Assembly (NCBI GenBank): GCA_041666545.1
Contig: JBAYGS010000001.1
Location: forward strand, 21,805 to 85,804
Reading direction: 5' to 3'
Length of the DNA: 64,000 bases
DNA from: Minisyncoccota bacterium
Lineage (GTDB): Bacteria; Patescibacteriota; Minisyncoccia; Phycocordibacterales; JBAYGS01
A program made the position numbers and the translations under genes. A model generated the notes under the pieces. That model made no database searches, had not been told where the DNA came from, and worked only from the letters and a program-made list of their open reading frames with translations. Position 1 is the stretch's first letter, and each line of letters starts with the position of its first letter. Shown piece after piece: positions 1 through 64,000 of this stretch.

Positions 1-9023: not shown

Positions 9024-9902
9024 ATGCAGATTACAAGCGTCAGTGGCCGGACCTACCAGGTCGGCAAGCAGATTGGCCAAACCGAACATCACAGAATCTA
9101 CGAATGTACTCTTCCGGACGGTCAGCCGGCAATTCTCAAAATTGCTCTGGAGACCTCGGACAATTCTTCGCTCGACCACGAGGCCGTGATTATTAGAATC
9201 ATGACCGAAGAAGCCAAGCTTTTGGAAGCTGAATTTGCGGAGACTTCGGAAGCTAAAGAGCATCCGGAAATCCGACTGAATTACCACTTTTATTTCCCGG
9301 CCTTGATCGAAAGCTTTATTGCTGACGAGCAAGGTGGCCGGCGAATTAATGTGGTGGCTTTTCCGAATGTCGCGAAGAAATTGGTGGAGTTGGTGCCGAT
9401 TTTGCACCTGACTACCCGGGATCGGATCCGAATCGATCCGAGGACGAGCGCGTGGATACTCGGCAAACTTTTGAAGATGCTGGGGTTTACGCACAATCTT
9501 AACATCGAAATCGGCAATCTGTCGGGCGATAATATCTTGATCAATCGGGAGGGTCACTTTGTGGCAGTCTTCGATTGGACCGGGGCAAAATTCGCCGACG
9601 GAGCTCTTTCGGATGGCGTGAAAGCGAAAGAGATTTCGCAAGTGACTAGGGCGGTAGTCGTGGCCTTGGGTGGCGACCCGGAAACCGGCGAGCTACTCGA
9701 AGACGCACAGTTGCCTGATGAGAAATATCGGGAACTTCTCCAGAAATTGCTTAGCGAGGGTGAAGCCTCTGCCAAGCAAGCTCACGGAGATTTTTACCGG
9801 CTCGTCTATGGGCAGTGGCCGAGAGAGTATCATCCTTTCACGGCTTACCCATTGGATGAGTTCGGGGGTTCGGAAGAAACGGTGGAAGAGGAAGAAAAGT
9901 AA
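9024..9902 (+). CDS. protein-kinase-like fold protein (atypical kinase or pseudokinase)
   Basis: Gly-rich-loop-like YQVGKQIGQTEHHRIY plus AILKIA (VAIK-like Lys). A catalytic-loop-like GNLSGDNILINREG keeps Asp and Asn, and DWTGAK sits in place of DFG. The C-terminal tail is acidic. TTGACA-17-TATAAG promoter at 8958-8986 and GAAAGG SD. Confidence 0.6.
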   Translation: MQITSVSGRTYQVGKQIGQTEHHRIYECTLPDGQPAILKIALETSDNSSLDHEAVIIRIMTEEAKLLEAEFAETSEAKEHPEIRLNYHFYFPALIESFIADEQGGRRINVVAFPNVAKKLVELVPILHLTTRDRIRIDPRTSAWILGKLLKMLGFTHNLNIEIGNLSGDNILINREGHFVAVFDWTGAKFADGALSDGVKAKEISQVTRAVVVALGGDPETGELLEDAQLPDEKYRELLQKLLSEGEASAKQAHGDFYRLVYGQWPREYHPFTAYPLDEFGGSEETVEEEEK

Positions 9903-9965
9903 AACCAAAACCAATCTCAAGCAATCCAAAAACTGCTTGGGTCAAAAAAGAAAGGCAAGAAAGTT

Positions 9966-11120
9966 ATGGGTAAAGATAGAGGATCGACAGTTGTTTTTGA
10001 GCGGGCGGTAGCAACAATCCGATCAGCTGGTTCGGCAACCTCCAGAGGCGAACAGCGCCATCGGGAAGGCAGGGGCCTTCACAGACTGGTTGATCCGAAA
10101 GGGTTTGGCGCCGTCAGGCGCTCAATCAGCTGGCTGGAACCGAAAGGTAAGAAGTTTGTCTTGTTCCGCGGGACGGCGATGCTCGAGGAAACGCGTCTGG
10201 ATACTACCGGTTCAATGGGTAGCAATGTGGAAATCGCGATGAAGGTCCTGCCCAAGACGAACAAGCTTCTGGCCGAAGTGCCCGGCGCCGTTCTTGGTCG
10301 GTATGATACCCAGATGATCACTTCCATCTTCGCTGATGTCGATGATAGCTATGTGCTCTGTCGGTCGCAAGCCGAATTCGACGAGCGCATTGCCGAGCAG
10401 ATGACCTATATGGTGCCGGAGGGTCAAGGAGGCGACGATGACGAGGATCCGCAGTTTGGACTCTTCGGAGCCGCTTACCTCACTTGGTCGACGGCTGTGG
10501 AGTTGGGTCTCAGAACTTACGACTTCACGATTACCGACGCTTGTGGCCGCAATGCCAAGGAAAGGCGGCGGCCGGATCTCGACTATGACAAACTCCGAGA
10601 GGTGTTTGGTCAGGATGTCTTGGACAAAGTCCGGGAAAACGGCCACCCAATGAAGGAGGGCCAGTTGCCGAATACGCCCGAGATTGTGCGGGATCTTTTG
10701 AAGACTGCGCACGCCTTCGTGCTTCTGGTGGAGCCGGGGACATATGTTCGGGAGTATTGGCAGGAAATCTACGGTTCCGAACGGGTAGTGACCATTCCGC
10801 AGACCGAACTCTTGCCGGCTGTGAAAGCGGCGATTATCGGACTGACCGAAGGGACGCTTACTCTGCAATCGGTCGACCGGTTTCTGGTCGACAACGCGGA
10901 AATCGACACCTCGGATGCCAAGGCGATCCGACGGGCAGTTGCTCACATTCCGATCGGCGCCCAGGCGGCGCTCCCGAACTTCAAGCGGATTCCCATGAAG
11001 GGGGATCTCTTTGCGAAGAAGGGTGACCTCTGGCCGATTGGTTCGGATGTTCCAGACACGGCTGGGGCGGCTAAGCCCAAAGCTGATAAGCCTGGAAAAC
11101 CCGGCGGGATGTGGCTCTGA
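9966..11120 (+). CDS. hypothetical protein with a DxTGSMGS motif (possible MIDAS-like or ASKHA phosphate-1-like), Lys/Pro-rich C-terminal tail
   Basis: 384-aa ORF with AAAGAAAGG SD. Motif RLDTTGSMGSNVE near residue 80. Ends with a strong terminator at 11127-11160. Confidence 0.6.
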   Translation: MGKDRGSTVVFERAVATIRSAGSATSRGEQRHREGRGLHRLVDPKGFGAVRRSISWLEPKGKKFVLFRGTAMLEETRLDTTGSMGSNVEIAMKVLPKTNKLLAEVPGAVLGRYDTQMITSIFADVDDSYVLCRSQAEFDERIAEQMTYMVPEGQGGDDDEDPQFGLFGAAYLTWSTAVELGLRTYDFTITDACGRNAKERRRPDLDYDKLREVFGQDVLDKVRENGHPMKEGQLPNTPEIVRDLLKTAHAFVLLVEPGTYVREYWQEIYGSERVVTIPQTELLPAVKAAIIGLTEGTLTLQSVDRFLVDNAEIDTSDAKAIRRAVAHIPIGAQAALPNFKRIPMKGDLFAKKGDLWPIGSDVPDTAGAAKPKADKPGKPGGMWL

Positions 11121-11126
11121 AAAACT

Positions 11127-11160
11127 GGGGTGGCGACTGCTTAAGTCGCCACCCCTTTCT
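11127..11160 (+). terminator. intrinsic terminator
   Basis: ggggtggcgac-tgcttaa-gtcgccacccc followed by a T-rich tract. Confidence 0.7.
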
Positions 11161-11208
11161 AAAATCAATTTCCAACTTCCACTAAATCTCCAACAAGAAA
11201 GGTAAAGG

Positions 11209-12603
11209 ATGAAAAAGAAACAAGTCTTTACGGTGACAGATCTTGGTGGAGGCGACGGCGGTAAAGGCGGTGTTGTCCACAAGATTTGTGTTGCTAAGAA
11301 AGCGCATACCGTCATTAAAGCCGGTGGAGCGCAAGGTAGTCACGGAGTAAAAACTTCGGCTGGCCAGAGATTTAATTTCAGTCAGTTCGGTTGCGGGACT
11401 TTCGAGGGTGTTAAGACTTACCTGAGTAGTCTGATTGTAATCGAGCCACTGCGTCTACTCGCGGAAGCTGAAGAGCTCCAGTTTGAGTGGGGCATTGGGA
11501 ATGTCTGGAGTTATCTTACGGTAGATGATGAAGCACTTTGTGCGACCCCGTTTCATACCATCGCTTCTCGCTTACGCGAGTTGGCGAGGAAAGATAATCC
11601 CAAAGGCACGATTGGAGTCGGGATTGGCGAGGCTAAGCTTGATTCGGAAATTCACCCCGAACTCGCTATCTACGCCAAGGACCTTAATCAGTCGAGCCTA
11701 CGAGACAAACTTTGGGCCGTGAGGGAACAAAAACTTCTCGAGCTTGAAGAAATTATCGAAAATTCGGCTACTCTATGGACGGTTGATCAGGAAATGGCAC
11801 AGCGAGAAATCGATTTGATTCAGGACGAGGATTTCGTTGATTGGGTTGCCGATCAGTTTCGGCTGGTCGCGAGTCGGGTGAAGATTGTTGATCGAGATTT
11901 CTTGGTTAACGAGATTCTTTCGCCGGATGGTGTGGTTGTGGTCGAGAGTTCGCATGGGGTGCTGACAGATAAGTTTTACGGCTTTCACCCCAACACCTCG
12001 CGATTAAGAACCATTCCCCAAACGATTTGGAATTTTCTCCACGATCTCGGCTACGACGGTGAGGTTGTCAGGCTCGGGGTGACTCGGGCTTATCAAATTC
12101 GCCACGGCGCCGGTGCGATGGTGACGGAGGACCAAAGCTTTGTCGAGGAACTCCTGCCGGGCAGCAGTAAAGATGAAAATCGTTGGCAGGGAAAAGTCAG
12201 AGTTGGTCCGCTTGACCTCGTAGCCTTGCGCTATGCAATCGAAGTTTGCGGTGGTCCGCAAGTTTTCCACGGTCTGGCGATCAGTTGGTTTGACCAAATC
12301 AAATTGCTTGGTCGCTGGCCGATGTGTGACCGATATCTTGGGGCTGACGATCCGAATTTCTTCGGGCCGGACGGTCAGATCAAGGTTTCGCATCAGAGTG
12401 GTGACGAGCAATTGGTCCGCCAAGCCGAGTTGAGCAGACAGTTGTCTCTCTGTCGGCCGGAAATAACCAGTTTCGATCTCAAAGGTTTCGCCGATGAGAG
12501 GGAATTGGCCGGGTTATGCTCGGAGACACTTCTTAAGGCACTTGGTGTGCCGGTCAGAATGATCTCCTTCGGACCGACGGAAGCAGATAAAGTTCTTTTG
12601 TAG
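11209..12603 (+). CDS. adenylosuccinate synthetase (PurA)-family paralog, highly divergent
   Basis: Collinear matches to PurA along the full length. [12 protein letters not shown] vs [20 protein letters not shown] vs [19 protein letters not shown] vs [29 protein letters not shown] vs [34 protein letters not shown] vs YSTRVGAGPFPTE; C-terminus [13 protein letters not shown] vs ISTGPDRTETMIL. Several catalytic positions are substituted. Confidence 0.75.
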   Translation: [464 protein letters not shown]

Positions 12604-12618
12604 AGAAAAGTTTAGCTT

Positions 12619-12650
12619 GAGACCGGATTTGCCAAAATCCGGTCTCTTTT
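12619..12650 (+). terminator. intrinsic terminator
   Basis: gagaccggattt-gccaaa-atccggtctc followed by TTTT. Confidence 0.7.
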
Positions 12651-12779
12651 AATGCTCAAAAGACAAAATTAATTTGGGCCTTGACAATTATTGTCTATTA
12701 GTATATACCTAGAAAAGACGAAGAATCGCAAGGTTCTCGATCTTTCACAACAAACCAAAGAAAGAAAGGACAGTTAAGT

Positions 12780-14027
12780 ATGGAATCCAAAACAGAAGCT
12801 CCCGGTACTACGACCCCCGCGGCGGAGGCGAAGCCCGATTACTCGGCACTTTGGAATGAGCGGATCGGTCCGTTCGCCAATGCCGTTGGCAAGACAGTTG
12901 AGGAAGTTACGAATGCCCTGATGGGCGTGGTGGGGACGCCGAGCGAAGACGCTCTGGCTGCCCTCGGCAACAAGGATGACGCGCCGGATTCGGATATTCA
13001 AGCAGCCCTGTCGGCCCTGAAAATCCCCACGGCCATCTTCCGGCGTCACATTGCCAAGTTGCGTGGCGCCCCCCAAGTGGTGGCTTCGACGGCCAGTGCG
13101 GCTGGTCCGGCGATGCAGGCCCTGTCGGTTTTGCCTCAGGTGCCCGACGATAAATCGTTTATCGAGATGCTCAAGGTCGGCGGCGAACTCAAGATTGGTG
13201 TGGTCGAGGTTCTCTCGGCTGTGAAGGCCGGTTTTGCTCGGCGTACTGGACTCTTCGAACTTCCCGAGGCTTTGCTGGCCAAAATGGAGGAGTTCTCTGA
13301 AAATCAGTCGGAACCGTGTGGTGCCGATTTCTTCCGGCTCCAGAAGCTCATTGCCACCAAGTCGGCCGGTGATGTGTTGACGGCAATCGGTATCCCCGGA
13401 GCGTATGCGAACCAGACTCGTAAGCGGGCATTCTTTGCAAAGCTTGACGCTCATCTCTGGAAGGCCTTGCGCGGATTCAATAACCAGCTCATCGCCTGGC
13501 AGCAAAGTTATATGGCGACACTCAGTAATCCTGCCTTGTTGGTCGCGGCCATGAGCGGTGCAGTCGGCGGTGCTGGTATGGCGGCCCAGGGACTGATGGC
13601 TTTGCCTGACACGTCAGCTCTACGGGCAGGGGCGGAAGCGGTGATTGATGAAATCAACAAGGTCTTCGCTGGTCCCGGTATTCCGGTGGCGCGTGCTCTG
13701 GCGGCGGATGCGGATCGAATCCTGAAGATTCTGGAAGATCCGGCCCTGCCTGTTCAGCTCGGGGCGGCTACCAAGGAACAAATGATCAGGGACCTGCATA
13801 TTACGGTCGGCGCAGATTTGGTTCGGGCCGAGCAGAGCATCACTCGCTTTGCTTTGGCGACCATGTCTCTTAAGGACGTCCAAGCTGACATTGAACTCAC
13901 TTATCTGGGCGCGATGATTCAGCTTGGCGCGACCATTCCCTGGGACAAGCTCGAGACCGTGCCGGTCTCGGTTCCCGGGCGCGGGCGGTCCACGGCCGGT
14001 ATCGGTCGCACCGAAGAAGAGGATTAA
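12780..14027 (+). CDS. hypothetical Ala-rich protein
   Basis: 415-aa ORF with AAAGAAAGAAAGG SD and putative TTGACA promoter at 12671. About 17 percent Ala. No recognisable domain. Confidence 0.6.
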   Translation: MESKTEAPGTTTPAAEAKPDYSALWNERIGPFANAVGKTVEEVTNALMGVVGTPSEDALAALGNKDDAPDSDIQAALSALKIPTAIFRRHIAKLRGAPQVVASTASAAGPAMQALSVLPQVPDDKSFIEMLKVGGELKIGVVEVLSAVKAGFARRTGLFELPEALLAKMEEFSENQSEPCGADFFRLQKLIATKSAGDVLTAIGIPGAYANQTRKRAFFAKLDAHLWKALRGFNNQLIAWQQSYMATLSNPALLVAAMSGAVGGAGMAAQGLMALPDTSALRAGAEAVIDEINKVFAGPGIPVARALAADADRILKILEDPALPVQLGAATKEQMIRDLHITVGADLVRAEQSITRFALATMSLKDVQADIELTYLGAMIQLGATIPWDKLETVPVSVPGRGRSTAGIGRTEEED

Positions 14028-14097
14028 GTCCTCGTTTGTTGAATAAGAAGTTCTTGCAGTTGGGCGGCTCTCTACGAGAGCCGCCCTTTAAATTTGT

Positions 14098-16035
14098 CTA
14101 AATTTTCGGCAGGAAAACCTTTTTCAAAAACAGTTTGGTGGCGAGACGGCGGTAGCCCGAGTCCCAGAAGGTGCTGTCCGAATCGATGTCCCGAGAATTT
14201 TTAGTTTGGATTCCGCCTTGCTCCGGATAAAAGCGAGAATAGCCCTTGTGCATTAATCGATATTGTAATGAGTCGCGCTCGAGCTCTCTTAGCCAAGGTT
14301 CCTTGGCCCCATCATCAGCAGTCAGATAATTTGTTAGCAGTTTTTCATAAAGATCTTGCATTTCCTTTCGGTCGCCGCCCCAAACTCCACCAAAAAGAAC
14401 ATTCACGAAGGAACTGTCGCCCAAGAAATTGTCCGGGTTTTTGAAATCCCTAATTTGCACAGTTTCTCCTTTAGCTTCAAGCCAGAATTCCAATACGCCC
14501 CCTTTGATCTTGTGTGATTTTAAAATTGACTCGAGAGTTTTTTGAATTTCTCGTCTTTTCTCAAAATGAGTTTCTGGTTTAATAAAGACGGCTACGTCGA
14601 TATCGGCAAAATCAGTGCCGTAACCCTTGACCTTAGAGCCGTACATAATCGAGATTGGCAGGATAGACCTCGAAAGCTCTTCGCTAGTCTCAATCGCTTT
14701 GGCAATTTCCAAAAATTCTTTGGCAGTTTCTTGATCCGCAATTTTAAATTCTGCGCCGATTCTCGGTGTCCTAAGTCCGAGAGCCTCGAGCTTTTGACTG
14801 GAGATTACCCCGGAGTCTGCCAAGTGATATAAACTGGCCTCGATCAGCTCTTTGGTTTTTTTCTCGCGATGATCAAGTAGGTCGATAATTATCGGCTCAA
14901 GCTCCGCGTAGATTTTTGGGGCAACATCCGGGCTATTCGAAATAGACTTACCAAGGAATTTACCAAGTCCTCTTATGATGGCTAGTTTGAAAGGGGTGTT
15001 TCGGGTTGTCTTCGCGACCTGATCCAAATCACCAACCGAAAGGGTTTGCTTGATTAAAGCTGAATCAATTTGAGCGGCGGCAGTCTCTATAAGCTTTCTT
15101 TCGTCACGATCCTTTTGCCAAGCGATCCTGGCCTCCGGAATTTTTCCAGCCCGATCCGCGTGTCTTTTGTTAAGTGCCTCTAAATTAGCCTCGATTTGTT
15201 TGCCAAAACTATTCAACCAGTTGGCATCTCGCCCTGTTTTCACAACTTCCTCGGTCGGTAACTGTTCGCTCTGCTCGATCATTTTCGCCAGGTTAGCAAA
15301 GTCGGGGTTGTTTGATTTGGCAAGTCGGTCAAAGGTCTTCGCTGGCAGGAATCCGAGATCGGCTAAAACCGGAATGGCATCCATCAGGCTGTCGCTTAAG
15401 GTTTCATCTTCACTATTTTCCAAAAGATCGACAACCGTATCGGCCGTCAGTAAATTTTTCTCAACTAATTTGGGTACAAAATGGGCAGCCTTGATGACAC
15501 GGGGCAAAGGCTTGGATCGTAGCTCAACTTCCGGGATGTCGCCGTCGACAAAGTTGGCTCGAGTATCGGAGATTGTGAGCAGAGTTCGCCACTTTCTTAG
15601 GTAGGACTGGTTAAATTGTTTGGCGGCTCGGTCGAGCTCGGCGGACTCGGTTTTCAAATCGCTGGCTGGCAAAATTTCAAAAGGGAGATAAAGCAAAATT
15701 CGCTCGGCACCATTTTCAGTTTCGAGAAAATTTGAGAGCTCGTCATAAACTCTAGTCAAGACCTCCGGTTTGATCAGTTTTGATCTGAGGGCTTCGGCAA
15801 TTTCGACATCGGCATCAGGAATTGCTTCGAAAACTTTTTCCAGGTCAGCGGTGAGTTTGAGGCGGACCTCAGCTTCGTCTCTTAGTTTCTCGTTTTGCTT
15901 AACATCGGCCGGCCAAAGCGACTCCGGACTGTCGAGGCGGAGGAGTGATTCGCCGGGTGGTGGCGTCAGAGTGATTTTGGAGGCTTCATAACTCTCTTGG
16001 CTCTGGCCCGGGGATGATTTTTCGTGGCTAAACAT
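14098..16035 (-). CDS. large protein with C-terminal minimal nucleotidyltransferase (pol-beta superfamily) domain
   Basis: 645-aa ORF. C-terminal third carries the NTase fold signature YGSKVKGYGTDFADIDVAVFI (hG[GS]x9-13Dh[DE]h). N-terminal about 470 aa predicted helical. TTGCAA-17-TAAAAT promoter on the minus strand around 16050-16080. Confidence 0.65.
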   Translation of the reverse strand: MFSHEKSSPGQSQESYEASKITLTPPPGESLLRLDSPESLWPADVKQNEKLRDEAEVRLKLTADLEKVFEAIPDADVEIAEALRSKLIKPEVLTRVYDELSNFLETENGAERILLYLPFEILPASDLKTESAELDRAAKQFNQSYLRKWRTLLTISDTRANFVDGDIPEVELRSKPLPRVIKAAHFVPKLVEKNLLTADTVVDLLENSEDETLSDSLMDAIPVLADLGFLPAKTFDRLAKSNNPDFANLAKMIEQSEQLPTEEVVKTGRDANWLNSFGKQIEANLEALNKRHADRAGKIPEARIAWQKDRDERKLIETAAAQIDSALIKQTLSVGDLDQVAKTTRNTPFKLAIIRGLGKFLGKSISNSPDVAPKIYAELEPIIIDLLDHREKKTKELIEASLYHLADSGVISSQKLEALGLRTPRIGAEFKIADQETAKEFLEIAKAIETSEELSRSILPISIMYGSKVKGYGTDFADIDVAVFIKPETHFEKRREIQKTLESILKSHKIKGGVLEFWLEAKGETVQIRDFKNPDNFLGDSSFVNVLFGGVWGGDRKEMQDLYEKLLTNYLTADDGAKEPWLRELERDSLQYRLMHKGYSRFYPEQGGIQTKNSRDIDSDSTFWDSGYRRLATKLFLKKVFLPKI

Positions 16036-16251
16036 ATGAAGGAATTTTAAGCTTTAAGGCGCTAGATTGCAAACGAATCGGGTGCTTGCCGGGTTTACGA
16101 ATTCAACGAAACGAGTCGGGTTCTTGAACTTATGAAAATTTGCAAAGTCGATGTTGACATCCGTGGTAAATTAGTGTAATACGACTACAGGACGGGCTTG
16201 TTGGCCCATCTGTTCTACACAACAAACAAAGAGAAAGAAAGGAAAGTCATT

Positions 16252-25026: not shown

Positions 25027-25635
25027 ATGCGCATTGGCCCACGATACAAAATAGCTCGCCGACTCGGTCCTTCTGTTTTTGATAAAACTCAAACTCAAAA
25101 GTTTGCGTTGTCTGAGTCGCGCAAGGGTGGGAAGAAAGGCGCGCATCCCAAGAACAAAACTGAGTACGGTCTTCAGATGCTGGAGAAGCAGAGAGTGCGC
25201 TTTACTTACGGAGTCGGCGAGCGACAATTTGGAAACTATGTGAGTGCGGCGGTCGCCAACAAAGGCACCAATACCGTGCAAGACCTATATGGCCGACTGG
25301 AGAGACGCTTAGATAATGTGGTTTATCGAATCGGTTTGGGTAATTCGCGACAAGCTACCCGCCAGATGGTTTCCCACGGACACATCTTGGTTAACGGTCG
25401 CCGAGTCACCATTCCTTCCTACGCCATGTCAAAAGGCGACCGAATCCGAATTCGGGAAGGTAGCCAGAAAAGCCCTCTATTTAAGGATTTGATCGAGAAG
25501 ACGAAGAAGCCGTTGCCAACCTGGATGACCTTTGCCAAGGACAAAAACGAGTGGGAAGTGACCGGAACGCCGGTTTATGTCCAAGGGGAGCAGACCTTTG
25601 ATTTGTCGGCAGTTATTGAGTTCTACAGCCGTTAG
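25027..25635 (+). CDS. rpsD: 30S ribosomal protein S4
   Basis: Start at ATG 25027 (MRIGPRYKIARRLG...). The ORF-track start at 24931 overlaps rpsK. S4 domain with RLDNVVYRIGLGNSRQATRQMVSHGHILVNGRRV. Confidence 0.9.
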   Translation: MRIGPRYKIARRLGPSVFDKTQTQKFALSESRKGGKKGAHPKNKTEYGLQMLEKQRVRFTYGVGERQFGNYVSAAVANKGTNTVQDLYGRLERRLDNVVYRIGLGNSRQATRQMVSHGHILVNGRRVTIPSYAMSKGDRIRIREGSQKSPLFKDLIEKTKKPLPTWMTFAKDKNEWEVTGTPVYVQGEQTFDLSAVIEFYSR

Positions 25636-25712
25636 TATTGCGATAAATACTAAAATAGGGTAGAATAATACTTTCTTAAAATTTTATTATTATTTTATAA
25701 AACAAAGAGCCT

Positions 25713-26669
25713 ATGGCCCTACACAACGTTTTGTTACCGTCAAAGCCGAAGATCGTCAAAGAAGGCGATAATATCGGCGTCTACGAAATTGATGGTCTTT
25801 ATCCTGGTTATGGTCATACCCTCGGCAACTCCCTTCGCCGAATTATTCTTTCATCCTTGCCGGGCGCCGCGGTCACTCGCGTCAAGATTGAGGGTGTTAG
25901 TCACGAGTTTTCAACTATGGCCGGAATCAAAGAGGATGTCATCACTATCCTTTTGAATCTAAAACGCTTGCGAATCAAGATGCTCACCGATGAGCCACAG
26001 AATCTGACCCTGAAAGTTAAGGGTGTTAAAGAAATTACTGCTGCCGACATCAAGTTCCCGGGACAGATTGAAATCCTAAACCCGGAATTGGTTTTGGCTC
26101 ATGCTACCGAGAAAAACGCTGAAATCGAAGCGGAGCTTTTTGTCGAAAAGGGTTTGGGTTATGTCTCCAAAGAAGTTTTGCACAAGGATCGAGTTGATAT
26201 CGGTTCAATCGCCATGGACGCTATCTTTACCCCGATTCGCCGAGTCAACTACGAAGTTGAAAATATGCGCGTGGGCGACCGAACTGATTTCAACCGCCTG
26301 CGCATTTTTATTGAGACTAACGGTACCATTTCGCCAAAAGAAGCTTTGGAGGATTCTATCTCAATCATGATCAGTCAGCTTAAGGCCGTGGTCGGTTTTA
26401 AGGAGGAGGAAGAAGTTGTTGCTCCGGCCGAAGGCGAAGGCGAAGCCGGTACCAAGAAGGAACCTGATACTGAATTCTTGAAGACCCGAATCGAGACTCT
26501 GCCTCTTTCACCTCGAACCACCAACGCTCTGGCTAGCGCTAACATCCGAACGGTCGGCGGTTTGGCCAGAAAGAAGGAGAAGGATTTGCAGGATGTGGAG
26601 GGTTTGGGTGCCAAAGGTATCCAGGAAATCAAAAAGGCTCTCGGCGATTTCGGCATCACCCTTAAATAA
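25713..26669 (+). CDS. rpoA: DNA-directed RNA polymerase subunit alpha
   Basis: N-terminal dimerisation domain ([30 protein letters not shown]) and C-terminal alpha-CTD. Confidence 0.95.
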   Translation: [318 protein letters not shown]

Positions 26670-26703
26670 TTTTCCATTTTGAGATTTTAATTTTACATTT
26701 ACT

Positions 26704-27051
26704 ATGCGTCATCATAATGCCAACAGAAAATTCGGAATGAAGCGAAAGGGGAGAAAGGCTCTCGGGCGGTCCTTGGTGCGCGCTTTGGTTGTCCACGGCA
26801 AGATGAAGACGACCTTGATCAAGGCCAAGGAGATTCGCCCGGCCGTTGAAAAATTGATTACCCGAGGCAAAATCGGCACGGTAGCCAATCGTAGGTTGCT
26901 GACTTCCAAGACCGGTAGCGCTGAATTGGCCGGAAAGATCATTAAGACCGCCGAGAAGTACAAGGACCGAAAGGGTGGCTATACTCGGATTACCAAGCTT
27001 GGCCGCCGAATCAGTGACGGTGCCCAAATGGCGATTATTGAATTCGTCTAA
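26704..27051 (+). CDS. rplQ: 50S ribosomal protein L17
   Basis: MRHHNANRKFGMKRKGRKALGRSLVRALVVHGKMKTTLIKAKEIRP... Confidence 0.95.
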   Translation: MRHHNANRKFGMKRKGRKALGRSLVRALVVHGKMKTTLIKAKEIRPAVEKLITRGKIGTVANRRLLTSKTGSAELAGKIIKTAEKYKDRKGGYTRITKLGRRISDGAQMAIIEFV

Positions 27052-27091
27052 ACTTTGGACTTTACACTTTTTACTTTAAACTTTATTTATC

Positions 27092-27433
27092 ATGGAGCAT
27101 ACAATCGACGCTACGAATATGAGGTTAGGACGAGTGGCCAGCCAGGCTGCAGTGCTTTTGATTGGCAAGGATGCGAGCTTCCAAAGAAATGTGAAGCCAA
27201 AGACAGTCGTCAAGATTGTTAACGCTTCCAAGATTGATATTGCCGAGCGCAAGCGAGCCGGTACCATCTATCACCGCCACTCCGGTTATCGCGGCTCGAT
27301 GGTGATTGAAGATATGAATAAGGTTATTAAGGACAAAGGTTTTTCCGAGGTTTTCCGTCGGACAGTTTATGGTATGATCCCGCGTAGCAAGCTCACCAAA
27401 CAAATGATGAAAAATTTGATTATTACTGAATAA
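27092..27433 (+). CDS. rplM: 50S ribosomal protein L13
   Basis: L13 family sequence. The rplM-rpsI pair follows rplQ directly. Confidence 0.9.
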   Translation: MEHTIDATNMRLGRVASQAAVLLIGKDASFQRNVKPKTVVKIVNASKIDIAERKRAGTIYHRHSGYRGSMVIEDMNKVIKDKGFSEVFRRTVYGMIPRSKLTKQMMKNLIITE

Positions 27434-27438
27434 TTTTT

Positions 27439-27852
27439 ATGCACCCAGAAACTACTAAAACTGAGAGATACACTGAAGCCGTAGGTCGTCGCAAGACCGC
27501 TTCGGCTCGAGTCCGGATTACTCCGGCCGCCAAGACTTCGATTGTCATAAATGACAAGGAGCTCCATGTTTATTTCCCGACCAAAGATTTGCAATTGACC
27601 GCTAGCGAGGCCCTCGATAAATCAAAATCAGCCAAGAAATTTAAAGTGACGGTTGTGGTCAGAGGCGGTGGCATTAATGGTCAGGCTGAAGCGGTTCGTC
27701 ACGGTATTGCGAGAGCGATTAACGAACTCGAACCGGAACTCCGCACCAATTTGAAGAAAGCCGGCTTCCTTAAACGAGATCCTCGAGCCAAAGAAAGACG
27801 CAAATTCGGTCTGAAGAAGGCAAGGAAAGCACCGCAATGGTCCAAGCGCTAG
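27439..27852 (+). CDS. rpsI: 30S ribosomal protein S9
   Basis: C-terminus ..RKFGLKKARKAPQWSKR is canonical S9. Confidence 0.95.
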   Translation: MHPETTKTERYTEAVGRRKTASARVRITPAAKTSIVINDKELHVYFPTKDLQLTASEALDKSKSAKKFKVTVVVRGGGINGQAEAVRHGIARAINELEPELRTNLKKAGFLKRDPRAKERRKFGLKKARKAPQWSKR

Positions 27853-27982
27853 AGATGATTGTCGGTCCCGGTACTTATTTTGTGTTGAAATATTAAAGAC
27901 GCTGTCTCGTAGCAAAATTCTGATTTTTGCTGGCGGGACAAGGAAAGCGCCACAGTGGAGCAAGAGGTAGATTTAAGAATCT

Positions 27983-28010
27983 GGATTCAGGATTCAGGAT
28001 TCAAGAATCA
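27983..28010 (+). repeat. tandem heptamer GGATTCA x3.5 in intergenic spacer
   Basis: ggattca ggattca ggattca agaatca read directly. The same heptamer family recurs at 30611-30640 and inside uvrC at about 57160-57185. Confidence 0.8.
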
Positions 28011-28019
28011 GGAATAAAG

Positions 28020-28052
28020 AAAACCGCCCCGCACGAAAGTGCGGGGCGGTTT
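28020..28052 (+). terminator. intrinsic terminator of the rplM-rpsI unit
   Basis: ccgccccgcac-gaaa-gtgcggggcgg followed by TTTT. Confidence 0.8.
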
Positions 28053-28108
28053 TAGTTGACAGCAGACAATATTAATGCATAATTGCCCAAGAAAGTACTT
28101 TTGAAAAT

Positions 28109-28819
28109 ATGAGAAAAACATGCAATGACCTCCGTTTGGAATTGGGTTTTAAGGATACTGAACGAATGTTTACGGCGGCGATTACCCACAGCTCAATGGT
28201 TCGCGAACCCGAACAGCGTCCGCTCCAGTCTAACGAAAATTTGACCCACATTGGTCGGCGATTCTTGCAGACGGTGCTCGCAATTCGTCTCACCCTGCTT
28301 CGGCAATCGAATGCGGTAATTTCCATCCGCTCGTCCAACTGGCTTAACTCACAGATCGGGGCAGTAGGGAGAAAGCTAAAAGTGCTCGACTGTTTGGTGA
28401 TTCAGCCTACGACCGAGGCAGGGATTCGAAATTCTGAGTTGGCTACCGCGCGTCTGGAGGGCGAAACCCTTTGTGCGCTAGTCGGGGCACTGATTATTGA
28501 AAATGGCTACCAGGCCGGCGAGGAGTTCTTTCGAACTCATTTCCAAGAAGGCTTGATGAATGCTCACTGGGCGGAGACGGCCCCGATGAAGGACCCGAAG
28601 ACCCTGCTTCAGGAGGTTCTGGCCAAGCAGAAATTGATACCGGAATATGAACTGATTTCCGCGGATGGGCCGGTCCATAGACAGGCCTTTGCGGTAAGAT
28701 TAATTTGTAACGGCCAGGTGCTAGGTGAGGGCTTGGGGACTACAAAAAAATCGGCCGAAAAAGCAGCCGCTACCGAGGCTCTGGCCACCCTCAAGAGGTT
28801 CGGCGACGGTAGGTCCTAG
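28109..28819 (+). CDS. ribonuclease III-family protein with degenerate catalytic motifs and intact C-terminal dsRBD
   Basis: AITHSS aligns with the RNase III ALTHRS motif. NENLTHIGRRF sits where NERLEFLGDA is expected, so the catalytic Glu and Asp are replaced. The dsRBD is clear (KDPKTLLQEVLAKQ...GLGTTKKSAEKAAATEALATL). Confidence 0.65.
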   Translation: MRKTCNDLRLELGFKDTERMFTAAITHSSMVREPEQRPLQSNENLTHIGRRFLQTVLAIRLTLLRQSNAVISIRSSNWLNSQIGAVGRKLKVLDCLVIQPTTEAGIRNSELATARLEGETLCALVGALIIENGYQAGEEFFRTHFQEGLMNAHWAETAPMKDPKTLLQEVLAKQKLIPEYELISADGPVHRQAFAVRLICNGQVLGEGLGTTKKSAEKAAATEALATLKRFGDGRS

Positions 28820-28980
28820 ATGGTTAAAATTATTTGCCGACAGCGTGCCACCTTGCGCCTGTCGGTTTTTTAAAACGGATTTGCGCTAAGTCAAGTTTTT
28901 AATCTTTCCCAAATCCCTTATACTTAAACCCTAATCCTACAATTCCTTATTCCTAATTCATAATTCCTTATTCATCCACT

Positions 28981-29571
28981 ATGCAAGACGAAAAAGACTT
29001 GAAAGATAATAAAACGGTTCCGCCCGAAGAAACATCCGACGATGTGGTTTTTGAGGACACCGAAGAGGCTCATGTCGACCTACCAGCCAAACTTAAAAAG
29101 CTAAAAGATAAACTTTCTGCTTGTGAGAAAGAGAAAAGCGAATATTTGGATGGTTGGCAGAGGTCAAAAGCCGATTTTATCAATTACAGAAAAGACCAGG
29201 AAAAATCCAATCGCGATTTTATTAAATTTGCCAATCTCGGCTTGATCGAGGAATTGATTCCGGTTCTAGACAGTTTTGAAATGGCTTTTTCCAACAAAGT
29301 TGCTTGGGAGAAGGCGGATAAGAATTGGCGAGTCGGAGTTGAATATATCCACTCACAGCTCCACTCAATTTTGGAAAAGAATCATTTGAAATCAATCAGT
29401 CCGAGAGTGGGAGATGAATACGACCATACCAATCACGAAGCGATTGAATCGGTGCCGGTGGAGGATAAAAGCCAAGATCATAAAATTGTTGAGGTTATAA
29501 GCAAGGGCTATGAGATTAATGGGCGGGTGGTGAAGGCGGCAAGGGTGAAGGTGGGAGAGAGGAAAGTTTAG
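28981..29571 (+). CDS. grpE: nucleotide exchange factor GrpE
   Basis: Coiled-coil N-terminus and GrpE core (..YINYRKDQEK..LIEELIPVLDSFEMAF..); precedes dnaK. Confidence 0.85.
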   Translation: MQDEKDLKDNKTVPPEETSDDVVFEDTEEAHVDLPAKLKKLKDKLSACEKEKSEYLDGWQRSKADFINYRKDQEKSNRDFIKFANLGLIEELIPVLDSFEMAFSNKVAWEKADKNWRVGVEYIHSQLHSILEKNHLKSISPRVGDEYDHTNHEAIESVPVEDKSQDHKIVEVISKGYEINGRVVKAARVKVGERKV

Positions 29572-29699
29572 AAGTTGAGAAGTTTTGAAGTTGGGCGGGA
29601 AGAGGAGTGAGTAGTGGGTAGTGAGTAGTTGGGAGAAAAGAAAAACCAACCGGGAGGGTTGGCTTGGCGGAATTTGCGGTTTACTTTTTCTCCGCTAGT

Positions 29700-29888
29700 T
29701 CAGTGTGTGTTCCAGTTCTCAAAACACCTCGGATTGCAGAAATGCCGCGCCTGGCCGTTGCGGCCGGCCGCAGGTAGAAAAGAGATTTCTTGTCCTTCTT
29801 TCAGTGGCTTGTTGCAGAGTTTGTGGTTGCAGCGTAGACCTGAACAGGGGGTTTTAATGGTTTCAATCTTGCGAAGGGTCTTGTTCAT
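29700..29888 (-). CDS. small TRASH/YHS-like zinc-finger protein
   Basis: Start at ATG 29888 (GAAAGG SD upstream; longer ORF to 29963). Cys pattern C-x4-C-x4-C ... HFCNPRCFENW is typical of TRASH/YHS/MYM metal-binding fingers. Confidence 0.5.
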   Translation of the reverse strand: MNKTLRKIETIKTPCSGLRCNHKLCNKPLKEGQEISFLPAAGRNGQARHFCNPRCFENWNTH

Positions 29889-29998
29889 ATTTTTCCTTTC
29901 TGCTTCTGAATCCAAGTTAGCACAATCTCTAGAGTTGTCAAGTAAAAAACAGCGGGGGAGCACCTCGCTGTTTTGATGTTCGTGTCAGCGACTGACCG

Positions 29999-30193
29999 TC
30001 ACTTCGGCTTGTTTGCCTCGATGGCGGCGATAATGTGGCTCGCAAGTGCGGCAATCGAGAGTGCGAGACTAAATGAGCCGACCCCGATTAGCAAAACTCT
30101 CACGAATCCAGTCGCCGACACGATGCCGGTGGTCAGGGTCAGGATTCCGATTGTTAGAGATATTATCAGTGCGGTATAGTGTCCTATTGACAT
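29999..30193 (-). CDS. possible small two-TM membrane protein
   Basis: 64-aa hydrophobic ORF upstream of and co-oriented with the TRASH gene. No clear SD. Confidence 0.3.
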   Translation of the reverse strand: MSIGHYTALIISLTIGILTLTTGIVSATGFVRVLLIGVGSFSLALSIAALASHIIAAIEANKPK

Positions 30194-30726
30194 GGTATTC
30201 TTTGGGTTGAAGTTTTCTGGCTGTATTATAGCAAATTGTGGGGTTTTGTCAAGTTATCAAAATCGGCTAAAAAGGGTATAATTTTGGCAATGAATTTGCC
30301 CCAAAAACAGACCGGCCAGGTATTTGAGAGGGTTTTAAGGACTAAAACTGGCACTTTGGCGCGGGTGAAGTTTTTGGTTATGGAATTCGAGGGAAAGCCT
30401 TGGGTGAAGGTTTTGTCAATCGAAGCGATTGAGGGCGGAATTAGGAATAATGAATTAGGAATTAGGAGGGGAAAAATACTCTGCCTTCCATGCCTGAAGA
30501 CAAAAGAGATTTTGCCGGAAGTTGAGAAAGCTATTGATGAGGAAATCGAATCGCCTTTTTTTGAATTATTTTTTTTGACGAGTCAACCAACACGAGCGCC
30601 GTCGAGTAGAATCTAGATTCACGATTCAGGATTCACGATATGAAATCGGGAATTGCTGAGCCGTGTTTTTCTGTTGGATCTAATCATGAATCTTAATTCT
30701 TAAATCATTAATCTATTTAAAAAACT

Positions 30727-32613
30727 ATGTCTAAAATACTAGGAATCGACTTGGGAACAACTTACTCCGCAATGGCGGTGATGGAATCTGGTGGCCCACG
30801 AATTTTGGAAAATGCCGAAGGTGTCCGGACGACTCCGTCGATTGTGGCAGTCTCGAAAAGCGGCGAACGACTGGCCGGTCTTTTGGCCAAGCGACAGGGC
30901 GTGACAAACCCGAAGAACACAATTTTCGCGATTAAGCGATTTATTGGTCACACTTACGATGATGCTGGGGTGCAGAAAGATATCAAGACGGCGCCATTTG
31001 AAACTCGCAAATCCGAGAATGGCGGAATCGAAGTGAAGATGAGTGATAAGTGGTATCGACCGGAAGAAGTCTCGGCGATGATTCTGCAAAAGCTGAAGAC
31101 CGATGCCGAAGCGCGCTTGGGTGAAAAAATCACCGAAGCGATTATTACCGTGCCGGCCTATTTCAACGACTCACAACGACAAGCTACAAAAGATGCCGGT
31201 AAAATTGCTGGCCTAGATGTCAAAAGAATTATCAACGAGCCGACCGCGGCGGCTTTGGCCTATGGCTTCAACAAAAAGAAAAATGAGAAAATCGCCGTCT
31301 TCGACTTCGGAGGCGGAACCTTCGATATTTCTATTTTGGAAGTCGGCGATGATGTGATTGAAGTAAAATCGACTGATGGTGACTCGCACTTGGGAGGCAA
31401 GGATATCGACCAGAAAATTATTAACTTTTTGGCCGAGGAGTTTAAAAAGGAGTCGGGAATTGATGTGCGAAATGATGCCCTCGCTCTCCAGAGGCTTGAT
31501 GAAGCGGCGGAGAAGGCCAAAATCGAGCTTTCGACTGCGGTTGAGACCGAGGTGAACATTCCGTTCTTGACCTCAGATTCTTCCGGCCCTCGACACTTAC
31601 TGGTGAAAATGACTCGCGCCAAATTGGAAGAATTGGCTCGAGAATTTATCGACCGAGCGATGATGATTACCAAGCGGGCAATGGAAGCTTCACCATTTAA
31701 AATTCCCGATATCAATGAAATCGTGATGGTTGGTGGCCAGACCAGGATGCCAATGATTCAGAAAGCGGTGAAGGAATTTTTCGGCAAGGACTTGCACATG
31801 GGCGTTAATCCGGATGAAGTTGTGGCGGTTGGCGCCGCTATTCAGGGTGGAATTTTGCAGGGTGATGTGAAGGATGTACTTTTACTCGATGTAATCCCGC
31901 TATCATTTGGAATTGAGACTATGGGAGGAGTCGCTACCAAGTTGATTGAGAAGAACACTACCATTCCGGCGGCCAAGTCGCAGGTATTTTCGACGGCGGC
32001 CGATAATCAAACTCAAGTTGAGATTAATGTGGTTCAGGGCGAACGAGCGATGGCTTCTGACAACAAATCACTCGGCCGATTTATTCTCGATGGGATTCCG
32101 CCGGCACCACGAGGCATGCCTCAAGTTGAAGTGACTTTCGACATTGATGCCAACGGTATCCTGAATGTTAAGGCGAAGGACAAGACGACGGGCAAGGAAC
32201 AGTCGATTAAGATTGAAGCTCGTTCCGGTCTGACTGATGCTGATATTGAAAAGATGAAAAAGGATGCCGAGCTTCATAGCGAAGAAGATAAGAAGAAAAA
32301 GGAAACTGTTGAAGCTAAAAATATTGCCGAGCAATTGATTTACACTGCCGAGAAGTCGCTTAAGGATGCTGGCGATAAAGTGCCGGCTGATGTTAAGAAA
32401 TCCGTTGAGGACAAAGTCACGGCTCTGAAGGGTGTGAAGGATGGTGCTGATCTTGGAGCAATTAAAACTGCGACCGAGGCGCTCTCCGGCGAGCTTTCTA
32501 AAGTTGGCGAAGCGATGAGTAAGGCGGCGAAAGAAAATTCCCAGCCGAATGCCGAGAATAAGGAGGGGAAAGTGCACGAGGCGGAGGTGAAGGAAGAGAA
32601 GAAAAGTGAGTAG
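30727..32613 (+). CDS. dnaK: molecular chaperone DnaK (Hsp70)
   Basis: [18 protein letters not shown] and the remaining Hsp70 signatures; 628 aa. Confidence 0.97.
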
Positions 32614-32886
32614 TGGGTAGTGAGTAGTGGGTAGTTAGAGAAATAAAATTTGTCCTCGTCCTATCCCCGCAGCAAGGCTGTTCCCTCGGAAGACCTCGGC
32701 GGGGTATTGGGCGAGGCAACGGGGCAAACTTTGTTGTAGCAGTGTCGGCTCCGCCGACGCATGATTCTCGTTGCGGACTCATCCCCGCCGCAGAGCGGCT
32801 GGGTATTCTCCGCAGTCACAATAAAAAATCCCCTCTTCCTACTCTCCGCGACATTCGTCGTGGGGAGAGTGGAGGAGGGGAAAGGC

Positions 32887-33480
32887 TTAGTCTTCGGTGC
32901 TGGTCAGATTGATGAAGGCACTGATGAGAGACGCTGATTCCTGTTCGTTCAGAATGGCGTCAATTTGATGGGCTCTCGCATATGGCCCTCCCTCGCTGAG
33001 TTGATCCTTACTCTCGTGGAAGGCCAGTGCCTTTAGAATCGTCTTGCTTCCTTCTCCAGTCACTTCGATTGAGTAGGCGTAGACGGGTTTGGGTCTGTTG
33101 CGGTCGGCCTCCAGAAGGATTTTGATCGCGAATCTTTCGTCAGGTTTGTCGCCGACAAAGCCAACGAACATCGCCCTTTCCGGGAAATCTTTGTTGGCCA
33201 CCAGTCGCATTACCCAGCCGAACTGGTTCTGAGTGGCCCCAGGAAGCCTTTTCGCTGATCGATCAGAGTGTAGAAAAATTTCTTTCGGGAATTCCTCAAT
33301 GATGCGGATTATAGCCATGACAACTCTTCGCCGTGTCGCCGTCTCTTGCTGGTCTGGATATTCCTTGAGCAATGACAGCATTTCGATAAGTGTTGATCTG
33401 GCGGCACTGGCTCGGGTCTTGTGAAGTAGCTTTCCGATTAATTGGCGCAGGTTCATAGTGTTAATCCGAAGGGGTGTCAT
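32887..33480 (-). CDS. hypothetical protein
   Basis: 197-aa ORF. A long GC hairpin plus T-run at 32822-32875 lies just downstream of its stop. Start uncertain (33480 or internal ATG 33456). Confidence 0.5.
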   Translation of the reverse strand: MTPLRINTMNLRQLIGKLLHKTRASAARSTLIEMLSLLKEYPDQQETATRRRVVMAIIRIIEEFPKEIFLHSDRSAKRLPGATQNQFGWVMRLVANKDFPERAMFVGFVGDKPDERFAIKILLEADRNRPKPVYAYSIEVTGEGSKTILKALAFHESKDQLSEGGPYARAHQIDAILNEQESASLISAFINLTSTED

Positions 33481-33534
33481 ACGGTTGACGAAGTTCTAGA
33501 AATAGTGATAGCATAGCAAACATTAAATGTCAAT

Positions 33535-34626
33535 ATGAAAAAAGATTATTACGAAATATTAGGCGTTGATAAAAAGGCCTCAAAGGACGACATCAAAAAA
33601 GCGTTTCGGAAATTGGCACATGAGCATCACCCCGACAAGAAGGGTGGCAACGAGGCTAAGTTTAAAGAGATAAACGAAGCTTACGGTGTGCTTTCCGATG
33701 ATCAAAAAAGGGCACAGTATGACACCTATGGTCAAGCTTTTTCCGGCGGAGCCGGACCAGGGCAAGGTGGTGGATTTGGCGGTTTTGGTGGCGCCGGTGG
33801 TTTTGATTTTTCCGGTTTTGCGAATGGCGGCCAAGGGTTTGAAGGTTTCGACCTGGGCGATTTGTTCGGCGATTTTTTTGGTGGCGGTGGTGGCCGAAGT
33901 CGGACCAAGCGCGGCCGGGACATTTCGGTTGATATCGAGATTAGTTTCGCCGAGTCGGTTTTTGGAGTTGATAAAAAGTTTTCCTTGGCCAAGGATTCAA
34001 CCTGTAATATCTGCAAAGGCTCTGGAGCCAAATCTGGCACAGAATTGAAGACCTGCGAAGTTTGTGGTGGTAAAGGTAAGGTGCAAGAGACTCGTCGCTC
34101 GTTTATCGGAGTTTTTAATACGGTTCAAACCTGTGGCAATTGTCATGGTAAAGGCAAAGTGCCAAAAGAAAAATGTGAACATTGTCGTGGTGAGGGAATT
34201 TTAAGACAAGAGCAGGAGATCAATGTAAAAATTCCCGCCGGTATCAATGATGATGAGGCGGTCAGACTTTCCGGCGCCGGTGAGGCGATTGCCGGTGGGC
34301 CGTCGGGCGATTTGTATATCAAGGTTCATGTGAAGCCGCATTCGTCTATTGTTAAAGAGGGCAACAATTTGCTGATGGATGTTAGCGTGAAGCTTTCAGA
34401 TGCTTTGCTCGGGGCGGAATACCAGGTGTCGACCTTGGATGGTAATTTGTCCGTAAAAATTCCGGAAGGCATTACTCACGGAGAAATTTTAAGAGTGAGA
34501 AACAAGGGCGTGCCGTACGGCAATAGGCGCGGCGACCTGTTGTTGAATGTGAAAATTGTCATGCCGACTAAGCTTTCTAAAACTGCCAAGAAAGCGATTG
34601 AGGATTTGAGGCAAGAAGGAATATAA
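33535..34626 (+). CDS. dnaJ: molecular chaperone DnaJ
   Basis: J-domain with HPD, G/F-rich linker and four CxxCxGxG zinc-finger repeats. Confidence 0.95.
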
Positions 34627-34699
34627 GGAGAATCATCAATAACCAGGGCTCGAAGCGAGCAATAACCAATAACCAAGAGACAATAATCAAGAACGGACA

Positions 34700-34757
34700 A
34701 AATCCGCCCTGCACTAATTTCTGCGATAGCAGAAATTAGTGCAGGGCGGATTTTTGT
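34700..34757 (+). terminator. intrinsic terminator after dnaJ
   Basis: Perfect 23-bp stem atccgccctgcactaatttctgc/gcagaaattagtgcagggcggat followed by TTTTT. Confidence 0.85.
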
Positions 34758-34900
34758 TAGTAGGATTGGCAGAATTGGAAGTCAGAAGATTCAAGCCCGC
34801 AAAGTCGAACTTTGCGGGTCCTTTGGTTGACCAAATCAATTTTTCGTGCATAATAATTTGAGGTTGGTTCCTTCAAAAAACACTAAAAGAAAGGGATAAA

Positions 34901-35800
34901 ATGAGCATTGAGGCTACTAAATTCACCCCGCGGGCTCAAAAAGTCATCGCGCAGGCCATGTCGGAGGCGAGTAATCTTGGACAGGACTGCGTGGGGACGG
35001 AGCACCTGCTTCTGGGATTGATTGCTGTGCGTGATAACACCGCCTGCGAAATTCTGAAAAAGTTAGGGGTTGTACTCGGCGAACTATATTCCCACACTTT
35101 CGAGCATATTGGCCACGGACCAGATGATAAGGTGGTCACGGCTACCGTTTTTGCTCCCCGGGTCTTAATGGTTTTTAAATTGGCCGAGACTGAAGCCAAG
35201 AGTCTGGGTCAGGAATTTGTCGGTACGGAGCATTTGCTTTTGGCCCTGGTGGCCGAAAGTGACTGTGTTGCGGCTCGGATGCTGAAAAAATTCAGCATTG
35301 CCCATGCTGAAGATATTCGCAAGGTCATTCAGTCTAGTCCTCAACCCCAATCGGTGACGGCGGGAGATTTGCAAACTTTTCAGGCCAAGGATATCGGCGA
35401 CTTGGCGTATTCTGCCCTGAAAATCTTGGACTTGCCTGAAGATTCGTTCATCCGACTCTCTGGTCTAGCCAATAAATCTTTTTCTGATTTGTGCAACGAG
35501 ATTTTCCGACTCTTGGTCGTGCACGGTTCGCTTATTCACGCGATTTACCACGAGCGGCTGAAATTGCTCTTGTCTAAGTTGATTTCGTCTGCGCCGAATA
35601 CTGATCGGATTGAGAAATGCATCCGTGCTCTCGTGGCAATTTTGGGTGCCGAAAAGGCTGCTCAAATGGCTGATATCGCTTTTGCCAAAGTGCGACCTGG
35701 TTCTGGCGAATATCAGCGGTGGGGCACCGCCTTGCAGTTGATTACCGGCAAACCCGTCCAGGTCAGCGTGAACTTTGTTTCCCAGTGGCCTCCGCCCTAG
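34901..35800 (+). CDS. Clp N-terminal-domain (Clp_N repeat) protein
   Basis: Two Clp_N repeats (..GQDCVGTEHLLLGLI.. and ..GQEFVGTEHLLLALV..). Unrelated C-terminal half shared with the downstream paralog. Own terminator at about 35817-35850. Confidence 0.7.
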   Translation: MSIEATKFTPRAQKVIAQAMSEASNLGQDCVGTEHLLLGLIAVRDNTACEILKKLGVVLGELYSHTFEHIGHGPDDKVVTATVFAPRVLMVFKLAETEAKSLGQEFVGTEHLLLALVAESDCVAARMLKKFSIAHAEDIRKVIQSSPQPQSVTAGDLQTFQAKDIGDLAYSALKILDLPEDSFIRLSGLANKSFSDLCNEIFRLLVVHGSLIHAIYHERLKLLLSKLISSAPNTDRIEKCIRALVAILGAEKAAQMADIAFAKVRPGSGEYQRWGTALQLITGKPVQVSVNFVSQWPPP

Positions 35801-35899
35801 GGTTTAGGGTTTTTCCAAGCCGCGCGCAACGCGCGGCTTTTATATTTGACAAATTCAGTTATCTATGGAGAATGAGTATAGGATAGTTGAAAGGTTATT

Positions 35900-36820
35900 A
35901 TGAGTGAAACTCCGTTTGACGGTATACAGTTTGCGCCACGAGCCCAGCAGGTATTGGCGTTGGCCCGCAAGGAAGCCGACAGGCTTAACCACAACTTTAT
36001 CGGGGCAGAGCATTTGATTTTGGGGATGGTGATTCTTGGTCAGTGCAAAGCCTGTAGCGTCCTTGGTAAGTTTGGTATTTCGCTCGACGCAATAAAGTTG
36101 GCTGTCCTTGCCGCAATCGGCACTGGACCGGATCAGAAAATTCCTGGCGGTGCGCCTTACACTCCACGATCAAAAAAGGTTATTCGGTTGGCAGAGAAGG
36201 AGGCCAGGCGTCTTGATCACAAACTTGTCGGAACCGGGCATCTTCTCTTGGGAATTCTCCGAGAGGGCGAGGGGGTGGCGGCCAAGGTTTTAAAGGAACT
36301 CGGCCTTATTGATATCGAGAAGGTTCGGGTGGCAATTCTCGAGGAAGTCAGTCCGGGTTCGACTCCAGAAGAGCCGACTGTTGTGCCCCAAGCTGACGAA
36401 AAAGTTTTCTCCGCTTTGGCCGAGATCATTTTTCAGGTATTGAATACCCGTGAGGCCGCGACAGAGGTGTCATTCGACGGGCCGGAGAATGTTTTGCTCG
36501 GCCTTAAGGCTACGGCCTTGCAACTGCTGGCGGAGAATCAATTTCCGAGCCAATTCCACCAAAGGCTGCTTGTTGGTTTGTCGATGGCGATTACCGGGGC
36601 GAGGGATTTGAATCGCCTTGAATTGTGTAGCAACGCCATGAAAAACCTTATCGGTAAGGATCGCGTTCAAGAGTTTGTGAACCGTTGCATAGCTTCAGCC
36701 GAACCAGGTTCAACACTCTATCGGAACTTGGGTACGGTCGCCCAGCTGTCGGTTGGCAGGCCTGTAGCAATTACGACTACCACTGACTTTGTGGCCACAT
36801 GGAGGAAGAAGGCCAGCTAG
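35900..36820 (+). CDS. Clp N-terminal-domain protein, paralog of 34901..35800
   Basis: Two Clp_N repeats (..NHNFIGAEHLILGMV.. and ..DHKLVGTGHLLLGIL..). C-terminus alignable with the upstream paralog (GTVAQLSVGRPVAITTTTDFVATW vs GTALQLITGKPVQVSVNFVSQW). Confidence 0.7.
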   Translation: MSETPFDGIQFAPRAQQVLALARKEADRLNHNFIGAEHLILGMVILGQCKACSVLGKFGISLDAIKLAVLAAIGTGPDQKIPGGAPYTPRSKKVIRLAEKEARRLDHKLVGTGHLLLGILREGEGVAAKVLKELGLIDIEKVRVAILEEVSPGSTPEEPTVVPQADEKVFSALAEIIFQVLNTREAATEVSFDGPENVLLGLKATALQLLAENQFPSQFHQRLLVGLSMAITGARDLNRLELCSNAMKNLIGKDRVQEFVNRCIASAEPGSTLYRNLGTVAQLSVGRPVAITTTTDFVATWRKKAS

Positions 36821-36944
36821 GTCCTAACTCGGATATTTCAAACCGCACTTAACCGTGCGGTTTTTTCTTATCTCCGCTCTGTTTCCTCCCATATACCATA
36901 TACCTAATACCATATACCAATTAGTGTGGATAACTCTGTTGTGA

Positions 36945-37067
36945 TGTGGGAAGAAGTGCTATATAATATTCATTAAGTGGGAAGAAGTGGGAATCGGCAA
37001 ACTGAACCAGTGCTGATTCCCTCAAACATTGGTTTCGAAAGAATATTTTGGAGACCAATGTTTGAGG
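36945..37067 (+). promoter_or_regulatory. mraZ promoter/leader with GTGGG direct repeats and an 11-bp inverted repeat
   Basis: GTGGGAAGAAGTG twice (36945-36958, 36977-36989), flanking TATAAT. A further GTGGG lies 10 bp on. Perfect inverted repeat caaacattggt/accaatgtttg at 37021-37067. MraZ is known to bind GTGGG-type direct repeats in its own promoter. Confidence 0.5.
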
Positions 37068-37131
37068 CAAAACAAAGTGGAGAGACCGCTTCGGTCAAAC
37101 GAAGTGGCATTAACACCTTAACCTAAATTCT

Positions 37132-37566
37132 ATGCTGATCGGAGAATACCTTCACAGTATCGACGAGAAGAATAGAATTTCGCTCCCTTCGAAATTTCGA
37201 GGGGAGTTGGGGAAAAAGGTGGTGATCACTCGCGGTCTTGATAATTGTCTTTTTCTTTATCCGCAAAAAGAGTGGCAGAAAATTTCCGGCAAGCTTTCCG
37301 AATTAGGCATGGGCCAGGCCGACTCCCGAGGTTTCAGTCGATTCATTTTTTCTGGTGCGATTGAAACTGCCGTTGATTCCATCGGCCGTATCCTGATTCC
37401 GGATTTTTTGAAGGATTTTGCCAAACTAAAAACCAAGGTTGTTTTTGCCGGTGTGGCCAGTCGAGTTGAAATCTGGGATGAAGGCATCTGGGACAACTAC
37501 AAAAAGCGAATTGAGAAACAAGGTGATCTCTTGGCCGAGAAGTTGGGTGAAGTTGGAGCTTTCTAA
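37132..37566 (+). CDS. mraZ: transcriptional regulator MraZ
   Basis: Tandem SpoVT/AbrB-like halves (..DEKNRISLPSKFR.. and ..DSIGRILIPDFL..). Confidence 0.9.
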   Translation: MLIGEYLHSIDEKNRISLPSKFRGELGKKVVITRGLDNCLFLYPQKEWQKISGKLSELGMGQADSRGFSRFIFSGAIETAVDSIGRILIPDFLKDFAKLKTKVVFAGVASRVEIWDEGIWDNYKKRIEKQGDLLAEKLGEVGAF

Positions 37567-37578
37567 TTTGACGATCAA

Positions 37579-38478
37579 ATGGCAAACGTTCATATATCTG
37601 TTCTGACTGAAGAAGTCATCAATGGGCTCAATATTCACGAGGGTGATGTCATTCTCGACGGTACGCTTGGCGGGGCCGGACACAGCTTCGAAATCGCCAA
37701 ACGATTTCCGAAAGTAAAAATTATCGGTTTGGATTTAGACCAAGACGCACTATCACGGTCTGAAGGACGACTCAAAGAGGCCAAAGCGGACTTTGTTCTC
37801 TACCAGTCAAATTTTCGAGACCTGGACAGCGCGCTTGCAGCCCTTAACATTCCGTCGGTGGACAAAATTCTTTTAGATATCGGCCTTTCCTCAAATCAGT
37901 TTGAATCCTCCGGACGCGGCTTCAGTTTCCAAAAGAATGAGCCACTGCTCATGACTTTCAAAGCCGAGCCTGAAGAAGGAGATCTGACCGCCGCTAAGAT
38001 TGTAAACTCTTGGCCGGAAGCGGAGTTGGCCAAAGTGATTTACGAGTATGGCGAAGAAAGATATAGCCGACAGATTGCCAAAGCGATTGTTGAGGCGAGA
38101 AGGAGTCGGCCGATTATTACTACCTTGGATCTGGTTTCAGCCATCGAGAGTGCGGTTCCGAAATCTTACCGCCATGGCCGAATCAATCCGGCCACCAAAA
38201 CATTTCAAGCCTTGCGGATTGCCGTAAACGACGAACTGAATAATTTAAAACTTGGGCTTATCAAAGGTTTCGAAAAATTAATGACGGGAGGACGATTGGC
38301 GGTAATTTCCTTCCACAGTTTAGAAGACCGCATTGTTAAAAATTATTTTAAAGAGTTAGCCAAGGCCGAGAGGGGACTTCCAATCAGTAAAAAGCCGATT
38401 GTACCGACCGATGAGGAAATCAAAAATAACCCCAGATCTCGCAGTGCCAAACTCCGAATTATTGAGAAATTAATATGA
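37579..38478 (+). CDS. rsmH: 16S rRNA (cytosine1402-N4)-methyltransferase RsmH
   Basis: DGTLGGAGHS SAM-binding motif and RsmH/MraW family features; follows mraZ. Confidence 0.9.
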   Translation: MANVHISVLTEEVINGLNIHEGDVILDGTLGGAGHSFEIAKRFPKVKIIGLDLDQDALSRSEGRLKEAKADFVLYQSNFRDLDSALAALNIPSVDKILLDIGLSSNQFESSGRGFSFQKNEPLLMTFKAEPEEGDLTAAKIVNSWPEAELAKVIYEYGEERYSRQIAKAIVEARRSRPIITTLDLVSAIESAVPKSYRHGRINPATKTFQALRIAVNDELNNLKLGLIKGFEKLMTGGRLAVISFHSLEDRIVKNYFKELAKAERGLPISKKPIVPTDEEIKNNPRSRSAKLRIIEKLI

Positions 38479-38795
38479 GAACTTACGCAATTCATCGTGA
38501 TATTTTAATAAGGGATTTAATCTGGGTTTTGGGTGCCGGCATCCTTAGCCTGCTTTTAATTTACGGCTTTCTGGTCAATAATATGGTCAAAAGCGCAGTC
38601 GCCAGCGAGAAAATGAGCTCCCAGTTATCGGAGCTAAATGGGGAGGTCGCCGATTTGGAATCAAGATTTATCGCTCTAGATCAGACGGTCACGGTCGAGC
38701 TTGCCCAGAAACTCGGCTTTCAGAATGTCGACAGTGTCGCTTATGTGGCCAAAACCACCCTTGGCCGTGGGTTGTCGTTTGAGTCATCAATCTAA
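38475..38795 (+). CDS. ftsL: cell division protein FtsL-like
   Basis: Small bitopic protein (TM, then coiled coil) in the conserved position between rsmH and ftsI. Confidence 0.55.
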   Translation: MRTYAIHRDILIRDLIWVLGAGILSLLLIYGFLVNNMVKSAVASEKMSSQLSELNGEVADLESRFIALDQTVTVELAQKLGFQNVDSVAYVAKTTLGRGLSFESSI

Positions 38796-40510
38796 TGGGG
38801 GTTCCAACTAGCTCAAGGATTCGCTTAATATCAATATTGGTCATTTTGGTTGGAGGCTTGATTGCCGTGAAGCTCTATTTGGTGCAAGTTGTTTCCGGTG
38901 CAGACTTGGCGTCTCGCGCTGAAGGCCAATATGTGAAGCAGACCAACGACACCTTTGATCGTGGGTCAATTTTCTTTTCCGGCAAGGATGGCGGATTGAT
39001 TAGCGCTGCCACCCTGAAGTCCGGTTTTACGGCCTACTTTAATCCCAAGTTGATTGAGAATGCCGATGAGGTCTATCAAAAGATTTCGCCAATTATTGAA
39101 ATCGACCACGACACTTTTTTTACGAGCGCAGCTAGGAAGAGCGACCCTTACGAGGAGATTGCCAAGAAAATTTCTCAAGCGGATGTCACCAAGTTGGAGG
39201 CGTTGGGCATCCCAGGTCTGGGTTTTTATAAGGACAAGTGGCGTTTTTATCCTGGCAACAGCCTGGCTGCTCAGGAAATTGGATTCGTTGCTTATCAAGG
39301 AGACATTTTGGCTGGTCGCTATGGCCTGGAAAGATTTTATCAAGATAATCTGGTACGATCGCCGGATTCGACCTTCGTCAACTTTTTTGCCGAACTTTTT
39401 TCAAATTTGCGTGATACTTTTTTGCATAGCAAAAGCCTGGAGGGTGACATCGTCACAACAATCGAGCCGACTGTTCAGGCGACTCTTGAGCGTGAATTGA
39501 CAAATATCAAAACCGCTTGGAGCTCGAAGGAGGTTGGTGGAATTATTATCAATCCGAAGAACGGTGAGATTTACGCTCTGGGAATTAGTCCGACTTTTGA
39601 TCTGAATTATTTCTGGGCCGAAAGCGATGTTAATGTTTTTAGTAATCCTCTGGTCGAGAATGTCTACGAGATGGGCTCGATCATGAAACCGCTGACGCTG
39701 GCCGCCGGTTTGGACGCCGGCGTGATTACCGCCACCACCACCTATAATGATACCGGCTTTTTAATTTTAAATGGCCGGAAAATTCAAAATTTTGATGGTA
39801 AGGCGAGGGGGGTCGTGCCGATGCAGGAAGTCTTAAATCAATCGCTCAACATAGGAGCCACATTCGTTGCCCTGAAGCTTGGCAAGCAGGCCCTGCCACA
39901 TTACTTTGAAAGCTATGGCTTCGACGAGGAGACCGGGATTGATCTGCCCAACGAAACCGGCGGACTTATCGGCAATTTGACTGCCGGGGAGCCACAGGAC
40001 ATTTCACTGGCGACTGCCTCGTTTGGACAGGGAATTGCGCTTACGCCAATCGAAATTGTGCGTGCCCTTTCAGCTTTGGGAAACGGCGGAGTTTTGGTCA
40101 CGCCTCATCTCGTCAGGAAAATTAACTACAAAATTGGTTTTGACAAGACTCTAACCTTTGATCCGCCGAAGCAGGTTTTAAAGCGGGATACCTCCGAGAC
40201 CATTTCGCGGATGCTCGTTCAGGTTTTTGATAAGGCCCTGGGAGAGGGCAAGTATAAGATGGCACGCTACAGCATCGCCGCCAAAACTGGTACAGCCCAG
40301 ATTGCAAATCCGAACGGCGGAGGGTACTATGAAGACAAATACCTGCACTCGTTTTTTGGCTATTTTCCGGCCTTTGACCCGAAATTTCTGGTCTTTCTTT
40401 ATCAGCTTGAGCCACAAGGGGTAGAGTATGCTTCACAAACCTTGGCGGCGCCATTTTCCAAACTCGCCAAATTTTTAATCAGTTATTATGAAATCCCGCC
40501 AGATAGATAA
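38795..40510 (+). CDS. ftsI: peptidoglycan D,D-transpeptidase (PBP2/FtsI family)
   Basis: N-terminal TM and dimerisation domain. Transpeptidase motifs SIMKP (SxxK), SLN and KTGTAQ. Confidence 0.85.
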   Translation: MGVPTSSRIRLISILVILVGGLIAVKLYLVQVVSGADLASRAEGQYVKQTNDTFDRGSIFFSGKDGGLISAATLKSGFTAYFNPKLIENADEVYQKISPIIEIDHDTFFTSAARKSDPYEEIAKKISQADVTKLEALGIPGLGFYKDKWRFYPGNSLAAQEIGFVAYQGDILAGRYGLERFYQDNLVRSPDSTFVNFFAELFSNLRDTFLHSKSLEGDIVTTIEPTVQATLERELTNIKTAWSSKEVGGIIINPKNGEIYALGISPTFDLNYFWAESDVNVFSNPLVENVYEMGSIMKPLTLAAGLDAGVITATTTYNDTGFLILNGRKIQNFDGKARGVVPMQEVLNQSLNIGATFVALKLGKQALPHYFESYGFDEETGIDLPNETGGLIGNLTAGEPQDISLATASFGQGIALTPIEIVRALSALGNGGVLVTPHLVRKINYKIGFDKTLTFDPPKQVLKRDTSETISRMLVQVFDKALGEGKYKMARYSIAAKTGTAQIANPNGGGYYEDKYLHSFFGYFPAFDPKFLVFLYQLEPQGVEYASQTLAAPFSKLAKFLISYYEIPPDR

Positions 40511-40562
40511 ACGTCCGACGTTTATCTATCTGGAAATTCCAAACACCAAGAAGCAAATTCCA

Positions 40563-41861
40563 ATGAAGAATTTATTTAAACCGATTATTGTTGCCATTTT
40601 AACTTTTGAGGCCAAACTGGTTTTGGCTAAATTTCGTCCGAGGGTTGTCGCTTTGACCGGCAGTGTTGGCAAGACCTCCACCAAGGATGCGGTTTACAGT
40701 GTCTTGGCAAAAAAGTTTTTCGTGCGTCGCAGTGAAAAAAGTTTTAATAGTGAAATCGGAATTCCGCTCACGATTCTTGGCTTGCAAAATGCCTGGGCAA
40801 ATCCTTGGCTCTGGCTCTGGAATCTTTTGAGAGGCTTGGTGGTGATAATGAGTCGCAAGCCGTATCCGGAGTGGCTGGTTCTCGAGGTCGGTGCCGACCG
40901 ACCGGGTGATATCCAGAAGGTTGCCAAATGGCTGAAAACTGAAGTTGTGGTTTTTACCCGTTTTGGCAAAGTGCCGGTGCATATCGAATTCTTTAAATCT
41001 CGCGAGGAGTTGATTGCGGAGAAAATGTCTCTGCTCAGCTCGCTTAGCCGTGACGGAGTGATTATCGCGAACAGTGATGACGAAGATATCGTTAAAGCTA
41101 TCGAGAAGTCAGAAAATCGGGTGACAACTTTTGGTTTGACCGGGGATTCGAATGTTTCGGCCGCCAACATTAAAATTTGCTATGCCGGCTATGGTCGTTT
41201 TCAGTTTCCGAAGGGAATTTGCGGTGACTTAAAAGTTAACGCTAGGTCGTTTCCAATTAATGTCTCCGGTACAATCGGCACTCAACAGGCTTACCCGATT
41301 CTCGCCGCCGCGGCTGTCGGGGTTTCGCAAGGTCTGGAACTTTCAGAAATTGCTGAGGCGATTACCGACCACGAGAGCCCGCCTGGCCGAATGCGTCTGA
41401 TTTCTGGGATTAAGGAAACAATGATTATTGATGATAGTTATAATTCCTCGCCGGTCGCCGTCAAAAGTGCCCTCGAGACTTTGTTCGGCTTGGAGGTGGC
41501 CGGTCGAAAGATTGCCGTTCTGGGCGATATGCTCGAACTCGGAAGACACTCGGCGGACGAGCATCGTGAAATCGGAGCCATGACCAAGGATGCTGATCTG
41601 CTGATAACTGTCGGGGTAAGGGCAAGGGGATTCGCCGAGGGCGCGCTTTCCGCCGGTTTGAATGAGCGAAAAGTTTTACAATTTGAAGACTCAATTTCCG
41701 CTGCCAAGGAGATTCAAAATCTGCTCGCTCCCGGTGATGTTATTTTAGTAAAAGGCTCGCAAGGTGTGCGTATGGAAAAAATTGTTGAAGAAATTATGGC
41801 CGAGCCAGATAAACGGGCGGAGCTTTTGGTTAGGCAGGATGAGGAATGGGGAAAGCGTTAG
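40563..41861 (+). CDS. murF: UDP-N-acetylmuramoyl-tripeptide--D-alanyl-D-alanine ligase
   Basis: ALTGSVGKTSTKD P-loop plus the Mur ligase middle and C-terminal domains. The ORF opens at 40488, overlapping ftsI; ATG 40563 is preferred. Confidence 0.8.
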   Translation: MKNLFKPIIVAILTFEAKLVLAKFRPRVVALTGSVGKTSTKDAVYSVLAKKFFVRRSEKSFNSEIGIPLTILGLQNAWANPWLWLWNLLRGLVVIMSRKPYPEWLVLEVGADRPGDIQKVAKWLKTEVVVFTRFGKVPVHIEFFKSREELIAEKMSLLSSLSRDGVIIANSDDEDIVKAIEKSENRVTTFGLTGDSNVSAANIKICYAGYGRFQFPKGICGDLKVNARSFPINVSGTIGTQQAYPILAAAAVGVSQGLELSEIAEAITDHESPPGRMRLISGIKETMIIDDSYNSSPVAVKSALETLFGLEVAGRKIAVLGDMLELGRHSADEHREIGAMTKDADLLITVGVRARGFAEGALSAGLNERKVLQFEDSISAAKEIQNLLAPGDVILVKGSQGVRMEKIVEEIMAEPDKRAELLVRQDEEWGKR

Positions 41862-41957
41862 TTTAAAAGTTTAGAAGCTGGAAGTTTAAAAGTTTGGAAA
41901 AATATTGGAACAATAAAAGCGCGGACAGGATGTCCGCGCTTGAGATTTGGATGCTGG

Positions 41958-42458
41958 CTAGGGGAGCAGAGACATACCTCGGTACCAGTGATACCCAAGG
42001 CAACACTCGGTGCGGGTATGAATCTCCTCCTGTCCGGAAAATTGCTGAAAACTATTCCGAAGGATTGTGTTTCGATAAACCCAGTTCGGGAATTCAGCCG
42101 AGTCAAATACGACTGGGCCTCGACCACCGTAAAATTTCCGTTCAATCATGTAGGCGCTGTAAAGAGCCGCTTTCAGGAAGGGTACTACATCCTCCTCAAA
42201 CCAGCCTCCGTAGTGCATGATCCAAACCGGGCACCTCCTGTGTGAGATTGTGGTGGTACCGGAACTCTTCTTGGAAATTGGTGTTGTGACCCACGAGTCA
42301 ATGACCAAGAGATCTCCAACAGCAATCGAAACGGTCTTGAGCCCGGGAATCTTGGGGGTGTGCTCCGGCGGAAGATTTTGAATATAACCCTTTGACATTG
42401 CTGAAAAAAAGGCGCTTTCAATCTCAGCTAAGGTGGGCAATCTGAAGGATTTTTTCAT
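41958..42458 (-). CDS. hypothetical protein
   Basis: 166-aa ORF. Bidirectional hairpin terminator at 41922-41945 downstream. No family recognised. Confidence 0.45.
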   Translation of the reverse strand: MKKSFRLPTLAEIESAFFSAMSKGYIQNLPPEHTPKIPGLKTVSIAVGDLLVIDSWVTTPISKKSSGTTTISHRRCPVWIMHYGGWFEEDVVPFLKAALYSAYMIERKFYGGRGPVVFDSAEFPNWVYRNTILRNSFQQFSGQEEIHTRTECCLGYHWYRGMSLLP

Positions 42459-42562
42459 TGATGCTCAGTGTTTTGAGGTTCCTGTTCTTTTGTGACATTA
42501 CCACAAAGGCACAAAAAAGCAAGCTTCTGTTACGGCTCAACAGTTTGGAACTACTTCAACCT

Positions 42563-42594
42563 CTATTCTAGTGTTTTGCAAAACACTAGAATAG
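42563..42594. promoter_or_regulatory. perfect 32-bp palindrome (candidate operator)
   Basis: ctattctagtgttttg|caaaacactagaatag read directly. Lies between convergent or divergent hypothetical genes, next to the terminator at 42617-42645. Confidence 0.5.
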
Positions 42595-42616
42595 AAATGG
42601 AGAGGCGAAAAGTTAA

Positions 42617-42645
42617 AAGCCGCGACCTTCCGAAGGTCGCGGCTT
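42617..42645 (-). terminator. intrinsic terminator for gene 42660..43787
   Basis: aagccgcgacc-ttccgaa-ggtcgcggctt with a T-run on the minus strand. Confidence 0.7.
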
Positions 42646-42659
42646 GATTCTGCAATTGC

Positions 42660-43787
42660 TCAGGTTCTAACTTGTGCGAGTATCTCCGCCATCGACAGAT
42701 TTTTACCTGAGCAAGCGGCGAACCAGCGGGCGATGATGGGCAGTAGTTGCCAGGAGTAGGATTTCACCTTGAGTAACATCTCCGTTCGGTCTAGGTATTT
42801 TGCCACAAGCCTCGGGAGTTTTTCTTGAGGTGGTACGGCATCATCAGCAGTCTTGACCTGTCTTGCCCCGGCTCCGCGCTGGCAGGCAATATGGTCATAC
42901 CAGCAACTATTGGCAGCGCGCCGTTTCAGTTCCTTGCTTTGGCGTCCAGATTTCGTTCCATGACTCTCGGAATGAACCTGACTCGTAGCCAAAATTCGAT
43001 CCAAGTCTGCCGTCTTCAGTCTGAACCGGCAGAGTTCGGCGATATCTCCAAAAAGTAAAATTGGAATCAAGCCGTCGGACTCCAGCCAGTGGAATTCGAT
43101 TGCCAAGATCAACCAGCCATACTTTTTGACAAACAATCTGAAGTCTAAGCAGTCGAGAGGGGCGACTTTGAAGGCCGATATTTTACGACTGAGCGCTCGA
43201 CGCTGGTCTTTGTTTAGACGCGCATCAACCTGGGCGAAGTTGTGAAGTGCCCTGGCAACCAGCGGTTGAACCGAATCGGAATGCTGGCCACCTCTTCCCA
43301 TGAATTCAAGCTGGGTGATGCAGACAATCTGGTACTGATTGAAGCCAAGAGCTTTCAGGGTTTGCGTGAGTAGGGCAATTCGGACACCAAGTTCCTGCTG
43401 TTCTAAATCACGAATATTGAGGCGCTCTTGGTTGGCAGGTTGAACTCCTTTCAATTTAGCCGGAAATTTTTCTCGGCCTTCAGCAATCCGGATTCGAGTG
43501 AGCAAATCGTCGATCACGACTGCTAATGGCCCATTGAGAACATCTGGCTGTTCTGCCCTGGGTAGCAACCTTCGTACCATGAGGTGCCACTCGTCTTTGA
43601 CGAAGCTTGAGTCATGTCGGCACGCAATCTTTGACATTCTCGCACTTCGCAAGCTTATCTTCGGATTTTTCAAGAAGAGTATTTCCGGGATTCCAATAAG
43701 ATTGAGCTCACCAACCAGAAGGTTGAATTGCAAATGGGTAAGCAGGTTTAAATTTATGACCTGTCCTTTGAGCGTTTGGTAGAACAT
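42660..43787 (-). CDS. hypothetical protein
   Basis: 375-aa ORF; no confident family assignment. Confidence 0.55.
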   Translation of the reverse strand: MFYQTLKGQVINLNLLTHLQFNLLVGELNLIGIPEILFLKNPKISLRSARMSKIACRHDSSFVKDEWHLMVRRLLPRAEQPDVLNGPLAVVIDDLLTRIRIAEGREKFPAKLKGVQPANQERLNIRDLEQQELGVRIALLTQTLKALGFNQYQIVCITQLEFMGRGGQHSDSVQPLVARALHNFAQVDARLNKDQRRALSRKISAFKVAPLDCLDFRLFVKKYGWLILAIEFHWLESDGLIPILLFGDIAELCRFRLKTADLDRILATSQVHSESHGTKSGRQSKELKRRAANSCWYDHIACQRGAGARQVKTADDAVPPQEKLPRLVAKYLDRTEMLLKVKSYSWQLLPIIARWFAACSGKNLSMAEILAQVRT

Positions 43788-44036
43788 ATGATCCTTTCAA
43801 TGAACTAAAACACCGCCGGTTAAAGGCGATGTATCAGGGAGATATTCCATAAACTAACTTAGGAGTTAGCGTATCGTTCCCGCACACGCGGGCTGGAATT
43901 GGCACCGTTTCCCAAGGGGAAGGGTTGCCGATGGAGATCGGGCCAGGCCCTTTACACTCCATACTCTTGATACACTTGGTGTCTACTACCTCCAGCCTAC
44001 GCCCAGGTCTCGAATTTGTCAAATCAGATATAAAAA

Positions 44037-44061
44037 GGCCCTTCGCGCTGCGCGAAGGGCC
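44037..44061. terminator. bidirectional intrinsic terminator
   Basis: ggcccttcgcg-ctg-cgcgaagggcc with T-runs on both strands. Confidence 0.7.
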
Positions 44062-44076
44062 TGTGATTTTTTGCGC

Positions 44077-44751
44077 CTACCAGACGGTGGTGTCCGGGGC
44101 GTCGCCAAGTATCTTATGGAGCCGCTCGGTCATGGTGCTCTTGCAACACCACGGCCAGGGTTCCTTCGCGAGTTCGGTGGCGAGCTTGTAGGCTGCCATG
44201 ACCCGCTCTTGGGCCAACTGAAGATCGGCCTGCGCCTTCCTTAGTTGTGTTTCAAGCGCCCGTTTGGTTGTCGTGGCCGCTCCGATCAGGCACTCGGCTT
44301 GGGTAAGCTCAACTTCGAGCTCGGCCCGCGATTTGCCGGATTGGGCACCTTCGAAGCTTTCCGTCGGGCGAATGGTGCCGGCTTTGATCATTCTGACTAG
44401 CGCCCAGGCCGACTCAAGCTTCTCTGCCTTGACCATCAGGAGGAAATTTTGGCGTCCTCCTGGGCCGTCATCGATTTCGACCTCGGCCTCGGCATCTTGG
44501 TGCCGGTAAATGCCACGTTCGCGCTTGGTACGTTCGGCTGCAATGCGGACATGCATGCTGACCCCGGCGACGAATTCATCAAGCGCCGGCGGGACGATGT
44601 CGGTGTCATTGAGCATGACATGCAGACGACCCTTGTCGTTGAAGATGCTCATGCCGTCAAAGCAGAGGAGTGTCGAGCCATCCGAGGTAGTTCTGACCTT
44701 AAACTGCGGGGACTGGCGAACACTTTCCTTGAGGTATACATTAACTGACAT
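44077..44751 (-). CDS. hypothetical protein (GC-rich)
   Basis: 224-aa ORF with AGAAAGG SD and a TTGACA-16-TATAAT promoter on the minus strand around 44800-44835. Confidence 0.6.
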   Translation of the reverse strand: MSVNVYLKESVRQSPQFKVRTTSDGSTLLCFDGMSIFNDKGRLHVMLNDTDIVPPALDEFVAGVSMHVRIAAERTKRERGIYRHQDAEAEVEIDDGPGGRQNFLLMVKAEKLESAWALVRMIKAGTIRPTESFEGAQSGKSRAELEVELTQAECLIGAATTTKRALETQLRKAQADLQLAQERVMAAYKLATELAKEPWPWCCKSTMTERLHKILGDAPDTTVW

Positions 44752-44971
44752 AGGACCTTTCTATCGCTAGGAGCTGCGTCCAGCCTTACTGGGGCTGATC
44801 CGTTCCATAGTCGATTCTGTCACAATTATACACGATTTAAATATATTGTCAAGGTTAAAAATTGTCCATATTTTAAGCCAAAGTTGCCGGAAGCTTGACT
44901 TTTACGGCTATAAGTGCTATCATGCCAGCAGAATTTAGGGTTAGTAAAATAAATAAAAGGAAAGGCTTAGT

Positions 44972-45244
44972 ATGAAGCTCATCAAAGTGTTGGTGTTGCC
45001 CGTGGCGCTGGTTGCCTGCTGGTTTCTCTTTTTCTGGGCCGGTGTCCAGTATGATTTGTTTGTGAATGACGGCTGGCTTCTCGGCGCCTTTAAGAATTTT
45101 CATTGGTACGAGGCGTTGTCGAGTCGGCACTGCATGACATACCTCTACGTCTGTCACACCTCGCTCTGGACATTTTTCACTTTAGCCCTTGCCACATTTC
45201 TCGGTCTGCTATCAAGTTGGCGCATCGGCTTATTGAGCCGATAG
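44972..45244 (+). CDS. small membrane protein
   Basis: 90-aa hydrophobic ORF with AAAGGAAAGG SD and a TTGACT-17-TATCAT promoter at 44898-44926. Confidence 0.5.
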   Translation: MKLIKVLVLPVALVACWFLFFWAGVQYDLFVNDGWLLGAFKNFHWYEALSSRHCMTYLYVCHTSLWTFFTLALATFLGLLSSWRIGLLSR

Positions 45245-45298
45245 TGCCAGAGAAGGTTCTCGTAAGCTCGCTTCGACAAGGTTGTCGCAGCGAGTTTT

Positions 45299-45832
45299 TT
45301 ATTTTACATGTAGTGGCTGTCCGGCGACCATCAAAATGCCTTGGTGAGCCGCGGCCATAAATTTTTTGTTGACGGCACCGAGGATTTCTCTAAAATCACG
45401 ACTTTGCTTGCTGTCGGGAACCAGGCCACTTCCAACTTCATTTGAGACAATAATAAATTTCTTACAGGCCTTGTGGTTTTTGATAGCCTTAATAATTGAC
45501 TCAGTCTGGACTAATATTTGGTCTTTGTTTTTTCCACTAATCACCATTTGGGTGGAGACGAACATCGTGAGGCAATCAATAATTATCACTGGAGTTTTGG
45601 CTAGTTTAATCATTTTGAAAAGTGATTCGTTCTGTGTCTCAAGCGTAAGCCAGGACCGTGGTCGGGCCTTTTGGTGGGCGGCAATTTTGCTGGCCATCTC
45701 GGGATCTGAAGCGGTGGCTGTTGCAATCAGAGTTACGGGCTTACCGGATTTTATCGCCAACTGTTGGGCGTAGGTAGACTTGCCGCTCGCGGCACCACCG
45801 ATAATAAAAATAATTTTAGTCAGTTTCTTCAT
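45299..45832 (-). CDS. cobU: adenosylcobinamide kinase / adenosylcobinamide-phosphate guanylyltransferase
   Basis: P-loop IIGGAASGKS and CobU/CobP family length (177 aa). Lies in a cobU-cobC-cobS arrangement. Confidence 0.8.
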   Translation of the reverse strand: MKKLTKIIFIIGGAASGKSTYAQQLAIKSGKPVTLIATATASDPEMASKIAAHQKARPRSWLTLETQNESLFKMIKLAKTPVIIIDCLTMFVSTQMVISGKNKDQILVQTESIIKAIKNHKACKKFIIVSNEVGSGLVPDSKQSRDFREILGAVNKKFMAAAHQGILMVAGQPLHVK

Positions 45833-45835
45833 AAT

Positions 45836-46495
45836 TTAGATTTTACAATTTAGACATTCGATAACGCGACTCTTTTTATAAACCTCGACAATCGAAATGC
45901 TCCCATAGTGGAGCCCAATCTGCCAAAATGATTTTGTTGGCCAGCCAAGCAGGGCACAAAGAATTATTCTGATTGTCCCGCCATGAGCGACAGTTAAAAC
46001 AGTCTGGTTCTTATTTTTAGCGATAAATTTATTTAGCCATTTCCTGACTCTGATTTGAAACGACCCGAATGATTCGCCTTCAGGGAAGGTTATACTGGCG
46101 CTTTGTGATAGGTATGCTTTATAAACTTCAGGGAATTTGTCGGCCACCTCTCCAAAGGTTAGCCCTTCGCAAAGGCCAAAGCTTATCTCCTTTAAGCCAT
46201 TTTCGAACTGTGCCGAACTCTCCCCATTAGCCGAGGCGATTATCTCTGCGGTGGCGTAAGCTCGCTTTAGCGGACTGGTGATAATTTGGTCGATTTTTTG
46301 CTTACTAAAATGTTTGGCCAATTTTTGGGCCAGGGTTAAACCTTCCTTACTTAGGTCGATGTCAGTCTGGCCGAGTAGTCGATGGTCATGACTATTATTT
46401 TCCGGATTTTTGATATCCTGCCAGATGGTCTCTGGGTGTCGGACCAGAATAAGCCTAAGAGCACCTGACCTACTCGTTTTTATTTTGCTAGCCAT
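45836..46495 (-). CDS. cobC: histidine phosphatase family protein (alpha-ribazole phosphatase-like)
   Basis: RHG motif (LILVRHPET) of the phosphoglycerate-mutase/histidine-phosphatase family, between cobU and cobS. Confidence 0.7.
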   Translation of the reverse strand: MASKIKTSRSGALRLILVRHPETIWQDIKNPENNSHDHRLLGQTDIDLSKEGLTLAQKLAKHFSKQKIDQIITSPLKRAYATAEIIASANGESSAQFENGLKEISFGLCEGLTFGEVADKFPEVYKAYLSQSASITFPEGESFGSFQIRVRKWLNKFIAKNKNQTVLTVAHGGTIRIILCALLGWPTKSFWQIGLHYGSISIVEVYKKSRVIECLNCKI

Positions 46496-46509
46496 AAGAT
46501 GTTTTGAAA

Positions 46510-47241
46510 TTAATTGAGTGACAAATAAATTGTAGCGACCAATTCGCTAATTACAATAAGGCAACCACAGATGTCTCCATTAATACCGCCCAGCAATCGC
46601 TTGGCAAGATAGCTGATTGCTAAGGCGGTGCCGAAAGTAATTAGAATTACGCCGATTACCTGTTGGCCAACCAAAAGATACCCCAGCCAGAGACTATAAA
46701 AAATGGCGATCAGGTAAAGGAAAAGGCTTCTTTCAAATACTCGACCAAGGCTCAACTCGTTGGCATAAGGGGACCACAACATCGGCCCAAGCACCGTAAG
46801 TCGCGAGAACAGGCCGACGGCCCCGAGGGTGGGAACCAGCCGATAGATTGGTATATTGGCGGTAAATTGTATCTGCAATAAAATCGTGCAGATTAAGGCC
46901 AAAGTTGCGAAGCTTCCGATGTGAGAATCTTTCATTATCCTCAGACGTTCCTCCTTATTTGACCCACCAAATAAACCATCGACGGTGTCGGCCAGGCCAT
47001 CGTAGTGAAAACCTCGGGTAATCAGGATCGACGCTGTGATGGTCAGTGTAGCCGAGACAAGTTTTGTCAGGTGTAAATAAAGATATGCGATTTCAAAAAC
47101 AGTTCCAATTACGGCACCGACTAATAATCCGACGAGAGGGAACCAAATCCAGGAAAATTTTAAATGTTCCATGTCACCAGTCCGAGGTGTGCTGGCAGGG
47201 AAGATAGTCAGAAAACTTATGGCACTAAATAATGATTTCAT
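46510..47241 (-). CDS. cobS: adenosylcobinamide-GDP ribazoletransferase (cobalamin synthase)
   Basis: Polytopic membrane protein with CobS family motifs (..FHYDGLADTVDGLFGG..). Confidence 0.8.
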   Translation of the reverse strand: MKSLFSAISFLTIFPASTPRTGDMEHLKFSWIWFPLVGLLVGAVIGTVFEIAYLYLHLTKLVSATLTITASILITRGFHYDGLADTVDGLFGGSNKEERLRIMKDSHIGSFATLALICTILLQIQFTANIPIYRLVPTLGAVGLFSRLTVLGPMLWSPYANELSLGRVFERSLFLYLIAIFYSLWLGYLLVGQQVIGVILITFGTALAISYLAKRLLGGINGDICGCLIVISELVATIYLSLN

Positions 47242-47525
47242 TTTGTAAAAAATAAAAACCTATGCGGGCGCATAAGTTTCCAAAATGATTGGGCTTTATG
47301 CGAGCGGGCACGAGAGCTTCCTGCTCCTGCCTGTTTTGGATCGGACTTGCCATGTTGGCTTACCGTTGCGCATACAGCGAAGGAATTTCACCTTCTTCAC
47401 AAAACAGCGTGCTTAGGGAGTATAGCATGTTTGATAAAGGAAATCAGAGGTTCTGGGCGGGGTCGAAATCTAGAACGGTAGCACATCATTAGTTGGAAAA
47501 TCGTCTGTAGAAGAGAAGTTGTAAT

Positions 47526-48185
47526 TTGAACATGCTTCTGTATAATTTGCTTATGAAGGATTCTCTAGAAAATCAGGTTGGGAAATTTCGTCGCGAAGAA
47601 GGCTTCCAGAATTCCAACGATATATACGATCTTACTGGTCTAAACGAGAGTGCGAAGGGACCAGAAAGAATGGAGTTGTTACAGGTTGCCACTGATTTTA
47701 CTGCAGATATGCAAAAACTTTTAAAGAATCGACTTGACGCACTTATGGCTGAAGTTGAGACGCAGAAGGCGACTACGCCCATTCCTCCGGCAATTTTGGC
47801 CTACATGGAAAAGACTGAAATGAATCTCGCGCAATTTTCGATGTTTTGGGGAGATCGGGCTGTTTCAAAAACCATAGAATACGGCCTGGATGAAATGAAG
47901 GATGAAAATGGCTTAATGATTATTTTTAATTTACCCAAACCAATCGGGCAGTTTTGGTGGAAAGGCGGGGCAGGTTTATGGGGAGAAGAAGCGATTGATG
48001 TTGATGGAAGGGTAATTGAGTGGGGATTTCTTTACAGGAAACTTATGGAGACGGTTTGGGAGACAATCGGCTATTATGAATCTGAAACTTCTCTTAATCT
48101 GCGTCGTCTTAATGCTATAGGTGATCATGACCCTAAAAATTTTTACTATGTTTGGGAGGTTTCGTTACGACAGGATACAGTCTAG
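47526..48185 (+). CDS. hypothetical protein (low GC)
   Basis: 219-aa ORF with no recognisable family; start uncertain. Confidence 0.5.
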   Translation: MNMLLYNLLMKDSLENQVGKFRREEGFQNSNDIYDLTGLNESAKGPERMELLQVATDFTADMQKLLKNRLDALMAEVETQKATTPIPPAILAYMEKTEMNLAQFSMFWGDRAVSKTIEYGLDEMKDENGLMIIFNLPKPIGQFWWKGGAGLWGEEAIDVDGRVIEWGFLYRKLMETVWETIGYYESETSLNLRRLNAIGDHDPKNFYYVWEVSLRQDTV

Positions 48186-48360
48186 AAACAAAAAATGGAA
48201 CACTAGCGTGTACAGAATAGCGTGGGCCACAATAATTCATTTTCCGTCGAAAGTGAATTTTCCAGCCCCGGACTCAGCTGTTTTTCTTGCTAGAAAAACA
48301 TGCTTCCGTCTTCACATATAGCAGAAAAGACTGAAGCAGTTCAGTCTTTTCTGTGTCATG

Positions 48361-48432
48361 TGACCCTACGGGGAGTCGAACCCCGATTACAGCCTTGAGA
48401 AGGCCGTGTCCTAACCATTAGACGATAGGGCC
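48361..48432 (-). tRNA. tRNA-Glu (anticodon CTC)
   Basis: Minus-strand sequence GGCCCTATCGTCTAATGGTTAGGACACGGCCTTCTCAAGGCTGTAATCGGGGTTCGACTCCCCGTAGGGTCA folds as a cloverleaf. D-stem GTCT/GGAC, anticodon loop TTCTCAA, T-arm CGGGG-TTCGACT-CCCCG. CCA not encoded. Confidence 0.85.
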
Positions 48433-48578
48433 AATATTTTGTTGAATGCAAACAATTTCCCCGAATTTACCTCCTTACAGGAGCAGTACACCCTGTCGAT
48501 ATTTTTCTCGTGATTACACTCAAAAATATCTGTCAGGGTCTTGCGGAATGGGTCCCAACCCATTCCTCACCTCTCGAA

Positions 48579-48612
48579 GGCCGTGTCCTAACCATTAGAC
48601 GATAGGGCCAGC
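48579..48612 (-). pseudogene. duplicated 5' half (34 nt) of tRNA-Glu, no 3' half
   Basis: GGCCCTATCGTCTAATGGTTAGGACACGGCCTTC is identical to positions 1-34 of the tRNA 146 nt away. It diverges exactly in the anticodon loop. Confidence 0.6.
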
Positions 48613-48842
48613 ATTTAGCCCCGACGCTTTGTCTGACAAAGGTCGGGGTCCCGACTTCCGACGTCGGGATTGGTAGTGGGTAGTTTGTAGTTAAGGATTG
48701 AGAAAAGACAGAGCTAACTACAACACAGAGAGCATAGCATTTTTTGTAGAAATGACAATAAATCTTGGGCTGGTACAGGGCTTTCCACCTTACTTAACTA
48801 AAGTCCAACATCATTATTCCATAATTTTGCTATAATAAAATA

Positions 48843-49670
48843 ATGGATGAAAAAAGTTATAGTCCGGAGGAGATTGCTTCACTATCTAAGAAGCGTTCCG
48901 AAAACGAAAGTCCTAAGCGTTTCGTTTTGTCTCGCGAAAAATTTTTAACCAATCGTCTCGAAGCAGTGAAGGCCGAGGTTGCTGACATGCAAAAAAAATT
49001 TCCCGAAGTACTTTCCTTTTGCATGTTTGGCTCGATGGTCAAAGGCATGGCGCATGAAGGAAGTGACATTGATGGATATTTGTATATTGATTCGGCTCAA
49101 GTGGCGAAGGGGGAGGGTATCTCGGAGGAGCAGGTTCTCGAAAACAGTGTCACATTAAACCAGACCTATTTGACTCAGGAGGTTGCCAAAAAGTATATTC
49201 TTGAATTTAGAGCGGGTGTTAGAGAAAGAACCGGACTTGAAGATAAGGATGTCGAGCATATTCGTAGTCGACCCATTTCGGAGAAAGTGATAGATATGGA
49301 GATTGCAAGATTGCTCGCCTTTTACAAAGCTCGTGAGGAATATGACGCAAAGGTTAAGGGGTGGGCAGATAGTCGGCCACCGCGTGGTAGTAGCGTTGAT
49401 GATCTCGTGGCCTATGAGAAAGCTCGACCGATTTATCCAAGTTATGTTGCACCAAGTCTTGGCGATATGTTTCATCTGGATGTTGGTGGGGGAGTGAAAA
49501 AGTATCGAAAAATTTTCATTGAAAGGTTGAATGAACTTGGCCCGTCAGGTGAAAAAATTTGGGAAGATACAATTCGGTCGGCGGAAATGATTGAAAATAA
49601 TTTGTCTACTGCGCCAAATAAACGCTACCCACGGACTTTGGTAGCGGCGCGCGCCGTTTATGCTTCCTAG
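48843..49670 (+). CDS. nucleotidyltransferase (minimal NTase, pol-beta superfamily)
   Basis: NTase signature FCMFGSMVKGMAHEGSDIDGYLYID. Same motif family as the C-terminus of the 645-aa protein at 14098..16035. Confidence 0.7.
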   Translation: MDEKSYSPEEIASLSKKRSENESPKRFVLSREKFLTNRLEAVKAEVADMQKKFPEVLSFCMFGSMVKGMAHEGSDIDGYLYIDSAQVAKGEGISEEQVLENSVTLNQTYLTQEVAKKYILEFRAGVRERTGLEDKDVEHIRSRPISEKVIDMEIARLLAFYKAREEYDAKVKGWADSRPPRGSSVDDLVAYEKARPIYPSYVAPSLGDMFHLDVGGGVKKYRKIFIERLNELGPSGEKIWEDTIRSAEMIENNLSTAPNKRYPRTLVAARAVYAS

Positions 49671-49899
49671 GTTTCGAGAGGGGTCTTGGGCTGAAAATTA
49701 ATTTTTGAATATCAATGCCGTTCCACTTTACTTGACTAAAGTGGAACGGGGGGGGATGTTTGTTTGAGTAGGGGAATCGTGTGTCGGCCCAGAATTCAGG
49801 CCTTTACAGAGCGGTTTAGGAGAGATTGACAATGGCATGAGGAAATGCTATAATTGAAACAGAAGTTCGAAATCAAAAAGCAAAAACGAAAGGAAAATT

Positions 49900-50694
49900 G
49901 TGAGTCCTACATGTACGCAAACGATCGCCGGGAAAATCCCAGCCGGAATGATTACCCTCAGTGAAAAGGACGCCCGAAAGGCCAAAACGCTTACCGACAA
50001 CACCTGGATGGTTCCCGGTAAAGGTATCTTCCATGTTTACTCAGGTGGGCGCGCGGTCCGTCTCCAGGTGAAATCCTTCTCGTTCTCCGATTTTTCGCGG
50101 AACGAGGGCTGGATGTCCTACCAATCCGCGGATGGAGTGGTTCAGGTTGGCCTTAGTGTGCGCTTCGACATTTCGGGGCGGACGCTTAGGCTCGGCCCCG
50201 TCAGTTGGGGTTGCTGGACCGAGGCCGATCGCAAGATCATCACGGCCTCAATCGAAAAGGCCGGCTTCCGGCTGGTGGTTAGGCGGGACCCGTTCCCGTT
50301 TGCCATCGGTGCAGCGATTATCGCCGTCGTGCTGACCGCGGCCAGTTTCGGTTGGTCCAATCACATCATCTGGCAGTCGGCCGTGGAAGCGGCATCAGTC
50401 ACCCCTGTTGCGGACGACACCTTCGTGGTGCAGTCTCCGATAGGGAATTTGACGGTCCAGACAGTGGCCGGAGAACTGAAAGTTCAGCCGACCGGGGAAT
50501 TGGCCGAAGGCCGGTTCTGCAATTCCGGCGGCCTGCATGATGATGTTGGCAAGTTCATCTTGGCCATTGCCACGGCTGGCAAAGCCTTCCCCGAAGTGAA
50601 GGGCAAAGGGCTTGAGATGGTGAGCGTCCGGCACAGTAGCCGGGTGGGCGGTAAGGTGAACATCGAGAGCATCACGCTCTCGATCAAACCTTAG
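49900..50694 (+). CDS. hypothetical protein (GC-rich; GTG start)
   Basis: 264-aa ORF; GTG at 49900 follows GAAAGGAAAATT SD. One internal TM segment. Strong terminator at 50711-50744. Confidence 0.55.
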   Translation: MSPTCTQTIAGKIPAGMITLSEKDARKAKTLTDNTWMVPGKGIFHVYSGGRAVRLQVKSFSFSDFSRNEGWMSYQSADGVVQVGLSVRFDISGRTLRLGPVSWGCWTEADRKIITASIEKAGFRLVVRRDPFPFAIGAAIIAVVLTAASFGWSNHIIWQSAVEAASVTPVADDTFVVQSPIGNLTVQTVAGELKVQPTGELAEGRFCNSGGLHDDVGKFILAIATAGKAFPEVKGKGLEMVSVRHSSRVGGKVNIESITLSIKP

Positions 50695-50855
50695 CCCAGT
50701 CGCGTTACATACCGCGGTCGTCGAAAGATGACCGCGGTTTTTTAATTTTCAAATCCTTGACAAGTGGTTGTAGATGTGTATATTTATAGGAGAACTGTTT
50801 TAGAAAAAACCAAGGCTAAAGCACTCGCGTGCTCGGCCAAGAAGGAAAGGAATTT

Positions 50856-51444
50856 TGTGGACATCAAGTTTATTCTGATCTGCGCCGGCAGTCTGATCGC
50901 GCTCCTGCTTTACTATCCGCTCGTCAAGGGAATTTTGAAGGGCACAGTCGAGCAAAGTTTCGCCACCTGGATTCTCTGGGTGGCGCTCGATGTGATTCTG
51001 CTTGTTGCTACCGTGATTCAGCACGGCAACTTTGCTCTTGTGGCATGCTACTGCTTCGGTGGCACACTGGTCACCAGTACTCTGATCTACAAGAGGCAAT
51101 TTAATTGGTCGTGGTTTGAAAGTAGCATTTTGGCAATGGTCGTTGTTTGTCTCATCGTCTGGTATCTAAATGGCCCCAAGGCCACCACGGTTGCTAGCAC
51201 GATTGCAGTTGCTATCTCCGGACTGCCGCAGCTTCGGAATGCTTGGCTTAGGCCGGATCGCCAGATGGCCATGATTTACTTCGGCTATGTTTTGGCTAAT
51301 GGTCTCTCCTGTATGGGAGGTAAAGCCTGGACGGTCGAAGACCGACTTTATTACGGAGTCTGTACCATTCTCTGCGCCATCATCACAATCGTGGCATTTC
51401 GCAAGCCGACAGCAGCTTCTGTATCGGCAATAACGACAAGCTGA
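50856..51444 (+). CDS. polytopic membrane protein
   Basis: TTGACA-16-TATATT promoter at 50757-50785 puts the transcription start downstream of the ORF-track start. GTG at 50856 follows GAAAGGAATTTT SD. Five to six TM helices. Confidence 0.55.
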
Positions 51445-51538
51445 ATTTCTGCCACACTTCACACCACCCCTCGCAAGAGAGGTGGTTTTTAATTTAAAAG
51501 CCCGCCAACTCCGAGTTGGCGGGCAGTAGGGATTGCTA

Positions 51539-52591
51539 TTAGTGCTTCGCTTTAAACTTTGTGTACCACCTCGCGTGGGCTTTCATTGCCTCAATTTGCA
51601 TCGCCTCAACCTCTGTCTTGTCTGTAAATATGTCAAGCAAATCTTGAAGCGCATTTTTCGACTCGATAAGGTCGTCTTCATTTTTGAACGGCGAGCCAAG
51701 GCTGTGCAGTCTGCGCCAGGAATTTCGAACGGAAATCCTGATTGCCTCTCGGGTGACGGCGGGGTTGCAGGTTTCCCCGACATATTCAAGCGTGGTCGGT
51801 ACTCCAGAATTTGTGAGCCCCGCCTTAAGCTCAAGTCGACGAACTGATTCGGGTTCTTCGGCCCGCCGATATTCAAGCACAGTATTAAACCGCAACCAGC
51901 CAGAATAAAGCTCGACAAATTCTTCCTTGGCAATTAATCGGCTTGACGGTGACAGCGTCGACTGGTCCGCGACCAAGTCGTATCCGTCCAAAGGATAATG
52001 AGGATAATCGTCAGAGTCAGAATTGGCCGCGGCGATTTCCTGGTCGAGACTATCCTCACCCTGAAGAATGGCAAGCATCAGGAGCCACTTCATTCGGCTA
52101 ACCGGGACATTTTCGACAATCTCATCGTGGGTCGGCGCTCGTCCGAGTTTCTGCCAGACTTCCGTGATGACCTCGGAGTATCGCCTCGCCGCTTCATAGA
52201 TATACACTGGAATTCGCACATTTCGCCCATGAGCTCGGATGAAGCTTCGACATCGGTTGATGATCCACGGCTTCGCATAGGTCGAAATCCGAAAGCCTTT
52301 TTCGGGTTCAAATTGTACGACCGAGTGCGTGAGGGCAAGATTGCTCTCCTGGATTAGGTCGAGCCATGCACAATTTCCGGCGGAGAATTCCAGGGCAATT
52401 ACGACAGCAAGGCGCAAATTGGTTTCGATCATTCTGTGTTTTGCGGCAAGGTCGCCGGCTGCAGCCTGGTGGGACCATGTCGCGATTTGCTCTTGGGTGG
52501 CCGGGGCGTACCTCGCATCGGTCAGCTGGTCGCGATAGATTTTCAACGCAGAATCATTCCATTTGGAGTTCTTAGTGGTGTTGGCACCCAT
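51539..52591 (-). CDS. sigma-70 family RNA polymerase sigma factor (RpoD-like)
   Basis: Region 2 (..NLRLAVVIALEF.. ..DLIQESNLALTHSVVQFEPEKGFRISTYAKPWIINRCRSFIRA) and a region-4 HTH near the C-terminus. Start at ATG 52591 with AAAGAAAGG SD. Confidence 0.8.
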   Translation of the reverse strand: MGANTTKNSKWNDSALKIYRDQLTDARYAPATQEQIATWSHQAAAGDLAAKHRMIETNLRLAVVIALEFSAGNCAWLDLIQESNLALTHSVVQFEPEKGFRISTYAKPWIINRCRSFIRAHGRNVRIPVYIYEAARRYSEVITEVWQKLGRAPTHDEIVENVPVSRMKWLLMLAILQGEDSLDQEIAAANSDSDDYPHYPLDGYDLVADQSTLSPSSRLIAKEEFVELYSGWLRFNTVLEYRRAEEPESVRRLELKAGLTNSGVPTTLEYVGETCNPAVTREAIRISVRNSWRRLHSLGSPFKNEDDLIESKNALQDLLDIFTDKTEVEAMQIEAMKAHARWYTKFKAKH

Positions 52592-52799
52592 AACAGCCTT
52601 TCTTTGAGTATTTTCTATTGAAACAATACTGATTTGAGCCACTGTGTCAACTGGTGAATGCGGGTGATTGGTTGGGGGTGATTTTGTCAGAAGGACAAAT
52701 CAAGAGATTGCCTTGTGTCGGCGTGGCCTACGCTGGGTCACTCTGGTCTAAGTGAAGACTCTGATTTCGAGTTGACTTGCTGTAATTTTTGAGTAGTAT

Positions 52800-53093
52800 G
52801 TAAAAGGATCAATGATGAAGCCTTCGTTTCGGAGGGAAGCATTTCGGTGCTTCAGGAATTCGTGGGTGCGGGCCTTCCGTTGTCCGTGGTCATCTCTCTC
52901 AGCAAAGCCGATAAGCGTCGGAGCCGTCTAATAGACTAAGAACGTTTCAGGAGCGGCACAGGGCGCTTCCTGCCGAATGGTGGCCGGACAAAGACTTAAC
53001 CGTCCTAGAGGCTATCAGGCTGAATTCCCTGTCTACGGGGTCTGGCTGAGCATCAGAAATCCAACGAACCTGCGCCGGTGCCGCAGGTTTTTA
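52800..53093 (+). ncRNA. possible ncRNA in a 650-bp ORF-free region, ending at an intrinsic terminator
   Basis: No ORF from 52643 to 53297. Terminator cctgcg-ccggtgc-cgcagg-TTTTT at 53068-53093. Possible TTGACT/TAGTAT promoter near 52774-52801. Family not identified. Confidence 0.2.
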
Positions 53094-53297
53094 ATTTGCT
53101 TTTTCTGTGTTGTCTAGTATGATTCACACCATCACCCTAGGGCTTGTCCCTGGGGCCGGACTGCTATCTGCAGAACAAAATGTAAATTGGAAATCTCAAA
53201 ATGGAAAATTACAAATTAAGATAATGTCATGTCGAGTAATATTATAAATTTTACATTTTCATTTTACACTTTTACTTTTCAATTTTAAATTAAAATT

Positions 53298-55874
53298 ATG
53301 CCAAACAAATCAGAAGATCAGAAAATCATTGTTAGGGGGGCAAGGACCCACAATCTAAAAGATGTGACGGTTTCCATGCCTCGCAATAAAATGATCGCGT
53401 TCACCGGCCTTTCCGGTTCGGGGAAGTCATCATTGGCTTTTGATACGATTTTTGCCGAGGGGCAGAGAAAATATGTTGAGTCGCTTTCCTCGTACGCGAG
53501 GCAGTTTTTGCGCCAGATGCAAAAGCCGGATGTCGATGAAATTATCGGCCTTTCGCCGGCGATTTCGATTGACCAGAAGTCTCGCTCCAACAATCCGCGC
53601 TCAACTGTCGCCACGACCACGGAAATTTATGATTATTTGCGAGTGCTTTTTGCCAGGGTCGGTAAGCCACACTGTCTGCTTTGTGATCGGCCAATTAGCC
53701 GGCTTTCAAACGAGGAGATTTTGGATACGACTCTGCGTCACGCTCTGGATTTGAATAAAAGTGTGAAGGGTAAAGAGGTGATGGGGGTGGCGGTCAATTC
53801 GGAGTCAATCCAGATTTTCTCGCCGGTGGTGGTTGGGCGAAAGGGTGAGTACTACCAACTGCTCTATGATCTATTGGGTAAGGGTTATGAGAAGGTGCGC
53901 GTTGACGGCGTGGTTAAAAAACTCCGCGAGCAAATTATTTTAGCGAAGAACAAAAAGCACGATATTGATATCTTGGTTGACGAGATTTATTTGAGTGAAT
54001 TTGCAAGCAAGCCGGATTCGGCCAAGGAACGGTTGAGTGAGGCGATTGAGAAGGCTATCGAGGAATCGGGGGGCTTACTTCGTTTGATTACTCCGGCCGG
54101 TGAAAAACTGATGTCGGTAAAATTTATGTGCCCGTATGACGGTTATTCCTATCCGGAAATCGAGCCGCGCCTTTTTTCTTTCAACTCACCTTACGGCGCG
54201 TGTCCGGAATGTAAGGGCCTGGGCACCAAACATCTTTTTGGTGATGAGCCTTGTGAGGCTTGCTTGGGCAAGCGACTGCGTGAGGAGGCTTTGCACGTGC
54301 GTCTGGGCGGGAAAAATATTGTAGAAGTGGTCTCGCAATCGATTTCCGAGGCCGACGAGTTTTTCAAGAAGATTAAATTGACCAAGACCGAGATGGAAAT
54401 TTCCAAAGTGGTCATTAAGGAAATTGAGGCTCGACTTAAGTTTATGATTGATGTGGGCATTGAATACTTAACGCTCGACCGGCGGTCTCATACTCTCTCC
54501 GGCGGGGAAGCGCAACGCATTCGCCTGGCTTCACAGCTTGGTTCCGGCCTAGTGGGCGCGCTTTATGTGTTGGACGAGCCGACCATCGGCCTCCACTCAC
54601 GCGACAATGACCGCTTGATTAAAACCCTGCTCCATCTGCGAGACATCGGGAATACGATTATTGTGGTCGAGCACGACGAGGATACCATTTTCTCTTCTGA
54701 TTATATTGTCGATATTGGCCCAGGTGCCGGCGTGCACGGGGGCGAAATTGTTGTTTCTGGTTTTCTGGACGAATTAATCACGGCCAAAACCAACCCATCG
54801 GGGTCGCTTACTCTGGATTATCTGCGTGGGACCAAACAAATCGAATCGCCGGAGAAGAGGCGCACTCAAGATAAGGGTAAATTGTCTATTCGCGATGGCA
54901 ACATTTTTAATATCAAAAAGATGAATGTCGATATCCCGCTTGGTCGATTTGTGGCGATTACCGGAGTTTCCGGTTCAGGGAAGTCGTCTCTCATGTATGA
55001 GATTGTTCACAAAAATTTGCAGGCCAAATTGGAGCGACGCTATCGGACGGCGGAAATTTTCAATTGCGCTTCGTTTACTGGCACTGAATATGTGGGCCGG
55101 ACCATTTTAATCGACCAGTCGCCAATTGGTCGAACACCTAGGTCCAATCCTGCTACCTACACCGGAGCCTTTACTTTTATCCGAGACATGTTTGCCTCGA
55201 CCGCGGAGGCCAGGGCGCGGGGCTGGGCGCCGAATCGCTTCTCATTTAATGTGAAAGGTGGGCGCTGCGAGAATTGCCAGGGCAACGGTGAAATCGCGGT
55301 GGAGATGCACTTTTTGCCGACTGTTTATGTGCCCTGCGATGTCTGTCAAGGCAAGCGCTTTACCAAGGAGACTTTGGATATCAAGTACAAAAAGAAAAGT
55401 ATTTACGATGTTTTGCAGATGACGGTTGAGGAGGCCGTGAATTTTTTTGACGATATTCCGGCGATTTCTGACCGCTTAAGAACCTTAAACGAGGTTGGTC
55501 TGGGTTATCTCGAGCTCGGCCAGTCTGCAACAACTCTTTCCGGTGGCGAGGCACAAAGAGTAAAAATTTCTTCTGAGCTTTATCGACCGCACCTTCAGAA
55601 AACTATTTATCTTTTGGATGAGCCGACCATCGGCTTGCATTATGAAGATGTGAAGAAGTTAATTGAGATTTTGGATCAGCTGGTGAAACATGGTAATACT
55701 GTAGTGGTCATTGAACACAACATCGATTTTATTAAATCAGCTGATTATGTTATCGATATCGGTCCGGAGGGTGGCCAAGCCGGTGGCAAAGTGGTGGCCA
55801 AGGGCACGCCAGAGGAGGTCGCTAGAAATGAAAAGTCCCACACCGGAAAATATTTGAAAAAGCACTTGAAGTAG
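53298..55874 (+). CDS. uvrA: excinuclease ABC subunit A
   Basis: Two ABC ATPase modules ([14 protein letters not shown].. and [13 protein letters not shown]..), zinc-finger CxxC motifs and LSGGEAQR signatures. Confidence 0.95.
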
Positions 55875-55946
55875 TCAGGTGCTTGACAAAAGCTAGCAAA
55901 CCTGTATAAATAGGAAGGAGCGGTTAACCTCAAAGAAAGGAAAAGT

Positions 55947-56267
55947 GTGCAATTGAAAGCCCGACGAAATAAGGCCTTTACTCTTATTGAGTTGCTGAAT
56001 GTGGTCGCGTTGGTGGCAATCATCCTGGCAATGGCCATGATTTTTGCGGTGGTCTGCATGGGAAACTTTTATGTCACTGAGAGTGGGGTTTTGAAGGAAA
56101 TTCAAATCCTTGATCCGGAAGTCACCGAAGTGATGACTTACCACGCAAGTGTTCAGAAGCCGTCAATTTTCCGAGTCAAAAAGCGGGATGGGGCAATCGC
56201 GCAGTTTGCCGTCGAGTCGAACATTTTATTCAATTACCGCATAAAGCCCGTTGACGATAAAAAGTAG
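55947..56267 (+). CDS. type IV pilin / pseudopilin-like protein (prepilin-type N-terminus)
   Basis: GTG start after GAAAGGAAAAGT SD. N-terminus KAFTLIELLNVVALVAIILAMA matches the prepilin cleavage/methylation motif plus hydrophobic helix. Confidence 0.65.
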   Translation: MQLKARRNKAFTLIELLNVVALVAIILAMAMIFAVVCMGNFYVTESGVLKEIQILDPEVTEVMTYHASVQKPSIFRVKKRDGAIAQFAVESNILFNYRIKPVDDKK

Positions 56268-56475
56268 TCGACGGGAGGTTTCAAAGGTCGCTTTCGGGCG
56301 GCCTTTTTCTTTTGGGAAAATTAAGAGCCCCGCGCTTGCTGCAAGCGCGGGGCGGTCTCTTCAAAGCATTCGATAATTTTTCCGGCGAATGCCAAGTATT
56401 CGTCTTTTGGTTCTTGGCAAAACAAACCGATGGTACGACTCGCGAAGCGGATCCGGTGAGGGCTCGGCCTTGATT

Positions 56476-56728
56476 TCAGCCGTCGCGCCAGTCACTTTCT
56501 CCGCGGAGGTTTCTGATAGGTTGAGCTCCGGCTGTTTTAGTTGGGGCAAGGCTTCCATAAGCGTGGCGATGGGTGATGATGGCAATGACGGCGATGAGCG
56601 CGACTGCGGTTCGCAGGCCGATCCAGATGCCAATGACGAGCAAGGTAAGTGCAAAAATTGCAACGGCCAGGCCCGAGAAAGTAATTGCGGTAATCCAACC
56701 TACAGGGGCTCCAGTTTGGGGATTCATA
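56476..56728 (-). CDS. possible small two-TM membrane protein
   Basis: Hydrophobic 84-aa ORF (start at internal ATG 56728). Hairpin at about 56326-56354 downstream. Weak translation signals. Confidence 0.3.
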
Positions 56729-56773
56729 GAATATGTAATTGTGCAGGTTCTCGCCGTATGATAGCATTGCAAT

Positions 56774-58051
56774 GTGAAAAGTCAATATCTCAAAAAGAAG
56801 CAGTTGCCGGACTCGCCAGGGGTCTATTTTTTTCTCGGTCGCAACAAAAAAATTCTCTACATCGGCAAGGCCGGCTCGCTTAAGGATCGAGTCCGAAGCT
56901 ATTTCGCTTCCGATCTTTTGGAATCCCGCAGTCCGCTTATTTTGAAAATGGTGAATGAGGCAGTTTCTTTAGATTTCAAGAAGACTGGTTCGGTTCTTGA
57001 GGCCTTAATCCTCGAAGCCGATTTGATCAAGAAGTTTAAACCGCCCTACAACACCAAAGAAAAGGATGATCGGAGTTTTAATTGCTTGGTGATTACCAAG
57101 GAAGATTTTCCGCGGGTTTTAATTGTTCGCCAAAGAGACATCGTCAATGGATTGATTAAGGATTCAGGATTCAAGATTCAAGAATGGTGGGGGCCATTTA
57201 CAAATGGAGGAGAATTAAAAACAGCCCTTAAAATTGTACGGCGAGTTTTTCCTTTTCGTGACACCTGCGAGCCGATCTATTCTAATGTTCTCAAGAACAT
57301 TAGAATAGATTATGGGGCTGGGGCTGGGCGGGGGTGTTTCAATTATCAAATTGGTCTCTGTCCGGGGATTTGTGTTGGAGCGATTAGCCAAGCTGAGTAC
57401 GGCAGAACCATCCGCCACCTCAAGTTGTTTTTCTCCGGCAAAAAAAGCTCCCTGATTAAACAACTAGATAAGGAGATGAAGCAATCGGCCAAGAAAAGGG
57501 AATTCGAAAAGGCCGGGGAAATAAAAAAACAGCTTTTCGCTCTTAAGCATATTCAGGATGTCGCTTTGATTAAGGAAAATCAGGCAAGTGCTCAAGATGT
57601 GACCGATTTGCGTCTGGAGGCCTACGATGTGGCCCATTTGGGTGGCAGTTCGGCTTTAGGAGTAATGACGGTTTGGCAGAATGGCGGGCTCGATAATTCA
57701 GAGTACCGAATTTTTAATTTAAAAAATACCAAGCCAGGCGACGATGTGGGCGGACTCCGAGAAGTTTTGACTAGGCGATTTGGGCACCGAGAGTGGGGTT
57801 TACCTCAAGCGATTATTGTTGACGGCGGGGCCGGCCAAAAGCATACGGCTGAGACAGTTGTGGTGAAAAGCGGACTAAGTATTCCGATTGTTGCCGTGAC
57901 GAAAGATGAGAGGCATAAGCCGAAAAGTGTTTCCGGTCGCTCGGAAATTATTGATAAATTCAAAAAGGAGATTGTCCTCCTAAATGCCGAGGCACACCGC
58001 TTTGCCATCAAAAATCTTAGGCGACGGCTCAAGTCAAATTTCCTTGACTGA
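56774..58051 (+). CDS. uvrC: excinuclease ABC subunit C (short form lacking C-terminal HhH)
   Basis: GIY-YIG (PGVYFFLGRNKKILYIGKAGSLKDRVRSYF), a UVR-like helix (REFEKAGEIKKQLFALKHI) and the RNase H-like endonuclease region (AYDVAHLGGSS..). Only 425 aa. Contains an in-frame GGATTCA-type repeat. Confidence 0.8.
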   Translation: MKSQYLKKKQLPDSPGVYFFLGRNKKILYIGKAGSLKDRVRSYFASDLLESRSPLILKMVNEAVSLDFKKTGSVLEALILEADLIKKFKPPYNTKEKDDRSFNCLVITKEDFPRVLIVRQRDIVNGLIKDSGFKIQEWWGPFTNGGELKTALKIVRRVFPFRDTCEPIYSNVLKNIRIDYGAGAGRGCFNYQIGLCPGICVGAISQAEYGRTIRHLKLFFSGKKSSLIKQLDKEMKQSAKKREFEKAGEIKKQLFALKHIQDVALIKENQASAQDVTDLRLEAYDVAHLGGSSALGVMTVWQNGGLDNSEYRIFNLKNTKPGDDVGGLREVLTRRFGHREWGLPQAIIVDGGAGQKHTAETVVVKSGLSIPIVAVTKDERHKPKSVSGRSEIIDKFKKEIVLLNAEAHRFAIKNLRRRLKSNFLD

Positions 58052-58321
58052 CCGGCGATTTTGTAATAGCTTTTAGGGGCGTTAACGTAATCGATGTGCG
58101 TTAATGCCGGTACAAACACCGGAGGTCGCTTCGGTGCGGCGGTTGTCGATCTGCAACTGTTTTGCAGACTCGGCAGCCGCCTTTTTCATTGTCCCGTTAG
58201 AGATCTTTTGTTCCAAATTATATTGTAATCCAAATTTTCGTTGATCAGAGAATTAGCACGCCCACTAACTACATCGGTTATTCTTATGACCTATCTTTAA
58301 CGGGATGATATAATTTAGCTA

Positions 58322-59296
58322 ATGCAACAGCACAAGATTAGAGTCGGGGTTTTACGAGGAGGACCGTCGCGCGAATATGATGTTTCGCTCAGAACCGGCG
58401 AAGCCGTTCTTAAAAATCTGCCCGAACACTATTTTCCAGTAGATGTCTTTATTTCCAAGGACGGTACTTGGCATCTGCACGGTTTGCCTAAATTGCCACT
58501 CCAGGTTCTCAAACATGTTGATGTGGTTTTCAACGCGATGCACGGCGAGTACGGCGAGGATGGCAAAGTCCAGCAGATTTTGGATTATCACCAGACTCCC
58601 TACACCGGTTCACAATCTTTCGCTTCGGCTTTGGCGATGAATAAGGCGACGGCGAAGGAGGCATATCGTCGGCAAGGGATTAAAACTCCGGTTGCGATGG
58701 TAGTCACGGCCGAAAAATATCGCACCGAGGATATCCACTCAATTTTTCGCAGTTTCCATTTGCCGGCGATTATCAAACCGATTGGCAGCGGTTCGTCTTT
58801 CGGTGTGGCGAAGGCCGAAAATTTTCACGAACTCGAAGCGGTGCTTCCGAGGGTGCTTTCGGAATTTGGTTCGGCTTTGATCGAAGAATTTATCAGTGGT
58901 CGTGAGGCGACCTGCGGGGTGGTGGAGAATTTTCGCGGTCAAAAATTATATTCACTTTTGCCGATTGAAATAATTAAGCCGACTGGAAATGACATTTTTG
59001 ATTATGAGACCAAGTATGGCGGCGAGGCCAAGGAAATTTGTCCGGGAAACTTCAGTCCATCCGAAAAAACTGAAATCCAAAGGCTGGCAAAAGAGGCGCA
59101 TGAGGCTTTAGGCCTGAGGCATTATTCGCGCTCTGATTTTATCGTTAACCCAAAACGCGGTATCTATACCTTGGAGACGAACACTTTGCCGGGGCTTACC
59201 AGTGAATCACTTTTCCCCAAAGCCCTTGAGGCGGTTGGCGCGGATTTGCCAAGTTTCTTGGATCACTTGGTGAAGCAGGCTTTGCTTACGAATTAG
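58322..59296 (+). CDS. ddl: D-alanine--D-alanine ligase
   Basis: N-terminal RVGVLRGGPSREYDVSL and ATP-grasp C-terminal motifs. Confidence 0.9.
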   Translation: MQQHKIRVGVLRGGPSREYDVSLRTGEAVLKNLPEHYFPVDVFISKDGTWHLHGLPKLPLQVLKHVDVVFNAMHGEYGEDGKVQQILDYHQTPYTGSQSFASALAMNKATAKEAYRRQGIKTPVAMVVTAEKYRTEDIHSIFRSFHLPAIIKPIGSGSSFGVAKAENFHELEAVLPRVLSEFGSALIEEFISGREATCGVVENFRGQKLYSLLPIEIIKPTGNDIFDYETKYGGEAKEICPGNFSPSEKTEIQRLAKEAHEALGLRHYSRSDFIVNPKRGIYTLETNTLPGLTSESLFPKALEAVGADLPSFLDHLVKQALLTN

Positions 59297-59879
59297 TGCC
59301 TGACTTTCGACTAAGAGCGATAGCGAGCATCGAGAAAAGGCTGACTAAAACTGGGAACCAAACTTGGCCAAGCCAAGGGACAGGGATTAAGAATAAAACA
59401 TCGGGAGAGAGGAGTGAAGTTGGCCAGCCGACAGTGGCCTTGAGGCCGACATAATAAAAAATATCCCAAGCTGCAAAAGTCCAAAGGAAAATCGCAAAGC
59501 GCTCGGCGCGTTTTTTTGTTGCAAGCAGTGAAATTGAAATTAGCATAATCATGGTCGCGGCTTCGCGGAAAAATTCCACGGTCACCAGACTTTTCGGCAG
59601 TTCGGTCAAAATTTGAGCTTGCTGATAGAAGCCGGCTGATAAATTGGCGACCTCGGAGAGGGTGCCACCATAGCCGGGGAGTAGACCGACGGCAGCGCGG
59701 AGATAGACGACAACCGAAGCCTCGACGAAGCCGAAGGCGATGCCAAAAATACCGGCAATGATTAAAACCTGCCAAGTCAGTTCCAGTCGATTTTTTCGCC
59801 AAGACCAGTAGGCGATGAATGGCACTAGAAAAAGCAGATTGACCCACCACGGCGAGGCCAAAAGTGTAAAAGTGTCCAT
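59286..59879 (-). CDS. polytopic membrane protein
   Basis: 197 aa with about six hydrophobic helices. Convergent with ddl, overlapping it by 11 nt. Confidence 0.55.
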   Translation of the reverse strand: MDTFTLLASPWWVNLLFLVPFIAYWSWRKNRLELTWQVLIIAGIFGIAFGFVEASVVVYLRAAVGLLPGYGGTLSEVANLSAGFYQQAQILTELPKSLVTVEFFREAATMIMLISISLLATKKRAERFAIFLWTFAAWDIFYYVGLKATVGWPTSLLSPDVLFLIPVPWLGQVWFPVLVSLFSMLAIALSRKSGTNS

Positions 59880-59887
59880 ATTGTAAA

Positions 59888-61021
59888 TTATAACCTAAAA
59901 TTTGCCCCAACAGCTTCAGAGATGTTTTCAAAACCGTCGTTCCTCAGAAGTTTAACAAGCTCTTGGTTAATTTGGCCGATTAGTTGTGGCCCCTCGAAAA
60001 TCATGCCGGTGATTAGCTGTAAGAGAGAGGCACCCTGCCGAATTTTAAAATACGCGTCCTCGGCTGTGAAAATACCGCCACAGCCCACGAGAATATATTT
60101 GCCAACAGTTCTCTTGTAGATATAACCGACGAGCCGATCGGACAGGTCGGAAACAGCACGACCACTTAGGCCACCCGCCACCCGTGGGATTTCCTGAAGT
60201 GCCGGTTCATTTCGATTTTTGGTTAGGTTGCCACAAATGAATCCGTCAATCCTGTGGCGACTGCAAATTGCCAAAATCGCGTCGACTTGAGAAGTTGAGA
60301 GGTCAGGTGAAAGCTTCAAAAAAATTGGCTTTTTGGATTTAAATGTTTCCAGCCGGTCGAGCAAAAGATCGAGTTTGGTCGGATCGGTGAACGGCTCGCC
60401 ACCGTAAGAATTTGGGCAACTGATATTTATTGTCAGATAATTGCCAATCTCAATAAATTTGCCAAGGGCCTTGGCATAGTCGACAATGCCGACCTTGGTC
60501 TCGACGGTTTCGCGAGAATTGGTTTTAGCGATGCTGATGCCGATTGAAGTTTTAAACTCTTGTCCGGTTAGTCGCGCTGAGATTGCTTCGGCGCCGTCGT
60601 TGGGTAGTCCATAATTGACCACTAGGGACTGCGATTTTTTCAGGCGCCAAATTCTCGGCTTATCATTACCTGGGCAAGTCTCGCCGGTGATTGAGCCAAA
60701 TTCGATAAAACCAAAGCCGACGGCCGGCAGAATCTTTCCCAGACGCGCGTTTTTGTCGAAACCGGCGGCCAGGCCGATTGGGTTTGGAAACTCAATCCCT
60801 AAAATTTTTTGTCCCAGCGCTGTGGGATTTTTGTAATTGAAGAGCAGGGAAGTGGCTAGTCGGGAGACCGGATTGCTTCCGAGCAGTCGGCCGACCAGAA
60901 TGAAAAAATCATGAACATTTTCCGGGTCAAAAGCAAAAAAAATTGGCTTCAGAATTCTTCGATACGCGAAACCTAGAACAAGGTTTCGAATGGTTATTGT
61001 TGTTTCATAAACAAAATGCAT
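59888..61021 (-). CDS. pyrD: dihydroorotate dehydrogenase (quinone), class 2
   Basis: Collinear with class-2 PyrD (..GLAAGFDKN.. ..INISCPN.. ..GGL..), including the N-terminal membrane-association extension. Confidence 0.85.
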   Translation of the reverse strand: MHFVYETTITIRNLVLGFAYRRILKPIFFAFDPENVHDFFILVGRLLGSNPVSRLATSLLFNYKNPTALGQKILGIEFPNPIGLAAGFDKNARLGKILPAVGFGFIEFGSITGETCPGNDKPRIWRLKKSQSLVVNYGLPNDGAEAISARLTGQEFKTSIGISIAKTNSRETVETKVGIVDYAKALGKFIEIGNYLTINISCPNSYGGEPFTDPTKLDLLLDRLETFKSKKPIFLKLSPDLSTSQVDAILAICSRHRIDGFICGNLTKNRNEPALQEIPRVAGGLSGRAVSDLSDRLVGYIYKRTVGKYILVGCGGIFTAEDAYFKIRQGASLLQLITGMIFEGPQLIGQINQELVKLLRNDGFENISEAVGANFRL

Positions 61022-61102
61022 GAGCTCATCTTATATCCTTGGCGAAGAAATGTAAAAAGGCAACTGAGATTAGTTGCCTTACTCCCGCGAGTATGAGCCC
61101 GT

Positions 61103-61576
61103 CTATGCTGACAGACGCTTCTCGTAGAAAATTGTCTCAAATGGAAAACCCTCCTTCGTGCGCTTAGTCTCTGTATAACCATTTTTCAAGTACATTTTTT
61201 GCGATGCTACCTGTAACACAGTCGTGTCGAGGCAAAGAAGTTTGTATCCTCTTTTTGCGGCGTCGGTCTCAAGGGCGGTCAGTATGGCCTGTCCAAACCC
61301 TTGTCTCTGAAATTGTGGCAGGACGCGCATGCGCTTAATCTCGCCCATTTCCTCTGAGATTCTACGCAACGCACCCATGGCAACAATTTGGCCTTGGAGT
61401 GATCCAATTAGAAATGTGCCGTTGTTCTTAAGGTAGATGTTCTCAATGTCCCATAAGTCACGGTCCCAGTGGCCATTCCCGACATGGGCGCCAGTCGCCT
61501 CCAAGGCGATATTGTGAAGATTTATGATTTGCTCTAGGTCTGCTACTGTGTAGACTCGGATTACGAGTTTATTCAT
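61103..61576 (-). CDS. GNAT family N-acetyltransferase
   Basis: Acetyl-CoA binding motif QRQGFGQAIL; 157 aa. Confidence 0.8.
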   Translation of the reverse strand: MNKLVIRVYTVADLEQIINLHNIALEATGAHVGNGHWDRDLWDIENIYLKNNGTFLIGSLQGQIVAMGALRRISEEMGEIKRMRVLPQFQRQGFGQAILTALETDAAKRGYKLLCLDTTVLQVASQKMYLKNGYTETKRTKEGFPFETIFYEKRLSA

Positions 61577-61646
61577 TTGTACTCCTATTTAAATAAGTGA
61601 CACCAGACAAATCGGAACCTTGAACCAATGATGAATCACCCATTTG

Positions 61647-61717
61647 TGGACTCACCGGGAATCGGACCCGGGCCTCGTCAATGCGAATGACGCGTAATAC
61701 CACTTTACTATGAGCCC
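61647..61717 (-). tRNA. tRNA-Ala (anticodon CGC), slightly atypical T-loop
   Basis: Minus-strand GGGCTCATAGTAAAGTGGTATTACGCGTCATTCGCATTGACGAGGCCCGGGTCCGATTCCCGGTGAGTCCA. Carries the G3:U70 Ala identity pair and anticodon loop TTCGCAT. The T-loop reads TCCGATT, not the usual TTCGA. Confidence 0.7.
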
Positions 61718-61790
61718 TACAAGTATCCTCTTGTAGGATGAAATCGTAGCATAGGTTTAGGAAAAATTTAAATTGCGATATACTTTAGCC

Positions 61791-62054
61791 ATGAACTCGC
61801 AAGAAAAATATGTGCCACCGGAAAAGGGGAAGGGTCTTTTTGATTTGATGAGAAAGGTTGTCGATGGAAAAGTTGAGGCGGAGGAGGTTATTGATGAGGC
61901 AGGAACTGTTGCCTCGAAAATTATCACTAAATCTGAGAGCGCCAAAACGCAACCTAAAAATTTTCAAACCGCCGCCGGCGCGATGGACGAGTGGCAGAAA
62001 GCGCAAGAAGAAGCGGAAGAGAGAAGTTTTGAGCAGAGAAAGAGGGCGGCTTAG
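61791..62054 (+). CDS. possible small charged protein
   Basis: 88-aa Lys/Glu-rich ORF (MNSQEKYVPPEKGKG...); weak signals. Confidence 0.35.
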   Translation: MNSQEKYVPPEKGKGLFDLMRKVVDGKVEAEEVIDEAGTVASKIITKSESAKTQPKNFQTAAGAMDEWQKAQEEAEERSFEQRKRAA

Positions 62055-62132
62055 TTGAGTTGGAATATAAAAACACTCCGGCCAATCGGGCACCGGAGTG
62101 CGCTTGTGGTCGGAGTGCGAAATGTTGCAAGG

Positions 62133-62408
62133 CTACTTTGGCTTATGGGGCAAGGTAGCATGGCAGGTGTTGAGGAACGTGGCAATATTCATAGCCGCTT
62201 CGGTCAGTGTCGCCTCATCGCTAGCGTGCTTTGAGTATGCTTCATTAATCCGCTTGTCGCAAAGATTCTGTTGCAGTTCGTTTAAGGACGCGTCATCATT
62301 AACGCCGGCAAAAATCAAACTGACGAAACTGTGCCGCCTGCCAAAATCCGCATGCCGGTCGATCTCTGAAACCTCGTGCAGGTATGTCTTAGCTGTCTTG
62401 CGTGCCAT
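62133..62408 (-). CDS. hypothetical small protein
   Basis: 91-aa ORF with AAAAGAAAGG SD immediately upstream of ATG 62408. Confidence 0.5.
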   Translation of the reverse strand: MARKTAKTYLHEVSEIDRHADFGRRHSFVSLIFAGVNDDASLNELQQNLCDKRINEAYSKHASDEATLTEAAMNIATFLNTCHATLPHKPK

Positions 62409-62712
62409 AGGGAGCCTTTCTTTTAGAAGTTTTTAGGAACATCTGGTTCTACAAACATACTAGCATATATCAATAGAAAAGTCAATATATGCTGGCGAGG
62501 TATAGTTCCGGTCTAAGCGAAAATCAAAAATCCTGCCTCAGAGCAGGTTTTCTCTGTTTGGTGTACGACGAGTCACTAAGTATTTTGTTGCAAAGGTCAA
62601 CAAAATACATAAGTGTTCGCGACCCCAGCTCACCATCGCATCTGCTGATGCGATATGGTTCCGCCTTCCACAAAAGCACAAAATCCCGCGAAGGCGGGAT
62701 TTTGTGCTTTTG

Positions 62713-62785
62713 TGGACCGTACAGGAGTCGAACCTGCCACCCCCTCATTGCAAATGAGGTGCTCTACCAGATGAGCTAACGGCCC
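62713..62785 (-). tRNA. tRNA-Ala (anticodon TGC)
   Basis: Minus-strand GGGCCGTTAGCTCATCTGGTAGAGCACCTCATTTGCAATGAGGGGGTGGCAGGTTCGACTCCTGTACGGTCCA. Carries G3:U70, anticodon loop TTTGCAA and a canonical T-arm. Confidence 0.85.
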
Positions 62786-62866
62786 GTATTATGATTACCA
62801 AGAAAGACTAACATATCTTTGCTGGTCTTCAAAATCTATTTAAATGTGATAGTATATTGGCCAGTT

Positions 62867-62939
62867 GGGCCATTAGCTCATTTGGTAGAGCGCATCCATG
62901 GCATGGATGAGGCGGCCGGTTCGATCCCGGCATGGTCCA
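62867..62939 (+). tRNA. tRNA-Ala (anticodon GGC)
   Basis: GGGCCATTAGCTCATTTGGTAGAGCGCATCCATGGCATGGATGAGGCGGCCGGTTCGATCCCGGCATGGTCCA. Carries G3:U70 and anticodon loop ATGGCAT. Divergent from the TGC gene 80 bp away. Confidence 0.85.
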
Positions 62940-63011
62940 CAAAGAGAAACCTGTGATTTTAAAAGCCGCCTGTCAAAGGCGGCTGTGAAGGTAGCTGGTC
63001 GAAATTCAAGC

Positions 63012-63284
63012 CTACTCGTTCTCGTCGTCATTGAGTAAGTCCGGCAGGTCTTCATCTTTGACCTTTAGGTAGGGAAAGAAGAAATGCTGACAAATCTTGC
63101 CTACTAGAAGAAGAAACAAGACTCCGGTGATAGCCATGCCGATTGCAACCACAATGGCCCACGCCTTGCTTCCGGCCACAAATTCACGAAGTTGGGGACC
63201 GAATAAATGAAGACTGAGTTCGCCGGGTAAAATCAGTAGGCAGAGCGCAATAATAAAAATTACCAGCGTTGCAGTAGCTCTCAT
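63012..63284 (-). CDS. small membrane protein with acidic C-terminal tail
   Basis: 90 aa with two hydrophobic helices; tail DEDLPDLLNDDENE. Confidence 0.5.
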   Translation of the reverse strand: MRATATLVIFIIALCLLILPGELSLHLFGPQLREFVAGSKAWAIVVAIGMAITGVLFLLLVGKICQHFFFPYLKVKDEDLPDLLNDDENE

Positions 63285-63476
63285 GCAAAGATCGTCCTTT
63301 CAAAATTAATATTACATATCGAGATCCATTTGTCAAATGCCGAGTTGGTACATTCAACTTCCAAGTGCACCACTCATTGCTTGCGTAAAGTCGGAAAAAT
63401 ATGGGCGGTTTAGGGGTTGTAGGTAGCTAAATAGCGTTCGTTGTAATTTTGGAGTTCAAGGCGTATATTTAAAGGC

Positions 63477-64000
63477 ATGTTTAGAGAAACTGATTTAGGT
63501 GGGTCAAAAACCACGGCTCCGGAAAATTCGGAAAATCCGGGGGATGTCAGTGCGGAGACCAGCTCCATCACTTTGGGTGAAATGATGCGAGATCCCAGCT
63601 CGGCCAAGGCTTTGCAGGAGGCGATGGTGCAATATTTGCAGATTCATCCGGATGCCAAGGAGGTGGTTATTACTATGGCTGAGAGAATTCGCAAAACTCG
63701 GGAACTGGAGACTGATTATTTGCGAAAGCCGGCCCAGAAGCCGCAGAAAAGTGAAAATCTGCCGGAAGGAGAGAAGCTCAGTCCGGAGGATCTGGAAGTG
63801 GCGATCGGTGAGGTTATGAATTTTGATAATCTGTATAGTTTGATCAGGAGGCAAGGTGGTATCACGAGTACTGACGGTAAGCATTTTATACCTGATGAGA
63901 AGTTGATTGGGCAGGCGGAGTTGTATCGGAAACTTAAAGCTATAACTCCCCAGGCACTTAAAAAACTGACTCGGGCCTGTGGCTTCCGCGACCGAGTGGT
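63477..64000 (+). CDS. hypothetical protein, 3'-truncated by the window edge
   Basis: ATG at 63477 follows AAAGG. The frame stays open to position 64000 (MFRETDLGGSKTTAPENSENPGDV...). It is absent from the ORF track because no stop falls in the window. Confidence 0.5.
   Translation, partial: MFRETDLGGSKTTAPENSENPGDVSAETSSITLGEMMRDPSSAKALQEAMVQYLQIHPDAKEVVITMAERIRKTRELETDYLRKPAQKPQKSENLPEGEKLSPEDLEVAIGEVMNFDNLYSLIRRQGGITSTDGKHFIPDEKLIGQAELYRKLKAITPQALKKLTRACGFRDRV

Follow-up and report, generated by a model that had tools for sequence, protein, structure and literature searches.

A PurA-family protein of Patescibacteria with a retained GTP-driven core and apparently rebuilt substrate pockets, encoded in a conserved vWA and pseudokinase gene module

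The locus considered here raises the question of whether a protein labelled as an adenylosuccinate synthetase by both NCBI and JGI is indeed an enzyme of AMP synthesis. Within the window (the whole 64,000-nucleotide stretch of Minisyncoccota bacterium DNA that was analyzed), an ATG-to-stop ORF occupying exactly positions 11209-12603 of the forward strand encodes this 464-aa protein, henceforth gene C; all motif coordinates given for it below lie on the same strand. The original prediction, made from the sequence of this stretch, described it as a PurA paralog aligning end to end with the family. This is borne out by the Pfam profile PF00709 (Adenylsucc_synt), which matches residues 15-458 of the protein over profile positions 8-412 of 416 with 112.2 bits (E 3e-32), well above the gathering score of 27. 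The PurA equivalog model TIGR00184, however, gives it a score of 76 bits, roughly five-fold under the cutoff of 395.55, and NF002223 scores it at 73.7 bits against a cutoff of 402; identity to Escherichia coli PurA is about 25%. Gene C, passing the former profile and missing the equivalog cutoff, can hence be placed in the PurA family without being an ortholog of PurA.

Residue conservation was assessed over 181 non-redundant relatives, along with 139 representatives of a broader set, and the active site was judged by sequence alignment. Read in this way, gene C keeps the GTP-driven catalytic core of the family. Its P-loop, GGGDGGKGG (11245-11271; E. coli G12-D13-E14-G15-K16-G17-K18), has glycines in place of E14 and K18 but retains Asp16 and Lys19 at the positions of the catalytic base Asp13 (D in 95% of the 181 relatives, with E in a further 3%) and of Lys16 (K in 98%). 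The GGAQGSH motif (11323-11343; E. coli GGHNAGH) aligns His45 with the catalytic acid His41, a position occupied by histidine in all 181 relatives, and has Gln42 in place of Asn38. The earlier reading, in which the catalytic histidine was said to become GSHG, arose from a misalignment by one residue; a MAFFT pairwise register setting this histidine opposite a glycine was similarly rejected on the basis of profile alignments to the E. coli and Thermus thermophilus PurA proteins and of the sister-clade motif GGAQAAH, which aligns gap-free with the His41 region. On the guanine side, the SWFD motif (12283-12294; E. coli TKLD, an NKxD-type guanine-specificity motif) preserves Asp333 as Asp362 (100%), with a tryptophan substituting for Lys331, and the SFGP motif (12565-12576; E. 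coli S414-T-G-P, which contacts the guanine O6) is kept, S453 being conserved in at least 90% of members and G455 invariant. Overall, conservation within the protein is highest at the GTP site. The full-length fold, the P-loop Asp/Lys, His41 and the Mg/GTP elements are thus common to gene C and PurA (EC 6.3.4.4; E. coli 1ADE, T. thermophilus 6JRQ), as are the glycine-rich loops (G127/G130/G132/G134 and R272-x-G-x-G). The original assertion that nearly every catalytic or substrate-binding motif is altered consequently stands for the substrate ligands alone, with the catalytic Asp13, Lys16 and His41 being 95-100% conserved.

The pockets for the IMP 5'-phosphate and for L-aspartate are, on these alignments, rebuilt. 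In the GTIGVGIGE motif (11605-11631; E. coli GTTGRGIGP) the 5'-phosphate ligand Thr129 is replaced by Ile/Val (99% of the 181 relatives) and Arg131 is lost, with comparable replacements at the remaining IMP ligands, namely N38 by Q (98%), R143 by E/D (83%) and Q224 by H (98%). The last of these, a ligand of the IMP base, corresponds to His249 in the ESSHG motif (11944-11958; E. coli EGAQG), and is a feature of the gene C clade (98%), the sister clade having kept the glutamine. The Thr239 position is the only IMP ligand site to keep a hydroxyl (S/T in 100%). The YQIRHGAGA motif (12091-12117; E. coli YSTRVGAGP) displays a substitution of Val273 by His299 that is a hallmark of the whole family, being found in 99% of the gene C clade and in 135/139 of the broader set. 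Finally, the L-aspartate-binding loop (12178-12216; E. coli GATTGRRRRTGWLD) has W/Q in lieu of T300/T301, and across the 181 relatives these positions are W/Y/F and Q, respectively; R303/R305 align with K/V if a gap is allowed and with G/V if not, and neither is kept as an arginine. The register of this loop is ambiguous by one residue, the T-T-G-R-x-R pattern being preserved in no register. The strings quoted in the original prediction for the P-loop, the GGAQGSH and GTIGVGIGE motifs and the 12178-12216 segment are all present in the protein. The replacement residues are themselves invariant (H249, H299, R325, W326, Q327), which would imply that the remodelled pockets bind a specific ligand.

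Gene C is in no sense an isolated oddity. A word-index search gave 884 matches to the family. At E < 1e-30 it falls into 2,177 clusters of 50% identity, and this size of ~2,000 clusters is comparable to the number of canonical PurA clusters recovered in the same search. No description of it was found in literature searches on PurA-like proteins, Patescibacteria, vWA and conflict systems, and a survey of vWA systems makes no mention of PurA or adenylosuccinate (PMC7159879). The family is a large uncharacterized branch of PurA that appears to have been systematically misannotated as adenylosuccinate synthetase.

The gene was further held to be solitary, which does not survive comparison with other genomes: across 80 fetched Patescibacteria genomes it sits at the center of a five-gene module, here designated A-B-C-D-E. 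Gene A (9024-9902, forward strand; 292 aa) codes for a protein with a protein-kinase fold, whose profile, built from 40 orthologs, matches the catalytic-loop region of CK2-alpha in the PDB (E 1e-6), the Pfam Pkinase model recognizing 8 of the 40. It is a predicted pseudokinase: the β3 lysine position is K in 36/73 and Q in 31/73 members and the HRD-Asp position is unconserved, with D retained at the DFG-Asp in 57/73. Gene B (9966-11120, forward strand; 384 aa) has no sequence match in Pfam or the PDB and was identified as a vWA protein through its predicted structure only (AF2), the model confirming a Rossmann-like vWA (integrin beta-I-like) fold with an invariant metal-binding motif of the MIDAS type, D79-x-T81-x-S83 ... 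D191. Its ends are distinctive, comprising a conserved N-terminal Met-Gly, with which 103/120 independent gene calls begin and which the sister clade shares, and a disordered C-terminal tail that finishes in Trp-Leu. Gene D (12780-14027, forward strand; 415 aa, or 365 aa in the NCBI call, the start possibly lying later) codes for an all-alpha protein, modelled as a SAM/helix-hairpin-helix-like N-terminal domain followed by a helical C-terminal domain for which the PDB offered no convincing match.

Gene E (14098-16035, reverse strand; 645 aa) bears a C-terminal nucleotidyltransferase domain of the MNT/Pol-beta type, recognized by Pfam Polbeta in 28/31 members and matching the PDB entries for HI0073 (listed as hypothetical) and for 5yep, an antidote of the Mnt family, with the motif G466-S467 ... 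D478-x-D480 intact and invariant. It shares this domain and its GS...DxD signature with the minimal nucleotidyltransferases (the MntA antitoxin, HI0073), but differs from them in its size, in its conserved N-terminal region of ~450 aa (without a match in Pfam) and in being paired, and sometimes fused, with a PurA-like protein; Pfam, run on all five module proteins, brought up no HEPN partner. An additional domain of 208 aa in P0388 also has no Pfam match. Two terminator-like hairpins, both on the forward strand and both matches to the consensus only, lie within the module: one with a 12-bp stem and T-rich tail 16 nt past the gene C stop codon (12619-12646), the other with an 11-bp stem including 9 GC pairs between the convergent D and E genes (14062-14086). 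With these hairpins past C and D, the five genes could be parceled into more than one transcript.

The conservation of this arrangement is pronounced. Among the loci with gene C in the 80 genomes, B is present in 80/80, A in 74/80 (upstream of B-C), E in 71/80 and D in 70/80, E being oriented toward D in 71/80. Each of the five is homologous from one genome to the next, and the flanks of the module are unrelated and vary between genomes; each locus has one copy of gene C, and the fixed architecture shows a vertical-looking conservation across the phylum. The placement of the gene inside an MVP island, as originally proposed, is coincidental, the MVP gene (16198-18744) being found at the module in the source species only and at 0/80 other loci. 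The neighboring ORFs of 488, 532 and 160 aa in the window are likewise seen at 0/80 related loci. Further, two natural C::E fusions exist (P0378 and P0428), with A and B directly upstream, and both contain full-length E (blastp 3e-79 and 7e-78; HMM 2.8e-145 and 3.9e-136). The sister clade, which is abundant in high-GC bacteria (median GC 0.61 over 551 metagenome hits), displays an A>B>C> triad lacking E and having D at merely 2/80 loci. This triad occupies variable contexts in which no Pfam family appears in more than 2 of 101 neighbors, there being no further recurrent partner and no recurring small-molecule biosynthetic genes. The A-B-C triad is ancient, and D and E are its extension in Patescibacteria.

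Comparison with known systems helps to delimit what such a module might do. The phage 2-aminoadenylosuccinate synthetases PurZ and PurZ0 provide a precedent for a PurA fold that accepts another nucleotide while keeping NTP-driven activation, and they had been invoked in the original prediction. In PurZ, however, the Asp13 position is a serine in every phage sequence (100%; PMC12884076) and aspartate is still used, whereas in the gene C family Asp13 is retained and the ligands for aspartate are gone. PurZ is moreover phage-borne alongside DatZ/MazZ/DpoZ-type genes, in contrast to the chromosomal gene C family, for which just three matches were recovered from the 2.9 million viral contigs of IMG/VR, all of them accompanied by the cellular A-B-C(-D-E) module. 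The analogy thus does not extend to membership, and a PurZ-like phage function was rejected. The TerY-P triad, which Anantharaman, Iyer & Aravind are said to have described in 2012 as the vWA protein TerY with a Ser/Thr kinase and a PP2C phosphatase, resembles the present module in being a compact, conserved three-gene unit that couples a MIDAS-bearing vWA to a kinase-fold protein. It differs in that the third member here is a PurA-like GTP enzyme, with no PP2C detected, and in that gene A has no conserved catalytic Asp and often no Lys. The ternary MoxR-vWA systems (VMAP, iSTAND and FtsH types; PMC7159879) are likewise NTP-dependent and built from several genes around a vWA protein that serves as central adaptor, but carry variable effector domains, of which the module has none; neither the module nor its flanks showed a MoxR AAA+ ATPase or a VMAP, iSTAND or FtsH component.

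Against this background, the database label itself constitutes one explanation, i.e., that gene C is a true, if highly divergent, adenylosuccinate synthetase that Patescibacteria use in converting salvaged IMP to AMP. This would accord with the full-length PurA fold, with the catalytic Asp/His/Lys and the guanine-specificity Asp, and with a housekeeping-like, phylum-wide distribution in which identity declines with taxonomic distance (~60% in Paceibacteria, ~40% in Saccharimonadia). However, none of the aspartate ligands T300, T301, R303 and R305 is preserved, the R143' position is acidic, and the score lies about five-fold under the equivalog cutoff. Additionally, E. coli PurB used as a tblastn query returned zero matches from the 64-kb window and 89 related loci with ~20-kb flanks (1.57 Mb), in keeping with the original observation that gene C has no purB neighbor, and the pathway is absent from most of the phylum, 93% of whose genomes are without de novo nucleotide synthesis (bioRxiv 10.64898/2026.06.21.733656). 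The synteny is instead with vWA, pseudokinase and nucleotidyltransferase genes, including the fusion to the last of these, and the sister clade resides in high-GC bacteria that presumably already possess a canonical PurA. Single genomes with two paralogous copies of gene C also exist, which argues against its being a lone housekeeping adenylosuccinate synthetase. We therefore regard this explanation as very improbable.

A role of the A-B-C(-D-E) genes in anti-phage defense or biological conflict, with the PurA-like enzyme depleting or modifying a nucleotide upon infection, is also improbable, if somewhat less so. vWA, kinase-like and nucleotidyltransferase domains are indeed common in such systems (PMC7159879), and both the varying flanks of the module and the variable contexts of the sister-clade triad would fit. 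Nevertheless, none of the five proteins was significantly matched in PADLOC-DB 2.0, B, C and D having no match at all and A and E weak, partial, sub-threshold ones (E 1e-3 to 6e-3). The single copy per locus and the vertical-looking, fixed architecture are at odds with the effector shuffling of conflict systems (PMC7159879), and the module yielded no sign of a MoxR, effector or toxin domain. The strongest competitor, unlikely but to be taken seriously, is that gene C acts as a GTP-binding switch or scaffold, akin to a dimerizing GTPase of the SIMIBI type, which regulates the vWA/pseudokinase complex and ligates nothing, its output being GTP hydrolysis as opposed to the transfer of a group. The P-loop class to which PurA belongs does include the MinD/ParA-type switches; most of the partners (vWA, pseudokinase, helical protein) are interaction modules rather than enzymes, no recurrent small-molecule biosynthetic genes are found nearby, and the GTP site is the most conserved part of gene C. 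What speaks against a switch is the 95-100% conservation of Asp13 and His41, which serve phosphoryl transfer in PurA rather than nucleotide binding, along with the invariance of the remodelled pockets (H249, H299, R325, W326, Q327). The original prediction had offered either a different GTP-dependent ligation or a nucleotide-binding regulator, and the former is favored because these two residues, needed solely for phosphoryl transfer to a substrate, have been retained.

The preferred reading, which we hold to be reasonably probable, is that gene C is a neofunctionalized member of the PurA superfamily, distinct from the IMP-to-adenylosuccinate enzyme of the cell, which uses GTP within an A-B-C(-D-E) complex. 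This accords with the original proposal that the fold has been recruited beyond the conversion of IMP and aspartate to adenylosuccinate, a view strengthened by the 76 versus 395 bits, the replaced ligands (including two of the four for the IMP phosphate), the non-purine synteny, the nucleotidyltransferase fusion and the paralogous copies. In contrast to PurA proper, gene C does not lie beside purine genes but adjoins the vWA gene B in 80/80 loci and the pseudokinase gene A in 74/80. It is best read as a GTP-dependent ligase or phosphotransferase of the PurA type complexed with protein B, and its chemistry, given the rebuilt pockets and the constant vWA/pseudokinase neighbors, is probably new and apart from AMP synthesis. 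In PurA, Asp13 as base, His41 as acid and Lys16 direct the GTP γ-phosphate onto a carbonyl oxygen; as all three are present in gene C, GTP would still serve to activate an oxo group by phosphorylation. The acceptor probably resembles a purine, since Gln224 (or His) and a hydroxyl at the Thr239 position persist, and the loss of the two strongest contacts to the 5'-phosphate, Thr129 and Arg143' (the latter now Glu/Asp), suggests that this acceptor carries no free phosphate monoester at its 5' end. From there the activated group would be handed on to some nucleophile that is not free aspartate, and the synteny and fusion point to gene C acting as a subunit of the complex as opposed to a free metabolic enzyme.

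A more specific version of this mechanism, which we regard as a long shot, is that gene C, instead of producing a free metabolite, modifies a protein by joining a GTP-activated purine 6-oxo position to the α-amino group of the N-terminal glycine of B. It is motivated by the Met-Gly start of B, the location of its conserved termini on flexible segments, the B-C adjacency in 80/80 loci and the C::E fusion. The purine nucleotide might already sit on a protein or an RNA through the action of the nucleotidyltransferase E, which would account for the lost contacts to a free 5'-phosphate, and the use of the glycine in place of aspartate as the nucleophile would account for the lost carboxylate-binding Thr/Arg residues. 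If true, the reaction would yield a conjugate of a protein with a purine nucleotide, a kind of post-translational modification not known before, at the core of a phylum-wide complex of Patescibacteria.

These considerations bear on how such genomes are interpreted. A family of ~2,000 clusters labelled "adenylosuccinate synthetase" almost certainly makes no adenylosuccinate, so that metabolic reconstructions relying on this enzyme as a marker of the purine pathway would be misled, a case in point being the Patescibacteria, whose nucleotide economy is under debate. The module of five genes ranks with the better conserved of the uncharacterized gene sets in the Candidate Phyla Radiation, and its presence in cultivable Saccharimonadia renders it genetically testable. 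Gene C would, after PurZ, be a further instance of nature putting the GTP-activation chemistry of PurA to use again. Unlike PurZ, its aspartate site has been replaced and the enzyme appears to be wired into a vWA/pseudokinase complex, and hence it may represent a new nucleotide or protein-modification chemistry.

The PurA-like gene C (11209-12603, plus strand) opens with an ATG and encodes a protein of 464 aa, which matches Pfam PF00709 (Adenylsucc_synt) over positions 8-412 of 416 with 112 bits (E 3e-32) and scores 76 bits against the NCBIfam PurA equivalog model, below its cutoff of 395.55; the closest solved structure is T. thermophilus PurA (6JRQ, E 5e-12). This bears out the original prediction of a full-length, very divergent PurA homolog. 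An identical protein, named 'adenylosuccinate synthetase', is recorded on a 341-kb contig of a Candidatus Paceibacterota MAG (Patescibacteria/CPR).

To place the motifs of C and its relatives (the family), 181 non-redundant relatives were aligned to E. coli PurA (literature numbering) through the family HMM, with a profile search against the PDB as cross-check. Conserved residues include Gly12, Gly15 and Gly17, Asp13 (D 95%, E 3%), Lys16 (98%), His41 (100%), Thr128 (92%), a hydroxyl at Thr239 (S/T 100%), and Glu221, Arg272, Arg306, Asp311 and Asp333 (99-100%); the C-terminal S-x-G-P segment is likewise retained. Where E. coli residues are replaced, the substitutes are themselves conserved in the family: E14 to G and K18 to G in the P-loop; N38 to Q (98%) and G40 to S near the catalytic His; T129 to V/I, P135 to E and R143 to E/D in the IMP-phosphate region, in which R131 is variable; A223 to S and Q224 to H (98%) in the IMP-base region; V273 to H (99%); G298 to N, A299 to R (100%), T300 to W/Y/F, T301 to Q, R303 to K and R305 to V in the aspartate loop; and K331 to W (100%) in the guanine motif. 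The catalytic His, formerly read as lost, proves to be present, the earlier alignment having been out of register by one residue: GGAQGSH aligns with the E. coli GGHNAGH, as does, free of gaps, GGAQAAH from a more distant, sister clade of PurA-like proteins. Hence, the statement that nearly every catalytic or substrate motif is altered holds for the apparently rebuilt IMP-phosphate and aspartate pockets and fails for Asp13, Lys16, His41 and Asp333. Judged from these alignments, the family retains the catalytic core and the GTP site, and the pattern of retention and replacement fits an active enzyme with new substrates rather than a decaying pseudo-enzyme.

The gene had also been described as solitary, within an island marked by a major vault protein (MVP) homolog; comparison of loci supports neither point. 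In the first six contexts compared, the same five genes surround C with wholly different flanks, and each of the five is homologous from genome to genome (30-61% identity). Across 80 species-representative loci, the vWA/MIDAS protein B is found in 80/80, the pseudokinase A in 74/80, the nucleotidyltransferase protein E in 71/80 and the novel helical protein D in 70/80, almost always in the order A>B>C>D> <E, with many missing genes falling at contig ends. The 848-aa MVP homolog (16198-18744, plus strand; MVP_shoulder E 9.8e-20, Vault_3 E 4.8e-12), a relative of the eukaryotic major vault protein, adjoins the module only in the window species; as it and the other window neighbors occur in 0/80 related loci, the 'MVP island' is a coincidence of that species. 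Just 5' of the module lies a tripartite-type exporter operon (2171-7410) with plus-strand genes for an ECF-type sigma-70 factor (2171-2722), an HlyD-like adaptor (3699-5465), an ABC ATPase (5480-6184) and a MacB/FtsX permease (6187-7410). Module gene A is directly preceded by a minus-strand ORF (8398-8880); a perfect 13-bp GC-rich inverted repeat (8359-8387), flanked on either side by T-runs and resembling a bidirectional terminator, closely follows the 3' end of this ORF. Elsewhere, the window carries a tRNA-Glu(CUC) gene (48360-48432) and three tRNA-Ala genes within 1.3 kb (61646-62940; anticodons CGC, UGC and GGC), two on the minus and one on the plus strand. Three IMG/VR 'viral' contigs (L095, L096 and L097), one of 408 kb, bear the complete cellular A-B-C(-D-E) module and are probably mis-binned Patescibacteria genome fragments.

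Protein A (9024-9902) has a protein-kinase fold, with a profile match to the CK2-alpha catalytic loop and Pfam Pkinase matches in 8/40 members; it is classed as a pseudokinase because neither the beta3 Lys (K 36/73, Q 31/73) nor the HRD-Asp position is conserved. Of 120 independent gene calls for B (9966-11120) and its homologs, 103 begin with Met-Gly; the proteins end in a disordered tail of ~20 residues (pLDDT < 50) whose penultimate residue is a conserved Trp (WL 64, WK 19 and WA 7 of 120). In the sister clade, the start is MGxxxWSxxxY (30/51) and the last two residues are RL (24/51). Conservation at the very ends of the protein hints at sites for docking or modification. Protein E (14098-16035, minus strand) combines a C-terminal MNT/Pol-beta nucleotidyltransferase with an invariant GS...DxD and a conserved N-terminal region of ~450 residues that has no Pfam match. 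On a JGI contig of the window species (L002, 10730-12650), its ortholog is called as 270 aa plus 381 aa in place of one 645-aa gene, reflecting either a population frameshift or an assembly error. Natural fusions join the PurA-like domain to full-length E in P0378 (1129 aa) and P0428 (1102 aa; HMM E-values for the E part 2.8e-145 and 3.9e-136), and the P0378 locus (L090, 3421-6810) has A and B homologs directly upstream. These fusions offer a separate line of evidence for joint action of the partners. A further protein, P0388 (700 aa), couples the PurA-like domain to a 208-aa C-terminal domain without a Pfam match; the P-loop of these three divergent proteins reads G-x-G-E-E-T-K in place of G-D-G-G-K (Asp13 to Glu).

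The sister clade comprises most of the more distant representatives (99/139), which share with the family the hallmarks N38 to Q, V273 to H, TT to WQ and Asp333, retain Gln224 and invariably carry Cys where PurA has Thr129. A metagenome scan found >551 sister-clade loci; in the 80 fetched, A>B>C> dominates wherever upstream sequence is present, D occurs in only 2/80 and E in none, and 101 neighbors contained no recurrent Pfam family besides the triad. Their A proteins (L098-L177) keep the beta3 Lys and alphaC Glu and have a conserved catalytic loop, V-H-G-A-x-L-P-x-H-x-L-I, in which H-G-A replaces H-R-D and His takes the place of the catalytic Asn, features that mark a distinct, conserved atypical kinase-like family. 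This distribution, together with the atypical A, points to a pseudokinase, vWA and PurA-like triad as the ancestral unit, to which D and E were added in Patescibacteria. The median GC of the sister clade (0.61, up to 0.75, versus 0.46 in the window's clade) suggests that much of it lies outside Patescibacteria, and both clades occur together in some Patescibacteria genomes (L047, L093). In the L047 MAG, a second stand-alone vWA and PurA-like pair of sister-clade type (5229-7787, minus strand) adjoins the full module, its PurA-like copy having GDEGKG, SCG, a retained Gln224 and NRWQG. In L093 (3693-17101), the second, sister-clade PurA-like gene (P0500) sits in an apparent small-molecule/nucleotide biosynthetic cluster with a PRK/uridine-kinase family member, a genuine Pkinase, a vWA protein with an inserted domain, a pyruvate-kinase-barrel-like protein, a PLP enzyme (PALP), several methyltransferases, a peptidase S66, an Orn/DAP/Arg decarboxylase and two dCTP-deaminase-like genes; such a setting was not seen again in the 80-locus census.

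The alignments and neighborhoods show a conserved GTP site and conserved Asp/His/Lys phosphotransfer residues, replaced substrate ligands, and an obligatory gene-level association of C with a MIDAS-bearing vWA protein and a pseudokinase, with fusion to the nucleotidyltransferase protein in some members. In PurA, phosphotransfer forms 6-phosphoryl-IMP. By analogy, C would bind GTP, the guanine-specificity Asp being kept and the adjacent Lys of the E. coli motif replaced by Trp, and would phosphorylate an oxo group on an acceptor that is probably purine-like, after which something other than free L-aspartate would act as nucleophile and displace the phosphate. With Thr129 lost and the charge at Arg143' reversed, the acceptor would appear to lack a free 5'-phosphate monoester, and the loss of the Thr/Arg carboxylate clamp, with R-W-Q in its place, suggests a larger or uncharged amine. 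We favor this general model of GTP use, oxo-group phosphorylation and a non-aspartate nucleophile with moderate confidence. A speculative but chemically coherent extension, to which we would give very little credence, is that the N-terminal glycine amine of B replaces aspartate, yielding a protein-purine nucleotide conjugate.

Among the alternatives, a GTPase switch performing no ligation is unlikely, and a role of C or the module in conflict or defence is distinctly improbable. That C is a genuine adenylosuccinate synthetase (AdSS) is very improbable, given the lost aspartate ligands, fixed synteny with non-purine module genes, natural C::E fusions, paralogous PurA-like copies within single genomes, the absence of a PurB homolog from the window and 89 related loci (1.57 Mb of locus-flanking sequence), and the reported lack of de novo nucleotide synthesis in 93% of Patescibacteria genomes (10.64898/2026.06.21.733656). 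At these loci E. coli PurA matches only the PurA-like genes, at <=30% identity. Phage PurZ, previously invoked as an analogy, offers a helpful precedent for putting the fold to new use; however, its Asp13, present in 99% of canonical PurAs, is Ser in 100% of cases (PMC12884076), whereas Asp persists in the family. Among 2.9 million viral contigs scanned, only three matched the family, each with the cellular A-B-C(-D-E) module, and PurZ membership is thus ruled out.

A word-indexed search recovered 884 relatives, the best 120 of which are all ~460 aa with 53-63% identity and come from Paceibacteria, Falkowbacteria, Sungbacteria, Ryanbacteria and Minisyncoccia. With one genome scanned for each GTDB species, 143 genomes contained relatives, among them Saccharimonadia (Nanosyncoccus, ~40% identity) and Uhr-, Davies-, Moran-, Wildermuth- and Nomurabacteria, and an exhaustive profile search, run over 1.84 billion representatives, yielded 2,177 clusters at E < 1e-30; since canonical PurAs score only ~75 bits against the family profile, they are expected in the 1e-10 to 1e-30 band. 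The literature searched contained no description of the family or module: the fold and general chemistry are already known, and the substrate pockets, partner set and phyletic pattern are new. NCBI and JGI label the whole family (P0001-P0120) 'adenylosuccinate synthetase/synthase', and AdSS serves as a purine-pathway marker in a 2026 bioRxiv preprint (10.64898/2026.06.21.733656); the family may therefore yield false positives in purine-pathway calls, illustrating how misannotation can propagate. What makes the family highly interesting is its great size, its systematic misannotation and its central place in a Candidate Phyla Radiation module that is conserved and uncharacterised.
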